From a virus (taxonomy: Duplodnaviria; Caudoviricetes), in the IMG/VR virus record IMGVR_UViG_3300031519_000015, positions 1 to 64,000 of that record: a stretch of 64,000 nucleotides of DNA, one strand, 5' to 3'. How positions within the stretch are numbered: the first letter of the stretch is position 1; each line of letters begins with the position of its first letter. This document shows positions 1 through 64,000 of this stretch, piece by piece. Both the position numbers and the translations under genes were made by a program. Under the pieces are notes generated by a model. That model was not told where the DNA came from. It ran no database searches and worked only from the letters and a program-made list of their open reading frames with translations.

Positions 1-2
1 AA

Positions 3-668
3 GACAATAAAGATTCAAACACAGGTACTGTTCAAACTGGTGTTGAATGTACTGGTATGTATATCGGTAATTACAGCATTTCCATTAATTTGGATGGACC
101 ATCAACTGAATCTTGCTCCGTGGTTGGTAATGACAAAAATTGGGCAACTCATGCTGCTGGAAGTGTTGGGACTAATGATACTCCTCCTGTAGCTGTTATG
201 AAAAGGCAGTCACTTTCAACAGCTGTCGGGTATACCTCCCTTCCCAACGGTGTTGATAAGGTACAAAGTATTAGTGTCAGCGTTGATTTCGGTCGTGAAG
301 ACTTAAATGAACTTGGTAATAAATATCCATTCTTTAGGGCTGCTACATATCCAACAGAAGTAACTTGTGAAGTTAGTTATCTGTTTGATGAAACTCATGG
401 TGCTACTTCTAATGATCCAGACATTGTGGGTGATGGTGGCACTCCGGCTCAAAAACTTAAAGATGTAACAGAAGATAAAACCATCAAGATTCAACTTGAT
501 GAGATTAACCCTACTAATGGTAATGCTACCGCAGCTTACAAGATTGATCTTGGCAGCAAGAACAGGCTTACTGGAGTATCTCTAAGTGGTGGTGATGCTG
601 GTGGTGGAAACTCTACTGTAACATATTCTTACAGTACTTACAATGAACTGTACGTAGAAGCAGTTTAA
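3..668 (+). CDS. Putative tail tube / major tail protein, 5'-truncated by the window edge
   Basis: The frame is open from nt 3 (DNKDSNTGTVQTGVECTGM...) to the stop at 668. It has a beta-rich tube-like pattern (VQSISVSVDFGREDLNELGNKYPFFRAATYPTEVTCEV) and lies upstream of the tape measure gene. Confidence 0.55.
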   Translation, partial: DNKDSNTGTVQTGVECTGMYIGNYSISINLDGPSTESCSVVGNDKNWATHAAGSVGTNDTPPVAVMKRQSLSTAVGYTSLPNGVDKVQSISVSVDFGREDLNELGNKYPFFRAATYPTEVTCEVSYLFDETHGATSNDPDIVGDGGTPAQKLKDVTEDKTIKIQLDEINPTNGNATAAYKIDLGSKNRLTGVSLSGGDAGGGNSTVTYSYSTYNELYVEAV

Positions 669-694
669 CAAAAAACACAAAAGGAGAATAAATT

Positions 695-1027
695 ATGGCA
701 GCGACAGTAATTCCAATCACAGGAACCAGCGGTATCTTTCCAACAGCTGATCTAGACACCGTAACGTTTAGTGGTTTGATGGTTAGTGATACAAGCACCG
801 TGGCTAGTGACTTAAATAGTAATGACGGTACTGAGCTTGCATTTAATATTTGTGATCATCTTTATAGCAAGATTAATGCTCAAGTTATATCTGGTCCAGA
901 TGGCGCAAACAAGGTTAGAGTGGGTACTAGTAGTACTCTATCTGGCTCAACTCTTACCAAGACTTACACATTTACTTTCGACCTTGGGTTTACCGACGTT
1001 GGAAGTCTTAATGTAGCAGACGAATAA
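695..1027 (+). CDS. Hypothetical virion-associated protein (110 aa)
   Basis: Strong RBS AAGGAG upstream, Thr/Ser/Gly-rich beta-type sequence, located in the tail module. Confidence 0.6.
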   Translation: MAATVIPITGTSGIFPTADLDTVTFSGLMVSDTSTVASDLNSNDGTELAFNICDHLYSKINAQVISGPDGANKVRVGTSSTLSGSTLTKTYTFTFDLGFTDVGSLNVADE

Positions 1028-1029
1028 TT

Positions 1030-1051
1030 CTGATTAATAAGGTTTAATCAG
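1030..1051. promoter_or_regulatory. Intergenic hairpin
   Basis: Perfect 8-bp inverted repeat CTGATTAA-taaggt-TTAATCAG immediately after the stop at 1027. There is no adjacent U-tract. Confidence 0.4.
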
Positions 1052-1101
1052 GACGATAAAGGAAACAACTCACATGAAGCTCCCGTAAATGAGGTTTTGT
1101 A

Positions 1102-2133
1102 ATGAAGCACCATGAGCGGGAGTTTTTTATTGCTACAATAAGAACTGGAAATATTAAATTACTTAATTTAGTCATAAAGCCTTTGACCATAGAACAGTCT
1201 GTTGAAGCAGCAAAAGTGTACGGTGACTTTTTCGATACTAGTTTATACGAAGGAGTAATGACAGAAGATCAGATGATCAAGTGGATGATTCAGCAGGGTT
1301 TATGGCATAGGGCAGACGATAATGAGCTTGATAAAATAGACAGAGCCATAGAGGATGTTAAGGTAGAAATGTTTAAAAATTATACAGACAAAGACAAGGT
1401 AAAAACTTTAAGAGTTGTATTAGGAGCCTTAATTAAGAAAAAAATAGAAAAAATTTCCTACAAAAATTCATATTTCTCTAACACTTGCGAGGGCATAGCT
1501 GCTTTAGAAAAAACCTCTTGGATTATAAAAAATAGTACATTTTTAGAGGATGAGTTATATGATTTTGAAGAGCATGATGTTACAAGTGTCATAAATTCAT
1601 GGCAGCAAACTAACATGTCAGATTCACAAATAAGAGAATTAGCTAGAAATGAACCTTGGAGATCTTTATGGTCCATGAGAGAAAGTGCTGGAATAAAATT
1701 ATTTATTAACAAAGATTTTCAAGAACTTACAAGTAATCAAAAAAATTTAATAGTATGGTCTCAGCTCTATGATAATATAAGAGAATCTATGGATGTACCG
1801 CCAGATCAAGTCATAGGGGACGATGATATGCTAGACGGTTGGTTTATAGAACAGGGTAGAAAGAGAAAACGAGAAGTGAAAAAGAAACATTTAGAAGATA
1901 GCCTGACTAATAAAGATATAGCTAATAAAGATGAAGTTTTCATAATGTCTAGAAAAGATGATACTTCAAATATTCAAGATGTATACGATATGAACGAACC
2001 AACAAGTCGTTGGGTTGTCAACGAAAGAGATAAGCAAATTAAATCAGAAGGCAAAGTGGCTCACCATAAATTATCAGACCAGAAGATAATGCAACAACAA
2101 CAAGTCAACGAAAATATTAAACATAGGGGATAG
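1102..2133 (+). CDS. Hypothetical protein, possible tail assembly chaperone (343 aa)
   Basis: RBS GAGG, charged helical protein, positioned between the tube-like gene and the tape measure gene. The function is inferred from position only. Confidence 0.5.
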   Translation: MKHHEREFFIATIRTGNIKLLNLVIKPLTIEQSVEAAKVYGDFFDTSLYEGVMTEDQMIKWMIQQGLWHRADDNELDKIDRAIEDVKVEMFKNYTDKDKVKTLRVVLGALIKKKIEKISYKNSYFSNTCEGIAALEKTSWIIKNSTFLEDELYDFEEHDVTSVINSWQQTNMSDSQIRELARNEPWRSLWSMRESAGIKLFINKDFQELTSNQKNLIVWSQLYDNIRESMDVPPDQVIGDDDMLDGWFIEQGRKRKREVKKKHLEDSLTNKDIANKDEVFIMSRKDDTSNIQDVYDMNEPTSRWVVNERDKQIKSEGKVAHHKLSDQKIMQQQQVNENIKHRG

Positions 2134-2137
2134 TGAG

Positions 2138-2500
2138 ATGGACGAATCTTTAAAAAAGATGGTTGAGGATAGGAAAAACTATAAAGAGTCCAGACAAGAT
2201 AAATACAAACTAGATTCTAAAGATAGACTGTCCAAAATTCTTAAAAAGAAAATACAAACAACTATGATTGGCGCTCTGAGTAGTATGGAGCAACATTTAA
2301 GTTTTTTATGGGAATCTGAAAGCGTTTCGACAGAAGACAAAAAGGCGATGAAAGCTATTTATGAACAAATACGTTCAGAAATTTTAGATAAAGGAAATAA
2401 CCAAGCAAGAAATATTGATGCTGAACTGTCTCAATATAATATTGAATGGTTAAGGTATGAGGTCAATATTCCAGTTATTAATAAAGGAAAAGAGGATTAA
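2138..2500 (+). CDS. Hypothetical protein (120 aa) in tail module
   Basis: ORF tightly packed between its neighbours, charged and helical. Confidence 0.6.
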   Translation: MDESLKKMVEDRKNYKESRQDKYKLDSKDRLSKILKKKIQTTMIGALSSMEQHLSFLWESESVSTEDKKAMKAIYEQIRSEILDKGNNQARNIDAELSQYNIEWLRYEVNIPVINKGKED

Positions 2501-2501
2501 A

Positions 2502-3398
2502 ATGGCAAAGATAAGGGAAAAAACTGTAGACGTTGTGCTTAACGAGGATGGAGATGGCGAAACTGTAAAGATTACAGTAAAACGTCCTTCTAGCAGTGTT
2601 ATGTCTGAAGCACAAAGGGTTGCGGCTAAAAGCTGGACTGAATGTGTGCGGGATGGCATTATGACTAAGAAAGAACTTTCAAAGTTTATGAGACAACAGG
2701 GCATATGGGATAAATCTAAAGACTCTGAGCAAGACACAATTAGCAAAGACATTGCTGCTTTAGAAAGAAAGCTATATATTGGAAGCAAATCTTCTCATAC
2801 TCTTAAGGCTTCTGAAGCTAAAGATATTGCTATTGAAATGAGACAAAAGAGAGCTGAACTCAGAGACTTAATTACTGAGAGAATGGCTCTAGAGGCTAAT
2901 ACAGCAGACGCTCTCTCTGATAACTCTAGATTCGATTTTCTTGTATATAAATGCACTTATAACGAAGATGGTCAATTAGTGTATAAATCATTAGATGATT
3001 ACAATGAAAAGTCTGATGGACAGATTGCATTCGCTGCTGCTTCTGCTTTAGCGGAAATGATGTACTCTATCGACAAGGATTTTGAATCTAATCTTCCAGA
3101 AAATAAGTTCTTAAAAGAATTTAATTTTGTTAATGAAGACTTATCCTTAGTAAACAGTGATGGAAAAACTGTAGACTTAGAAGGTAGATTAATTAATATA
3201 CTAGGTCAGTATGTAGACGGTAAGGGTAGCAGAGTCGATAAAGATGGTAACAAGCTAGATGAAGATGGAAATTATGTAGCTTCTGTTAAATATTTAGATG
3301 ATTCTGGAAAAGAGCTAACACCAAAAACAAAAGCTAAGAAACCTATCAAAAGAACTAAAAAGCAAAAAAGCACGGAAAGCACGGAAGAAGATGGATAG
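2502..3398 (+). CDS. Putative tail assembly chaperone (about 298 aa)
   Basis: ATG at 2502 follows GAGGA and the upstream stop, so it is preferred to the track start at 2457. N-terminal pattern VKITVKRPSS..MSEAQ. Directly precedes the tape measure gene. Confidence 0.5.
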   Translation: MAKIREKTVDVVLNEDGDGETVKITVKRPSSSVMSEAQRVAAKSWTECVRDGIMTKKELSKFMRQQGIWDKSKDSEQDTISKDIAALERKLYIGSKSSHTLKASEAKDIAIEMRQKRAELRDLITERMALEANTADALSDNSRFDFLVYKCTYNEDGQLVYKSLDDYNEKSDGQIAFAAASALAEMMYSIDKDFESNLPENKFLKEFNFVNEDLSLVNSDGKTVDLEGRLINILGQYVDGKGSRVDKDGNKLDEDGNYVASVKYLDDSGKELTPKTKAKKPIKRTKKQKSTESTEEDG

Positions 3399-3423
3399 GG
3401 TGTAGCTTAGTAAGAAAGGCAAT

Positions 3424-6400
3424 ATGTCAAAGTTCGTACTAACTGCACAACTACAATTACAGCCACCATCTAATGTTGGTCAGGTAGTTAAAAATTTACA
3501 AAGTCAATTAAACAGCGTTAATGTAAACGTTAAGGCTAAAGGTGCGCAGCAAGCTCAACAACAGATTCAGCAGCTTTCTGGCTCAATGAAGACTGCTAAT
3601 AAAGAAGCTAAAGGTTTGGGGGATAGCCTTCAAATTTCTGTTAAAAGGTTTGCTGGTTTAGCTATTGCTACTAGAGCTGTTAGTTTATTTACTAACACTC
3701 TGGGCGGTGCTATAAGAGATGCCATTTCCTTTGAAAGACAATTAGTTAAGATTTCTCAAGTTACCGGAAAGACAATGGGTGACTTAAGAGACTTAACAAA
3801 TGAAATAACTAGACTTTCTACAAACTTTGGTGTTGCAGCAGATGCATTATTAAATGTCAGTAGGGTACTATCTCAGGCGGGTTTAAATGCTAACCAGACT
3901 AGGGTTGCTTTAGACGCTCTTGCTAAGTCTGACTTGGCTCCTACTTTTGATGATATCACTCAAACGGCTGAAGGCGCTGTTGCTATCTTCAATCAGTTCA
4001 AGCAGGGGGCTGGAGCATTAGAAGGTCAGCTAGGTTCTTTAAATGCTGTGGCTGGTCAGTTTGCTGTAGAAGCCGGTGACTTGATCGCAGTCATTCGTAG
4101 AACTGGTGGTGTGTTCAAGCAAGCTGGTGGAGATTTAAATGAGCTTGTAGCATTATTTACTAGTGTTAGATCAACGACTAGAGAATCTGCTGAAAGTATT
4201 GCTACTGGTTTACGTACTATATTTACACGTATTCAACGCCCTGAGACTATTAAATATTTAAAACAATTTGGAGTTCAATTAACTGACTTAGAAGGTAAAT
4301 TTATTGGTCCTTATAAAGCTGTTGGTGAACTCAGCAAAGCTCTTGCTGGACTTGAAGAAGGTGATTTACGATTTGTTGAAATTGCAGAACAGTTGGGTGG
4401 ATTTAGACAGATTGGTAAAGTCTTACCATTAATTAAAGAATATTCTGTTGCCCAAAGAGCTTTAGCCGTAGCTCAAGCTGGTTCTAATTCTTTGGCTGAA
4501 GATGCTGCCAAGGCCCAACAAACACTCGCGGTTCGTATACAGAATGTTGCTGGCGAATTTGCCGCTTTGGTTAGAAGTATTAGTGAAACTGGTACTTTCC
4601 AAACGATGGCTAATACAGCTTTAGTCTTAGCTAGTGCTTTGATTAAAATTGGTGAAGCTGTAAAACCTCTTATTCCTTTACTTGGTGCTTTAGCTGCTAT
4701 TAAGTTAGTTAAAGGTATGCAAGGAATGATGGGTGGAATGGCTTCTATGGCTGGTGGCGGTAAGGGCGTAATGGGTTTTAACAGAGGAGGCGTTGTCCCC
4801 GGCTCTGGAAATGGCGATACAGTCCCCGCTATGCTCACGCCCGGAGAGTTTGTAATTAAAAAGAGTAGTGTTCAAAAGCTAGGTGCTTCTAATCTTCAGC
4901 GTATGAATAATAATAAGTATGCTAAGGGTGGTAAAATAGAAGTACAAAAAGGAAAGATTGGCGGCTTCTTTTTAAGACCAGAACAAGGTGAAGACACTGA
5001 AGGAAACATTAAGGGTAAGTATGAAGTTACCAATGCTAACGCACTTTCACAACTTGGAAAATTAAAATCTACCAAGAATGCTAGTAAACTAGGATCTGAA
5101 TTAAATGAATATGCAAATAACTTGACTAAAGTAGAACAGATAGAAAAAGGTTTTATTACTAAAGGTCAAAATAAATATACCCCCGGCAAAAACCAGACGC
5201 TTTCCCTATCGGGAAACATGAGCGCAGCTAACAAAAAGAGAAAAGATCAAGTCGCGGAAGAATATAAAAAAGATCTTGGTAGTGGATCTGCTAGAGTTGC
5301 AGGACAAGAAGTAGAATTTGGTGGAAGTATATCAGGTTTCTTCCCCGGAGATCCAAACTCAACTAGTCCACAAATTGCAAAACTTGTTAAACAACAAACC
5401 GAAAGAGGATTAAGAGCTACAGTTAAGGCGACAGTATCTAAAATAAAACAACAAGGACTCTTATCTGCTGGAGTTATTCAAGCACAAGATCCTAAAAAAG
5501 AAGACGTATTAAACAACTTGTTTGTAGCGGGAGGAGCTGGAGACACAGTTGAAGGTTTTGTTAATGAGGGTATTATATCAGCAATTAGTGGAGCCAAGAT
5601 GGGTGGCGCTGGAACTTTGTTTGACTACCCTTCATCAAGTTTAAAAGGCGAGGGAGTAAAAGATAAACTTCAAGCCATGTTTGGTGGAGATATGTCTAGC
5701 CTAGTAAAAGCTGACGCTAAACGTACATCCAATTCTGGAACATTTGAGAGTATTACAGAAAAAATAGTTGGTGATATTAATAAAGGTAATTTTGAAGGTA
5801 CAAATTTAAAACAGATGGCTACTGGCGGTCCTGTTGGTACAGATACAGTTCCCGCACTTTTGACTCCCGGTGAGTTTGTTGTAAATAGAGCTTCTGCTAA
5901 GAAAATTGGCTATGGCTCTTTGAATAGAATGAACAAGGTTGCTAAGTACGCAGACGGTGGCGTTGTACAAAAGTTTGCTGGTGGCACTACTGGAACTGGA
6001 GTAAAACCTGTAGCTTCTTCTGGAATCGCTGCTGGTAGTGCTGGATTAAATGTTGACGGTTTACAACAAGCATACAAGGTATTAGAAACTGATATTAAAA
6101 GTCATAGCATTGTAATACAAGAATCTAAAGCGGCATCAGAAAGACTTTATAAGCAGGAAGACGAATTAACTAATCGTATAAGATCAGTTGATGACTCTAT
6201 GGTTAAGCTTAGAGAGGGTGCAGAGGAGGGCGCGAAGGGCGAAAAAGCCATGAAGCGCGCAACTGACCTAAAAGTTAAACTTGAAACACAAAGAATGGCT
6301 GTCGCTGAAAAAGCTATTTCTATGGATGAAAAGGCAGCTGTATATGAAAAAAATAAACAGGAGGCTATACCGAGAGCAAAAGCTGCTAAACAAGAATTCA

Positions 6401-9400
6401 TGGCTGCTTCTCAAAGTCAAGCCATAAGATCTCCACTTAAAGGTAACATTGGAAACAGTGGCGGTGGGCCTCCTAATCCTCCTAGTGGTGGAGGTGGTCC
6501 TCCAACTCAAACAACTAAAGATAATACTGATAAGGTAAAGAAGAACACAGCAAGCCTCGAATCTATGTTTATGGGCGTTATGGCTGTGAACAGCTCTGTA
6601 GCAATGTTTAGACCTACAATAGACGCTACTAGTGGAGCTTTGTCAACAGGCACTGCCGCTATATTAGATTCTTTTACAACAGTTGCTTCTCAAGGTTTAG
6701 CTGTTGCTGCTGTTCTGCAAAAACTGGGTGTAGAGGCTAACGCCACCAACTTCGCTGGTCTTTTCCAAAAAAATGGAAAGAGTAGAGTCCAAGGAAAGAT
6801 TGGTGGTCTTGCCAGATCAGCAGGAGAGAAAATAGCTGGTAGATTTAAAGCCAGTCCTGAACAAGCAGTTGCGTTCGGTCAAAGTCTTGGTTCAGCTGCA
6901 CAAGCCATGACACCATTCGTTGCTGCGCTTGGCACTTCAGTTGCCGCTGTTGGTATACTTAATAGTGCAATTACAACATTTTATAATTATCAACAAAAAC
7001 TTAATAAGGCTGTTGACGAGGGTGATGTTTCAGCTGCTGGAGATGCAGCAGGAGGAAAAGCTCAGTTAGAGACTGCTAATAATGCTAGAAGTATAGGCGC
7101 TGCCGCTGGTTCTGTTATTGGTATGGCTGTTGCTGGACCTTTAGGTGCGATTGTTGGCAGTATCGGTGGGGCTATAGTAGGCACAATGACTGCTGCTGTT
7201 GGACACTTCTTTGGAGCTGGAGCTGCTGCTAGAAACTTAGCAGAGGCTAATGCAGGCGTTGCTGAAACTATGAAATCCTTAGACAAGGATACTAAGAAAG
7301 CTAATAAGGCTATGCAAGCCTTCAAGGACGGAAACGGCACTGCTGTTGACGTAATGGACAAATTCCAAAATTCATTTGCTTCTGCAAATCAAAACCTTGA
7401 AAGAACTTCTGGATTTGCTACCGCCAAAGGAGATGTAACCACCAAAGACGCTGTTGAGGCACAAGAAAATGGAGTAATCACTGGAAGTCTTAGAAATGCT
7501 GGAGCTTACTTGGGTGGTGGTATGCTTGGCATGGAAACAAACTCCACTAGAAATGAAAGAATAAAAGAGCAAGGTTCAACAAGAGCTAAATCTCTTGACG
7601 CTGCTGAAAAATCTGTTAGTGCTGCTGACCCAGCAATTTCCGTTATGATGAGACAAGCTGCAAATGCTGGTCAGACCCTAGAACAATTTAAAGCAGACCT
7701 TGAGCAAAATTCTAAATCTGGAAGAAATTATTTAGAAACAATTAAACGGCTTGATGCAGCTACAGAAAATGGTGCGGGCGCTAGTGAAGACTTAGCTCAG
7801 AAGTTTAAGAATATTGCAGAGCAAGCTGAAAAGACTAGAGCTGCAATTGAAGCAATGACTTTAGGTATGGCTGGCGTTAATGGTGCAGCTAATGCAGCTG
7901 CTATGGGCTTAAATAATTATTTAAGCAGTCAAGAGGCTGGTTTTAGTACTCTAGCTAATTCTATGTCTGTTCTTGAGAATGGTGTTACTGGAGCTGCTAA
8001 TAACATTAGCACAGCTGATTTTAACGCAGCTCTTGGTGAGGCTTCTGGCACACTGAGAGGATTTGGCGCTACCAACGATCAAATCAATAAGTTTGAAGCT
8101 AACATGAAGGGCGTAAATGCTGTTCAGCGAAAATTGCCAGAGTCGTTTAAAACAGCACAGAATGATCTTAAAGCTGCTGCCGCTAAGGGATTGGCTGGTG
8201 GAGGTACTGGAACTTCTCAGAAAGATGCAGTACTTGATGTTATTGTTAAAGACATTAAAGGAATGAACCTTGGCGCAGAAGTAGAAAAGAATATCCTTGC
8301 TGGCATTGAGAATATGGATTTGTCGCAAGCTGAGTTAGAACAAATTGAGCTTGGAAACTTTGACGTATTAGAAAAGAAGATTGGAGATATTGGTGGTAAA
8401 CAATTAGAGCAAGTAAGAAATGCAATTCAAAAACAAATTGAAATGCAGAAAAAACTTAATGCAGTTGTTCAACGCAGATTAGCACTTGAAGATCAATATG
8501 TTAAAGCTCAACAGCGCGGAATTGGCATGATCTTAGAAATGCAAGAGATACAAGCCAAGCACGGTGGTGCGGCAGTCAGTCCTGCAATGAGAGAACAAGC
8601 TGCTATTGATTCTTTCAACAAACAGTCTGAAGCAGCTGGCGTTACTGGTGTTGCAAACGCATCGCCCGACCAAATACTTAGAAACATACAAGACACAAGA
8701 GGTCAGATTGCCCAAGCTAATGAAACTAGGATGGACTCTGCTGGAGGTGGCACTGGTCTTAGTGGAGACGCTGGAGTTGAACTAAACAAAAATCAAGAAA
8801 GACTTAATAATCTTACTAAAGCACAGTATGATCTTACTAAAAACTTAATTAGTATAAAACAACAAGAACTATCAACCATTAAGGAAAAGAATAAGCTTGA
8901 ACGAGACGCAATGGACGCTCTTATTGGTGGAGACGTTGAATCCTTTATGGATAACATGGCGACCCAATCAGCACAAGCTGCTATAGCTACTGGTGACAGT
9001 GCCGCCATGAACATGATGGGTGGTCAAGCTCTTGGTCGTGCCGCTCAAGAAAATAAAAGACTTGAAGAGGCTGGAGTCACAGAGATGTACGGTCAGAAAC
9101 TTGGAGGACCGGGAGGACTCACTGAGCGTGGATTCCAAGCTGTGGCTAACAATGTCGGAATTGCTGATGACAGTTTCGCTAAATCTGCTGCTGGTACTAC
9201 TTTAGAAGAAACCAGTTTAGACAAAGAAATCAGAGACTTAGCAGCAAACCTTAAACCTCTAGCAGATAGTATGGTTGCTTCCGCTCAGGGTGATTTAGAA
9301 GTTGGTAAGGCTATAGAAGACGGCGCTAGAAAACTTATGAAGGCTGGAGAAGTATTAGAGAGTGCTGGTAAAGCTTTGGGAGGTAGTGATGTTGGCGAGA

Positions 9401-11517
9401 CAGCTGAAGGTGGCGCTGGAGCAGGAGTCAAGTCAGCCACGGTTAAAGCACAAACAGCAAATATTAATGTTCAAAAAGTTAATTCTGGTGGCACGGGCGA
9501 TTCCGGTAGTGGTGGGGGTATAGCTGGATCAGTTTCTAGCATGGTAAAAAGAAGTCCTGCAACTGCTTTCCAAGCTGGTAAAATGGGATTACAAGCTGGC
9601 ATACCGGCGGCTACGAAGTTAAAAGCAGGATATGACATGTCTAAGATGGGCATGTCTACTAAAAACATGTCAGGTCTTACTAAGGCAGGCGGCATGTTCC
9701 AGCAGGGTGGTAGCCAAGCTCAAAAATTTGGATCTAAAGTCGCTGACTTTGGTGGTGACGTTGCATCAACCGTTAAAACTAAGGCTGGTAACTTTGGCAA
9801 AGTAGCTAAAATACAAGGTCAAAGGGCTGGCTTAAGAGCAGCTGACATGGCTAGCGATGCCAAAGCTGGATTTAATACTGGTGGTAAACTTAGCTACTTT
9901 GATCGTTCAATGATGAGTGCGGATGATATTGCAGCGGCTGATAATGCCACATCAAATATTGGTGGTAAAATGGGATCAAGAGCAAAAGACGCTTTGGGTC
10001 GTGGTAAAGATTTCGCTACTAGAGCTGCTGATAAAGTTATGGGAGCAAAAAATGCTGACAAGCTAGCATCTCGTACCAAGGGGCTGGTTGATTCAGCCAA
10101 AAACATGGCTGGAAGAGCAGGAAACAGCAAAATTGTACAAGGTGGTAAAGATTTATTATCTAATGCTTATAAAGGCGGCAAAGGTTTTGTTGGAAATGTA
10201 TCTCAAGGTATGAAGTATGCTAAGGTTGCTAATCAAATGGGTCCAATGGGACCAACAGACGAGTTAGCAAGAGCTGGCGTACAAAAAACAGTTGGTGGCA
10301 GGATGGGAGCAGGCGCTAAGAAGCTGATGACGAAGGGAACAGACCTAGCAACCAAATACGCTCCGGGTCTTTCAAAGGGAGTTGGTGCGGGAGGTAAGCT
10401 TCTTAGTAAAGCGCTTGGACCCGGAATGGCTGTAGCAGACTTGGCAATAGGTGCATATAAAGGAGCTACATCTGACTCTAATGTTAGAGCTGCTAAAGAC
10501 GAAGAAGGCAATGTAGTTGGTCCGGGCTTGATTGCTGACAGAGCATTAGACGAGCAAAGTTCTCTTTATAAAGGAACTGCTGGAATGTTAACTGGTAGCG
10601 CTACAGTTGGTGGTTCTATTACAGGTAGTATGCTTGGTGTTCAAGAGGGTGGTACTGCTGACCAAGTAATGGCTGGTTACGAGTCGATGGGTAGAGGAGC
10701 AGCCATTGGCGCAAGTATAGGATCTTTCGTTCCGGGCGTTGGAACAGCTGTAGGAGCTGGCGTTGGAGCAATTGTTGGTGGTGGGGCAGAATTAGTGAAG
10801 AGTGGTGGTCAGCTGATGGAAGAAAGAAAAGTAGCATCTGAATCAGCTAAAAAGACAGAAAGTATGAGGACAGCCAGTGTAGATGATTCTGGACTAGACG
10901 TATTAGAAAGAAACAAGGCAAAGGAGCAGGCCAGATTACAAGATGAAATGGCTATGGCTCAATCCTCTGGAAACACTCAAGAACAAGAAAAAATACAGTC
11001 TAGACTTGCAGAAGATGAACAATCAAGAAGAAGTAAAAGAAAAGAAAATAGAAGTTACTTCTCTGCGTTTACTGATTCTATTGGCGCAACTGACACAACA
11101 GCTGACAGCGAAGAATACAAACAATATCAAAAAAGTCAACGTACAGCTGGCGCTAGTCCAGCAGCTGCTGGAGCCGTCCCATCTCAAAAGAATGTAGCGG
11201 CTACTGGTCAAGTCGCTCAGGCTGGAGCAGGAGGGGTTGGACTTGATCCAGAATTATTAAATAAATTCTCCGCATCTCTAGAGAAGTTTAATACTGATTT
11301 ATCTGCTAATATAGATAGATTAGAAAATACTAAATTAGAAATTAAATTAGCTGATACAAATGTTAGTGTAAATATTAATGACGGTGGAGTACTTCAGAAA
11401 CTTACACAGTTGATGGGTGACGTTGTGAGTCAGAAGATTGAAGAGAAATTAGCTGAAACTAGACAAAACCCAGATGGTAGTAATGCTGCACCATCTTCTA
11501 GCCAGTTGTCAAACTAG
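3424..11517 (+). CDS. Tail tape measure protein (2697 aa)
   Basis: The N-terminal region has the TP901-type tape-measure signature (FERQLVKISQVTG...LSQAGL...DALAKSDLAPTFD...LNAVAGQFAVEAGDL). Also long Ala/Gly/Gln-rich helical and coiled-coil tracts, Gly-zipper hydrophobic segments, and two GGxV..DTVPAxLTPGEFV motifs typical of TMPs. Confidence 0.92.
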   Translation: MSKFVLTAQLQLQPPSNVGQVVKNLQSQLNSVNVNVKAKGAQQAQQQIQQLSGSMKTANKEAKGLGDSLQISVKRFAGLAIATRAVSLFTNTLGGAIRDAISFERQLVKISQVTGKTMGDLRDLTNEITRLSTNFGVAADALLNVSRVLSQAGLNANQTRVALDALAKSDLAPTFDDITQTAEGAVAIFNQFKQGAGALEGQLGSLNAVAGQFAVEAGDLIAVIRRTGGVFKQAGGDLNELVALFTSVRSTTRESAESIATGLRTIFTRIQRPETIKYLKQFGVQLTDLEGKFIGPYKAVGELSKALAGLEEGDLRFVEIAEQLGGFRQIGKVLPLIKEYSVAQRALAVAQAGSNSLAEDAAKAQQTLAVRIQNVAGEFAALVRSISETGTFQTMANTALVLASALIKIGEAVKPLIPLLGALAAIKLVKGMQGMMGGMASMAGGGKGVMGFNRGGVVPGSGNGDTVPAMLTPGEFVIKKSSVQKLGASNLQRMNNNKYAKGGKIEVQKGKIGGFFLRPEQGEDTEGNIKGKYEVTNANALSQLGKLKSTKNASKLGSELNEYANNLTKVEQIEKGFITKGQNKYTPGKNQTLSLSGNMSAANKKRKDQVAEEYKKDLGSGSARVAGQEVEFGGSISGFFPGDPNSTSPQIAKLVKQQTERGLRATVKATVSKIKQQGLLSAGVIQAQDPKKEDVLNNLFVAGGAGDTVEGFVNEGIISAISGAKMGGAGTLFDYPSSSLKGEGVKDKLQAMFGGDMSSLVKADAKRTSNSGTFESITEKIVGDINKGNFEGTNLKQMATGGPVGTDTVPALLTPGEFVVNRASAKKIGYGSLNRMNKVAKYADGGVVQKFAGGTTGTGVKPVASSGIAAGSAGLNVDGLQQAYKVLETDIKSHSIVIQESKAASERLYKQEDELTNRIRSVDDSMVKLREGAEEGAKGEKAMKRATDLKVKLETQRMAVAEKAISMDEKAAVYEKNKQEAIPRAKAAKQEFMAASQSQAIRSPLKGNIGNSGGGPPNPPSGGGGPPTQTTKDNTDKVKKNTASLESMFMGVMAVNSSVAMFRPTIDATSGALSTGTAAILDSFTTVASQGLAVAAVLQKLGVEANATNFAGLFQKNGKSRVQGKIGGLARSAGEKIAGRFKASPEQAVAFGQSLGSAAQAMTPFVAALGTSVAAVGILNSAITTFYNYQQKLNKAVDEGDVSAAGDAAGGKAQLETANNARSIGAAAGSVIGMAVAGPLGAIVGSIGGAIVGTMTAAVGHFFGAGAAARNLAEANAGVAETMKSLDKDTKKANKAMQAFKDGNGTAVDVMDKFQNSFASANQNLERTSGFATAKGDVTTKDAVEAQENGVITGSLRNAGAYLGGGMLGMETNSTRNERIKEQGSTRAKSLDAAEKSVSAADPAISVMMRQAANAGQTLEQFKADLEQNSKSGRNYLETIKRLDAATENGAGASEDLAQKFKNIAEQAEKTRAAIEAMTLGMAGVNGAANAAAMGLNNYLSSQEAGFSTLANSMSVLENGVTGAANNISTADFNAALGEASGTLRGFGATNDQINKFEANMKGVNAVQRKLPESFKTAQNDLKAAAAKGLAGGGTGTSQKDAVLDVIVKDIKGMNLGAEVEKNILAGIENMDLSQAELEQIELGNFDVLEKKIGDIGGKQLEQVRNAIQKQIEMQKKLNAVVQRRLALEDQYVKAQQRGIGMILEMQEIQAKHGGAAVSPAMREQAAIDSFNKQSEAAGVTGVANASPDQILRNIQDTRGQIAQANETRMDSAGGGTGLSGDAGVELNKNQERLNNLTKAQYDLTKNLISIKQQELSTIKEKNKLERDAMDALIGGDVESFMDNMATQSAQAAIATGDSAAMNMMGGQALGRAAQENKRLEEAGVTEMYGQKLGGPGGLTERGFQAVANNVGIADDSFAKSAAGTTLEETSLDKEIRDLAANLKPLADSMVASAQGDLEVGKAIEDGARKLMKAGEVLESAGKALGGSDVGETAEGGAGAGVKSATVKAQTANINVQKVNSGGTGDSGSGGGIAGSVSSMVKRSPATAFQAGKMGLQAGIPAATKLKAGYDMSKMGMSTKNMSGLTKAGGMFQQGGSQAQKFGSKVADFGGDVASTVKTKAGNFGKVAKIQGQRAGLRAADMASDAKAGFNTGGKLSYFDRSMMSADDIAAADNATSNIGGKMGSRAKDALGRGKDFATRAADKVMGAKNADKLASRTKGLVDSAKNMAGRAGNSKIVQGGKDLLSNAYKGGKGFVGNVSQGMKYAKVANQMGPMGPTDELARAGVQKTVGGRMGAGAKKLMTKGTDLATKYAPGLSKGVGAGGKLLSKALGPGMAVADLAIGAYKGATSDSNVRAAKDEEGNVVGPGLIADRALDEQSSLYKGTAGMLTGSATVGGSITGSMLGVQEGGTADQVMAGYESMGRGAAIGASIGSFVPGVGTAVGAGVGAIVGGGAELVKSGGQLMEERKVASESAKKTESMRTASVDDSGLDVLERNKAKEQARLQDEMAMAQSSGNTQEQEKIQSRLAEDEQSRRSKRKENRSYFSAFTDSIGATDTTADSEEYKQYQKSQRTAGASPAAAGAVPSQKNVAATGQVAQAGAGGVGLDPELLNKFSASLEKFNTDLSANIDRLENTKLEIKLADTNVSVNINDGGVLQKLTQLMGDVVSQKIEEKLAETRQNPDGSNAAPSSSQLSN
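4777..4854 (+). repeat. TMP internal motif copy 1 (FNRGGVVPGSGNGDTVPAMLTPGEFV)
   Basis: Protein-level repeat of 5815-5880. The DNA is also similar (gatacagtccccgct...cccggagagttt versus gatacagttcccgca...cccggtgagttt). Confidence 0.85.
5815..5880 (+). repeat. TMP internal motif copy 2 (MATGGPVGTDTVPALLTPGEFV)
   Basis: Second copy. Both copies are followed about 20 aa later by YA(K/D)GG. Confidence 0.85.
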
Positions 11518-11526
11518 GAAAATAAA

Positions 11527-14500
11527 ATGGAATGTTCAGTCAGTACTCAAAGGTCAAGCCCTAAAGCTATTAGTAAAATAAGAGCTGGCGCACCTATAGC
11601 TAACATAACAACCAGCGATTCTTTTTACGCCACTCAAGAAGCTTTAGCTTCTAATGCTACCGTTTTCAGAAAGGTTGATGGGAAATTTAAATCCTCTAGT
11701 TCAGTTAGAGGAACTATTTCTGTAATTGTAAATATAGGTATTGATACTGATATTGACATTATATCTTCTGTGATTGCTGGCGCTTTTGGTTCTACAGATA
11801 CGACATTAATAGAACAAATATTGAATCAATTTATATCTGATGGTAAAGCTGATGGTACTATTACAGATGATATGTCTGACTCTGAAATTACTAAATTATT
11901 TTTAGACTATTTAGAGTCCAGCGGTTTCTCTAACTCTACAGATTCTACAAAAGAACGGTTAAGTGGCTCTGGTTCTATAAGATTTATAGATGTAGAAGAC
12001 GTAGAAGTATCACTTACATCACCAACAATAAACAAAATATATATTAAAGCAAGGACTCCTCGCGTAGATCCATATTTTAATGCTTCCGATGAAGATGGAA
12101 CTTCTTATGGTGGCGCTTTAAGCAGGAAAGAAAAAAATGGTAAAATTGTTGCCAAGGCCAAGGGTGGAGTTATCTCTTGTAGATCTAGAGTTGCTGGCAA
12201 GTCTAAGTTTACTAACACCTATGTAGATAAAATTGGCGGTCACGTTAAACAAATTAACAGACTGAGAGATTTCTCAGCAACTCAAAAATTTTATCCTATC
12301 AAAGATATAAACATAGAAAAGAATAATGTTTCCTTTGTAAACAAAGCTCTTGACCCCAGCGGTTTATACAGAAGTGTAGACGAAGGATTATTTACTGGTA
12401 ACTATACTAAGTCATTTAAAGTCAGTTCACGTATCTCTGACGAGTTTGGAAGTTTTATTCAACCCTCATCTGTATACTCAGAAGGTAATTTTAACTACGA
12501 ATGTGAATTAACTCCTCCTAGAATTAAGCCAATCGAAAACTTCTTGTTTATTCGTGCAGCAGCTCCAATGTCAGTATTAGAGTCTGATATACCACCAGAG
12601 TATAGAATACATAACATTAGGTGGACAGACCCATCTGGTAATATAATATCTACTTATAAAGACATTAAGGTTAGAGGTGATAGTAAATTTAGTACTGAGG
12701 ATGAGAATTATAATTTTGCTACATATGTAACAGAGCCTATTATAAATAACGCTAAGAGACCTAACTGGGATACGTATGAAAAACTTCCTATATTAACAGA
12801 GGCTAGTGGCTATAAGCTTAATATGGATTTTGAGGTAACGTGTTTTCACAAACCATTTTCTCCAGAGTTTAATAAAGGTTATGAAGAGGGGTGCAGTTTA
12901 GATTTTGTAATAACTGGTGATAATGATTATATTGGGTTGGATGGATCTCCGCTATCCACTCAAACTCAGGGTTTTGATTTTACTCCTAATAATTCTATTA
13001 GAATATCAAACATTGAAATTGCTGCTAGTGGATCTAAAGGTCCATTTGTAGAGAATTACATACCTCTTTACAATCTGCCTCCAACAGAAAGTTTAAGAAC
13101 CACAAGAAAGATTTATCCTACAGAAATATTATTGCAAGACTATACCACCCGTGTGCATCCAGAAGTACAAACTTTATGGAGATCTTCACCAGACAGGGGC
13201 GTTTATTCATTTAACAATACAGTTAATGACAAGGCTGGTATGAAAAAAGCTTTGATAGACTTCCAATCAGAAAGGTATATAGAATTAATATCAACTAGTC
13301 CAATCTCTGATTCTGGTAAATTAAAAGTTAAATTTGAACATCAACCTCCAGTTTCTGTAAAACAACCGACAAATGGAGAGTGGGGCTTGGGAGGCAAGAA
13401 TAAGTATAGTAGACTTAATAGTGCTAAGGTTGAATTAGTGTCGGGGCCAGACGAGTTTTTCCAAGTAGACTCAATTGAACTACACGTTAGGGCTAAAAAA
13501 GCTGTTGGAAGTCGTGATTATGTTTTAGATGTTGTGGGCTTTACGGACGATGGTTTACTCAATGTTTCTTCTGCTGTTGGTGGATTTTTACAGAACAAAG
13601 ATTCTGGAACTGGATCAATACCAATAACATCAGGATTCAAACAATCCAACTATCTGACTTCTTCAGCAGAAAGCGTTTCGTCTAGAGAAGGTTTCTTTGA
13701 AAAGACAACTACTGCAAATGCGGGGGGCGATCATTATCTTCTTAGCACTGCTCCGGTGGTTAATTCTACTGAACTACAAGACTATGTAATACCTCTTAAA
13801 ATTTATAGAAGTACAGACAAGTTTGGCTTACAAGAAGACTATTCTGGATCTAACAACTTTGAATCTTTAATACTTGATATATTTCCTTTACCTACAGGCG
13901 CTGTAATAGCTAGAGTAGATTTAGAAGTAAAGTATATACCTTCTAATGCGATTACCATGCATACACTTGGTCATGGCTCTCAAGAAGTATCTAGAAGGTA
14001 CGCATCTTTGCAGTTAAATAAAATGGGCAGTAATGACGACAGGCTAAATTCTATATGGACTGAAAAGCCTTTATCTCTCATAGAAAATATACCACATGCT
14101 TATACAGCTCCTGCTACACTTAAAACCAATTATGCTAGAAGGTGGAGAGGTGTTGACGGAGGTATAAAGTCTGGACCTTTCCAAGCAGATCAGTTTGACT
14201 TAGCATTTGAGAATCCACCTCTTTACTATCCATTCACCAAGGGTCACTATCTCTTTAACGATATACATATCAACCCAGCTTTTGATCCCGATAATAATAT
14301 CAATACAATATACTCTGACCAAAACCCAGAGATATCTAATACTGCCACTTATGTTGGTAATCTAACAGGTAATCTTGTCAAAAATATTGGCATGAGATTC
14401 CAGACTGACAAGTTATTTGCAACGCAAGATAGAGACTATAGAACAATAGATTGGACCACTGCGGGTCATGAGCTGTATGGTCAAATTACAGACGGTTTTG

Positions 14501-17500
14501 ATAACGCCATACGTGTTAATCAAGCTTCTAACAATATTAATTTTGGAGATATCAATACTAACAATGGATTCTCTGTGTTCGTTAGATTTTCTCCAGACAT
14601 CTCTGTTAGCGGTGCTGATTACAACCTGTTTAATTCTGGGGTCTTGGTTTCTAAGTGGGATTCAGGTAAAGATCTTGAGTTTACGTTGGGGTATAAAGAC
14701 GGCAAGCTTACTGGACACGCACGAGATAATACTGGTAATGTGGTAACAGTTCAAGATCCTCTTTCTTATACAAATTACTCCTACCCTCTTGCAGCTGTTC
14801 TTACTTATAATGATCAACTGTCGGGTAAGCTAAGATTATACACAGATAATGAAATTGCTAGTGGAAACTTTAATGCGTTAAGAGCTTCCTCGTCTGCGTT
14901 CACAATACATTCTAGTGATAGTGATTTAGTAGTTGGTAACTCATACGGCTCAGGTGTTGGCATGAGTGCGTTTATAACAGAGTTTGGCATAGCTGAAAGT
15001 AATCCTTCTGGAACTTTAATTGTTCCATCAAAAGCTAATATTACTAGACAAGAAAGTAACATAGATAGATTTTTTGATTCGTTTAGATCTAAATTCTGGA
15101 ACGTTGGAGAAACATATAAAGATGAACGATTTAAGATTTGGGACTTTATAAATGAAGAAGCTAGCCAGTGGCATATCGGAGGATTTAAGTTCTGTGAATT
15201 TGGTGCGTCTTTTGACACAATGACCAATAGGATTGGTCAAGACTTAATAATTCATGACCATCAAACTAGCGGTGAAACTTATGGCACAATATGCGACACC
15301 CCCTTGCCTAATAATGTTTTGGCTTCTGGTCTTTCTTATCACACTCAAATAGAAAATGATTTCTTAAGAATACATTTAGATGATGTAAGAAGTAAATTTA
15401 TTGCAGCCGCTCCAAGACTTGTTAAAACTTTTCCAAGAAGTTATGATCCTGCTACAGAAGCTATTGCGGTTGACACAATTGTAGAACATGACACTACTGG
15501 TGACATACAGTGGCCTGATGGTAATGTTGGTCCTAAGATTATAGTTAGTCTTTACACTAAGAGAAAAGAAACTGACCTTTTTGACACAACAAACTGGGGT
15601 TTAATTAATCGAGATTATCATTACGTTGGACCTGAAGACTGTTGGCAGAAACTTACTAGTAAATTTACTGTAGGAAATATAACTGATAAAACTACAGAAC
15701 CTTGGTCAAATTTCAACCGTGACCAGTTAATAAAAGAAACAGATCATTATCTATACTCAAATGATATTAATGATATGTTCTTGCAGTATGATTTAGCTTA
15801 TCCTTCTGGTGATTTTAGGTCTCAGGTTAGAATGCATTCGGCTGAAGTTAGGCTTGAAGATGCGTTACATCTTAAAGATGTTTTATATATAGATGATTTT
15901 ACTCTTTACGCTAGTGGAGAACCTAAAGCTTTTGAGAATATGAATTTGTTCTGTCAGGAACCAATTTATTATAACACGCCAGAAATGAACATATTTGCTT
16001 CTGGAGGACTAATGCCACATATTAGTGGGGGCATGAACTTCTACAGCTCTGGTATTGGTCTTTTGTCTGTTGGACCTATGAGCCTCTTTACAACAACTCC
16101 TGTTGGTATTGTTTCGTCATTACACGAACAGCCGGGAATGATTTTGCATACAAATGGTATCGAAGACTTCTTCAGTAATAATGGTGGAAACTTTGGATCT
16201 CTTGGTTTGGAATATCAAGATAATAAAACCAACGACGTTATGTTTGGTGCTGTTGGTGATCTCGGTAGGTCTTCGACGATTATGGCAATGTATGCTCAAA
16301 ATGATGATTTATTTAACGGTCCACACTCTTTGGCTCAGGCTCCTTTGTTTGTTAGAGCTATGGATGAAAATGGGAAAGATCACAACAATATTAATTTACA
16401 ATTTAATTTATACACAGAAGGTTCATCTGCATACTTTTATAGAGATGAAATAAAAGGGATAACAAAGAAGGGGTTGTATCAACAACTTAACTTTATTGTT
16501 AAAACAGACGATATAGAACAGACATCTTCTGGCAATATGAATTTTTATGTTAATAGTTTTGATCCAACTATATTCCATGCTAACGGATCTATGCCACTTC
16601 ATACTGTAAATGTAAATCCAATTAATGATTCTCAAAATTATCTAACATCCTTCTACTGGAATGGTTCTAATGTTGGTAGTGCAATTGATATTAGAGATAA
16701 TTACAGGTTGGAATATGATGCTAATGATGAAATACGTGGCGTTGTAACTATGTGCTATGGAGATTGTGACAATAACGGAAACTGCATAGAGCAACAACTA
16801 TATACGCACGACACTCTGTGGCTAGATACGCAATGTATACCGGGAGGTGTAATTAGACCTATAAATGTATACAATAATAGTGAGACTATTGGCTACAACA
16901 CCATAGAAACAGGATACAGGAATAATTATTATGGTGTTAGAAAATTCACAAATTTGATACCGGGACAACCTTACGACATTACGATTTCCGCACAGTCTGC
17001 TGAAGAAGGAATACTGGAAGTTCCTAGAGAAATTAATGAGATGGCCTATGGATCAACCGATGAAGTAGATTACAGCGGAATTAAATTGGTTGCTCCAAAT
17101 GGCAAACGTAATATCTTTGATGAGTTTGCGTACTCAGTAGATATCGCAGGTGATTTGATGGCTGTTGGCGTTCCTCATTTTGACCTAGAAGACAATGGAG
17201 AACCAATACCAAACGCTGGTTCAGTTTTTGTATACAGAAGGAATCCAGCACCAAGTGGTTATGATTGGTCCACTCAAGATGATAGAGCCGGATGGTCTTT
17301 TGAATCTCAGTTAGCAATGCCTAGTGGTTTCAGACTTGATAGGTATAAAACCCAAGTCGTAGATATCTCAGAGGGCAAAAAGGTTATTGGTCAAGCTAAT
17401 CAAAGACAGTGGATAAATGGTCAGAAAGGTAGAGAGCTTGGACACTCCGTTGCAGTATCTTCTCACAATGGTAGAGAAGTTATTATTGCTGGAGGTCCGG

Positions 17501-20500
17501 GTGGTGTTTGGCAAAGAAACTTTGCAGGTTTAGATCCTGACCCAGTAAGAGTAATACTATTTGTATTTACTGACGAGTTTATTCCTACTATACCTTGGCC
17601 TCGAAGTGCAAGCCGACCAACAAGTATAGACTACAGAGAAATACTGAAATATATCACAGAAAGAGATACATACTTTAGATATTATTGTGATCCAGCTGTT
17701 AAATTTGATGTTCAAATTGTAATATGTGAGGGAATATTGGGTACATCTTCAGAAGCATCTCCTAATTTTGAAGATGACACAGTAACACCCCCAGACTTCA
17801 TACATAAGCGTCAGATACATAGAATGGGCGTGTTTAATAATGTAGAAGACTTTAGACAACAGCAAGATTTAATAGTTTCTGAACTTAAAACTATATACCA
17901 AGACTTATTCCCAAGAAATGATTCTATAGTAAATAATGGAATGCCTCCAATACTTGGTTTTTATGTAGATGACAGTCTATCTTATGGTACTAGGGCTTTA
18001 GGCTCTTCTTTGCCAGATAGAATTGAAGGTGGAGTTTTAGAGAGTTTCCAAAATTGGCTTTCTGATTACACATATGAAAATGGTTTAACGGATTATACTG
18101 GAGCTGCCGCAAGACCATTCTTCTACAAGAAAGTGGCTCGTGATGAAGGTTGGGTATCGCAGGCAGCTTCTATTTTAAATTCAGCGTTAGATAGAGATAA
18201 CCTATTCGACGGTGGAGCAGTAAGATTATTTGCCAACAACTTAGGCACGTTTACAGAGGGCTTATCTGAGTTCAATATAAACGCACCTAGTGGTGGAGCT
18301 GCTTACATTTTTGAAAATTTAGACTACGGATGGGAACTAACTCAAGAGATATTATCACCAACTACTAACAATAATCAATACATTGATAGATATGCCCACG
18401 ACGTAGCAATTAGCAAACATGGCAACGCAATAGTTATAGGTTCACCCTTTATAGATGAAGCTGTTCAGATTTACGAGCATAATCCTGATTCTTCATTTTA
18501 CTTCAGTCTTATTAGCTGGTTAAGAAATTATGGTCCACAGGATACTTCTTATGGAGAAATATATCAAGCTGCTAGAAGTCTTAATAATAATTTAAAAGGA
18601 TCTATTACTAGTAGTCAACAGCTGTCTGTAGCTAAAGACATATTCTATAATTCGTTAAGTCCTAGTGGAAGATTTGAATTTAGATTGTATCGGAATGAAC
18701 ACGACGGTGCGGACTATAGAATTAGAAAAACTTATAAATATAGCGACCTTGGTGCTGGGCATAGCTGGGATTGGTTGGCTAAAGACCACATGCCTTCTTC
18801 TAGAATGGGATATAGCGTCGATGTCAATTCAGACGGAACAACCGTTGTCGTGGGCTGTCCGACTGATAGTTTAGGCGCAAGAGATGCAAGTATATTTTGG
18901 TACAAGCCCGGTGTTGGTTGGAGTACCGATACTGCTCAGTGGTTCTCTAATGTAAATGCCGGTTCAATTAGAATATTAGAAGGTAGAAAATATTATCCTC
19001 ATGATACTGTTATGCAGTATGGAGTATTCGGCAATCTAAACAGGACGCTAGCTGGGGCTGATCAAGACACTCCACTGTATAATCATTATCACAATGCTTT
19101 TACTAGTAGGAATATTAAATACATAGAATCTGAATTTACTGATCCAGAAATTCCAGAAAATGTTGGAACTTTAATGATTATTACGCCAGAGGTTGACTCT
19201 CTGAGTGAAGAAGTTGTGAAAAATATTAAAGATTGGCTTGCTCTTGGCGATAGAAATTTAGTATTAGTGGGCGATGATCCTTTCTACGAAACCGACGAGA
19301 AGGGCAATCAAGGAGCTTATGCTAGATCAAATGATATTTTAAATAGATTACTAAGTAATTTAGATTCTAGGATGAGAATAGAAAAAGCAGCTACCCGCTA
19401 TGAATCAATGGTTGATCAGGACACTGGTTTGTATCTAAATGTTCAACCTTCTTATGTTCCTCAAGTGGGCAAAGAAGCACCAAGACCAATGCGTTCGTTT
19501 ATTACTGGCACTAACATAAGAGGCTCTGGAGTTGGTGATATTAGATTTTATGATGAAGGAATATCTGATAGTTACCAGTGTCAGAAAGCACCAGAGTATA
19601 GCATACTGCAAGGTCTGGACCAATTGCCTTTCCAAGAAAAGAAAGGCTATGAATCTGTTAACTATAAGTGTGAACTGCCTATTAAACACAAGGGCGACTT
19701 AAGAGCTTCTTGGTGGGATGAGTGTGAAAAGGAGACACCAAGGGGAATTATACTTGTTCCGTATCAAATAAACCTTGCCTTCCAATACGGCAGTCATCAA
19801 ATTCAAGATTGGGGATGCGATGTAGAAGCTAAATCTAGAACAGATAGGTTGACAGAAGGAATGGAACCAGTTCCTATTTTAGCCGCTGCTGAAAGATTAA
19901 ATAAAGTACAATTTAATGAAGGAAGTCCAGAGGAAATTTATGAAGAACGATATGTCTCTGGTCAAGAGTTTGTACCTAGAAATACAAAGCAGTTTACTAG
20001 TAATGTTAATTCTACAACACCACACTTTTATTGGACTGCTGAAAGTGGTAATTTTTCATCTATAAATTACAATTATTATAATGTTCAAAGATCTAGAAGT
20101 AAATTCTTAGAAGTCGGCAATCCTATACTGGAAGAAAATAACAAGACAGCTATAGCTATGGCTAAGTCTGAAATACTAGAATCAAGCAATGAAGTAATTG
20201 AACCTATAACGGATAGTTTCCCTGTAGCCGCTAGAGAAGCGTATGGTCCATCAGAAGTACATTTGATATCTATGCTTAAAACAGAATCTGTAAGCATACT
20301 GAACTGGAGTGACGACGCTAATGGTAAGTTCTATATGAATTTGACAGATAAAGCGACTGCTGGACAGCTAGGTGGTGGAGCAAGAATTATTCAACTTGGA
20401 GGCTTTACTGGTAATGACAGTTTCCGTCAAGCATACCCACGGGTTGAATCTGGCGAAGGATCTAGCTTACGTCAATTTTTTGAAAATCTTGGTAATTTTG

Positions 20501-23500
20501 TAACAGAAAATTTTGATCCGTTAAATATTAATGATCCCGGCGTTAACGCTGACGTTGCTTGGATTGCTAATCCAAGAGGAAGACCATCTAACCAAGAAAT
20601 AGTAGAGCTAAAGAAATGGCTTAATGATAATCCAAATTCAAAACTTGTAATTACTTTTGGTGATGATTCTCACACTGGTCTCAAATTTGAAGAGAGGCCG
20701 GGTTTAGTACAATTAATTAGAAATGCAGAATATTTATGCGAAGAGCTTGGTCTTTCTATGAAGCCATATTTCATATCACAAAAATCTAAGTATGCCACAC
20801 TCGACGATACTAGTAATAATGTGTCGATAAATAGGGCTGGCTATCTAAGCATTTATCTTAGAGGAAGCGGAAACTCTGATCTTGTGTTTGGGGAAAGAGG
20901 AAGTGCCTCACAGATTGAAAATGATGATAACTACTACAATGCGATTACCGTATCACCAGCAGAAAGGTCTAAGTTTGAATTTATAGCCATTGAACCTAAC
21001 AATGCCAATACAACACTTTATATAGATGCTAATATCATGGGAACTAGATCGTTCCCCGTTGGCACTAGTATAATTAGAAGTGGACAGATAAAGGCTACGT
21101 TTAACGTAGAGCCAAATAAATACTATAGAATGTTTTTTGAAGAAGTGAGTAATTTTCCTTCTGAAAGAGGGTCGCTAAAATACACCATAACTAATTGTGA
21201 CGTTAGTAGTCTGTTTAAGCAAACCAATGGAAAACCGGGACAGAACGCTAGGGGTAATCCACAAGGTGATATCTTAGATTATCAAGCGCAGTGGCCCATG
21301 TACGAACTGAACGATAATCAGCCAAAACCATACTATGAAAAACAAGAAGATGTTAAGATAGGTTATCAAGTTGACGGAGTTCGTGGTGGGGTTGTGCTGC
21401 CACCAAAAAACCAAAGTTCCGTTGATGACAAGAGATATTGGCTTGAAGGTATAGGAGGTATGGTTATTGGACAATCAAGGATTGTTAGAAGGTCTGTGAT
21501 TCTTACAATACCTGAAGGTGTTACAGAAATAGACCTTTTTGTTTCTGCCGATAATTTTATTCCAGAAAGGGAGAATCCAATCGACTTCGATAGTTGGAGG
21601 TTAGTTGGCGTATCTGGTATTGAAATTGAACCACCGTTTGATGTGTTTGGAGGATTTTTTCGACCTGTTTATTCTACAAGAGAAGTTATTACACCAGCAA
21701 TACCTCCTTCTACAAGAGAATACACAGTAGACAGAGAGATAAGTAATCCAAGTCATAAGTATTGCCCAAGTGATGATTGTATAGAATCTTTCACACCACC
21801 AGACGGTGGAGATGATATAGCTGATGGACCCGTTGTTGCTGCTCAAGAACAATACTTTCAAGCTCCTTTTGAATATGGAGCTGAAAGATCCTGCATTACA
21901 GTTATAACAGATGCTAGCATGATACAAGGTTTAACCGCCACGGTTGAAAATGATAGTCAAACTATTTCCCCCAAAGTAATTAACTTCATACGACAATTTT
22001 ATAGATATCCACCAGATATGGACTTTGACTTTACTGGGGAGGAAGCAGGATTAAGATATACATCTATTACAAAAGTTGTTTCACCAGAAAAGAGCAGTCC
22101 TGCTAGATTATTAGCCTCTGAAGAAAATGAAGGTTTTAATAGTCTGTTTGGTGGATACAATCAAGGCAGAAAATCTGCAATTAGTTTTGGTAATGATGAG
22201 GTTCTAAGAAGAATAACTGAATTTCAGTGGATTATGCCTTCCGAACCATTAGAACACAAAGGAAGCGCCTTCGTTGAGAAGCGAGTTCCACCGCCCACAG
22301 ACACCAGCGATGAAGCGCGAGAAGCAGCTAGAGACGCACAGCGTATTACATTCTCAGGAATTATGGCAAGTTACGGCTGCTATTCTAAGTTTAATGTAGA
22401 AGTAAATGGAGAAAGATATTACGACACAGGGATGGGTCAATTACCACCTAATTTCATGCAAACTTTTGGTCATGACTTCTTAGACTTTGATCAAGTCAGT
22501 CACTTAATATCTGGATACCCCGGAGACCTATTCGGATATAATGTAAAAATTGATGAAGACGATGTAATCTATGCTGGTTCTCCTTTTGCTGCATTTAGTG
22601 GGGAAACAATTACACCTTGGAGTGAAGTTGTAGAAAATACTCCTAATGGACCACTCTACAATGCACAGCTTGGCTATTATGGTGGAGCTGGCGCTGTATA
22701 TAAAATAGAAAAAACAATGGACGGAGTTGGGCCAAATGATACAATTACTCCTTGGACATCAACAGGTAAGGTTCAGCCCAATTCTTTAAGCGTTGGGAAC
22801 AATTCGACGAGAAGAAGTGACAGGTTTGGATCTGAAATTGTAATTGATGCAGACTTTATGGCTATATCTGCTCCAGATCATAGTGACGATTCTTTAATTA
22901 TTAGAAATTTTGGAGATTTTGTAAGGAAGGAATTTAATGATCAATTCTCTGTCGGAACTTTAGAGACCCATGACACTGGAGACTTATCTCTTAGTCAAGA
23001 AATTAGAAATAGTGGACAAGTAATAGAAAACGCTGGAGCAGTTTACACTTACGAAAGAAAGATAAAAGATTGGGGAACAAAACAACAAGATTGGGTTTTC
23101 TTGCAAAAAGTCATAGCACAAGGTTATAACTCTAGATATTCTCAGAATCATGAAACTGAAGCATTTGCACGTAGCATCGCAGTGTCAAGAACTAGAAGGT
23201 CAGATTCAGATTATGATCTAATCGTAGGCGCTCCTTTGCATCAATATGGCTCAGGTGTCGCGTCTCAACTTGCACCTTCTGGTGGAGCTTTGTATTCTTA
23301 TGACGCGATGATGAGAAGACCTAAACCCTCATTTGCTCACCCAGATACTAATGTTGAGGGCAGGATATATGGATTATTAGGAGACTCTATAGGACAAAAC
23401 GAAAAATATGTTAATTTTGATTTTAGAAACAATAATGAGTTCGATAAAGTAACTTACGAAAAAGCTGTAGTTTACGCTAGTACTGATGGTGAAATATTTA

Positions 23501-23865
23501 TAGAAGCTTCAGGCCAAGACAGAAATGATAAAGGTTATGCAATACACAGGCCATTTATAAAAGAAATACGAGGAGCTTACAAGCATGGCGTGTTTAAACA
23601 ACAATATTCGCCGCTATTTGTAAGAGGGAAACCCCCTACCCACACTGGCCTTCTACCTCTATTTGCTCCTGCGCCGGGAGGAAATGTGTATAATAATATG
23701 TCCATGTTCAACTATGGCGTTCAAGGGATAGCATCTGGTGACATGAGTTTATTTACTCAAAGCGTAGCACCAAGCTCCGTGAGCGACCAAGGATTTAATT
23801 TGTATACTTTATGTAGTGGCGTATCTTCTAGTGGATTAGATTTATACGTCAGGGGTAAGTTTTAA
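11527..23865 (+). CDS. Giant adhesin-like tail/baseplate protein (4112 aa): LamG domain, FG-GAP repeats, GldG/IFT52-like segments
   Basis: LamG/concanavalin-like segment at about 14530-14995 (GFSVFVRFSPD..LVSKWD..FTLGYKDGKL..LAAVLTYN..LRLYTDN..DLVVG). Seven FG-GAP-like repeats (e.g. DEFAYSVDIAGDLMAVGVP, DRFGSEIVIDADFMAISAP). Directly downstream of the TMP. Confidence 0.75.
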   Translation: MECSVSTQRSSPKAISKIRAGAPIANITTSDSFYATQEALASNATVFRKVDGKFKSSSSVRGTISVIVNIGIDTDIDIISSVIAGAFGSTDTTLIEQILNQFISDGKADGTITDDMSDSEITKLFLDYLESSGFSNSTDSTKERLSGSGSIRFIDVEDVEVSLTSPTINKIYIKARTPRVDPYFNASDEDGTSYGGALSRKEKNGKIVAKAKGGVISCRSRVAGKSKFTNTYVDKIGGHVKQINRLRDFSATQKFYPIKDINIEKNNVSFVNKALDPSGLYRSVDEGLFTGNYTKSFKVSSRISDEFGSFIQPSSVYSEGNFNYECELTPPRIKPIENFLFIRAAAPMSVLESDIPPEYRIHNIRWTDPSGNIISTYKDIKVRGDSKFSTEDENYNFATYVTEPIINNAKRPNWDTYEKLPILTEASGYKLNMDFEVTCFHKPFSPEFNKGYEEGCSLDFVITGDNDYIGLDGSPLSTQTQGFDFTPNNSIRISNIEIAASGSKGPFVENYIPLYNLPPTESLRTTRKIYPTEILLQDYTTRVHPEVQTLWRSSPDRGVYSFNNTVNDKAGMKKALIDFQSERYIELISTSPISDSGKLKVKFEHQPPVSVKQPTNGEWGLGGKNKYSRLNSAKVELVSGPDEFFQVDSIELHVRAKKAVGSRDYVLDVVGFTDDGLLNVSSAVGGFLQNKDSGTGSIPITSGFKQSNYLTSSAESVSSREGFFEKTTTANAGGDHYLLSTAPVVNSTELQDYVIPLKIYRSTDKFGLQEDYSGSNNFESLILDIFPLPTGAVIARVDLEVKYIPSNAITMHTLGHGSQEVSRRYASLQLNKMGSNDDRLNSIWTEKPLSLIENIPHAYTAPATLKTNYARRWRGVDGGIKSGPFQADQFDLAFENPPLYYPFTKGHYLFNDIHINPAFDPDNNINTIYSDQNPEISNTATYVGNLTGNLVKNIGMRFQTDKLFATQDRDYRTIDWTTAGHELYGQITDGFDNAIRVNQASNNINFGDINTNNGFSVFVRFSPDISVSGADYNLFNSGVLVSKWDSGKDLEFTLGYKDGKLTGHARDNTGNVVTVQDPLSYTNYSYPLAAVLTYNDQLSGKLRLYTDNEIASGNFNALRASSSAFTIHSSDSDLVVGNSYGSGVGMSAFITEFGIAESNPSGTLIVPSKANITRQESNIDRFFDSFRSKFWNVGETYKDERFKIWDFINEEASQWHIGGFKFCEFGASFDTMTNRIGQDLIIHDHQTSGETYGTICDTPLPNNVLASGLSYHTQIENDFLRIHLDDVRSKFIAAAPRLVKTFPRSYDPATEAIAVDTIVEHDTTGDIQWPDGNVGPKIIVSLYTKRKETDLFDTTNWGLINRDYHYVGPEDCWQKLTSKFTVGNITDKTTEPWSNFNRDQLIKETDHYLYSNDINDMFLQYDLAYPSGDFRSQVRMHSAEVRLEDALHLKDVLYIDDFTLYASGEPKAFENMNLFCQEPIYYNTPEMNIFASGGLMPHISGGMNFYSSGIGLLSVGPMSLFTTTPVGIVSSLHEQPGMILHTNGIEDFFSNNGGNFGSLGLEYQDNKTNDVMFGAVGDLGRSSTIMAMYAQNDDLFNGPHSLAQAPLFVRAMDENGKDHNNINLQFNLYTEGSSAYFYRDEIKGITKKGLYQQLNFIVKTDDIEQTSSGNMNFYVNSFDPTIFHANGSMPLHTVNVNPINDSQNYLTSFYWNGSNVGSAIDIRDNYRLEYDANDEIRGVVTMCYGDCDNNGNCIEQQLYTHDTLWLDTQCIPGGVIRPINVYNNSETIGYNTIETGYRNNYYGVRKFTNLIPGQPYDITISAQSAEEGILEVPREINEMAYGSTDEVDYSGIKLVAPNGKRNIFDEFAYSVDIAGDLMAVGVPHFDLEDNGEPIPNAGSVFVYRRNPAPSGYDWSTQDDRAGWSFESQLAMPSGFRLDRYKTQVVDISEGKKVIGQANQRQWINGQKGRELGHSVAVSSHNGREVIIAGGPGGVWQRNFAGLDPDPVRVILFVFTDEFIPTIPWPRSASRPTSIDYREILKYITERDTYFRYYCDPAVKFDVQIVICEGILGTSSEASPNFEDDTVTPPDFIHKRQIHRMGVFNNVEDFRQQQDLIVSELKTIYQDLFPRNDSIVNNGMPPILGFYVDDSLSYGTRALGSSLPDRIEGGVLESFQNWLSDYTYENGLTDYTGAAARPFFYKKVARDEGWVSQAASILNSALDRDNLFDGGAVRLFANNLGTFTEGLSEFNINAPSGGAAYIFENLDYGWELTQEILSPTTNNNQYIDRYAHDVAISKHGNAIVIGSPFIDEAVQIYEHNPDSSFYFSLISWLRNYGPQDTSYGEIYQAARSLNNNLKGSITSSQQLSVAKDIFYNSLSPSGRFEFRLYRNEHDGADYRIRKTYKYSDLGAGHSWDWLAKDHMPSSRMGYSVDVNSDGTTVVVGCPTDSLGARDASIFWYKPGVGWSTDTAQWFSNVNAGSIRILEGRKYYPHDTVMQYGVFGNLNRTLAGADQDTPLYNHYHNAFTSRNIKYIESEFTDPEIPENVGTLMIITPEVDSLSEEVVKNIKDWLALGDRNLVLVGDDPFYETDEKGNQGAYARSNDILNRLLSNLDSRMRIEKAATRYESMVDQDTGLYLNVQPSYVPQVGKEAPRPMRSFITGTNIRGSGVGDIRFYDEGISDSYQCQKAPEYSILQGLDQLPFQEKKGYESVNYKCELPIKHKGDLRASWWDECEKETPRGIILVPYQINLAFQYGSHQIQDWGCDVEAKSRTDRLTEGMEPVPILAAAERLNKVQFNEGSPEEIYEERYVSGQEFVPRNTKQFTSNVNSTTPHFYWTAESGNFSSINYNYYNVQRSRSKFLEVGNPILEENNKTAIAMAKSEILESSNEVIEPITDSFPVAAREAYGPSEVHLISMLKTESVSILNWSDDANGKFYMNLTDKATAGQLGGGARIIQLGGFTGNDSFRQAYPRVESGEGSSLRQFFENLGNFVTENFDPLNINDPGVNADVAWIANPRGRPSNQEIVELKKWLNDNPNSKLVITFGDDSHTGLKFEERPGLVQLIRNAEYLCEELGLSMKPYFISQKSKYATLDDTSNNVSINRAGYLSIYLRGSGNSDLVFGERGSASQIENDDNYYNAITVSPAERSKFEFIAIEPNNANTTLYIDANIMGTRSFPVGTSIIRSGQIKATFNVEPNKYYRMFFEEVSNFPSERGSLKYTITNCDVSSLFKQTNGKPGQNARGNPQGDILDYQAQWPMYELNDNQPKPYYEKQEDVKIGYQVDGVRGGVVLPPKNQSSVDDKRYWLEGIGGMVIGQSRIVRRSVILTIPEGVTEIDLFVSADNFIPERENPIDFDSWRLVGVSGIEIEPPFDVFGGFFRPVYSTREVITPAIPPSTREYTVDREISNPSHKYCPSDDCIESFTPPDGGDDIADGPVVAAQEQYFQAPFEYGAERSCITVITDASMIQGLTATVENDSQTISPKVINFIRQFYRYPPDMDFDFTGEEAGLRYTSITKVVSPEKSSPARLLASEENEGFNSLFGGYNQGRKSAISFGNDEVLRRITEFQWIMPSEPLEHKGSAFVEKRVPPPTDTSDEAREAARDAQRITFSGIMASYGCYSKFNVEVNGERYYDTGMGQLPPNFMQTFGHDFLDFDQVSHLISGYPGDLFGYNVKIDEDDVIYAGSPFAAFSGETITPWSEVVENTPNGPLYNAQLGYYGGAGAVYKIEKTMDGVGPNDTITPWTSTGKVQPNSLSVGNNSTRRSDRFGSEIVIDADFMAISAPDHSDDSLIIRNFGDFVRKEFNDQFSVGTLETHDTGDLSLSQEIRNSGQVIENAGAVYTYERKIKDWGTKQQDWVFLQKVIAQGYNSRYSQNHETEAFARSIAVSRTRRSDSDYDLIVGAPLHQYGSGVASQLAPSGGALYSYDAMMRRPKPSFAHPDTNVEGRIYGLLGDSIGQNEKYVNFDFRNNNEFDKVTYEKAVVYASTDGEIFIEASGQDRNDKGYAIHRPFIKEIRGAYKHGVFKQQYSPLFVRGKPPTHTGLLPLFAPAPGGNVYNNMSMFNYGVQGIASGDMSLFTQSVAPSSVSDQGFNLYTLCSGVSSSGLDLYVRGKF

Positions 23866-23880
23866 AAAGGAAAACGAATA

Positions 23881-25536
23881 ATGGCAAGTACTTTACAATT
23901 TAATAACAACGGTGGTATAATCCAACCAGTTCCACTGTTTAGTCTTACAGCGACACCCTTGCAAAATAAAATAGGCAAGTTTGGTTCTACTTTCCAACTT
24001 TCCATTTCTGGAGCCATTGTCTTTAATCACAGTACTAATTCCAGATCCACTAAAGTTTTAGGCGTTACTGGAGGCGATGCAGTTAAGGGTAATGGCCTAG
24101 AACATATTGCTCATACTCAAAGCATGATTTTAAAATTGCTTGACCAGTTTAAGAATGAAAACGAAGGCTTGTGTGTTAGCATTCTTGACGCTAGTTCTAA
24201 TAGTGACGTACTAACATTTAAACGTTGTAAAGTAGAGAGTGTTAATTTTGAAGAGGGTATACATGTAAATATATGTAGATATACTATCAATTTAAGTTCA
24301 GACGCTTTATTTACCGGAAATGCGGGAACCAATCTTCATCCACAATCCATGATGGACTTACATGAGTATAATGTTGATTATGCCAACGACTCATCGCTGA
24401 TATATATGTTAGAAGATTTTACAGAAAGTTGGGAGATATCTCCTGACGACTCTTATGGAACTTCTAGCCCCAACGGGTTAGTACAAACCCCAAGAAGCTA
24501 CACCATATCAAGAACTGTTACCGCTGTTGGAAAATCCCCAAGAACTAGAACTACAGGCGAGGCCACAAACCCCGCTTGGGTTAATGCAATTAATTTTCTT
24601 ACTAAGTATATTTACACGGATGATGGCAAGGGAGATCCATATAATGGCATAAGTAGTATTTTATCCCATTCGTTACTTGGGCTTCATGAAGGACATGGAT
24701 CTTATCAAGCATATAATCATGGTAGAACTGAACAAATAGATAAAGCTACTGGCACTGTTACCGCCACTGATAACTGGGTTTTAGCCAACGCAGATGATTT
24801 CGCTTTAGAAACTTTTGAGGGTAGTGTTAGTTCTGATCTTTCTAATCCTTTTGTTAAAGTTTCAATTAGTGGAACACTCAAAGGGTTAGGAGTGTGGAAT
24901 GCTGACGCTGACTACGTGGACGGCACGGGATTACACGCCGCCAGCCCTGTGTATAAAGCTAATCAGAAATGGAACGTCATATCAAATAATGGAAATTTCG
25001 GAGTTGCTTGCGCGCTATATAAAAGAGCTAACGCATTATCTGCTGTTAGCCTTAATAGCCAACCCTTATCCATAACTGTTGGAAGAAATGAAATTAGTGG
25101 TGAAATAAATTATTCTTTAGAGTTTGACAATAGACCTACTAATTACTTTAGTAATGTTTTATCTGAAAATGTACAAATTAATGATACGTACCCCGGAGAC
25201 CAATTCGCGGTGATTCCAGTTATTGGTAGGGCAATTGGTCCAATACTACAATTTACTTTTGGAAGAACAGAATACAAGAGAAGCATTTCTATAGATATAC
25301 AATTAGATTATTCAGATGTAGATTATACAAGAGCTGGAAGGAATAAATTTATCTTATCTAGACCTAGCACTTCGCCGGGGATTCAAGATGAATTAAAAAG
25401 TTTAATCGCTTCTATTTCTCCTGCTACTGAGCCGGGAGTTAGAAAATATTTTGTTAGCCCACCACAAGAATCATGGTCTCCTAAAGATGGTAAATATTCC
25501 ATATCATTAGAGTGGACCTATGAGATGAATGAATAA
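23881..25536 (+). CDS. Hypothetical virion protein, possible distal-tail/baseplate hub-like (551 aa)
   Basis: RBS AAGGA, beta-rich sequence with repeated 'ESWEISP..YTISRTVTAVG'-type segments, position in tail module. The fold is not confirmed. Confidence 0.5.
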   Translation: MASTLQFNNNGGIIQPVPLFSLTATPLQNKIGKFGSTFQLSISGAIVFNHSTNSRSTKVLGVTGGDAVKGNGLEHIAHTQSMILKLLDQFKNENEGLCVSILDASSNSDVLTFKRCKVESVNFEEGIHVNICRYTINLSSDALFTGNAGTNLHPQSMMDLHEYNVDYANDSSLIYMLEDFTESWEISPDDSYGTSSPNGLVQTPRSYTISRTVTAVGKSPRTRTTGEATNPAWVNAINFLTKYIYTDDGKGDPYNGISSILSHSLLGLHEGHGSYQAYNHGRTEQIDKATGTVTATDNWVLANADDFALETFEGSVSSDLSNPFVKVSISGTLKGLGVWNADADYVDGTGLHAASPVYKANQKWNVISNNGNFGVACALYKRANALSAVSLNSQPLSITVGRNEISGEINYSLEFDNRPTNYFSNVLSENVQINDTYPGDQFAVIPVIGRAIGPILQFTFGRTEYKRSISIDIQLDYSDVDYTRAGRNKFILSRPSTSPGIQDELKSLIASISPATEPGVRKYFVSPPQESWSPKDGKYSISLEWTYEMNE

Positions 25537-25547
25537 GGAGTTTTATA

Positions 25548-26318
25548 ATGGAAAGAGATACAACATATAATGATTATTTAGGCCCTCAATCTTTAGGGGT
25601 CACTACTTTTCCAGCAGGTAAACACAAAACTTTTTTGGGAACTAGCTCGCCAGATGAGCCAACTGAACTGTGGTTTTTACTTCCTCTTACAGATGCTAAT
25701 TTTGAAGACCGAACGCAAACAAATTTTTCAAATGTGTTGATAGGAAAACATAATAAAGCTGGAGGTATGGTCGGACAAAACGGAAGATATGGTTTTATAC
25801 ACAACCCACCAATTCACGAAAATTTTTTAAGAGCCAATGAGGTACGAGTCCAATCTCATGGAGAAAACCCATTGAGACCTTATAGGATTGGACCTTTAAT
25901 GCCAACGCGAGGACTAAAGGGTAGATATCAATACAAAGACGCATACTACGTACAGATTGATCACGTAAAAGACCCGCAGGGTACACACGTTCAAAAACAA
26001 GCAAGCACTATATCTTCTTCAGCATATGCTTGGAATTCAGAAATAAAATTCAATCAATATGTAAGTATCTATCCTCCTGCCGAGGAGAGTGGGGAGGAAA
26101 ATAATGCAAGCCTTGACTTGGGAAGCTCAAGTGTCAATTTTACAGATATAACATATTCTAGTAGCTCTACGGTTTTAGCTTTTAGTCCTTACTCTGACGA
26201 TTTTGGAGGCTCAAACTATTCCTCAACACCAAATCAAAATCAGTCGCAGTCTCTCGATCCCTCACTAATGAGTAATGAACAAGATTCAGTAAATTCAAAT
26301 CCAATAACGAGTTATTAA
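25548..26318 (+). CDS. Hypothetical virion-module protein (256 aa)
   Basis: RBS AAGGAG, Ser/Asn-rich low-complexity C-terminus. Confidence 0.6.
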   Translation: MERDTTYNDYLGPQSLGVTTFPAGKHKTFLGTSSPDEPTELWFLLPLTDANFEDRTQTNFSNVLIGKHNKAGGMVGQNGRYGFIHNPPIHENFLRANEVRVQSHGENPLRPYRIGPLMPTRGLKGRYQYKDAYYVQIDHVKDPQGTHVQKQASTISSSAYAWNSEIKFNQYVSIYPPAEESGEENNASLDLGSSSVNFTDITYSSSSTVLAFSPYSDDFGGSNYSSTPNQNQSQSLDPSLMSNEQDSVNSNPITSY

Positions 26319-29300
26319 ATGTCATCATTATCCCAAGCTACAAATAATTTTCAAGAGTTCGCTGCCTATCCCACAATGAATATAGAGCAGCAGACGTTCT
26401 TAGGAGCTTCTGTTAGAAGTTTTTCTGCTAACGGTGGCTTTGGCGACACTTCTTCTACTTTATCAGTAGACTTAATAGTTGATGAGTACAACAGTGGTGA
26501 TGGTCCAGCCCTTGGAATGGGTAAAGGACAAGACGTTTACCATAATGGTAAGTACGATGAGTTCAAACCGCCTCCTGCTGGAAGTCCAGTGTTTTTTACA
26601 ATGGGGTCAACAAGGCAGACAGTGCAGGACGTATTTAAAAGAGCTTACGATCAATACTATTCCAACCCCCTGTTAACACCTACGGTCCAGCCAACCAGCC
26701 CCTTTTATAATCATTTTAGTTTTGGTGGCATATTGCAAACTTATGTGCAAACTAGAGGTCCGGGTGGAAATCCATTTTTTTCCGCACAAATTGTAGACCC
26801 AAGAGAAATACTATCAAATGTACAAGTCATATTAAATAATTATGGTGGATCTACTTTTAGGAAAGACAACATATTAAATGTATACGGTTTTTTAGAATGC
26901 AATACATCAAAGACTAAAGCTCAAAGAAAAAATCCTAAAGCAATTTCAATTCTGAATCAAGATTTTACAGAAATAAAGTTCGATAAAAACCACACAAATT
27001 ATAAAGGGGTTGACGCACTCGGATTTCTCTACCAGATACAAAATCTTGGCTCAAAAGCTTCTTTTGATAATATTTTAAAGTTTAGATTTAATAAAATTAA
27101 CTCAATGACCCAAACACATCTTGGCACTGAAGGAAGACCAATTGAAGTATTTACAGGAACTGGATTTTCAAGAAGATCGGAAAGAGGTATACCTTACTAT
27201 AGAGTTGTTCATGCAATCAACTCGCTATTTGGTCATTATGGAGAATTAGAACCAGAACATGACAGAGCAGGATTTTTTAACTCTGTTAATTTTAGAGGTG
27301 TTAAGTATGCTATTGATTTATCAGATTTACCCGTTTTAGCCCCATTCCACTATCTTGAGTATGATCAAATAAACCTACTTGATTTAATTATGGAAATATG
27401 TGACACGTTGAATCACGATGTTTTTGTAACATTACTTCCTATCGTAAATCATAAGGGTTGTAGGAAACAATTTGATTTGAAAGATGACCCTAACCATAAA
27501 TATGAAGCAGTTATAAAAGTAATAGCAATTGATAGATCTACTCCATTTAATTTATCTGCTATCAAAACTTATATAGACAATCTTAATGTAGACGAAATGA
27601 AAAGCAATGATGTTGGATATGAGCTTGCTAATAATGTTACGGATAAAATTGTCGTTGGTGCAAACGAAGTAGAAAATTTTTACTTTAGGAGCGACCTTGA
27701 TAAAGTTTATAAAGATGATTCGGCAGCTGCTTGGCATCCTGATGTTAATTTAAGTTGGAGCGTATTGCCATACTATGGAACCTTAGCTAACAAGGGGGTG
27801 ACAATACCAGTAGGAAGAGGGGCTTATCAGCAAATACTCTTAGATACAACATCCTTGTTCGCCTACGGTGTTGGAAATTTTTATGTAGCTACAGAACTAG
27901 AATTGCGAGCTGCACTGATGTCTTTTGAGTCATGGAGAGATTTTCTCTTAATGTATGACAATATCTACATGGAACCAGTTTCTGGAGGTGACATTAAAGG
28001 CTTTGCAGAGGGTGATGGAGAATATAAAGTTACTGTTCCCCGATGCGCTATACCTCCAATAAAAGCTGAAGAAGATTTTGACGGAAATGGTGATCCTCAG
28101 AATTCTTGTCACCCACCGTATGGTTATCCTCTTTATTGGAAAAGAGCTGGAGCAATAGGTATGCCACAGGCCGGATTAATATCTTCTGCTTCTTTTAATA
28201 AAAGGATTGTAGAAATTACATCAGAATTAAAGAACGCTAGTAGGGATGGTAAAGGCTCTACCAACTTACATGATGCCGCCATTCAGCAATTAGGAGAGAT
28301 AGACAGGAGCAGATTAACAACAGCTGAAAAAGCATTTTACGATGAACTTCACGTCGCTATTAAGAATGGTCAATACACGGCATTTATAGATGAAAGTCGT
28401 TTGCAGGCGATGTCTATAGTTTCTGCTTCTAAGCAGCAAACTAAAGCAAACATGGAAAACGTAATGCGTGTTTATAATTTTGTTAGGTCTGTTGCTAGTG
28501 AATGTTTAGGTAAAAAGTTTTTAGTTGCATTGCCACAAAAATGTAATGACAACTGGCATCCATCAAAAACGCCCTTTGGATTCCCCACTAGGCAATTAAG
28601 TGAAAATCCTAATTCTCTAACGGTTTTTGGAGTAGAAGAAGAAATTCCAGAAGGCGTTGAAGTAGGAGTGGGCGAGGATGGAAAGATACATTATGGTGCT
28701 TTAAAAGTAAACAAAAATGTTATAGCAAATAAATATGAATTTAATTATACTCCAGAACCTTTAGGTGGATATCCCTCGGATGTATTATGGGATGGATTAG
28801 AAGATGCTGGACTGTTTCCTGAAGATGCCACAGCAATATTTGGCGAAAATGGAAGGGTGAAACCATACGTTATATTTGACCACTCAGAAGAATTAGATTT
28901 TTCTAAAGTAAATAAAGAAGATTATATACAGCAACGAAACGGACTAGACCCAGATGAAAAATTAATAAAAAAGGTTGATTATGCACACACATTTGAAAAT
29001 TCTAGCTCTGCGTCTTCAGACATTAACGGTACTAGTATTTTAAATGCTCCTTCGTCTGACGGGCTTTCTAAGGGTACTAACAAAGAACCCACAAGAGCTT
29101 TTATGACTTGTAGCATAGATGCTAAATTATATATGCCTCCCAAATTTATAAAAGGAAACAAACCATATTATGGACAAAAGAAATCAACATCAATAAAAAG
29201 AAAACCAATGACTTTTGTTGATACTGATGCAGACCCACCAAAAGAAACATCTGTTAAGCCCGCAGATGAGATTCATTATTCTCCAAATTCATCAACTGCT

Positions 29301-30578
29301 GGTAGTTTGGAAATAACGTATATAGACTTAAATTATCTTTTTGATGATGCGAGTGGTAAGTACAAAAGTCCAGTACCTTCTTTTAAATATGATACTGACA
29401 TTGTTTATGCTTTAATTACTTTGCCTAGCAGAATACAATCTACTGTTACTAGCCGATACAGAACATGTCAAGAGCATAGCAAGGGCGACTTGTACCATCA
29501 GCTATTAGCAGATGTCACCCCAATTTTCACCGCACCAGTGGGTGGTGCGGCTGGGAACATGAAAACACTAAAATGGGGCGTGAGTGAAAAAACATTTTCA
29601 GAAAATGGTTTTGATAAAGCTGTAGAAAAAACATATAGTAATTTAATGTTCTCTCATCCAAACAGAATAAGTGTTATGTCTGGATCACCCGTTGTTCCAG
29701 ATTTTATATCTATACCACTAATGTCTAGAGAAAGATGTTATGGTCCTTGGATGTCATCTTATGGAAAGGCGGTTGGGGGTAATGTAGAATTTGAGAAAGA
29801 TGAAAGTTTAGCACCTTGGAATTATGCGGGATTTAAATTCATGGATAGTACCGGAAAAATAAAAGCATCATTTGGTTCTTCTGCCCAATTTACTAGTGAG
29901 CGAGGAAGTTTTACACTTGCTTCTGGACCAACTGGAGGTCTAGTTTTAGGAAAATCACTAGCTAGTGCAGGCCCGTTAATTACTACAATTAATATGGACA
30001 TATCTAGCGCAGGTATTAGCACTGTGTACAAAATGGATTTATTCACATCTAGTTTTGGCAAAATGCAGAAACAAAAAGAAGGACATATTGCGAAAATGAG
30101 CAGAAATCAACAAAAGTTGACTGACGAAAAGAATTCTTTAGAAAGAAAAAACATGGGAAAACAATCTACAAGTGACACCATGATAGAAGTTAATAAGCGC
30201 ATGAGACAGCAAGCTAGAGACGCAGGAAGTGCTGCTGCCGCTTCTGCTGCTGCTCCATCGGCAGATTCTGCCCCTAATCAAATTGTAGTTTCTACAAACA
30301 GAAATCAAGAAGGTAGAGTTGGAATATCTTCTTCTATGTTAAGTAATGAGCAAATGGCTGCTGGTGGAGAAAACATGGCATCTAGTGCTGAAAACTCATC
30401 TAGACAGTATTATAATTCAGTAGCGGTTAGTACTGAGGACTTACAAGTTCCAGCCTCTATGGAACCTTCACATCCAAATATGTCTTCAAGACCAGTTGTT
30501 AATGTAAAAGGAAATGCTAAGTATTACGAAAAATCAGACGGATATACTATAGCGCAGATTACTTATTGGAGAACATAA
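26319..30578 (+). CDS. Large hypothetical tail/baseplate protein (1419 aa)
   Basis: Long ORF abutting both neighbours. N-terminal 'FLGASVRSFSANGGFGDTSSTLSVDL' hub-like strand pattern and a C-terminal coiled coil. Confidence 0.55.
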   Translation: MSSLSQATNNFQEFAAYPTMNIEQQTFLGASVRSFSANGGFGDTSSTLSVDLIVDEYNSGDGPALGMGKGQDVYHNGKYDEFKPPPAGSPVFFTMGSTRQTVQDVFKRAYDQYYSNPLLTPTVQPTSPFYNHFSFGGILQTYVQTRGPGGNPFFSAQIVDPREILSNVQVILNNYGGSTFRKDNILNVYGFLECNTSKTKAQRKNPKAISILNQDFTEIKFDKNHTNYKGVDALGFLYQIQNLGSKASFDNILKFRFNKINSMTQTHLGTEGRPIEVFTGTGFSRRSERGIPYYRVVHAINSLFGHYGELEPEHDRAGFFNSVNFRGVKYAIDLSDLPVLAPFHYLEYDQINLLDLIMEICDTLNHDVFVTLLPIVNHKGCRKQFDLKDDPNHKYEAVIKVIAIDRSTPFNLSAIKTYIDNLNVDEMKSNDVGYELANNVTDKIVVGANEVENFYFRSDLDKVYKDDSAAAWHPDVNLSWSVLPYYGTLANKGVTIPVGRGAYQQILLDTTSLFAYGVGNFYVATELELRAALMSFESWRDFLLMYDNIYMEPVSGGDIKGFAEGDGEYKVTVPRCAIPPIKAEEDFDGNGDPQNSCHPPYGYPLYWKRAGAIGMPQAGLISSASFNKRIVEITSELKNASRDGKGSTNLHDAAIQQLGEIDRSRLTTAEKAFYDELHVAIKNGQYTAFIDESRLQAMSIVSASKQQTKANMENVMRVYNFVRSVASECLGKKFLVALPQKCNDNWHPSKTPFGFPTRQLSENPNSLTVFGVEEEIPEGVEVGVGEDGKIHYGALKVNKNVIANKYEFNYTPEPLGGYPSDVLWDGLEDAGLFPEDATAIFGENGRVKPYVIFDHSEELDFSKVNKEDYIQQRNGLDPDEKLIKKVDYAHTFENSSSASSDINGTSILNAPSSDGLSKGTNKEPTRAFMTCSIDAKLYMPPKFIKGNKPYYGQKKSTSIKRKPMTFVDTDADPPKETSVKPADEIHYSPNSSTAGSLEITYIDLNYLFDDASGKYKSPVPSFKYDTDIVYALITLPSRIQSTVTSRYRTCQEHSKGDLYHQLLADVTPIFTAPVGGAAGNMKTLKWGVSEKTFSENGFDKAVEKTYSNLMFSHPNRISVMSGSPVVPDFISIPLMSRERCYGPWMSSYGKAVGGNVEFEKDESLAPWNYAGFKFMDSTGKIKASFGSSAQFTSERGSFTLASGPTGGLVLGKSLASAGPLITTINMDISSAGISTVYKMDLFTSSFGKMQKQKEGHIAKMSRNQQKLTDEKNSLERKNMGKQSTSDTMIEVNKRMRQQARDAGSAAAASAAAPSADSAPNQIVVSTNRNQEGRVGISSSMLSNEQMAAGGENMASSAENSSRQYYNSVAVSTEDLQVPASMEPSHPNMSSRPVVNVKGNAKYYEKSDGYTIAQITYWRT

Positions 30579-32776
30579 TGAATTCTGGAAATTTGCATAC
30601 AAAAAGTGTTGAAAATCATGTATTTATAATACACGATGAAAAACTTATTAATAGAGGTGTAAGTTCTTTTTCGTTAAAAGGATTTAAGGAATTTAAAAAA
30701 ACTCAGTTTTGCAAAGATCTTGCAAGTATGGATTACGCTATAGATGCTGACCACCCCGTTGGATTTGCCAACCAAGCAGGAACTGGAAAATATAAAAAGT
30801 TTGTAGAGGGTAGTGGATATGAAGAAGAGGTAGTGGATATAAATGCATTGGTAGGATGGCTTGAAGAATATGAAAATAGTCAGACATCAGAAAATATAGA
30901 TAAAAGTCACGCACAAACCGATGATGCAGCGAATAAATTACAAGAAATTATTGAGTCGTTAGATTCTGAAGTTATTTTTGGAACTGTTTCTTTTCATATA
31001 TATGATATTGGGACTAGGAGAAACGATAGAACTCTTTCTAGTAGAAGCGCCCCTATGATTACTGATACGCCTCGCAGAAAAACTGGAGGTCGTTATCATT
31101 ACGGCGCTACCAAACGTGAGCAAAAGAAAAACGCAAAACCAAAATTAGGGACGTATATAGATGTAATTTCTGTTGATATGGCTGACACGGAAAGCACAGT
31201 TACGGCTCCTTTAAAAATATCTTATAATGAAGCTTTGGGTTGTTATGATGCATCCAATCAATTATTAGCAAGACTTATTACTGATTTAAACCCAGCAGAC
31301 ATATCAGCTGTAAATTTTTCAGTCGATGATCTTTTAGGTACATATAAAGACGATAGAGATTTTTATACTCCCTCATCTGATAAATATATGGGTCAATTTG
31401 CTACTGGTCTAGCTTTGCCCCTAAGTGTTAAAGATGGTAATCCAAACGCATTTGGACCTAATTTGATTAAGGATCAAGAGGGAGAATATCTTCGCGTAGA
31501 AGCTATTCGTATTGTAAATAGATCTGACATTTCGTTCGATAAAGGTCAAGTTATATTATGCACTATGCTTGACGGTGAATGGATCGCTCAACAATTTGCT
31601 GGTAAAATGGAGATACCCCCAGACAGGGCCAGTTTTGGCGGGTGGGGATTTTCTATGTTTGCTGCGAATAGTCAACAATACTTTATTGACCAAGATAATA
31701 ACGAACTAGTTACTCCAGCTCAGGTGTTATCTAAACTTAAAGCTAGATTTTTTCATTCAGCTAAAAATATAGCAGGTGTAAGTCAAAAAATGTGTAACGA
31801 TAATGGAGCATTTAATGCTAACATTACACTGTCTACTTATGCTCAATTTACTAGCATGGATTTATCTTCAGGCTCAACAGGACATTCAGGCGCAGACTAC
31901 TTACATAGAGTTAATGTTGATCAAGATGAAGAAGGAAATGTTTTTGGAGATAATACGGAGATGGGGCTTTGGTGGGGACCAAGCTTTCCTGACGGTTATA
32001 ATGATGGATCAATGCAAACACCAGCAGATATCGGCATTCTTGGTGATTATCCCAGCAGTTCTCAATCTGATCAATTTCCAATAGAGGATGCTATTTCAAT
32101 AGTAACGGCTTGTAATTCAAAAGATAATATGGCGAAAAAAATTAATGATATTAGTGTTGGAAGATTATATAGAAACGGAACAGGGCGTAGCTTTTGGGCA
32201 AAAGAAGGCGGTGTTGATGGAAATTTTGTTGGGAAGATACAATGGCCCATTATCACTGATTCAGTTCCCACCACCTCTGACGATAATACCACTAGCAGCT
32301 CCAGCAGCAGCAGTAGCAGCAGTAGCAGCTCCAGCACTAGCACTAGCAGCAGTAGTAGTAGTAGTAGTACATCTCTATCGCCAGAAGGTCCAGCAGTACC
32401 GACAACCACACCATCTCCAGATATTCTTTCAACGCCAGAACCAGCAACGACAACACCAACACCGGGAACAACAACAACTCCTCGACCAATTATTATAATT
32501 GACCACGAGACTTATGTAAATGATCCTACAACTACTCAGACAACAGGCACAACAGGTACAACAACAACAATTCCACTAATAACCACGAGGTCTCCAATAA
32601 CGGGTAATGACAGTGATGACATAAATAAAACACACAAAGAAACCGGCTACATAACTTCCAAACCGCCGGATGTTCAAGACAATAACAAGGCGGACACCAT
32701 AGAGAAGATGGATGAAAACGATCCAGAACCCGACGAAAGAGGATTAATGATACCAGAAGATCCAACTGAAGATTAA
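30578..32776 (+). CDS. Hypothetical virion protein with C-terminal Ser/Thr/Pro mucin-like tail (about 732 aa)
   Basis: ATG at 30578 overlaps the upstream TAA (TAATG) with GGAG upstream. The C-terminus has a poly-Ser run and PTTT repeats. Confidence 0.65.
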   Translation: MNSGNLHTKSVENHVFIIHDEKLINRGVSSFSLKGFKEFKKTQFCKDLASMDYAIDADHPVGFANQAGTGKYKKFVEGSGYEEEVVDINALVGWLEEYENSQTSENIDKSHAQTDDAANKLQEIIESLDSEVIFGTVSFHIYDIGTRRNDRTLSSRSAPMITDTPRRKTGGRYHYGATKREQKKNAKPKLGTYIDVISVDMADTESTVTAPLKISYNEALGCYDASNQLLARLITDLNPADISAVNFSVDDLLGTYKDDRDFYTPSSDKYMGQFATGLALPLSVKDGNPNAFGPNLIKDQEGEYLRVEAIRIVNRSDISFDKGQVILCTMLDGEWIAQQFAGKMEIPPDRASFGGWGFSMFAANSQQYFIDQDNNELVTPAQVLSKLKARFFHSAKNIAGVSQKMCNDNGAFNANITLSTYAQFTSMDLSSGSTGHSGADYLHRVNVDQDEEGNVFGDNTEMGLWWGPSFPDGYNDGSMQTPADIGILGDYPSSSQSDQFPIEDAISIVTACNSKDNMAKKINDISVGRLYRNGTGRSFWAKEGGVDGNFVGKIQWPIITDSVPTTSDDNTTSSSSSSSSSSSSSSTSTSSSSSSSSTSLSPEGPAVPTTTPSPDILSTPEPATTTPTPGTTTTPRPIIIIDHETYVNDPTTTQTTGTTGTTTTIPLITTRSPITGNDSDDINKTHKETGYITSKPPDVQDNNKADTIEKMDENDPEPDERGLMIPEDPTED
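32288..32374 (+). repeat. AGC/AGT/ACT low-complexity trinucleotide tract encoding TTSSSS...STS
   Basis: The run agcagctccagcagcagcagtagcagc...agtagtagtagt is directly visible and in frame within the 30578-32776 ORF. Confidence 0.95.
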
Positions 32777-32814
32777 TAAAAACCTATAGATATTAAATTT
32801 TAAAAGGATAAGAC

Positions 32815-34392
32815 ATGAGTTTTCCAACATACGCTAACGGCGATATTATTTATGAAGGTATGGCTACTAGTGCTAAAGTCCCAGCTGATAGGAGTAGATT
32901 GAGTTTTGTTCCATGTCCAATAGAATGGTATGCTGGATTTGACACTAATGCTATAAGAGCTAATTTGACTGAGGGATTTCTTACTTGGGGGAAATCTAGA
33001 GCTTTTAGAGAACATGCTGGAAACTTGGCAGTAGCCCCGCCAAGTTTATTCGGTCAGGATACAGATATAGACTATAATGGTAAATTTTTTGCAAGAAATT
33101 CTAATGTCGTTAATTCTGCTGGAGCGCCTATAGCTGGAAGTGTATATAAAAACCCAACATCAATAACTGGTTTAAAATATGATTTGTTTATTAGAACGAA
33201 ACCAAAGCAAGTTGGACCAATGGGTGTGTTGCCTTGCTTTAGAAGCACGGGAGGAGTACAGGAGGGATCTAATTGTGTCGGAATTATTTCTGCTAGACAA
33301 AGAGTTTATAAATCCGGCGGTGGAACTTTATCAATAGCAATTCAGTCTGTGTTCGGGGTTATGGGTTTTCAAATTAACGTTGGGACAAATAGGACAATGA
33401 GTGCGGGGGGAATTGGTTCGGCAGCTGGTGGACTGAATTTTACAACGAACACCTTCGTGCAACCTAAAACCATATATGATCCTTATTGGGGTAATGCAAG
33501 CACGAGAATTGACGCTTTGGGAACCACATCTCTAAGAGTACAGGCTTGGGATGCTTGGCCTCAAGCCTTAACCGTGTTTATACCACAGTATTACGTGCCA
33601 CTTCATTTTAATCCGGGTGTACTGGGAAGTAAGTCAAATGTAGAGGTCTTTAGTTGTGACATGCCAACACCTAGCAAAAAAGAGAGTCCCGAAGGCGAAG
33701 CCACACCTCAAGCAGTAGGTTTTGTTGTGACTGATCAAACAACTGACTTGGAACTAATAGACTCTAGACAATGGGATATAGATACTAGTAGGCGAGGTAT
33801 GCTTGTTACTGGTGGATTAAAATATACTGAAAGAACTGTAGGTTTTAATAAAACAGAAGCTGAAGTAAGAGTTGCAGGAAAAGGTTATTCTACAGGAGAC
33901 ATATTAGAAAATAGATCACAGAAAGTACAAATCGTTGTCACTTCTATAACTGACGGTGGGGTTAGTGGTTGGGACTTTTACAAAGACGCGCAAGATAATG
34001 ATTTAAGTGGTTCAGGTTTAAGCCGTGCTACTTTTGAAAACGGTGGACCAACGTTATCCTTTCCAAAATCTGGAGCCTCGCAGACATGCTTAATTAAGTT
34101 TAAGCAAGGGGTTGTAAAGGAAGATATTAAAGTTGAAGGTCCACAACTACATATTCCCGGTCAGTTACTAACACCTCCAGCTCGTGGTGATCATGGTACG
34201 CTGGGAGCAGCCCCACTAAGTATAACTAGCAAAAGCGTTACTTTACCTAATAATCCAGACGCTCCAGAACCCGGAGCTTTTGATCTGTTTTATCATTTTC
34301 AGAGTGATCCAGCGGCAAACCCTAGAAATTATGGGTTATCTGGTGTCAGTAACGGCGAAGATATTAAGCACGTAACTATCACTGTATCATAA
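32815..34392 (+). CDS. Hypothetical virion protein (525 aa)
   Basis: RBS AAGGA, Gly/Thr-rich beta-type sequence. Contains 'VAGKGYSTGDIL', resembling tail-fibre beta modules. Confidence 0.55.
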   Translation: MSFPTYANGDIIYEGMATSAKVPADRSRLSFVPCPIEWYAGFDTNAIRANLTEGFLTWGKSRAFREHAGNLAVAPPSLFGQDTDIDYNGKFFARNSNVVNSAGAPIAGSVYKNPTSITGLKYDLFIRTKPKQVGPMGVLPCFRSTGGVQEGSNCVGIISARQRVYKSGGGTLSIAIQSVFGVMGFQINVGTNRTMSAGGIGSAAGGLNFTTNTFVQPKTIYDPYWGNASTRIDALGTTSLRVQAWDAWPQALTVFIPQYYVPLHFNPGVLGSKSNVEVFSCDMPTPSKKESPEGEATPQAVGFVVTDQTTDLELIDSRQWDIDTSRRGMLVTGGLKYTERTVGFNKTEAEVRVAGKGYSTGDILENRSQKVQIVVTSITDGGVSGWDFYKDAQDNDLSGSGLSRATFENGGPTLSFPKSGASQTCLIKFKQGVVKEDIKVEGPQLHIPGQLLTPPARGDHGTLGAAPLSITSKSVTLPNNPDAPEPGAFDLFYHFQSDPAANPRNYGLSGVSNGEDIKHVTITVS

Positions 34393-34440
34393 ATTTGGTG
34401 TATATATAGTAGACAACCCTCGAAAATAGGAGATATTTCA

Positions 34441-35202
34441 ATGGCTCAGATACTATTTCTTGCAAATTTATCATCTGCAACCGAACAAGCTAAAACCATT
34501 AATCACACAGCTGGTAGTGGTATTGGCTTTTATGGTAGCGACTTTGCAGTTTCTATACCTATTGGAACGCAAAATCAAAAGACTTTTGTTACTGACGCAA
34601 ACGGCGTAAATCAAGGTGTAGCTTTAAATAATACTAGTTACGCCAACGACTCAGATAATAGAGGTCGTAACCCCGGTCAAGCATCAATTTCTGATGGTGG
34701 TATAGTTGAACTTAATCAGGTTGCTAACAAAGATACTCCTTTAAATATTAGATTTAAACATGACTCTGCTGTCAAATGCCAAAATCCAAAATTAAGAGTA
34801 TTTGATAGAAATAATATTAATAATCATGCTTCGGGCGTTGTTACTTATGCTTATGAGGTCAGACATCCAGCTTTGGAAAACACTTCTGATGGAGCGCTGG
34901 CACATAGAAGTACAGATTTTTCAGATCATAAATGGTTTGTTTTTGAAAAAGGTGTCCGCATGTTAGACTCTGATACGGGAAATAATGTCGTAGAAGACAT
35001 GCCTTTAACACAGTCTCCGGGTCTTAGCGGCCTTAACACTTCTATTGGAGACAATAAATTAAACGGAGTTGCCCAAGCCACAACTCTGGGAGCGTCACAT
35101 AATTCTCTTCAGCACGATTGGTATCTTGCTCTTAGTTCTGAGCCAACTGAAATTGGGGCTAAGACGCAGTACGGATTATACTTTAGCGTAGAGTATTTAT
35201 AA
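34441..35202 (+). CDS. Hypothetical virion protein (253 aa), last gene of the + block
   Basis: RBS AGGAG, beta-rich, ends at the convergent terminator. Confidence 0.6.
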   Translation: MAQILFLANLSSATEQAKTINHTAGSGIGFYGSDFAVSIPIGTQNQKTFVTDANGVNQGVALNNTSYANDSDNRGRNPGQASISDGGIVELNQVANKDTPLNIRFKHDSAVKCQNPKLRVFDRNNINNHASGVVTYAYEVRHPALENTSDGALAHRSTDFSDHKWFVFEKGVRMLDSDTGNNVVEDMPLTQSPGLSGLNTSIGDNKLNGVAQATTLGASHNSLQHDWYLALSSEPTEIGAKTQYGLYFSVEYL

Positions 35203-35232
35203 AAAAAGAGGGGCGATTTCTCGCCCCCCTCT
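35201..35232 (-). terminator. Rho-independent terminator ending the - strand operon (possibly bidirectional)
   Basis: The - strand reads GGGGCGA-GAAA-TCGCCCC then tc and T7: a GC stem, GNRA loop and U-tract. It lies between two convergent stop codons (35202 and 35266). Confidence 0.85.
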
Positions 35233-35265
35233 AGCTGAAAGAATAATAGAGTTTCCTATATCTTA

Positions 35266-35598
35266 TTATTCTACAGTCTTAGTCTTTGGATTCCACTTTT
35301 GCCACCCATTGTCTGGTAGCCATGTGTCTCCATCTTTACGCTTAGGGAAGAGTCCTCCACCCTTCTTCATAGAACCAAACGCTAATTTAGCTCCGCAGTC
35401 TACGCAGCGAAGTTCAAAGTATTCGTTCTCGTCTACAGTTCTGACAACAAATTTTATATTTTCAGAACCACACTTTCCACATTTGCCCTCTTCAAATACT
35501 TCTTGAAACTTTGCAATCTGTGCAAAAAGTTCCCTATGCGTATCTGCTTCAAACTCTGCTGTAATTCTTTGATTGGCTGTTGTATATTTTAATTTCAT
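35266..35598 (-). CDS. Zinc-ribbon protein (110 aa)
   Basis: CGKC...CVDC Cys pairs. Abuts the upstream gene. Confidence 0.7.
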   Translation of the reverse strand: MKLKYTTANQRITAEFEADTHRELFAQIAKFQEVFEEGKCGKCGSENIKFVVRTVDENEYFELRCVDCGAKLAFGSMKKGGGLFPKRKDGDTWLPDNGWQKWNPKTKTVE

Positions 35599-36363
35599 TT
35601 AATTTCTCCACTCTTCGTTATAGCCTATAATTTCTTCTGGAATAGAACTCTTGTCCCGCTGATAGTCATTGAGAACATCAATAACGTCACTAGCTACTTT
35701 CTTAGATACTTTCTTTCTTTGATCTACATTAAATATATCCTTAAACAACTTAGCACCATTGATCTTTAGTTGCTTACACTTAATGTCAATAAAATTAAGC
35801 TGTGCATCACTCATTCTGCCTTGATCATTGTAGTCTCCTGAGCTGCTTGACTGCTGCTTAGAAATATCTCTAACAATCTTAGCTGTGTCTTTCTTTGTCA
35901 ATTCTTCTGCTGCAACACCCCTGATCTTTAATACCTTCCTCAAGGCTCTAGCTTCAGCACGGGTGCTTGCAATAGCTACAGCAAAAGCGCAAAAAGTGTC
36001 ATCAGTATTACCTTCCCAAGAGTCAGCAACCTCCGCACACTTGATTCCATTTGCAAACTCTACTGTAAATACTACTGTGGCTCTACCATGATGATCATCT
36101 CTATCTGTTGGTTTTACCCACGTTGGACCACTAAATGACATAGGACCAAGAACTAGCTCACAAACTCTACGTAAGCCAGCAACTAACGGGTGTCCATTAA
36201 CTAGTTCGTTCTCTTCAAATAGTGTCATAGCATAATCATGCCACTCTGGAGACAACATAGAGGGTATATCCTCATTAACCACATTTTTAACTGATGTGTC
36301 AGTATTTGAAGGCGTTTGCAATTCTTCTACTCCTGCGAAAAGGTTTTCTTCAGTATCAAACAT
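35599..36363 (-). CDS. Putative single-strand annealing protein (Rad52/Sak-like fold)
   Basis: ATVVFTVEF strand followed by the helix 'IASTRAEARALRKVL.I.GVAAEEL', and a C-terminal 'MSDAQLNFI' module as seen in phage SSAPs. Confidence 0.5.
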   Translation of the reverse strand: MFDTEENLFAGVEELQTPSNTDTSVKNVVNEDIPSMLSPEWHDYAMTLFEENELVNGHPLVAGLRRVCELVLGPMSFSGPTWVKPTDRDDHHGRATVVFTVEFANGIKCAEVADSWEGNTDDTFCAFAVAIASTRAEARALRKVLKIRGVAAEELTKKDTAKIVRDISKQQSSSSGDYNDQGRMSDAQLNFIDIKCKQLKINGAKLFKDIFNVDQRKKVSKKVASDVIDVLNDYQRDKSSIPEEIIGYNEEWRN

Positions 36364-36373
36364 ATTGTTCCTT

Positions 36374-37141
36374 TCATGCTTCTATTTCAATGTAACGCTT
36401 TGACTTGGTAGGAAATTTAGACTCAATTGACTTTAGCATAGTTACTAAATTATTTTTAAGACTTTCTCTGCTACTAAGACATAAAGCGTCTGCAAGATTC
36501 TTTACTCTTATTATAATAAAACCCTTACTCAAAATCAAGCCCGTTTTATGAGCGTCTGCTTTTATTTGTTTTTGCAGTTTCTCTTCTCCCCATATGGGCA
36601 TAAAATGAGAGGGACCATCTATTTCTATTATAGTCTTCATCTCTGGAAAGTACATATCAATTTCTAAATTCTCATTTGGAATTAGGTTCTTTTTATGTGT
36701 TTCTATTGTATATCCTTCTCTAGATATTTCTTCTCTTAAAAACTTTTCAAGCTTAGAACCCTCTTTCCCCGCCGTTCTGATAGCTTTCATAGCTGCTTGA
36801 GACATGTTCTTTTTTTCCTGCTCAGGCATGTCGCTCCACCTTTTTTTAGCTCTTTTAACGTGTTCGTCATATGCTTCTTTGTCTATATTGTCCCAACGCT
36901 TCTTTAGGCTAGAACTAATTTTTAATCGCTCCTCTTTAGTCCTTGTCTTGCCTTGTGTTGGTAATTGAGATTTACCATTACTCAAAGCATTCTTTTGAGC
37001 TTGGCTTTTAGTTTTTAGCTGTATACCATGCTTAACAAGTATTCTACGTATCTTATTTGGATATGTATTATACATATTAGCTAGGTCATATGTGCTTTTA
37101 TTATTATCTATATATTGTTTTACTATTTCTTTTTCATTCAT
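36374..37141 (-). CDS. DUF559/Vsr-like endonuclease with N-terminal HTH and basic linker (homing-endonuclease-like)
   Basis: N-terminal 'STYDLANMYNTYPNKIRRIL' HTH, basic NUMOD-like linker, C-terminal 'EIDMYFP..KTIIEIDGPSH'. Confidence 0.7.
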   Translation of the reverse strand: MNEKEIVKQYIDNNKSTYDLANMYNTYPNKIRRILVKHGIQLKTKSQAQKNALSNGKSQLPTQGKTRTKEERLKISSSLKKRWDNIDKEAYDEHVKRAKKRWSDMPEQEKKNMSQAAMKAIRTAGKEGSKLEKFLREEISREGYTIETHKKNLIPNENLEIDMYFPEMKTIIEIDGPSHFMPIWGEEKLQKQIKADAHKTGLILSKGFIIIRVKNLADALCLSSRESLKNNLVTMLKSIESKFPTKSKRYIEIEA

Positions 37142-37589
37142 TGTTTGATTCCATTATAAAGTTAATAGTGTTCTTTAGTGTGGGAGAGTATCCTATTGAT
37201 TGTCTGCCAGTAACTCTATGAAAGTCTTCTGCCATTTCTTTAGAATAACATATTGTTTTAACATCGTTTTCCTCTAAAATCTTAAGTGTTGCTAGCAAAT
37301 TTTTGTCACCCCATCCGTAACCGAGGTACAAGTCAATGCCGTTAACTATATTTCTTACCTTTATTGCAGATTGTATAGAGAGTGTCAGTAAGTGTCCTTT
37401 AAAATTCCAAAGCTCAGAAGCATGAAATAAACCGCAAGGTAAATCGCACTCAATCGCAGATATCTGATCGTAAAATATACTTGCATCTACAATAAGTTTT
37501 TCGTCTAAACCCCTTTTAAGCTCATCACATACATTTTGTGCTAATTCTGGTGGCGCAAGACTGTTTATATATATACCAAAGTTTATCAT
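37134..37589 (-). CDS. Hypothetical protein (151 aa), end of glyco island
   Basis: Overlaps both neighbours, alpha/beta pattern, no recognisable active site. Confidence 0.55.
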   Translation of the reverse strand: MINFGIYINSLAPPELAQNVCDELKRGLDEKLIVDASIFYDQISAIECDLPCGLFHASELWNFKGHLLTLSIQSAIKVRNIVNGIDLYLGYGWGDKNLLATLKILEENDVKTICYSKEMAEDFHRVTGRQSIGYSPTLKNTINFIMESNNE

Positions 37590-38380
37590 TTAATTAACTC
37601 CTTATCTTCTCTGTCATTTAATTTTTCTGCGCCTATAAATAGATTTTTGTACTGAAGACATTCTGAAACATAAAAATAAAATCTTTCCATAGCGTGTTCT
37701 ACATTTCCGTCTTCTCTATAATAGCTTTCAAAAAATGTTTCATGTATGCACTGATGTGACAATTTTACCACTGGCCTTCTTGCCAAAAACATATTTCCAG
37801 CAGTAAAATACGGGTTCAAGTTGTCAGCATTAATGAAGCCAGTATCAGACAGGAGAATGTACTGCAACTCTCTAAACCAAGTGAGCGTATGTCTTGCTTG
37901 CATTATCTTTAGTCTACTAGAATAGTTTTTTGTTTTAGATAGATTTGTAAGATCTTCTTCGGCTATTAATCTATGATGATATCTTGAATCCCCTGACGAT
38001 ATCATTCCGTTATTATCGTTTAGTAAAGCTTTTTCAATGTCCTCATATTCTAGTATAGGATCTAATATTTGGTCCAACCAATCTATTCTTTTTATAGTTT
38101 TATCATGACAATACAAAATCCAAGGCGTGTCTAATTGGTTTTTTTTAAAACTTGTATAAAATCCATACTGATCATTACCCTTGTTTTTAATTGTGACAAT
38201 ATTTACTGTTTTAAATTTAGTTTTAGCGTGTGATTCAATTTCATCGTTATACTCACCATTTTCATTAAAAGAAATATATAATTGTCCGTTAAAATTATTC
38301 GCTATTTTATCTAGAAGATATATTGAGGGGTCTTTGTAAAATAGATGCATATGCACCGAAACTAGTTCTTTATCTAACAT
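37586..38380 (-). CDS. Rhamnan synthesis RgpF-like glycosyltransferase-related protein
   Basis: Motifs 'VHMHLFY', 'NKGNDQYGF', 'LYCHDK', 'AGNMFLAR', 'HAMERFY'. Confidence 0.65.
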   Translation of the reverse strand: MLDKELVSVHMHLFYKDPSIYLLDKIANNFNGQLYISFNENGEYNDEIESHAKTKFKTVNIVTIKNKGNDQYGFYTSFKKNQLDTPWILYCHDKTIKRIDWLDQILDPILEYEDIEKALLNDNNGMISSGDSRYHHRLIAEEDLTNLSKTKNYSSRLKIMQARHTLTWFRELQYILLSDTGFINADNLNPYFTAGNMFLARRPVVKLSHQCIHETFFESYYREDGNVEHAMERFYFYVSECLQYKNLFIGAEKLNDREDKELIK

Positions 38381-39074
38381 TTAGTAACTCCATTCCCGCT
38401 ACATTGAAACTTCCATGAAAACCAAAAGATTTATAAGTTTTGATATCGTTGTAATTAAAAGGTTTAATAGATGAAGAATGTTCTACTGAAAACTTATATG
38501 CTAAATTAATATCAGGAAACTTAATTCCTGAATCAACTAATTTTTGATAATGATTAAAACACATGAACCAATCTTCTGGAGTTATTGGCATGTCTATTGC
38601 TTGTCGGGGTGCTAACCAAGTGCAATCTTTAGGGTCGGGGCTATATTTGTATTTAGAACATTCACTTAAAAACTTTTTGCTTCTTAAAGAAAACCCTCCA
38701 TTTCCTACGGTATTGTCAAGTCCGTTTGTTATCCAAGGAGATCCAATGTAGTCGTATTCAAAAAATTGATCCTTCCACCTTTTACCGTCTATAACGTATC
38801 CATCCCATTGAACGATTAGGCAATAGTCTGTGTCTATGTAGCTGTGCAAATCTTCTATGCAGATTCTATTGTACTCTTCTAAAGTAATCTTATTTTTGAC
38901 TGTTTTCTTTTCTATACTTGAAGGTATTTTTTTACACAGGTCACTTTCTTCTGTAATGACTAAGCTTTTACCAAACACGCATTGACTCATGGAATACTCC
39001 ATAGCCTTTATAGTTGTTAGTAATTTGTCTTGATGACAAACTGACACTAAGGTTACATTATCTAATTTTTGCAT
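38370..39074 (-). CDS. DUF5672-family GT-A-like protein
   Basis: 'TDYCLIVQWDGYVI', 'YDYIGSPW', 'VGNGGFSLRSKKFL', 'PEDWF', 'FGFHG'. Confidence 0.75.
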   Translation of the reverse strand: MQKLDNVTLVSVCHQDKLLTTIKAMEYSMSQCVFGKSLVITEESDLCKKIPSSIEKKTVKNKITLEEYNRICIEDLHSYIDTDYCLIVQWDGYVIDGKRWKDQFFEYDYIGSPWITNGLDNTVGNGGFSLRSKKFLSECSKYKYSPDPKDCTWLAPRQAIDMPITPEDWFMCFNHYQKLVDSGIKFPDINLAYKFSVEHSSSIKPFNYNDIKTYKSFGFHGSFNVAGMELLNVR

Positions 39075-39921
39075 TTTTTGGTATCTGTGAGAGTAATGTT
39101 TTAGCCCTATTATTACATGTGTGTTTTTCTAGAACCTTGTTTTTTATTTCTGTAAAGTCTTCTATTTTATTTGGGGAAGAGTAATTTAAAGAATTACTAA
39201 CTTTAAACATCTTTTCTATAATTGCATCCATTTTATCAGATTTATCTTTATCATGCAAATCGTAATAAGTTTTCTTTCCCATCGCTAATGACTCAAAAAA
39301 AGATTGAGGTATATATTTATCAAAATTTTGAAATATAATTTCATTGTAATGGCTAAACGAGGCTTTCATCATATGAACTGGAAGAATGATATCTACAACT
39401 TTAGAAAGATTTGTGTTTGACGACATAACGTGAAAAGTAGAATTATACCTTCTAATTTTTTCTGAATCAGTGGTAACAATAATCGCTTTATCTATATTAT
39501 AATCAACGCCTATATCGTTATCTAAATTTAAATCTACAGCTTCCATAATTCTTAATATTTTTATTTTCTTTGTGAAAGGTATATATCCATCAACAACGTT
39601 TGTTATAAAGAATGGACAGCTTACTTTAGCCTCAAGTAATATGGTTTCTAGTTCCAAAATTTCACTGTTTTGACTGTTAGATACTGACAATATTAATTGT
39701 ATATTTTTATTTTCCGACAAATATAGTAGTGCGTCTTTAGAAAATTTGTTTGAAGAAGTAATATAACAATCAGGTTCATTCCTATCCATAAAATCAAATA
39801 AACTCATTGTTCTTTCAGTGATAGTAACACATTCATGTTCTTCACAATCGTCTATACATTTCTGTATATACAAAGCTTGAGAACTATGGTAATCTGCGTA
39901 ATTGTCTATTACAAATTTCAT
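39058..39921 (-). CDS. Divergent GT-B / CgeB-like protein
   Basis: C-terminal 'FFESLAMG' and 'VLEKHTCNNRAKTLL' resemble the CgeB/Glyco_trans_1_2 ending. The rest is divergent. Confidence 0.4.
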   Translation of the reverse strand: MKFVIDNYADYHSSQALYIQKCIDDCEEHECVTITERTMSLFDFMDRNEPDCYITSSNKFSKDALLYLSENKNIQLILSVSNSQNSEILELETILLEAKVSCPFFITNVVDGYIPFTKKIKILRIMEAVDLNLDNDIGVDYNIDKAIIVTTDSEKIRRYNSTFHVMSSNTNLSKVVDIILPVHMMKASFSHYNEIIFQNFDKYIPQSFFESLAMGKKTYYDLHDKDKSDKMDAIIEKMFKVSNSLNYSSPNKIEDFTEIKNKVLEKHTCNNRAKTLLSQIPKNAKIR

Positions 39922-40628
39922 CTTATCTTCCTGACCTTTTTTGTTTTTGTTATACTGTCTTTAATCTCTATTGCTCTTATTTCATGATTTAATGTAATCA
40001 AATCGTTTAATGCTTCAAAAATAAACTTTTTTCTGTACCTGCCAGATAGTAGTATATCTTTTAAGGATCTTATTGTTTGTTCGTCACATAAAACTAGCAT
40101 TTCTTTCCATTGTTGAGATCCTCCAAAAGAAAAATATTCAACCTGTTTGTTTTTAGTTATGTTTGCTCCAACTTCTACATTGCCATCCTTTACGGATGAT
40201 ACAAATGCATAACAGCTATCAGTCTTTACTCTGTTTAGCATTCTGGCGTTTATATCCATAGAGGAATCAATTACAACTAACTTTTTATTATAGGTATTAT
40301 TAAGAGCTAATCTTAAACTTTCGCAAGAGTTGCTATTTAGATAATTTACATTTTCCACAATCCTTATATTCTGGTTAGGATACTTTTTGTCTATGTATTT
40401 TATTAATTTGCCAGATTCTAAACCTACGCAAAGCAATATTTCGTTTCTTTTAAATTTTTTGTTTATAACTTTAATTTGTTTATCTAACAGAAACATCTTA
40501 TATTCCAACAAAGGGGCATACAAATTTGGAGTTTTTAATCTATGTCCAGCAAAATCACATAAGAGTATAAAACTGTACATGTCTTCTGAAAAAGATTGTT
40601 GACTCTTTTTTGTAGAAGTTATAGACAT
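39918..40628 (-). CDS. Divergent nucleotidyltransferase-like (LicC/NTP-transferase fold) protein
   Basis: 'FILLC..AGHRLK...PLL...LLDKQI..I...EILLCVG...IVENVNYLNSNSCESLRLAL' follows the NTP-transferase pattern, but the GxGxR loop is degenerate. Confidence 0.5.
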   Translation of the reverse strand: MSITSTKKSQQSFSEDMYSFILLCDFAGHRLKTPNLYAPLLEYKMFLLDKQIKVINKKFKRNEILLCVGLESGKLIKYIDKKYPNQNIRIVENVNYLNSNSCESLRLALNNTYNKKLVVIDSSMDINARMLNRVKTDSCYAFVSSVKDGNVEVGANITKNKQVEYFSFGGSQQWKEMLVLCDEQTIRSLKDILLSGRYRKKFIFEALNDLITLNHEIRAIEIKDSITKTKKVRKIR

Positions 40629-41050
40629 TAGCCATTCCTTATAGCTTTGATTTCATATAAAAGCCCATCGAATGTTACTGTATCTATTGTAAAATTATTA
40701 TGCTCCAGAACGTAAATTATGTTTTTATGGTCTTGAGCAGATTTGTATTTAAATAATTCTTTATTTACAATTTCTATATTTATTTCATTAGATTTATATA
40801 CGCTGCATAAAAGATCAAAACTTACGCCCCTTATAATTAAAGAACCATTAATCCTTACTTTTCTGAATGATCCGCTTACTAGATCTACAGCTTGTTCATA
40901 TGGTAAACAATCAGCTGCGGATTCCAAAACAATCATTGTGCAGGAACTATCTATTACTTTTTCTATATCTTTATAATTATCTTTTTCTACTAGTAGTTTT
41001 TCAAATCCATCTATTGATGAATCTTTGTCTGCCGTTATTAGTAATCTCAT
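40628..41050 (-). CDS. Truncated methyltransferase-like protein (140 aa)
   Basis: 'SCTMIVLESAADCL....RKVRINGSLII' resembles class I SAM-MTase motifs IV-VI. Motif I is absent. Confidence 0.35.
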   Translation of the reverse strand: MRLLITADKDSSIDGFEKLLVEKDNYKDIEKVIDSSCTMIVLESAADCLPYEQAVDLVSGSFRKVRINGSLIIRGVSFDLLCSVYKSNEINIEIVNKELFKYKSAQDHKNIIYVLEHNNFTIDTVTFDGLLYEIKAIRNG

Positions 41051-41571
41051 ACAACTCCCTCATAAAATTGATCAAATAATACTTTCCATTTAACAACAGA
41101 ATCTTCTTCTGTTAATACGTAATCATTGTGGTCTATCCCCCAACTGTCTTTTATTTCTTCTGATGTAAATATATTTAAATCTCCAATGTATGTTTTTGCA
41201 ATTTCCATTTGTTGTTCTAGCTTAGTAATATGTTGAGGCTTTGCCTTTTCAACAATAATCAAAGGTATTTCTAAGGCTTTTTTAACTCTTATAGCCTGAT
41301 GATACTGTGTAATTTTGTGTTGTATCAAAATCAAGTCAAAATCTAACCAATTGGGTATTGTGTTTTCGCCTAGTATACAATAATTTTCAGGAACTGGATA
41401 TTCTTCTTTATCCCACGGTTTTAATGTTGGAGAATTTAAAGCGTAAAAATTATGCCCAGTTTCACAAAGCATTGTTTCATACTCTTCATCAGTTGTTAAT
41501 ATAAGTATGTTGCATTTTCTATTTTCTTTAATAGTGTTTGCTTTATATATAATTTTTCTAGCCTTATGCAT
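41047..41571 (-). CDS. Stand-alone GT-B N-terminal-like domain (174 aa)
   Basis: 'NILILTT..EYETMLCETGHNFY...DFDLILIQH...IPLIIVE' resembles a GT4 acceptor domain. There is no nucleotide-sugar-binding C-domain. Confidence 0.35.
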   Translation of the reverse strand: MHKARKIIYKANTIKENRKCNILILTTDEEYETMLCETGHNFYALNSPTLKPWDKEEYPVPENYCILGENTIPNWLDFDLILIQHKITQYHQAIRVKKALEIPLIIVEKAKPQHITKLEQQMEIAKTYIGDLNIFTSEEIKDSWGIDHNDYVLTEEDSVVKWKVLFDQFYEGVV

Positions 41572-42673
41572 TTAATGCTTCCTTAATTATATTGCCAACT
41601 GTTTCATAATTATATTTTTCAGCACGTTTTAAACCATCAGATTTATTTATTGAATTTTTGTTTTCATAATACCATCTCATAGCCTTTTTTGTTTCTAGCT
41701 CATCTGGAGACATCCAGTAATCATCTCCTGTAAATATTTGAGGAAATGCTGGATTCTCATGATTACATATAGAATAAGAAGCAGGAATCAAGTGTCCCGT
41801 ATTCTTATTGTCTTTATCTATGAAGTCTAGTGGTCCACCTTCTTCGGTGCATATTGGAGTATTTCCATGACACATAGCTTCAAAAGCGGGTATAGACCAA
41901 CCTTCCCCATGAGAAATGCTGACGTAGCAATCACACGTTTTGTGTAAGCTCTGCATTATTTGCTCTGGAATAAAATCTGTTATTACATTAATTTCTGGAT
42001 AATGTTCTTTTTGCCTGTGAACTCTAAGTTTTTCTTTCATGTGTTCTATCGTAGAAATAAATTTATTTTTTAATTCTTCGGGTTTCATTGAACTGTCTGT
42101 AATTTTTAACATTAGAGTAACACGATCAGAGATATCAAATTCTGTTAAATAACACTTCACCAAGGCTTCAATGTTTTTTCTATGATCTGCTGTACCTATA
42201 AAATAAAATTTAAATTTGTTGGAGGAATTACTAAAATTAAGTGTTTCGTAAGATTTTTTATACAACTCCATATTAAATGCGTAGGGGATAACTTTTGATT
42301 CTACGTTAATTTCTTTCAACATCTGTTGATTATAGTTGTTTGGAACCCAAAGTTCATCTAGTTTTGTGTGTGCTAGAAGAGAGTTGTTTGATTTCACCTT
42401 GCTCTCAAATGGCATAAACAATACATTTTTCTTAAACTTTTTTGTACCCACACAATGAAAAGGAAGTATATGTTGTATACAGTAATCAATTCCTTGTAAG
42501 TTGTTTTTTTCCATACTTTTAACGTCGTCAGGAATGTCAATCATAGTGCTTGAAAGCTGGACATTTCTAGAAACAACATCAACGCCAACACTTTTAAGTG
42601 CTAGCATGTGATTTAATGCGCCAGCTCCCCAACCAGTATTTTCTCTGTAATGTCCTACGTATAATACTTTCAT
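41564..42673 (-). CDS. Glycosyltransferase family 4 (GT-B), 369 aa
   Basis: 'FKFYFIGTADHRKNIEAL', 'CDCYVSISHGEGWSIPAFEAMCHG'. Confidence 0.9.
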   Translation of the reverse strand: MKVLYVGHYRENTGWGAGALNHMLALKSVGVDVVSRNVQLSSTMIDIPDDVKSMEKNNLQGIDYCIQHILPFHCVGTKKFKKNVLFMPFESKVKSNNSLLAHTKLDELWVPNNYNQQMLKEINVESKVIPYAFNMELYKKSYETLNFSNSSNKFKFYFIGTADHRKNIEALVKCYLTEFDISDRVTLMLKITDSSMKPEELKNKFISTIEHMKEKLRVHRQKEHYPEINVITDFIPEQIMQSLHKTCDCYVSISHGEGWSIPAFEAMCHGNTPICTEEGGPLDFIDKDNKNTGHLIPASYSICNHENPAFPQIFTGDDYWMSPDELETKKAMRWYYENKNSINKSDGLKRAEKYNYETVGNIIKEALNA

Positions 42674-44331
42674 CTTAAATTAAAGACCTCCGCTCTTTTT
42701 GTTTCCCATAAGTTTATATTTCTTCTCATGCTAACCATTTGGTCATAAGCGATATTAAAGTCAAATGCCGCTCTCTGAGCGATGTTTTCAAAAGCCGCAC
42801 AACTTTCATTAAAGTAAACACCGGCTGTCACTTGAGTTGTGCAAGCGTATTGTAAATCCCTAATTAACCTTGCCATCATATGGCTGTTTATTTTCTCTGG
42901 AAGACACAAAACATTACCGATAAGAAATGCAGCTAATTCTTGGTGAGCAACGCGAGATGTATCTATTCCTTCTTTTGATGATGGGTTTTTTATTTGAGGA
43001 GGAGACATCCAAGAATCTTCAGGATTCATTAATTCCACACTGTCAAAATAGTCTTCCCACTTCTTTCCAGATTTTTCCCATTGAAAATGTTTTAAGAAAT
43101 TATTCCTAGTTTCAAAACCTAATCTTCTACGTATAGGCTTTGGTTGCTTAAAGAACTCGTATAATGTTTTTGCTGTTAATTCATTATCTGGAACCGCCCT
43201 CATGCAGCCAGTTTCCATTTCTTTATACAAAGACTTTGGCTTAATTGGCATACCACCAAGCTGTCTAATAACACTTTCCATAGCAGAATAGTCAGTTCCA
43301 ATGACAGGTACAGCACAAGCAGCCGCTTCTACTTGAGGTAGTCCAAACCCTTCACAGTTGGCGTGTTGTATGTATATGTCAAAAGTATTAATAATATCTG
43401 CTAATTGTTCATACTCTAAGCCTCTTTTAACATTAGAAAGTGGGCAATTATATTTTCCCGTAAATGGTGACTGAGCAACCGCACCTTTAAACAATGAGAC
43501 AAACGGTTTGCTAGTGTCTGGACACACGTATGTAAATAACACTCTGGAAGATAAATTATATTGCTGTAGAAGTTCTGGTATGTCCCAACCCATGTCTGGA
43601 TAACTTGTGTGACAATAAAGTTTATAATTATGATCATTGTCAACTTTGTCTAGTAATAATCTAAAAGACTCAAATAAGTCTGGATATAATTTCCTTCTTT
43701 GATTCCTCATTACTGTCCCCACAATTTTCCAATCGGGGTCTATTCCTATTTTTTTTCTTACACCATCCTTATCTTCACTTGGAGAATAGGCAGGATGAGC
43801 AGACGGTGGAGAGCTTCCCAAGTAGTTTATTTTACCACCAGATTGGCTTTTTAAAACTTCTCCAGCCCAATCAGAATAAGTAAAACAAGCATCAGCAGAT
43901 TGGTATGTTGAAATCCATTGTCTTGCCTGTGGGGCAGCGTCAACGGTAGGCATAACGCACCAATTAAAGAACTTTCTAAAAGGGGATCTTTCTTGAAAGT
44001 CTAACATCCAAAAATCTCTAATATCACATACTATATCTGGCTGAAAGTCTAAACAGACAGACTCAAAGAAAAATTCTCCAAACTGATTAGTATTCTTTGC
44101 GCTAAAGGCTTGTCTTTGCTGATCTGTGGCGTTTGCTGGCAAAGCAGCTGGATAATACTTCCAAGGTATAGTCGAGGCTCTAGGGTCTTCTGGAGTGCCA
44201 TAAGCGGCTAGTTCTGCAATGATATATTTGTTAGTTTGATTTAAATAATTTAATATTTCTCTAGTATACGTAGCATACCCAGTATTTAAGAATGTAGCTT
44301 CACTGCAAAATAATATTCTTTTTTTCCGCAT
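42670..44331 (-). CDS. Glycosyltransferase family 4 (GT-B), about 553 aa
   Basis: Start MRKKRILF at 44331 with GAGG RBS. 'VGTVMRNQRRKLYPDL', 'DIYIQHANCEGFGLPQVEAAACAVPVIGTDYS'. Confidence 0.9.
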   Translation of the reverse strand: MRKKRILFCSEATFLNTGYATYTREILNYLNQTNKYIIAELAAYGTPEDPRASTIPWKYYPAALPANATDQQRQAFSAKNTNQFGEFFFESVCLDFQPDIVCDIRDFWMLDFQERSPFRKFFNWCVMPTVDAAPQARQWISTYQSADACFTYSDWAGEVLKSQSGGKINYLGSSPPSAHPAYSPSEDKDGVRKKIGIDPDWKIVGTVMRNQRRKLYPDLFESFRLLLDKVDNDHNYKLYCHTSYPDMGWDIPELLQQYNLSSRVLFTYVCPDTSKPFVSLFKGAVAQSPFTGKYNCPLSNVKRGLEYEQLADIINTFDIYIQHANCEGFGLPQVEAAACAVPVIGTDYSAMESVIRQLGGMPIKPKSLYKEMETGCMRAVPDNELTAKTLYEFFKQPKPIRRRLGFETRNNFLKHFQWEKSGKKWEDYFDSVELMNPEDSWMSPPQIKNPSSKEGIDTSRVAHQELAAFLIGNVLCLPEKINSHMMARLIRDLQYACTTQVTAGVYFNESCAAFENIAQRAAFDFNIAYDQMVSMRRNINLWETKRAEVFNLR

Positions 44332-44332
44332 T

Positions 44333-44647
44333 TCAATCCTCAAATTCTGGGTGACACAGATCAAATTCATTAATTCTAAATACTATATCGTCACTATCTT
44401 TGCTAGAATTTTTTGCTGTTGCGTGAAATGTTATTTTTGCACCCTTATTTGCAAATCTTTCTAACAATTCTGCCCCGGTATGCCAAGCTTCACAATGTAA
44501 ATATGTGGGAATCCTACTCTTTTCTCCAGTACTTTTTGTTTTTCTGTAGTTATAAACAACCACGACAAACTCTGCAAAAACCACATTATTAACAGTGTTG
44601 GTCTTAGGGTTTTCAACTAAGTATCCAGTGAAACAACAATTATTCAT
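44333..44647 (-). CDS. ssb: Single-stranded DNA-binding protein (short OB-fold SSB)
   Basis: 'MNNCCFTGYLVENP', 'YLHCEAWHTGAELLERFANKGAKI' match the SSB OB-fold pattern. It ends in a short acidic 'PEFED'. Confidence 0.7.
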   Translation of the reverse strand: MNNCCFTGYLVENPKTNTVNNVVFAEFVVVVYNYRKTKSTGEKSRIPTYLHCEAWHTGAELLERFANKGAKITFHATAKNSSKDSDDIVFRINEFDLCHPEFED

Positions 44648-44662
44648 ATTTTCTCCTATCTT

Positions 44663-44691
44663 AGTATATTAGCTTGTACAAACAAAAACAA
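44663..44691 (-). promoter_or_regulatory. Sigma70-like promoter upstream of ssb
   Basis: The - strand reads TTGTTT-N17-TATACT, followed by RBS AGGAG and ATG, in a 48-bp intergenic gap. Confidence 0.55.
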
Positions 44692-44695
44692 CAAC

Positions 44696-46255
44696 TTAAA
44701 TCTCATGAATTTTATCAATTATAAAAGATGTGTCATTCTTGTTTACTGATCCGCAAAAAATTAGATTGTTCCCTTCGTATAATATATATTTATATTTATT
44801 CTTTACTTTTGGAAATATAATAACGCTATCTAGAATGCAAGTGTCATCTTCTATTGTCAAGAATGCCATTAATTGGCCTTTAGACTCACCTTTAGATATT
44901 TTATATTCCGATAGCCTTTGGACGTTACCAACTACGCATAACCCCTTACCCTTCTTTCCATTGACTATATCTTTACAAGTCGTGTTTGCAGCTGATTTAT
45001 CAGCTATGTCAACCCTACTGAGCGTTACGGGACAGCCAAGAAATCTAGTCTCTTGATCTACTATCCAAGACGGGTCGTCTTCTAATTCGTATGGAGGGTC
45101 TAGTAATAGTTGTATCTCGTTCTCTACAATTTGTTTTCTTGCTATTTTACTTGTGCCGCCACCTTCTTTTTTTGTAGGTGCTAAAGATCTTAAACATCCT
45201 ACGAAGTCTGTCCATTTTTTATCTTGATAATTAGATTGAACCCAAGTCTGCTCTGTCTTAGTTAATGTTCTATAAATGTCGTAATCATACATGGCTTTGT
45301 TTCTGGAAACTCTACCATTAAAATCTCTGAAGAAACCAATAGAAGCTAGAGCTTTAAATGCTGTTGAGCTTATTTTGGGGGCAAAGAAAAGTAATATTTC
45401 TAACCATGTAAACTTCTTTATGGGCTTCTTTAATTCTTCTTCTGATTCTTTGACAGACTCAACTACTTTGTCGCCAGTTTTTCCAGTAAGAGATTTAATA
45501 TCTTTTATTCCAAAATAAACCTTATGTTTCTTTACATTAAATTTAGTATCAAAGTTTGCCAAACTTGGAGTCCTTGCTTCTATTTCAAACAGTTTAGCAT
45601 CTGATATTAGCTCGTATATTTCTTGATGTGGATCTTGTTTTTCATTTGCGTAATAAAGATAGGACAGGAAGAATTCTTCTGTATTGTGAACTTTCTGGTA
45701 AGCACTCCAATAAGAACAAACAGCGTATGATATACTATGAGATTTATTAAATGCGTATCTAGAAGATGCTTGAATCCAACCAAATATTTCTTCTGCCTCT
45801 TCTTTGTTTACAATTTTAGCCTTCTTAGCTCCAGCTATAAACTTTTTCTTAACCTTAGCCATTAAGTCTGCTTTTTTCTTACCAATCGCTTTACGTAATT
45901 CATCTGCTTCTTCAAGATTAAAACCAGCTACCTTTTGAGCAATACGCATGGATTGTTCTTGATATACTAGCACCCCATACGTAGGCAGCAATACATCTTC
46001 TAATGATTCGTGCAAGTATGTTACTTCTTCACGACCATGCTTGCGATCAATAAAGTGTTGAGTCATAGACTTTCCATCCACGAAAGCTTTTAAGCATCCG
46101 GGTCGAATAATAGCAATTAAAGCTGACAACTCTTCAATATTATTTGGGGCAAGTTTCTTAGACCAAGACTTACCAAGGTTGCTTTCTAGCTGGAAGACAC
46201 CCTTGGTTTTACCTTCTTCAAATAGCTTCCAAGTTTTCTCGTCGTTATATTCCAT
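44696..46255 (-). CDS. dnaE: DNA polymerase III alpha, C-terminal fragment (fingers, HhH, OB)
   Basis: 'KTKGVFQLES', 'LSALIAIIRPG', 'TYGVLVYQEQSMRIAQKVAGF', 'ADELRKAIGKKK', 'YAFNKSHS', and OB 'MAFLTIEDDT..LDSVIIFP'. Confidence 0.95.
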   Translation of the reverse strand: MEYNDEKTWKLFEEGKTKGVFQLESNLGKSWSKKLAPNNIEELSALIAIIRPGCLKAFVDGKSMTQHFIDRKHGREEVTYLHESLEDVLLPTYGVLVYQEQSMRIAQKVAGFNLEEADELRKAIGKKKADLMAKVKKKFIAGAKKAKIVNKEEAEEIFGWIQASSRYAFNKSHSISYAVCSYWSAYQKVHNTEEFFLSYLYYANEKQDPHQEIYELISDAKLFEIEARTPSLANFDTKFNVKKHKVYFGIKDIKSLTGKTGDKVVESVKESEEELKKPIKKFTWLEILLFFAPKISSTAFKALASIGFFRDFNGRVSRNKAMYDYDIYRTLTKTEQTWVQSNYQDKKWTDFVGCLRSLAPTKKEGGGTSKIARKQIVENEIQLLLDPPYELEDDPSWIVDQETRFLGCPVTLSRVDIADKSAANTTCKDIVNGKKGKGLCVVGNVQRLSEYKISKGESKGQLMAFLTIEDDTCILDSVIIFPKVKNKYKYILYEGNNLIFCGSVNKNDTSFIIDKIHEI

Positions 46256-46763
46256 CGCAACACTCTTCGTTTTTGGTTAAGCACAATGCTTCAAATGTTT
46301 TGCATCTAAAATCTTCAAATTTAGGTATGATATCTTGTTCTATTTTATATCCATAATTTATTGACCCCTGCTTGTTAGTAGGGTGTATATTAACCATTTT
46401 AATCCAATCTTTTTTTGGTAGTGCATAATACATTACCTTTTGTTTTATTGAGTTGTATACGACCACCCTCAGAGTTCCATGCTTTTCTTTGCCACCATGC
46501 GAAACAACTCTATCGACTAAGCCTCTTTTTCTATTGTTTATTGTAGAAGATTTACAGTCGCTTCCATCACTAAAATCCATGTGATAAGAATCAATTCTTT
46601 CGTATCCACCAATATGAGACATGGCTTCTTCTAAAAGAAGAGACACATCAAACCATTCTGCATTAATTTTATTTATGTCAACAGATTCAGCGAAAGTTGG
46701 ATGATAGGGCAAAATAACATCTTGTATCAATAATTGTTTTTTTGTTAATTCATTATTTGACAT
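46245..46763 (-). CDS. Orphan putative PD-(D/E)XK-like endonuclease (about 172 aa)
   Basis: Likely start MSNNEL at 46763. 'LLEEAM...HMDFSDGSDCKSSTI' fits E..D..DxK. It overlaps both neighbours by 11 nt. Confidence 0.45.
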   Translation of the reverse strand: MSNNELTKKQLLIQDVILPYHPTFAESVDINKINAEWFDVSLLLEEAMSHIGGYERIDSYHMDFSDGSDCKSSTINNRKRGLVDRVVSHGGKEKHGTLRVVVYNSIKQKVMYYALPKKDWIKMVNIHPTNKQGSINYGYKIEQDIIPKFEDFRCKTFEALCLTKNEECCDGI

Positions 46764-47433
46764 ACAGATTACCGTTAGCAAACGCCTTGTCCAGTTCAAT
46801 GTTTTGGTAGACTGCACGATGAGTCTTCAATAGCTTTATAAAGATATTAGCTGTATCCTTAACATCCTGCAAGGCATCGTGAGCATTATCTGTACTCAAG
46901 CCCATACGCTCACGCAGCGTGTCCATGCTAATTGATCTAATGCTAGGATCGCCCTCTGTCCACATATGCATATTATCCATAACATCACATTTGTGAATCT
47001 TACTGAAGATCTTTTGTTGTTGCCTGCCTTCATCGAATGGTCCATACTCTTTACATAAGCGATTAATAATAACCATGTCAAATCCTATGATATTAAAGCC
47101 TACTGGAATAGGATTAAAGAATGGATCTTTCTTCCAATTGTATTTATCCACAAAGGTGCAAAACTTTCTCCATACTGATTTTGCCGTTGGAGCTTTGGCT
47201 AGATCTTTTCTATTCTTCCCAGTTATTTTCAACGCTCCTTCTTCAAGAGGGTCTAACCCAGCAGCAATAGCAGCCTCGTCGTTAATAATAGGTCTAATCT
47301 CGCTATTAAAAGTACCCTTCATGGAAAGGTTGCGACCGTCCAGAGCGAGAGCTGCTAGCTGAGTTGGTTGACATCTGTTAGGGTTGCGTCCACCTGTTTC
47401 AAAGTCAAATACAATAAAGTCTCTATTAGCCAT
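46753..47433 (-). CDS. DEDDh 3'-5' exonuclease (DnaQ/epsilon-like)
   Basis: ExoI 'VFDFETGG', ExoII 'GFNIIGFDM', ExoIII 'HDALQDV'. Confidence 0.9.
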   Translation of the reverse strand: MANRDFIVFDFETGGRNPNRCQPTQLAALALDGRNLSMKGTFNSEIRPIINDEAAIAAGLDPLEEGALKITGKNRKDLAKAPTAKSVWRKFCTFVDKYNWKKDPFFNPIPVGFNIIGFDMVIINRLCKEYGPFDEGRQQQKIFSKIHKCDVMDNMHMWTEGDPSIRSISMDTLRERMGLSTDNAHDALQDVKDTANIFIKLLKTHRAVYQNIELDKAFANGNLYVK

Positions 47434-47435
47434 AA

Positions 47436-47927
47436 TTAGTCCTTCTTTTCTAGTTTATCTAGTTTATTAATGCTTAGGTTAAAACAATCTGCTTTAACTT
47501 TAAAATTATTACTTGGATCAATGTCGCCCTTCTTTAGTTTTCTAGCCTGTTTAAAATACTCAGCCTTGTTCTTTTGTCCTAACACCCATGCTTTTACAGG
47601 TCTATCACCTTCAAATTGTACTCTTACAAAAAGGTAAATATCACATCTTTGTTTTGTATTAAACGCAGCTACTGAACAGTCGTAGTGTGGCTTAGGAGGA
47701 CTTGTGCATCGTTTTGTTTTTACATCATATGTTTTGCCACCACTTACAATATCAAAGTCATAAGTATTAGCTTTAATTCCACCAACACACTCCAAAGCTA
47801 TCAACTCTCCTACAAAACCCGCAACGTTACCTTTACCCTTGGTTATAGAATTGTTAAGCTTGCCTAAATCTTTAGCCATTACTCTGGCTTTAACTCTCAT
47901 ATAATCTGTAACTTCAACCTCTATCAT
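47436..47927 (-). CDS. Putative PD-(D/E)XK restriction-endonuclease-like protein (163 aa)
   Basis: 'GFVGELIA...YDFDIV..KTYDVKTK' fits E..D..DxK. Confidence 0.55.
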   Translation of the reverse strand: MIEVEVTDYMRVKARVMAKDLGKLNNSITKGKGNVAGFVGELIALECVGGIKANTYDFDIVSGGKTYDVKTKRCTSPPKPHYDCSVAAFNTKQRCDIYLFVRVQFEGDRPVKAWVLGQKNKAEYFKQARKLKKGDIDPSNNFKVKADCFNLSINKLDKLEKKD

Positions 47928-49485
47928 TAGTCAATTCCTTAATTTTCATTAGCTTGTCTAGTAGATTAATTCCTAAGACATCAAATTTTACATGACCCAG
48001 TGCTTCTAAATCTGTCATTTCTAATCCTGCTATTTTTTCTGTAGAACCTTTCTGCGGTATCATTGGGCATACATTTTTAAGCTTGTCTTTAGATATTACA
48101 ACTCCAGCAGCATGTTTACCTTGAGTCTTGAATGTTCCTTCTATGTCAATTGCTTGTTGGAAATATTCTGCATAGTCACCTTCAAGCTTACCATCGTCTG
48201 ATATTTGGCAAAAGTCTCGCAGCTCATCCGCGCGGTTCAGCAAAGACCATCTGATAATTGATCTATCTTCATCGTCCATGTCTGCAAGTTGATCTGATAT
48301 TTCGGCCTCGTTTGGTACACTCTTAGTTATAGCATTCATCTCACTAAAAGAACAAGCTTCATTGACACGAAGTACTTCTTTTATTGCACTACGCCCCCTT
48401 AGTCTACCAAAAGTTATCATCTGGCTAACATGTTCATTACCATACGTTTTCTTTAAATATTCTATAACGTCGTCACGCTTCTTACCCGGAACATCCATGT
48501 CAATATCAGGCAGTGAAACATGACCGCCAGTATTTCTGCCAGCGTTGTAAAATCTTTCAAATATTAAGTCGTGTTCAACTGGGTCAATCTTTGTTATGCC
48601 AACTAGATAAGAAATTAAACACCCTGCGGCAGAACCTCTTCCCGGTCCAGCCAACCATCCCATGTCTTCTTCAACGTGTCTAATAATATCTTGAACTATA
48701 AGAAAGTATCCAAACAAGTCTGCATCTTTTATTACTTGTAGCTCTTTCCTAAATCTGTCACCGTACTGTATACGTTTAGCATCGTCGTTACCTACCTTTT
48801 TAGACAAAAACTTTTTGTACCCTTCCCGAGCCATTCTTGTTAGATACTCTTCTTGAGACATATTGTTAGGACATAAAAATTTAGGAAGCATGGGTGGGCT
48901 TAATATTTCGTAGTCTTCGCAAGAATTATATATATGCTCCAACTCTTTAGTGACTTTACCTTCTGTTACGCATTTATCGTCTTTCTGAAAATATTCTAAA
49001 ACTTCTGGATCTAAATTATTATTTCTAATTTGTGCGTTTATTTTAGGTAGGGTTTTTTTTAAGGCAGAACAGAGTAGAACTCTGTGCAGAACTGCATGTT
49101 CTTTTTTAGCATAGTAGGATGGTTGAATATTATCTTTAGACTGCTGTATTCCAATTAAATTATTTTTACTGATAATGTCTTTAGCTATGTTTTTAGGTAT
49201 ACTTCCATTTTCGTCTGTCATGGAAACCATTTGTATCAAGTCGTTCCAACCATCTTTGTTCTTAGCGTAAACAGTTGTGCTATCAAACGCACAGCCAATA
49301 ATAGGCTTTATGCCCATCTTTTTACAAGCTTGATGAAACGACACAGCTCCAGATATAGATTTGTAGTCTGTAATCCCACATGCTGGATAGTCTCTATCGG
49401 CGCATATTTTTGCAAGTTCATGTGGCTTAGAAAACCCTTTAAGCAAACTATAATGCGTAAAGTTCTTCAGTGGAAACCAATTCAA
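47914..49485 (-). CDS. dnaE: DNA polymerase III alpha, N-terminal fragment (degenerate PHP plus palm/thumb)
   Basis: PHP remnants 'THYSLLKG','GITDY','GIKPIIG'. 'GPGRGSAAGCLISYL.GIT.IDP','FERF', catalytic 'PDIDMD', 'HAAGVVIS', and 'KFDVLG' near the C-terminus. Confidence 0.95.
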   Translation of the reverse strand: MNWFPLKNFTHYSLLKGFSKPHELAKICADRDYPACGITDYKSISGAVSFHQACKKMGIKPIIGCAFDSTTVYAKNKDGWNDLIQMVSMTDENGSIPKNIAKDIISKNNLIGIQQSKDNIQPSYYAKKEHAVLHRVLLCSALKKTLPKINAQIRNNNLDPEVLEYFQKDDKCVTEGKVTKELEHIYNSCEDYEILSPPMLPKFLCPNNMSQEEYLTRMAREGYKKFLSKKVGNDDAKRIQYGDRFRKELQVIKDADLFGYFLIVQDIIRHVEEDMGWLAGPGRGSAAGCLISYLVGITKIDPVEHDLIFERFYNAGRNTGGHVSLPDIDMDVPGKKRDDVIEYLKKTYGNEHVSQMITFGRLRGRSAIKEVLRVNEACSFSEMNAITKSVPNEAEISDQLADMDDEDRSIIRWSLLNRADELRDFCQISDDGKLEGDYAEYFQQAIDIEGTFKTQGKHAAGVVISKDKLKNVCPMIPQKGSTEKIAGLEMTDLEALGHVKFDVLGINLLDKLMKIKELTNDRG

Positions 49486-49495
49486 TACACTATCC

Positions 49496-50119
49496 TCATT
49501 CCTTATAATAAAATCTTACATCATACTTGTTTGATGGCGTAGTATCTTTATCTGCTCTAGGTAGCAAACAATAGTTACTTTTAGCCAACGCACAACGAGT
49601 GTCTTCAATCTCTTTTGGGTTTGTAAACAATGGGTTAATTTCAAATTCTACATTGCTTACAGAAAAATCCTGTCTAACTAATTCTAGCATCTGTTGAACA
49701 ATTTTACAATCAAAACCTTCTGCGTCAATCTTTAATTTTTTAATAGAGGATATCTCGAAATTATTAATAAACGTTTCAAAAGTCATACACTCTACTTCTT
49801 GAGCTTTGATAACTGAGCTAACAAGTATATTACGTTTTTCGCACTCTATCGTAATGGCTTCGTGTATTTCTGCAATTTTGTTACAACCACGCAAGAAAAA
49901 GGGTAGGTCATATTCTTTAATTGTTTCAGGTTCAATATAATATATAGGAATTGTACTATTTTTATCTGTTATAGCTGCTTTGACTTTTATGGTATTAGAA
50001 TAATATTCTATGTTATTTAAATAAAAATCTATAGGCTCAACGTATATACCAGACTCATTATTTTCTGGTATAGTATATCTAAAATCAGAAGTACCAATAT
50101 CAACAAAATCAAAAATCAT
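49496..50119 (-). CDS. FkbM-family methyltransferase-like protein
   Basis: 'FVDIGTSDF','GIYVEPI','LKIDAEGFD'. Confidence 0.7.
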   Translation of the reverse strand: MIFDFVDIGTSDFRYTIPENNESGIYVEPIDFYLNNIEYYSNTIKVKAAITDKNSTIPIYYIEPETIKEYDLPFFLRGCNKIAEIHEAITIECEKRNILVSSVIKAQEVECMTFETFINNFEISSIKKLKIDAEGFDCKIVQQMLELVRQDFSVSNVEFEINPLFTNPKEIEDTRCALAKSNYCLLPRADKDTTPSNKYDVRFYYKE

Positions 50120-50199
50120 TTTTTAGGCATTGGTATTTTTTTAGGTTCAGTTGTTCTTGGACTATCCGTCAAAGGGAAACTCTTTACTGGTTTTGACAT
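50116..50199 (-). CDS. Small ORF not in track (27 aa, MSKPVKSFPLTDSPRTTEPKKIPMPKK)
   Basis: AAGGAAGG RBS upstream. Its TGA overlaps the FkbM ATG (ATGA). Confidence 0.4.
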   Translation of the reverse strand: MSKPVKSFPLTDSPRTTEPKKIPMPKK

Positions 50200-50860
50200 T
50201 TTCTATACCTTCCTTTATGAGTGGATATAAAACATTAACAGCCGCAACACTAGCTTCATTGTCTGAAGGAAAGTGTACGCCTTGTAAAACTCTAGCTAAC
50301 CCACAAAATTTAGCTATTTCAAAAAAATTAGATTTGTATTCTGGATACTCATCAGATAGTATATGGGCTGCAAGTTCAGCATACATTGTGTGTCCACTTG
50401 GATAGGACGGTGTGTGATGAGTGTCTGTGTAAAGAATTTTTATATTTATATTATGATATGGTGCAAGCTGTTCTGGTCTAGCCCTATTAAAATGATATTT
50501 CAATCCATATATATAAGGCTCAAGAAAATCATAAAATGTATAAAATTTACTCTTTGGGAAATTCAAGTTTTTATTTTCCAAGAAATCAAGAAATAAATTT
50601 ATGGGGTCTTTGTCTACTTTTATAACTAAATCTATTTCCTTAGCTGTCCTATTCACAGTAGCTTTACTGATAGATGCCAACTCTCTAGTGGTCTTTGGGC
50701 TACTGTTTTTAGGAGGTGCATCAATAATTTTTAGCCAATCAATTTTTACTACATTATTTTTAATGTCATCTTGATATGACATTTTATTTCTTAGATAACC
50801 AAGGTCATCTATATTTTCTTGCTGTCTGATAATTTGATCTATCTTATTTATTATTGACAT
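50162..50860 (-). CDS. PAP2 / vanadium-haloperoxidase-superfamily phosphatase
   Basis: All three motifs are present: 'KYHFNRARP', 'PSYPSGH', 'RVLQGVHFPSD'. Confidence 0.85.
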   Translation of the reverse strand: MSIINKIDQIIRQQENIDDLGYLRNKMSYQDDIKNNVVKIDWLKIIDAPPKNSSPKTTRELASISKATVNRTAKEIDLVIKVDKDPINLFLDFLENKNLNFPKSKFYTFYDFLEPYIYGLKYHFNRARPEQLAPYHNINIKILYTDTHHTPSYPSGHTMYAELAAHILSDEYPEYKSNFFEIAKFCGLARVLQGVHFPSDNEASVAAVNVLYPLIKEGIENVKTSKEFPFDG

Positions 50861-51077
50861 TATTCTTATGCTCTATAAAGTCTTTATATAATCTATGTAC
50901 TAATCTTTCCCCAGCCCTACGTCTAAAACAAGGCAACAAGCCGTGTACGCACAAAAACAAACCAGCTTTTATACAACATACCCCATGACCTACAGCGAAT
51001 TTTAAATGTTGCCAGTAAGTCATATTGTTGTTGTTTAAATGATCTTTCCACTTTTTTACCAAGCTTTGCATGACCAA
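50844..51077 (-). CDS. DUF6356-like small membrane protein
   Basis: 'HLNNNNMTYWQHLKFA...VHGLLP.F' pattern. Confidence 0.6.
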   Translation of the reverse strand: MVMQSLVKKWKDHLNNNNMTYWQHLKFAVGHGVCCIKAGLFLCVHGLLPCFRRRAGERLVHRLYKDFIEHKNNVNNK

Positions 51078-51775
51078 TATCTAGCCTTCCATTTTGGGCC
51101 GGGATTAGCACAGTTGTGTCTAGCTCTAAAAGATTTTCGTCTTGCTGGATTGTCTTTTTTTATCGACATATTAGGATCACCAAAATTTACTTTGACTACA
51201 TTACCAGACCCATTTTTAACGTATACGCTTCTTTTCTTAGGCCCATCAGGAGTCAGAAATGGTTTTCCTAACTTAACTTTTTTGCCTTGATACTCAGCTG
51301 CCTTACCTTGATATACCAAGGTTGTATCGCCTTTTTTGTAAATGCCTTTTCGTCTGTATGTAAATTCTTCTCCGGTTTTTGGATGTTCATATTTATACGA
51401 ACCGCCTTTACCTTTTCTCAGCAATTCAAAGTCTTCTTTAGTAACCTTGCCGTCTTTGTTTTTATCAAGTCCTTTTTTTTGCTTTTCTGAAGGTTCTGAC
51501 TGAGCTTTCTTCCAAGCTTCTGGATCTGGTCTATCTTTATCGCCCTTCTTGGCAGGTTTATATTTTTTGCCTTCACGTTCTTTCTTTTTGCGAATATTTT
51601 CCCAGAGCGATGCAGCGTCATGTTCTTCTACTTCTTCGCCAAAATCTTCATATTCTGCTTCTGTTGGAACATAAAAATTTTCTTCTGTCAACTCTTCTTC
51701 AAAACCATAGGTTTCTATAGTGTACTCAATATCTGCTTGGGACATTAAAGCTTTTTTATCTTCATTGTTCTTCAT
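51056..51775 (-). CDS. Mosaic basic protein with EF-hand-like loop and C-terminal DUF6321-like domain
   Basis: 'LDKNKDGKVTKEDF' loop. C-terminal 'EYQGKKVKLGKP..KRSVYVKN..VVKVNFGDPNM..RRKSFRARHNC..KARYWSCKAW'. Confidence 0.65.
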   Translation of the reverse strand: MKNNEDKKALMSQADIEYTIETYGFEEELTEENFYVPTEAEYEDFGEEVEEHDAASLWENIRKKKEREGKKYKPAKKGDKDRPDPEAWKKAQSEPSEKQKKGLDKNKDGKVTKEDFELLRKGKGGSYKYEHPKTGEEFTYRRKGIYKKGDTTLVYQGKAAEYQGKKVKLGKPFLTPDGPKKRSVYVKNGSGNVVKVNFGDPNMSIKKDNPARRKSFRARHNCANPGPKWKARYWSCKAW

Positions 51776-52649
51776 TGTTTTGTTCCTCGTATAAATATTT
51801 TTTGACTTGTTGTAGAATACTAATAACTTTTTCTTTTGATATACTCTCTGAAAAATGATCTATTGCTCCGCGAACGACTTCGCACTCTTCTTTCCCTGTA
51901 GCTTCCATCCAGCCAAGAAAATAATTCCAAATTCTATCTTCTAAAGTGAGTGGGTATTTTACACCGTCTGGTCTCCCAAACCTATGCCACCAGCCTAATT
52001 GTGGTATGCATATATTCTTACCGCCATTATTTCTAAACTTTTGAGCTATATATCCTTCTTCTCCACCAAACCCTTTGAATCCTTTATGTATTCCGGGCCA
52101 ATTCTTTTTTTCAAAAGATAATAAACCCATGCCTTGCATGTTTATCTCGAAAGGTTTGCCTGCCTGATAGTCTTTTTTATTTGTACTCCAGACTCCATAC
52201 ATATTGCCTCGCCACTTATCTTCAAAATGTGTGGAGTAATTTGTTAAGTTGTCGTACAGAAGTGGTCCTTGAACCAAGTCTTTACAGTTTCTATTGTTTC
52301 TATAATATGTTAATAAATACTCTAATGCTTCCCTCTGCAACATAACGTGACAGTCCATTATTAAAACATATTTTCCTACAGCCTCGTTTACTATATCATA
52401 TTTATTAAAACTTGAACAACGATCTCGCTTCTCTACATACCTACCTAAGCCTTTCATGGCTAGATTAACGTATTTTTTTGTAGCTTTGCCATGCTCACTG
52501 TCTGGATTGTTATCTAATATAACAATTTCTACTTGATCAGTTGACACTAAATCGTGATACATCCTTAAGCTTTGACAGGAAAAAACTACACCATTGTAGT
52601 CATCATAACAAGCCATGCCTATTGTTAATAGTTTATCCGGGTGCTTCAT
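51762..52649 (-). CDS. Glycosyltransferase family 2 (GT-A)
   Basis: 'LTIGMACYDD','EIVILDNNPD','KYVLIMDCHV','GFGGEEG'. Confidence 0.85.
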   Translation of the reverse strand: MKHPDKLLTIGMACYDDYNGVVFSCQSLRMYHDLVSTDQVEIVILDNNPDSEHGKATKKYVNLAMKGLGRYVEKRDRCSSFNKYDIVNEAVGKYVLIMDCHVMLQREALEYLLTYYRNNRNCKDLVQGPLLYDNLTNYSTHFEDKWRGNMYGVWSTNKKDYQAGKPFEINMQGMGLLSFEKKNWPGIHKGFKGFGGEEGYIAQKFRNNGGKNICIPQLGWWHRFGRPDGVKYPLTLEDRIWNYFLGWMEATGKEECEVVRGAIDHFSESISKEKVISILQQVKKYLYEEQNNEEQ

Positions 52650-53670
52650 AGAATCCTATGTCAAATCCTTCCCTACTACAATCTTTTATAGTTTTTTCCA
52701 TTCCGTGTTCTTTTATATGGTTCTCTATATAAATACACATATTCTGGTCTGTTTCAGGCCACTTGGTCTTGCAAAAATGACACAAATTCTTACACTTCCA
52801 GTGCTTTCTGTTATAATCTAGGGGCTTGGGGGCGATATTTTCTCTAATTTCTTGTACTCTATTTTTTAACATTTCTAGGAACCTAGATTCGTCTTCTGAG
52901 GAAAAACACAGGCTAAAAGGTGACGGGTCAGGATCGCCATCTTTATCTTTATAGAAGAATATGCTCATTATTCTATTGGGGAACTCTGGGTATAATTTAG
53001 ATATAGCATAGTAATACAATAATAACTGTGGATCATTCTCTAGTTTTTTGTAGTCTTTTACCTCTCCAGTAGCCCAATCCATTCTTCTTCCAGTTTTCCA
53101 ATCTATAACCTCTATTGTATCGTCGTTAATCTTGGTTACAAGGTCAATTGTTCCTTTGATTGCTAGCTGTCCTTGAACCATCTCTCCGTTGCGCTCATAC
53201 TCAAACTTAGCCCAATCCTCCTCAATAGGTATATCAAAGTGGGGTTCAGGGAAGTGGATGTTTCTTAATCTGGGGTCAAACTGTCCATCGCTATGGGTTA
53301 GGAAGCACCAAGCGGTGGTTGCTATATCTTGCCTGTCCTTGTTGGTAAAGCTATGGTGAGATCCTTTAGCGTAAGAATCTATACTTAGATCAATCAATTG
53401 GTCCACTAATTCCTTAGTGTGTAATTCTGATTTTTTGCACTTAAATTTACCTATAGCATCATCATCAACTCTTAAGAACTTTACTTTGGGCTTGTCTTGT
53501 TCATATTTTTTTAACCCAGCCAAGACCTCCATGACTTTGTGAACCATCGTTCCCATGTCAGCCTTTTTGCCACTTTTTGATTGATAGCCAAGAACATATG
53601 TTATGAAGTACTGCATTTGGCAGTATGCATAATTATTATAACTTGAAGATCTAATGTATGTTACTAGCAT
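52633..53670 (-). CDS. Cas4/AddB-like PD-(D/E)XK exonuclease with Fe-S staple
   Basis: 'IRSSSYNN..YC', 'GTMVHKVME', 'KGTIDLV...EVIDWKTG', 'QLLLYYYA', C-terminal 'CKNLCHFC'. Confidence 0.85.
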   Translation of the reverse strand: MLVTYIRSSSYNNYAYCQMQYFITYVLGYQSKSGKKADMGTMVHKVMEVLAGLKKYEQDKPKVKFLRVDDDAIGKFKCKKSELHTKELVDQLIDLSIDSYAKGSHHSFTNKDRQDIATTAWCFLTHSDGQFDPRLRNIHFPEPHFDIPIEEDWAKFEYERNGEMVQGQLAIKGTIDLVTKINDDTIEVIDWKTGRRMDWATGEVKDYKKLENDPQLLLYYYAISKLYPEFPNRIMSIFFYKDKDGDPDPSPFSLCFSSEDESRFLEMLKNRVQEIRENIAPKPLDYNRKHWKCKNLCHFCKTKWPETDQNMCIYIENHIKEHGMEKTIKDCSREGFDIGFYEAPG

Positions 53671-54391
53671 TGATATCACTCCAGATGTGTTTTTGTTCTT
53701 CTAAAATTTTAATTAAACCAGCAACGTCAGTATCGTTATCTACAACATGGTCAAACTTAGACCAATCGAAATTATCACGATCTAGAGCAGATTCACACCT
53801 GTGGTTGTCTGAGTACACATCTCGTGTTAATCTTAGAACGATGCCACCAGCCTTTTGTATGGCATCAATCTCGTTAGGAAATCTTACATCTGGTATTAAT
53901 GCTACAGAAGATTGTTCTTCTTGAATTAATTTGAGTGTATAATCTACCCATACCGTGTCTTTTATTTTTCTCATAATATCTGTTCCAAAATATTGTAAAA
54001 ACTCTCTAGCTGTCATCTTATGTTTCCAACCGTTCTGGCTATATGGAGTTTGAGTATTCTTATCTTCATCAGTTCCATACACTTGTCTTGGCTCAAGATC
54101 AAATAAAGAAACAGATAAATGCTTAAGACAATCAGCAAAGTGATAAAGTTTAACGTGGGGCCACAACTCTTGTTCAGCGTATGACACAAAGTCTGTGTCT
54201 TTTCTTGTAATATCAAATATTCCCCAACCCTTTGCACCTTTAACGTCTTGAGTCTCTATTTCTAGCTCACCCTTGTCGCCAATGTCAAAGTCTGACACCA
54301 TTGCACGATCTTTAATGATACAGCCTGTGATAAAATTAGCTACTGTATTTTTACCAGCTTGCTTCCTCCCAGATATCCCAATTATTCTCAT
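53651..54391 (-). CDS. Deoxynucleoside monophosphate kinase
   Basis: 'IIGISGRKQAGKNT', 'FADCLK', 'REFLQYFGTD', 'IPDVRFPNE'. Confidence 0.9.
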   Translation of the reverse strand: MRIIGISGRKQAGKNTVANFITGCIIKDRAMVSDFDIGDKGELEIETQDVKGAKGWGIFDITRKDTDFVSYAEQELWPHVKLYHFADCLKHLSVSLFDLEPRQVYGTDEDKNTQTPYSQNGWKHKMTAREFLQYFGTDIMRKIKDTVWVDYTLKLIQEEQSSVALIPDVRFPNEIDAIQKAGGIVLRLTRDVYSDNHRCESALDRDNFDWSKFDHVVDNDTDVAGLIKILEEQKHIWSDINASNIH

Positions 54392-55410
54392 TAGTAAGTA
54401 CCTTTCAATTCGCTAAGTATATCTTTCTTAATTTTATAAACAGACATGTCTCCAACATCCTTATCTGATAACTTTGGAAAAGTCAGCTTATACATACGAC
54501 CAAACTCTCTTTTCATTTGAACCATTGCTTCTCTACCAGCTTGATCGTTATCCATTAGTACAATTAGGTGTGTAACAGCAAGTTTCTTAATTTTATTTGA
54601 CTGTTCTTTAGAAATACTTTTACCAAACACACTAACTGCATTCCTTACACCCGATTCATGTAGTTTCCAAACATCTCCTTGTCCTTCTAGTATATAAAGA
54701 CAAGAAGTTTCTTCTGCCCTCTGTATTGCTCTGTGATAATTATAAAAATAATTTCTCTTATTAAATCCCGTGGGTGATATTAAGAATTTTGGCATACGAT
54801 ATTCTTTTATTGATCTACCTATCATGCCAACTAATAGTTCTCCATTGTCATTGTGGATAGGTATAATAGACCTTTCTTTCATTATACCCTGTTCGTGGCA
54901 ATCTCCCACATCAAAATAGTTTAAAGTTGATTTTTTAAAACCTCTACCTATGAAATAATTAGAAGGTTTTGATACTTCATGATGGAACTTTATGGGTTTG
55001 TCGTCTAAACACTTACAAGTTTGGTTCATGAATTTAATTATACTAGCAAAGTCTTCATCCTCATCTTCTATGTGTACTTCCGAAGTGAAACTAGTAGATT
55101 TAATGTTGAATTCTTCCTTCACCCATTTTAAAACATCTTTAAATTCTACATTAGTACCAGATTGATTAGATAGTGTTCCTTGTATAAGTGCAAATATATC
55201 GTTACCATGTTCCTGCTGGCAGTCTCTTGTCCAACACTTCCATATACCTTTTTCTTGAGAGAAAGAAAAAGCTCTTGGGTTGTCACTGTTTTCGTGAACA
55301 GGACATGTTGAATAGATATTATCATTAAAGACTTCGCACTTCATGCCTAGCTTTTTAAACACAGCTTCGGCACTATTGTTAAGCTTCTTCTTGATTTGCT
55401 GTAAGTTCAT
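54391..55410 (-). CDS. dnaG: DNA primase (Zn-binding plus TOPRIM)
   Basis: 'CPVHE..WKCWTRDC' Zn domain. TOPRIM 'LEGQGDVWKL','LMDNDQAG','DVGD'. Confidence 0.9.
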   Translation of the reverse strand: MNLQQIKKKLNNSAEAVFKKLGMKCEVFNDNIYSTCPVHENSDNPRAFSFSQEKGIWKCWTRDCQQEHGNDIFALIQGTLSNQSGTNVEFKDVLKWVKEEFNIKSTSFTSEVHIEDEDEDFASIIKFMNQTCKCLDDKPIKFHHEVSKPSNYFIGRGFKKSTLNYFDVGDCHEQGIMKERSIIPIHNDNGELLVGMIGRSIKEYRMPKFLISPTGFNKRNYFYNYHRAIQRAEETSCLYILEGQGDVWKLHESGVRNAVSVFGKSISKEQSNKIKKLAVTHLIVLMDNDQAGREAMVQMKREFGRMYKLTFPKLSDKDVGDMSVYKIKKDILSELKGTY

Positions 55411-56848
55411 TTGCTACTTTTTTGATAGAGTCATTGTCCACTAAACCAGTATCACCAATAGGTTGATTTTTGAATTCATTTCTAGTTCTAAGTTCTAGCA
55501 ACTTTGCGTGTGCGCCTTGCATTTGCATATTAATATAATCACCGTCATCCATCCCAGCCCCATGTCTTGATACAATTGGTACTAGTTTTCTATTACCAGC
55601 TTGAGGTCCGTCCTCTGCTAATTCTTCTGGCGACTTAGCCTTAAATATACTAAACGATGTACACAGCCATATTAAACGGTCTGATCCACTTACAGCATCA
55701 GTACTTTCTTTAGTAATGCCATCTCTATTTAATTGCACAAAAGATAAACATGGTATGTCCAGCTTTACGCATAAATTATGTAAAGAAGTTATCTGAAACC
55801 CCAAAGCTTGATACTCTTGCATATTATTGTTGATAGAAGCGGAAGACATAAGCTTTAAGTAGTCATAGACAACTACGCAATCATTCGTCTTGCCCATCTC
55901 GTCTGACTTAACCTCTTGTACTATCCATCTCTTAATTATATTTAATATTTGTTCAAACGGCTTGCCAGCTACACTCACATAGCTATATGGTATGGTAGAT
56001 AGTTTTTCCACTGCCATTTGCACCTTTTCGTTTTTTATAGAATCTTCTGTGAATTTACCAGTTGCTACTTCATTGATAGGTACTCCGCTTATGTTTGCAA
56101 TCAATCTATTTAAATGATCTTCTTTAGACATCTCTGTGTCTAATACTAATACGGGTACTCCATCCGAGGATACGTTAAGGGCAACATTGTCAGCAAATAC
56201 CGACTTACCAACTTTTGGTCTTGCAGAAACAAGATCAACGCATTTTCGTCGAAGACCGCCACCAATGGCTTCGTCGTATCGCGTGAATCCCGTGGGTATA
56301 CCAATGATATCACACTTGTTTTCTTCGAGAAATTTGACATAATCTTCTATTCCTGCTCCTATCTTTTCTGGATTCTCACCACCATCATCCTCTCGTAAAA
56401 AATCTGTAACTGGATTTTCAAGTATTTGTATAATGTCATTGACACTCTCTGTCCCACTAACCTTGTCCACATCCTTGTGTATTTTCATGGTCAGTTTTTT
56501 TATTTTACGAGCAAACTCAAACTTTTTCATCTGTATAGCAAAGCTAAATATGTTTTCCTGACTTACTGGAAAATCATACAAAGACTTTATGTAGCCTAAT
56601 TCTTGCTTCGTGCTAATTTGATCAATGCAATTTAGCTGTTCTGCTGAAGCTAGCAACGTTGCTATGTCTGGGACTTGATCATTAGATATGATATCATCTA
56701 TACATCTGTAAATAATTTTGTTATTTTTGTTTCCAAAACTGTCTACTGATATTAAATCTGAAACTGCAACATATGCATCTATACCGTATTGCAACAAGCC
56801 TGCAAGTACAGCTCTTTCAGCTCCAACATCTAAGAGTTTTTCTTCCAT
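55379..56848 (-). CDS. dnaB: Replicative DnaB-like helicase
   Basis: N-terminal 'AERAVLAGLL', Walker A 'SARPKVGKS', 'LDTEMS', 'VVYDYLKLM', 'FVQLNR'. Confidence 0.95.
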   Translation of the reverse strand: MEEKLLDVGAERAVLAGLLQYGIDAYVAVSDLISVDSFGNKNNKIIYRCIDDIISNDQVPDIATLLASAEQLNCIDQISTKQELGYIKSLYDFPVSQENIFSFAIQMKKFEFARKIKKLTMKIHKDVDKVSGTESVNDIIQILENPVTDFLREDDGGENPEKIGAGIEDYVKFLEENKCDIIGIPTGFTRYDEAIGGGLRRKCVDLVSARPKVGKSVFADNVALNVSSDGVPVLVLDTEMSKEDHLNRLIANISGVPINEVATGKFTEDSIKNEKVQMAVEKLSTIPYSYVSVAGKPFEQILNIIKRWIVQEVKSDEMGKTNDCVVVYDYLKLMSSASINNNMQEYQALGFQITSLHNLCVKLDIPCLSFVQLNRDGITKESTDAVSGSDRLIWLCTSFSIFKAKSPEELAEDGPQAGNRKLVPIVSRHGAGMDDGDYINMQMQGAHAKLLELRTRNEFKNQPIGDTGLVDNDSIKKVANELTANQEEA

Positions 56849-57282
56849 TATTTAGTACCTGAGCATTTGTCGCAACGATAAAACTCACCATGTACAAAGT
56901 TGGCATTTACCTTGGTACTCTTACCGCAAACATGACAGGTAACACTTTTTTTTCTAGGAGGCTTTCTGTTTCTAGGAGTAGGCTTAATTTTTGGTGTTTC
57001 AACATCCTTACCTCTACACTCGCCTTGGTCAGTCCACTGGTTTTTGCCAGCTTTTACTGGGCTTCTTCTCCTAGAAGTCAGAGAGTCTTTTTGTTTCATA
57101 GTAAAATCTCCATCAACAGCTTCTGAAATTGGTTCTTCGTGCTGAAGTCTATCTATAGAAGGAGGATGTGTGGTAAAAGGCTTGTTTGGAACCTCTGGGT
57201 CAAAACTGCCCCCAGATAATGCTTTCAATAAAGCCCGCTTTTGTTCTTCTGTCAACGTTTTTATAAACTCATTCATACTCAT
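56848..57282 (-). CDS. Hypothetical protein with C-terminal zinc ribbon (144 aa)
   Basis: 'CHVCG...CDKC'. Coupled to dnaB. Confidence 0.65.
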   Translation of the reverse strand: MSMNEFIKTLTEEQKRALLKALSGGSFDPEVPNKPFTTHPPSIDRLQHEEPISEAVDGDFTMKQKDSLTSRRRSPVKAGKNQWTDQGECRGKDVETPKIKPTPRNRKPPRKKSVTCHVCGKSTKVNANFVHGEFYRCDKCSGTK

Positions 57283-57764
57283 GTTCTTTTACCTTTCTCT
57301 AATAGTATATCTGCTTTACGTTTTAATTCATATATTTTACCGTCAAGTGCCTGTATCCTTGACTCTGCAATCTCACGATAGTGATCTACTGTTGCTGCGT
57401 ATTCATCGTTTACAATTATAAGTGGTCTACGTTCCTCATATTTAGTATACTTACTAAACTGATCGTGGTTTTTTGCAACCATTTTATTTAGCTTGTCGTT
57501 ACACCAATTTAGAGCAATCTTCTGCATATTTAATTCATCTTGTAGATGTGTGGAGTAGCTATATAGTTGATACGACCAATCAAATAGTTCTGCTTGGGTA
57601 AGAGAACTGATGGTTTCCCTATCAGCATTAGCACATCTATGCCAATCATCTCTAAACTTCTTATTAAACCTAGCATTGCTGGCATTCAAGAAGTCATCAA
57701 CCATAGCTTTCAAGTCAGCCAACTGCTCACTCGCCGTTTTCAATTTGATCTCTCCATTGCTCAT
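57279..57764 (-). CDS. Hypothetical coiled-coil protein (161 aa)
   Basis: All-helical, charged, overlaps both neighbours. Confidence 0.6.
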   Translation of the reverse strand: MSNGEIKLKTASEQLADLKAMVDDFLNASNARFNKKFRDDWHRCANADRETISSLTQAELFDWSYQLYSYSTHLQDELNMQKIALNWCNDKLNKMVAKNHDQFSKYTKYEERRPLIIVNDEYAATVDHYREIAESRIQALDGKIYELKRKADILLEKGKRT

Positions 57765-58152
57765 CTGTATCTGAATACCTCAATACTATTATATCAATTT
57801 TGTTCAATCCACACCACTCTATTTTATCTTCATCCTTTGCTTTTGCAATGGCAAAGTCTGCTTTATTCTTATGAAAGAATGGCGTATACTTATAATGCTG
57901 TTGACCATGCACCTCTACAGCTAGCATAATCTGTGGTATATAAAAGTCTAAATACAACACGCCTTTTCTGTGCGATGGGGTACTTCCCGGCAATTTTACT
58001 TCTTCAAGTATTCTATAACTATGGTAGATAGTCTTCAAGAGATTTCTTGCGCGAACGTGAAACTTTGATCTCTTCCGCTTGTCGTTTGCGTCTACTGAAT
58101 AGCTTGTTAAATTCCAAGCGTACTCTCTCCCATTTATACCAGTAACTTTCAT
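57727..58152 (-). CDS. DUF559/Vsr-like PD-(D/E)XK endonuclease (141 aa)
   Basis: 'ILEEVKLP','LYLDFYIP..LAVEVHGQQHY','DEDKIEWC'. Confidence 0.8.
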   Translation of the reverse strand: MKVTGINGREYAWNLTSYSVDANDKRKRSKFHVRARNLLKTIYHSYRILEEVKLPGSTPSHRKGVLYLDFYIPQIMLAVEVHGQQHYKYTPFFHKNKADFAIAKAKDEDKIEWCGLNKIDIIVLRYSDTDEQWRDQIENGE

Positions 58153-58222
58153 TCAATATTCCTATCACAAGTTTAGCCAGAATAACTCCAGCAGCAATTT
58201 CAAATATATTAATTATACTCAT
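58019..58222 (-). CDS. Small putative membrane protein (67 aa)
   Basis: N-terminal hydrophobic helix IFEIAAGVILAKLVIGIL and a basic tail. AAGGA RBS and ATGA coupling to the upstream ORF. Overlaps the nuclease gene by 134 nt. Confidence 0.45.
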   Translation of the reverse strand: MSIINIFEIAAGVILAKLVIGILNESYWYKWERVRLEFNKLFSRRKRQAEEIKVSRSRKKSLEDYLP

Positions 58223-58338
58223 TTTTTAATTTCCTTGCTACCCCTAGTGTTTTTAGGCACATAGGGGCAGTTCTTACACCCGCTACCACAACAAGCACCT
58301 CTACTAAGTAAATACTCTCTACTCAGTGGTTGTGTCAT
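58219..58338 (-). CDS. DUF5522-like Cys-rich peptide not in track (39 aa)
   Basis: My translation is [39 protein letters not shown], containing the 'YLL.RG.CCGSGC.NCPY' signature. ATGA overlaps at both ends. Confidence 0.8.
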
Positions 58339-59303
58339 TGATTGATTTCTCCACCAGCTCTTGTAATCTGTGTAGCAAATACGCTCAAATTTACGTTCTC
58401 ATTAATAGTTCTCACTGAACCGTCAGCGTAACAAGCGTTCATAATGCCGGGATGAAAACTAAATGCTTCACCATTATTAGTAACTCCAAAAGGAATATTA
58501 CCAGCACAATTTTTACACTTGTCTCCATTGCTATCCATGCCGTCTAATTTAAATGGCCCAACACTATCAGCCCAACCGATACACTGATTAGTATCACCAG
58601 TAGGGGTTCCACCATTATTAGTATCAGCTTTATAAGTGTCAGGTCTACTTCCACATTCAATAATCAACATAGTATTAGAAAATCCATCTCTAATGTGAGC
58701 ATCTCTAGTTACAGCGTCTTTAATTAGACACCCTTCGTTTCTATCTTTTGCTGCATAGATATCAGAAGCAGCAGGGAATACTTTACTCTTGACTCCCGTG
58801 AATGTCTCATAATCTGTATATCCAAGATTATTAGGGTTCATGCTAATAGCAGCACTGTCATCATCTCTACTAGGCCCATCCACACTAGCATAACCACCAG
58901 CGGGAGGCATAGCAGATGGACACTTGAAGACATTTAAATTTGCAGATAATACTGTAGCATTTTGCTCCCACCAATTTTTAGTAAAATCATATTGGTCTGC
59001 TATCGCCCTTTGTTCCATTTGCCCTAGAACAAACGCTCTCCAACTATGCTCTGTGCCAGAACGATTGCCTGTGTTAGATTTACCAGCAGAATCAATAGTC
59101 CAAGAAGCAGCGGGAAAGTATCGTTGTGAGTCCAAGCTACTGTGCATAGCAAGACCTTGTTGTTTTAAGTTATTTGCACATGACATTCTTCGTGCAGCTT
59201 CTCTAGCTTGCTGTACGGCAGGCAACAAAAGTCCAACAAGTACGCCGATAATAGCAATGACCACAAGTAGTTCGATAAGTGTAAAACCTTTTCGTTTAAA
59301 CAT
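58335..59303 (-). CDS. DUF1559 (SBP_bac_10) prepilin-type protein with H-X9-DG motif
   Basis: Start MFKRKG at 59303 (AAGGA RBS). G|[47 protein letters not shown], and C-terminal [12 protein letters not shown]. Confidence 0.95.
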
Positions 59304-59364
59304 ATCGTGATTCCTTTTCAATTAATAGTAGGTATAAAGCGAGAGGTACACATTGTACCCTTAA

Positions 59365-59389
59365 TGTAATATTATACCCCTGTAATATT
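59365..59389 (-). promoter_or_regulatory. Putative -10 box (TATAAT) flanked by TGTAATATT direct repeats upstream of DUF1559
   Basis: - strand GGGGTATAAT (TATAAT = 59371-59376). TGTAATATT occurs at 59365-59373 and 59381-59389. No consensus -35. Confidence 0.45.
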
Positions 59390-59411
59390 TTAAAACAGTG
59401 TTAGGATTGTA

Positions 59412-60524
59412 TTAAAATAACTCTTTAATCTGATCGTATACAAGCTGGGAAATATCTGGGTTATCATTTAAGAATATGGCTAAATTATTTGACCCCTGAA
59501 ACTTAAAAAACCTTTCAATGTCTTCTGGCTTGTCAGGCACTTCATTTGCTTTCATAATTTTTTGTATTGCCGGATGTTCTAGGTTATCAATCGCACATTG
59601 AATCGTATACCAAGCTCCAGCAGTTTTAATCAGTCTAAACTCACAGGCTATTTGCACAACCTCTTGAACTTCATCCAGACCAATTCCATAACGAATCCAA
59701 CTTTCTGCTGTGCTGTTTGGAGTACCACCAGCGCATGATGTTTTAACATTCCAATTAGCAATCTGACCAACGTGAGGTCCAGTATCCTTTGGAACTTGCC
59801 ATCTACCACGATGGGTAATAACCATATTAGTACCAGCCTGATATTGCAACATGTTGCCACAGTCTGCCATCTTTGCTGGTGCGTATGGAGAACCACCAGT
59901 GTTTGCAATATTATGAGTCACAGCAATAAGAATTGTTTTATTCTTCATGAGAGAGCCGCTGATACGCTTAAAAAACATAGATAACAATCTAGGTAGTGCG
60001 TTACGTACACCTGTTCGCACTTCACCGTCAAGCTCTACTGATGGAACCATATTGGATAATGAGTCTGCGATAATTAAACAACCCGGATCATTGTTAATAT
60101 AATACTCTGTAATATTTAAGAATTCTTCTGCCGACAATATCTTATCATCTGTAGACTGTATAATTAAAATCCGCTCAGGATCTAAGCCCTTTATGCCATC
60201 GAAGTTTTGCTTAGAGAGTCTTCCCTCTGTGTTGAGATAAATAACACGTTTGTCTTGAGCTTGACATTTGGCGGCGAAGTGTAAGGCAGTTGTTGTCTTT
60301 CCAGACTTAGGATCTCCCGTCATGACGACCACAGAACCTTCTCGTAGTCCACCTCCAAGAGCAATGTCTAAAGCTGGAGACACACCAATTACTTCTAGCT
60401 GATTAATATTTTCTAGGACTTCAGTACCAGTGCTAACAACATCTCCGTATTTACTCACAACGGAATTACTTACAACGTCTGTTTCAAATTTATTTACTAC
60501 TTTTTTCTTCTTAACCTTGCTCAT
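59412..60524 (-). CDS. recA: RecA/UvsX-like recombinase
   Basis: 'SPALDIALGGGL','GDPKSGKTT','IYLNTEGR','IIADSLSNMVP'. Confidence 0.92.
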   Translation of the reverse strand: MSKVKKKKVVNKFETDVVSNSVVSKYGDVVSTGTEVLENINQLEVIGVSPALDIALGGGLREGSVVVMTGDPKSGKTTTALHFAAKCQAQDKRVIYLNTEGRLSKQNFDGIKGLDPERILIIQSTDDKILSAEEFLNITEYYINNDPGCLIIADSLSNMVPSVELDGEVRTGVRNALPRLLSMFFKRISGSLMKNKTILIAVTHNIANTGGSPYAPAKMADCGNMLQYQAGTNMVITHRGRWQVPKDTGPHVGQIANWNVKTSCAGGTPNSTAESWIRYGIGLDEVQEVVQIACEFRLIKTAGAWYTIQCAIDNLEHPAIQKIMKANEVPDKPEDIERFFKFQGSNNLAIFLNDNPDISQLVYDQIKELF

Positions 60525-61051
60525 AGATCCCTCAATTTGTTTATAGAACTTTTCTTACTTGAATATTGCTTGCTTCTTGTTTTCAATTTTTTTACTTCTG
60601 GCTCTACAGTCGCAGCGTCTGCTTCCGCTGACTGATCACGCGATTTTAGAAAATCCTTGTGTTCTTTATCATACCTCTTTATTGCTTCTAACGCAACCTG
60701 ATTATACTTCCATCCTCTAGGTCCATAAGCTTTAAGTCCAATGTGGTATATATTTTTAAAGTGATCTGATTTTACAGCAGCAAGTATTAATGCAGGTTCA
60801 TATTTCTTCTTCAAACCTCTAGCGGCTTTCATGTTTCTCATAAACATATCATGATACTTATCACCAGCCGTCCAGAACTTGTAAGATGGTTTATCCATCT
60901 TAAATGCGTCTGTCCATCTAAGGATAAGATACTCTGCAAAGTATGATTCAAATGTGCAATGTTCGCCAGTATGAATATGTTTATAGTTGTATTCTTCTGA
61001 CCACTCTTTTTGATATTTTTTACTAAATAATTCAGGTTTGTTGTTTTGCAT
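60521..61051 (-). CDS. Hypothetical protein (176 aa)
   Basis: Coupled to recA, basic and aromatic-rich. Confidence 0.6.
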   Translation of the reverse strand: MQNNKPELFSKKYQKEWSEEYNYKHIHTGEHCTFESYFAEYLILRWTDAFKMDKPSYKFWTAGDKYHDMFMRNMKAARGLKKKYEPALILAAVKSDHFKNIYHIGLKAYGPRGWKYNQVALEAIKRYDKEHKDFLKSRDQSAEADAATVEPEVKKLKTRSKQYSSKKSSINKLRDL

Positions 61052-61460
61052 TATGGTAAATTATAGCCTCTTTAAAACACTTACTAACATCTTCTTCAAA
61101 TTCATCTTCTGGAATCAAGGATGGTGTAGACCACAGTATTTTACTAACTTTGTTACCATTAACAATACCAGTAACAAAAGTGTCTATAGATTCTCCACCA
61201 AAATTAGCTTTAACACTTCTGATTACATAAGCACCATCAGCTTGTGATACATCTTGTTTAACACGGTGTGACTTATATTGCAAACCAACAGATCTCAATT
61301 TAATATTTGAATTGTCACAATTTTTTTTAAACTTTAACCAATCATCAAAATTTTGCAAGTAATATGTGTCACTATTTGTGACCGCAACTATCCATATATT
61401 CTTTGTATTAGTGCCTTTATTATACTCTTGTCTAAATTCCTTATCCCCACATAAAATCAT
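61032..61460 (-). CDS. Hypothetical protein (142 aa)
   Basis: Operon-packed ORF. Confidence 0.6.
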   Translation of the reverse strand: MILCGDKEFRQEYNKGTNTKNIWIVAVTNSDTYYLQNFDDWLKFKKNCDNSNIKLRSVGLQYKSHRVKQDVSQADGAYVIRSVKANFGGESIDTFVTGIVNGNKVSKILWSTPSLIPEDEFEEDVSKCFKEAIIYHNAKQQT

Positions 61461-61462
61461 TA

Positions 61463-61762
61463 TTATTCCTTTTTATCGGTAATGCTTGTAATACAACTTG
61501 ACTGCTTCTTTTCAAAAGACTTTCTTCTATCGTCAGCAATGGTAGATGAAGTTTCAGACATTATTGTGACACCTTTCTGGCGTATAAAATGATCACCAGC
61601 AGGGTTCACTAATTTATTTTTAGAGTGATTCTTTTTAACGTATGTTTCAACTGATTTTACAGTTCTATCTAAATCGGCAGCTATGTCAACAGCGTCCATT
61701 GTTTCATGATGGTTGTCGATATAAAATGTTTCTGCTTTACCTAGTGGTCCTTTTTTAGACAT
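61463..61762 (-). CDS. Hypothetical protein with possible HTH (99 aa)
   Basis: 'AVDIAADLDRTVKSVETYV' is HTH-like. Confidence 0.55.
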   Translation of the reverse strand: MSKKGPLGKAETFYIDNHHETMDAVDIAADLDRTVKSVETYVKKNHSKNKLVNPAGDHFIRQKGVTIMSETSSTIADDRRKSFEKKQSSCITSITDKKE

Positions 61763-62090
61763 ATATAAAACTCCTGTTTGCTTTGGTAATGTGAATCTTG
61801 TTTTTTGTAATTAAATATTTCATATAAGAATCTAATACCGCCTGAGTAGTAGTTCTAAGCTTAACACCCATCCTTCCAGCATTTCTATGACCATCTATAC
61901 CAAATGGGTCGTACAGAATTCCGTTTAGTGTTAGAACAGAATATGTCTTCTCTTTCCTATTGTCATAGTATAGCAGATCAACAACTTGAGCATACACTAG
62001 TTCGTCATCCGTTGTAACTGGCTTTCCTTTTCTATTGTACTTCTTTATTGTTTTTTTTTCAATGCCCCTGCCAAAGTCTTGTGTATCCAT
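61755..62090 (-). CDS. Hypothetical protein (111 aa)
   Basis: Operon-packed ORF. Confidence 0.55.
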   Translation of the reverse strand: MDTQDFGRGIEKKTIKKYNRKGKPVTTDDELVYAQVVDLLYYDNRKEKTYSVLTLNGILYDPFGIDGHRNAGRMGVKLRTTTQAVLDSYMKYLITKNKIHITKANRSFIYV

Positions 62091-62428
62091 TATTCACCCT
62101 TTACTATATAGTTTGTTTTTTGTTGCGCTGACATACTATTAATCTTTGTACGCATTTCTTTATTTTCTTTAACCTTACCATGTTCTTGTTTGTGTTTTTC
62201 TTCTATCTCAGATCTTTGATAATGGCCCATGTTTGACCAATTTTTATCAGCTTGACCACCAATAGTATTAGAGCTGTTTTTCATGAAAGAACCAAGCCCA
62301 CCATATGGTACTCTTTCTAAGGAATGTTTACCACACGATGGGCATAAAGTCAACGCTTCGTCATGAATAGATTGTTTAATATCCTTAAGAGTCTCGCCAC
62401 ATTCATGGCATCCATAGTCATATAACAT
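62090..62428 (-). CDS. FmdB-family zinc-ribbon protein
   Basis: 'MLYDYGCHECG....Q..HDEALTLCPSCG..LER'. Confidence 0.8.
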   Translation of the reverse strand: MLYDYGCHECGETLKDIKQSIHDEALTLCPSCGKHSLERVPYGGLGSFMKNSSNTIGGQADKNWSNMGHYQRSEIEEKHKQEHGKVKENKEMRTKINSMSAQQKTNYIVKGE

Positions 62429-62429
62429 A

Positions 62430-62603
62430 TTAGTACCATTCCTTATTCAATATTAACAATATTCTTCTTGCAAGTGCAGCCTGACCCACGATTCTACCAT
62501 CAGTGTAGTCTTCGCCATAACCAATGGTAGCTTCGTGTGTCTTCTGATCTTCTATTTTGTCCTGACAAAGACGTATAAGCTTTGCCCTTTCATCTTCATT
62601 CAT
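62430..62603 (-). CDS. Small hypothetical protein not in track (57 aa, MNEDERAKLIRLCQDK...LNKEWY)
   Basis: Fills the gap exactly. ATG overlaps the phoH TGA, and the stop is 1 nt from the next ATG. Confidence 0.65.
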   Translation of the reverse strand: MNEDERAKLIRLCQDKIEDQKTHEATIGYGEDYTDGRIVGQAALARRILLILNKEWY

Positions 62604-63283
62604 GACTCTAATGCGTAAAGCACTGCTCCAATAATTCCATTCCTCTGTATATCATGATACTCTAATTTGCAAATTCCAACACCCGGAATATTAGATAGTT
62701 TTTCAACACAAGTATCTAAACCACTATATTTAAAGATGTCTGTTTGTTTATTATCACCATTTATAAGCACTTTAGAATGCTTTCCCATTCGTGTAACAAA
62801 CATTTTAATCTGTTCTATAGTACAGTTTTGAGCCTCATCCAGTATCATGTATGAATCATGAAAGGTAGAACCCCTCATGGTTTCCAGAGGTTCAAATCTA
62901 ATTCTACGTTGATTAAAATACATTCCAAATTTGTCTCTACCTAAAAAGAATTTTAAATTTTCTTCCATAGGTTGAAGATAAGGTTTGATTTTATCATTTA
63001 GTTCTCCCGGTAAAGATCCAAGATCTCGACCAGTACAAACTAAAGGTCTAGTAACAATGATAGTATCTATTTCATCTTTAAGCAATTTTTGTGCTGCGAT
63101 TCCAGCTGCTATGAAAGATTTACCACTGCCAGACGGACCTGTGCAAAAAACAACATCGTTTTCCACAATAGATCTAATATAATTTTTTTGGTTTTCAGTC
63201 TTAGCCTCCAGAACGTTTGGTTTGTATGCTTTTTTTTCTTGACGCTTTTTTCGATTGTTATGTGCCTGTGCTGCCAAAACCAT
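62600..63283 (-). CDS. phoH: PhoH-family ATPase
   Basis: 'GPSGSGKS','IIVTRP','LPGELNDKIKPY','MRGSTF','ILDEAQN','GDNKQTD'. Confidence 0.93.
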   Translation of the reverse strand: MVLAAQAHNNRKKRQEKKAYKPNVLEAKTENQKNYIRSIVENDVVFCTGPSGSGKSFIAAGIAAQKLLKDEIDTIIVTRPLVCTGRDLGSLPGELNDKIKPYLQPMEENLKFFLGRDKFGMYFNQRRIRFEPLETMRGSTFHDSYMILDEAQNCTIEQIKMFVTRMGKHSKVLINGDNKQTDIFKYSGLDTCVEKLSNIPGVGICKLEYHDIQRNGIIGAVLYALES

Positions 63284-63686
63284 TACTCCCTCGTTGTGAG
63301 GTTTCCAATTCTTCTCTTAAAAGTAAAGAGATACCGGGAACCTCTTGGAATATAATCTGCGCGATTCTATCCCCACGTTTTATTTCTACATCTACATTAG
63401 AAGTATTGTATAAACAAACCATGATCTCTCCTCTGTAGCCAGAGTCTATAACTCCAGCTAAAACATCTATGCCCTTCTTAACTGCTAGCCCAGATCTGGG
63501 CCAAATTAATCCAGCCATATTGTCAGGCATATCAAACGATATACCAGTTTTAATTGTTTGTCGTTCTTTTGCAAATACCCAAACGTTTTCATCAGCAACC
63601 AAGTCAAACCCAGCGTCTGATCTATGTGACTTGAATGGCATCTGTGCCGTTTCTGTCAATAACTTATATGATACGAATCCCATCAT
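63258..63686 (-). CDS. dut: Trimeric dUTPase
   Basis: 'AGFDL','RSGLA','GVIDSGYRGE','GDRIAQII','RGSNGFGSTG'. AGGAGG RBS before ATG at 63686. Confidence 0.95.
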   Translation of the reverse strand: MMGFVSYKLLTETAQMPFKSHRSDAGFDLVADENVWVFAKERQTIKTGISFDMPDNMAGLIWPRSGLAVKKGIDVLAGVIDSGYRGEIMVCLYNTSNVDVEIKRGDRIAQIIFQEVPGISLLLREELETSQRGSNGFGSTGT

Positions 63687-63697
63687 TGATATTCCTC

Positions 63698-64000
63698 CTA
63701 AATTATATCGCATTTACCACCAGCACAAGCTACTTCTTGCACTGGATTTACATTATTTTCTTCTTCTATAACTTTAGTATAGTCAATGTCTTTATATTCA
63801 CGTTTAATGTCTAGCCATTCTTTCCAATTATAAACATCTTTCATGCAGTATGTTAGTTGTTTTAAATCACCATCCATATATTTGTCAGCAAACTTTTGAC
63901 ATTTATCTTGGTATTCTTTTTTATCTGTACCTTTTGCTCTTTTACCAACACCTAGAAGACTATCACATGCTGCCCACAAGTTGTCTTCATAAAGAGAAAG
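63698..64000 (-). CDS. Ribonucleotide reductase large subunit, C-terminal end (runs out of window; class unresolved)
   Basis: The frame is open to 64000 and ends 'EVACAGGKCDII', the C-terminal redox Cys pair. It lies next to dut. Confidence 0.7.
   Translation of the reverse strand, partial: LSLYEDNLWAACDSLLGVGKRAKGTDKKEYQDKCQKFADKYMDGDLKQLTYCMKDVYNWKEWLDIKREYKDIDYTKVIEEENNVNPVQEVACAGGKCDII

Follow-up and report, generated by a model that had tools for sequence, protein, structure and literature searches.

The phage gene described here is a host-derived copy of one particular planctomycete DUF1559 protein. It lies in a 64,000-nt window, the whole stretch of DNA analysed (positions 1 to 64,000 of IMG/VR record IMGVR_UViG_3300031519_000015). 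The 73-kb source record belongs to an uncultured, AT-rich marine phage and is rated 46% complete. DUF1559 is the largest paralogous family of planctomycetes; each genome has 40 to more than 100 members, and some are essential. The function of these proteins is not known (PMC10632474; PMC8567305). They are found in membrane fractions, and their genes are flanked by those of secreted proteins (PMC8567305). The explanation we favour, tentatively and at a little under an even chance, is that it serves as an auxiliary gene whose product supplies the DUF1559-dependent machinery of the host envelope, possibly to scavenge organic phosphorus. New here are the orthology to one paralogue, the operon of that paralogue with its probable Pho box, the carriage of further operon genes by sister phages, the selection acting on the phage copies, the architecture of their upstream region, the movement of the gene between phage lineages, and the finding that the three genes do not form a cassette.

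The features of the locus are collected in Table 1. The open reading frame spans 58335-59321 on the minus strand, and its true start is the ATG at 59303. The initial annotation had described an intact 322-aa gene with a prepilin-peptidase site and an H-X9-DG motif, and the family profiles all scored above their cut-offs. PF07596 matched over profile positions 1-266 of 268 (E 1.2e-40; 140.7 bits, cut-off 23.3), and TIGR04294 matched the H-X9-DG motif (E 9.7e-8; 31.5 bits, cut-off 19). The prepilin motif was recognized by TIGR02532 (E 5.8e-8; 34.4 bits, cut-off 21.2) and by PF07963 N_methyl (E 1.4e-8; 32.3 bits, cut-off 16.3). The phage protein therefore has the DUF1559 domain, the prepilin N-terminus and the H-X9-DG motif that define membership. 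Its prepilin signal reads KRKG/FTLIE, with predicted cleavage after G6 and the glutamate at +5 present. H284, D294 and G295 of the H-X9-DG motif are conserved in the family alignment, and 27 of 27 family-invariant residues are kept, with invariant cysteines at C42 and C128. With the predicted model, the top 19 VIA-align structure matches were all pilins or pseudopilins, at low Z scores of 2.1-4.4, and Foldseek against PDB and BFVD found no match past the pilin helix.

Table 1. Features of the DUF1559 locus in the window
Feature	Position	Strand	Evidence
Homing-endonuclease-like gene, flanking the variable slot	57727..58152	-	phrog_9084 7.6e-13; phrog_559 HNH 7e-12
67-aa peptide with hydrophobic N-terminal TM helix, phage backbone	58019..58222	-	Retained in relatives; dN/dS
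39-aa Cys-rich DUF5522-like ORF, ATGA-coupled to DUF1559	58219..58338	-	PF17653 2e-9, above cut-off
DUF1559 / H-X9-DG prepilin-like protein, 322 aa	58335..59303	-	Profile matches; alignment; AF2 pLDDT 92
Ribosome-binding site AAGGA, 8 nt 5' of the ATG	59312..59316	-	Sequence reading; kept in L013
7-bp stem-loop, about 10 nt past the -10, at the predicted transcript 5' end	59344..59360	-	Pairing statistics; covariation
-10 element GGTATAAT (GGGTATAAT)	59371..59378	-	Conserved across all phage lineages
Direct-repeat box TTAATA-N5-CTAAC, 11-bp period	59400..59415	-	Comparison of phage upstream regions
UvsX/RecA-like recombinase, upstream backbone neighbour	59412..60524	-	PF00154 7e-21; phrog_97 1e-34

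The reported insertion between recA and a nuclease was confirmed, as the neighbours are a UvsX/RecA-like gene and a homing-endonuclease-like gene. About 12 independent IMG/VR contigs share the order recA-DUF1559-DUF5522-peptide-nuclease, and GC content shows no break across the window (40% in the gene, 36.8% in the window). An assembly chimera, which had been raised as a concern for this region, is therefore ruled out. It is also extremely improbable, and already disfavoured, that the contig is cellular or chimeric DNA and the gene merely bacterial. Zero PHROG matches were obtained with the structural ORFs tested, which would suit a cellular origin and means that phage identity rests on the IMG/VR classification and the replication genes. 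However, IMG/VR lists the record as a virus, a completeness of 100% is given for related contigs of 157 and 195 kb, and phage-type UvsX, DnaB, primase, PhoH and homing-endonuclease genes are on board, with rIIA/rIIB present in lineage B phages. GC content is uniform, synteny is identical across many samples, and the 40% GC of the gene contrasts with 44-57% in the cellular orthologues.

The view that DUF1559 is not a standard phage gene held in part. Searching INPHARED by tblastn with the protein gave no match, PHROG matches were confined to the N-terminal pilin helix and left the DUF1559 domain unmatched, and no paper combining DUF1559 and phage was found in the literature. The gene is not rare in viral metagenomes, however, since 303 IMG/VR stretches matched DUF1559. 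In trees, the viral copies were placed apart from a well-supported cellular clade (98/95). This placement, together with viral genes on both flanks (UvsX, DnaB, primase, homing endonuclease), identifies the gene as host-derived. On whether phages captured the gene once or twice, the tree gave a trichotomy with long outgroup branches, although a larger FastTree tree united all the viral clades.

The best cellular matches are 48-66% identical to the phage protein and the closest relatives all come from Planctomycetia MAGs; the next DUF1559 paralogue in those genomes is at 38% identity. As judged from sequence, the phage gene corresponds to a single DUF1559 paralogue of small-genome marine planctomycetes, of which it is the orthologue. 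Close orthologues were present in 4 of the 151 genomes sampled from the order. Both this orthology and the origin of the nearest relatives support the planctomycete host proposed initially. The GC content of the phages (32-38%) is well below that of the candidate hosts (47-61%), a point against the favoured explanation.

Every best cellular match examined was found in one conserved operon, on planctomycete-type contigs with PSCyt/PSD1, DUF1501 and sulfatase genes. DUF1559 is the first gene of the operon, followed by a phytase-like beta-propeller, a small CarboxypepD_reg-like lipoprotein and a choice-of-anchor I protein. A PF13449 protein is strongly induced in P-limited Nodularia (PMC9846622). 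Upstream of the operon are four tandem CTCAY units with 11-bp spacing. Since pstS in these bacteria is preceded by the same box, the CTCAY box is probably a Pho box, and the host operon shares this predicted site with the pstS promoter. Of 31 pstS genes, 20 had the box upstream, compared with a frequency of 0.003 per 700 nt elsewhere, and CTCAY boxes were enriched over the control. The idea that the box is specific to the phytase-like operon was rejected because it also precedes many unrelated DUF1559 paralogues; it may therefore mark DUF1559 genes generally rather than phosphorus scavenging. The link to phosphorus is suggested by a predicted box and by the family names of the neighbouring genes.

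Some phages carry more of this operon. Four phage loci (L055, L057, L180 and L181) have a phytase-like gene with DUF1559, and all of these except L055 also have the lipoprotein gene. The nearest cellular relatives of these co-carried genes are the host operon's own genes. No phytase-like gene was found in the present phage record, so the host would have to supply this partner. In lineage B, the 184-188-aa ORF located 3' of the module had no Pfam match.

A repeat box, a -10 element and a hairpin are kept upstream of the gene in all phage lineages. The box found 5' of every phage DUF1559 copy is CTAACA-N5-CTAACA, and the window contains a degenerate lineage-A form of it, once. In two complete phage genomes, the perfect form occurs solely at the DUF1559 upstream region. 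GGTATAAT is located inside the 90-nt intergenic gap upstream of DUF1559 and is kept in every lineage, in agreement with the claim that the gene has its own TATAAT promoter. The letters of the hairpin stem vary among the phages while pairing is retained: 91% of cells are paired, compared with 72% in shuffles (0/500) and 29-55% in slid controls, and double changes were seen at 5 of 5 pairs. An Rfam search of the leader gave no match, and no terminator-like site was found 3' of the DUF1559 gene. When scored with the host pstS PWM, the lineage-B boxes ranked in the top 2e-5 to 6e-4 of positions. The window box was weak (top 0.16%, about chance level in 200 nt), and a strong Pho-box claim for this copy was dropped after the scoring (top 1.6e-3). 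The phage box CTAACA-N5-CTAACA was also searched for in 401 planctomycete genomes to identify the host; hits were not above the reversed control, and 0 of 30 fetched sites adjoin DUF1559.

The two small ORFs downstream are ATGA-coupled as first described, with overlaps at 58335-58338 and 58219-58222, but the proposed three-gene cassette was discarded as a unit. The 67-aa ORF is retained in 10 relatives, one of them without DUF1559 at this site, and in G010 the membrane peptide remains beside the nuclease although DUF1559 is absent. Its overlap with the nuclease gene is 134 nt long, and in the remaining part its dN/dS is 0.24. The peptide is therefore part of the phage backbone, outside the DUF1559 unit. 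The DUF5522-like ORF is restricted to lineage-A phages with DUF1559 at this site and is missing from two members of the lineage.

The phage DUF1559 copies are under purifying selection, with a dN/dS of 0.06-0.2 (median 0.14) at a dS of about 1. Together with their ameliorated GC content, these values support the suggested long residence in phages. The gene has also moved between two distantly related phage lineages. Lineages whose RecA proteins are 37-38% identical share 85% nucleotide identity that is limited to the coding sequence, and the AU test rejected monophyly of the lineage-A copies (p 7e-5). In one lineage-A relative, DUF1559 is located elsewhere and a different ORF fills this slot. 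A neutral or decaying passenger with no role in infection, a very improbable reading that is already disfavoured, could explain the absence of the operon partners from this phage and the variable slot beside a homing-endonuclease-like gene. It does not agree with the intact state of all full-length viral copies (at least 20), with strong purifying selection at saturated dS, or with a regulatory architecture conserved across lineages.

We considered whether, as the initial annotation suggested, the protein could instead interfere with host pili. It would enter the pilus or pseudopilus and poison or re-specify it, removing the receptor of competitors or altering attachment. With its intact prepilin signal the protein should reach the assembly machinery, and gene sharing among co-infecting phage lineages would suit a competition gene. 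Five differences from the cellular clade are fixed in the phages (N58D, G226A, R263C, M293A, which is inside the H-X9-DG stretch, and H298R), the C-terminal tail of about 10 residues is lost, and certain viral copies have Ala for Gly at -1 and long leaders. On the other hand, the phages retain 84 of the 115 columns (73%) conserved in the cellular clade and all invariant residues, at the low dN/dS given above. PADLOC found nothing relevant, and the lipoprotein and phytase-like partners of the sister phages would be needless for a jamming protein. Because of this orthologue-like conservation and the co-carried host operon genes, a jamming or superinfection-exclusion role fits poorly and is unlikely, and an auxiliary role that preserves the host function fits better.

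Somewhat more doubtful still is a role in adhesion, in which altered binding of the fibre to glycans or particles would hold the cell in a nutrient- or host-rich microenvironment, independent of phosphorus. Such a modifier would be compatible with a predicted structure made up of a pilin-like core and a large variable head, with the membrane fractionation and secreted-protein neighbours of DUF1559 proteins (PMC8567305), and with a CTCAY box that is not confined to the phytase-like operon. Nothing points to a ligand, however, and both the specific orthology to the phytase-like operon and the co-capture of its genes speak for a role linked to that module.

Large AT-rich marine phages took up the DUF1559 gene, and one clade also took up the genes for the lipoprotein and the phytase-like protein. 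For the auxiliary role, we propose that during infection the host prepilin peptidase, which is assumed, would cut and N-methylate the preprotein; no peptidase A24 (prepilin peptidase) gene was found in the 73-kb phage record. The processed protein would then enter the host type II secretion or type IV pilus-like machinery, replacing or supplementing the host orthologue. As host transcription falls, export, display or uptake by the organophosphate-scavenging module would thereby be maintained or increased. The phage repeat box might keep the gene under host PhoB-type control, less convincingly for the window's copy; cyanophage genes controlled by host PhoBR provide a precedent (PMC10976474). 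If it sustains the host scavenging module, the gene would qualify as an auxiliary metabolic gene of the kind exemplified by cyanophage pstS.

A broader idea, which we regard as speculative and rather unlikely, assigns the DUF1559 proteins to a planctomycete secretion/uptake machine, as pseudopilin adaptors specific for a cargo or substrate, and places part of the family in the phosphate-starvation regulon. Planctomycete phages would have hijacked one adaptor, in some cases together with the lipoprotein and the phytase-like cargo, as a Pho-responsive auxiliary gene. If true, this would be a kind of auxiliary metabolic gene not described before, acting via the host pilus/secretion apparatus, and would offer a first way into the function of the largest paralogous family of Planctomycetota.

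Operon-specific orthology, partner genes that accompany the gene in sister phages and a pstS-type box preceding both the host operon and many paralogues give a first functional lead on DUF1559, in the form of a concrete, testable hypothesis. The combined clues point to phosphorus scavenging and to a functional link with the secreted proteins encoded nearby. The presence of the gene also indicates that whole lineages of uncultured marine phages of 150-200 kb probably infect planctomycetes; we know of no lytic isolates of such viruses. It is, in addition, a case of a promoter-bearing host gene passing between unrelated phages with a common host.

Among known systems, the phage protein resembles the cellular DUF1559 / SBP_bac_10 proteins of Planctomycetota in its PF07596, TIGR02532 and TIGR04294 architecture, the 27 invariant residues and its 48-66% identity. 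It differs in being phage-encoded at 40% GC, with a short leader, no C-terminal tail, five fixed substitutions and a CTAAC instead of a CTCAY repeat unit. The operon-heading paralogue likewise has 11-bp tandem repeats followed by a hairpin upstream, but its operon partners are absent from this phage. Type II secretion GspG and type IV pilins share the class III signal peptide (G/FTLIE, Glu+5), the long N-terminal helix and, weakly, the core fold (Z no higher than 4.4 with the predicted model), whereas the head domain of the phage protein is roughly double in size and has H-X9-DG. Identity with GspG, the major pseudopilin of type II secretion, was rejected since the protein scored 36.2 bits, far under the TIGR01710 equivalog cut-off of 88.85, and the aligned part was the N-terminal third. 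As in phage morons, there is a promoter motif, presence varies in a fixed backbone slot, and different phages have exchanged the gene. PHROG 3433 'pilin' (moron/AMG category) is matched by the first 40 residues, but this match covers the pilin helix only, the DUF1559 domain has no PHROG, and no terminator was found. Compared with the cyanophage pstS and phoA auxiliary metabolic genes (PMC10976474), the phage DUF1559 protein is a pilin-like membrane protein rather than a transporter subunit or enzyme, its host is a planctomycete, and Pho control of the phage copy is only inferred. Like them, it is a host-derived gene, probably of the Pho regulon, that large lytic marine phages have kept, and a repeat box of the response-regulator type precedes it.

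The phage DUF1559 gene starts at an ATG with the ribosome binding site AAGGA 8 nt upstream; therefore, a start at TTG 59321 need not be assumed. In profile searches, PF07596 (DUF1559/SBP_bac_10) matched across the whole domain (E 1.2e-40), and the prepilin N-methylation motif and TIGR04294 (H-X9-DG) were also matched, all above curated cut-offs. These are the three profiles suggested by the initial annotation, whose description of an intact prepilin-like gene is upheld. Identity as a GspG equivalog was rejected (36 bits vs. a cut-off of 88.85). The AlphaFold2 model, based on 54 homologues, was confident (pLDDT 92.1, pTM 0.86) and predicted an N-terminal helix of 52 residues and a head of mixed alpha/beta structure. 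Foldseek matched only the helix in the PDB and found no match in BFVD. Nearly all matches in an exhaustive VIA-align search were type IV pilins or pseudopilins, at low Z (maximum 4.4). These matches are consistent with a candidate fold in which a pilin core carries large insertions. Position -1 of the prepilin cleavage site is near-universally Gly, but some phage copies (L002, L009, L014, L017, L018) have Ala there and start with long leaders (16-20 residues).

Features of the DUF1559 locus and of the region upstream of phage copies
Feature	Position	Strand	Details
DUF1559 protein gene	58335-59303	-	322 aa; ATG at 59303
UvsX/RecA-like gene			adjoins DUF1559; profile matches
Homing-endonuclease-like gene	57727-58152	-	adjoins DUF1559 region
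Small ORF 1, DUF5522-like			ATGA-coupled; PF17653, 2e-9
67-aa TM peptide	58019-58222	-	ATGA-coupled small ORF
Element 1			two direct repeats CTAACA-N5-CTAACA; degenerate in lineage A (TTAATA-N5-CTAACA)
Element 2			spacer, 22-33 nt, repeats to GGGTATAAT
Element 3			GGGTATAAT
Element 4			spacer, ~10 nt, GGGTATAAT to hairpin
Element 5			hairpin, 5-8 bp; sequence variable, pairing kept
Element 6			pyrimidine-rich stretch 3' of hairpin, then RBS

Cellular relatives form a continuum, and each one examined (48-66% identity) sits in a host operon with the order DUF1559, Phytase-like (PF13449), a 145-177-aa protein weakly matching CarboxypepD_reg, and choice-of-anchor I (PF22494/NF038117). PSCyt1/PSCyt2/PSD1 and DUF1501 genes lie downstream. 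The contigs, one of 2.9 Mb, are typical of planctomycetes, which supports the planctomycete host proposed earlier. Two MAGs with the labels Planctomycetaceae and Pirellulales have a best match at 65-66% identity and the next among 19-28 paralogues at 38%; therefore, the phage gene is orthologous to a single, specific paralogue. Of 151 genomes sampled in the order, only 4 have close orthologues (E up to 1e-80), and these four are 2.8-3.9 Mb in size. The phylogeny that the initial annotation called for sets the viral copies apart from a well-supported cellular clade (98/95) and is compatible with one or two captures. The window is 36.8% GC, and the GC gap to the candidate hosts, which are MAGs, is large. 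T4-like cyanophages that infect Synechococcus are known to show comparable gaps.

Among viruses, 24 close relatives (69-95% identity) were found in IMG/VR. The window's gene order recurs in 12 contigs, so the locus is not the assembly chimera that had been considered. The view that DUF1559 is not a standard phage gene holds for deposited phage genomes, none of which (n=50,697) matched the gene, but a profile-pattern scan of IMG/VR returned 303 matching stretches. Most of the best 80 are on AT-rich contigs (27-40% GC), and distant paralogues are among them. Distant paralogues with 30-37% identity occur on very AT-rich viral contigs (27-32% GC; lengths up to 122 kb; L201-L212 and others) and presumably reflect separate captures of different members of the family. 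PHROG matches were limited to the pilin helix (residues 1-52), the best being phrog_3433 'pilin' (residues 3-40), and a literature search found no paper treating DUF1559 together with phage. Seven ORFs tested in the presumed structural region, 57-35199 (+), had no PHROG match at E 1e-5. The phage lineage is therefore far from cultured phages, and the evidence that it is a phage comes from its IMG/VR classification, its replication genes and the architecture of its genome.

The gene has moved between two phage lineages: lineage A, which includes the window, and lineage B, which has rIIA/rIIB. RecA of the window is 91% identical to that of L002 and 37-38% to those of lineage B, in conflict with the gene tree, where the window and L002 nest inside lineage-B copies. 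Forcing the lineage-A copies together, a group defined by synteny and RecA after a first tree had been seen, lowered the log-likelihood by 179 units (AU p 7e-5). Between lineages, the gene is 85% similar in nucleotide sequence, and this similarity ends at the coding-sequence borders. Pairwise dN/dS of phage copies is 0.06-0.2, with dS near saturation. Of 115 columns with at least 95% conservation across the cellular clade, the phages keep 84; they have five fixed substitutions and have lost a C-terminal tail of ~10 residues. By these sequence comparisons, the phage gene is functional and mobile.

The recA-nuclease placement and the ATGA coupling of both small ORFs are present as first described. 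The conserved three-gene cassette did not hold up. In G010, a lineage-A genome, DUF1559 sits 42 kb from the recA-nuclease slot, which contains an unrelated small ORF, yet the same 67-aa peptide and nuclease as in the window. Therefore, DUF1559 and its leader form the mobile unit; gene order places the membrane peptide in the phage backbone. DUF5522 accompanies DUF1559 in lineage A only, and not in every member. The peptide ORF overlaps the nuclease gene by 134 nt in a different frame, is intact in 10 relatives and has a dN/dS of 0.24 outside the overlap, within which nuclease dS is halved. The two appear to be true overlapping genes.

Upstream of every phage copy, whichever gene adjoins, the elements in the table occur in the same order, in agreement with the intergenic TATAAT noted initially. 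Hairpin pairing is 91%, compared to 72% in shuffles (0/500), with double changes at 5/5 pairs. The combined box and TATAAT pattern occurs once in the window, and in two complete phage genomes (157 and 195 kb) the perfect box is found only at DUF1559. ATGCTAACA-N5-CTAACAT sites are intergenic in planctomycete genomes of 55-77% GC (L099, L100, L108-L111), with near-identical downstream sequence in L110 and L111; this is possibly another regulator's putative site, unrelated to DUF1559.

A deeper viral clade (60-66% identity) lies in rIIA/rIIB-type phage contexts of 33-37% GC. Here, L055 has DUF1559 followed by a 333-aa Phytase-like gene, and in L057 and the IMG/VR contigs L180 and L181, genes for a 131-aa lipoprotein and then a 342-aa Phytase-like protein follow DUF1559; L056 has neither partner. 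The phage lipoprotein is 29-35% identical to the small protein of the host operon. The phage Phytase-like protein is ~30% identical to the host operon's and ~130 residues shorter, and its nearest cellular relatives are planctomycete, some on the same contigs as DUF1559 orthologues. In the window's record (73 kb in total, with the window as its first 64 kb, and estimated to be 46% complete), no PF13449 gene, second pilin-like gene or prepilin peptidase was found. In lineage B, the DUF1559 module is always followed by an ORF of 184-189 aa that has no Pfam match (L003:7134-7700; L004-L007, L012, L055-L057); where the Phytase-like gene is missing, a conserved 42-aa ORF (L003:7016-7144) lies between the module and this longer ORF.

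These data establish the origin, integrity, selection and mobility of the phage gene. We propose that the preprotein would be processed by the host peptidase, enter a host type II secretion or type IV pilus-like machine, and help sustain the host operon's function during infection. Superinfection exclusion, with the protein jamming the machine, is possible, but leaves both the orthologue-like conservation and the co-capture of partner genes unexplained.

Four tandem CTCAY units with 11-bp spacing precede the cellular orthologues (47-61% GC). In 41 genomes of the candidate-host family, three-unit boxes are ~9x commoner than a reversed control, and 11 of ~25 downstream ORFs are DUF1559 genes of various paralogue types. 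At 20 of 31 pstS loci, a two-unit box of this kind lies upstream of the gene, with a TACnAT-like -10 following after ~10 nt; the background elsewhere is 0.003 per 700 nt. Tandem CTCAY-N6 units are found at L033:9700-10000, L026:1900-2154 and the pstS loci (L059, L119-L147); 3-4 units also precede many DUF1559 paralogues, as well as genes for an LTD/PATR protein (L060) and for an amidohydrolase (L066). PhoB/PhoP sites are direct repeats with 11-bp spacing that replace the -35, and because of this likeness the CTCAY box is probably a Pho box of one planctomycete family. If so, part of the DUF1559 expansion falls in the phosphate-starvation response. In Nodularia, P limitation strongly induces an 'atypical alkaline phosphatase' with PF13449 (PMC9846622).

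Phage and host repeat units agree at four positions out of five. When a matrix made from pstS boxes was used for scoring, lineage-B phage boxes fell within the top 2e-5 to 6e-4 of positions; the box of the window itself reached only the top 0.16%, which is non-significant for a region of 200 nt. A link to phosphorus is a reasonable, still hypothetical addition to the reading in which the phage protein sustains host operon function. It would parallel cyanophage genes, which are controlled by host PhoBR (PMC10976474).
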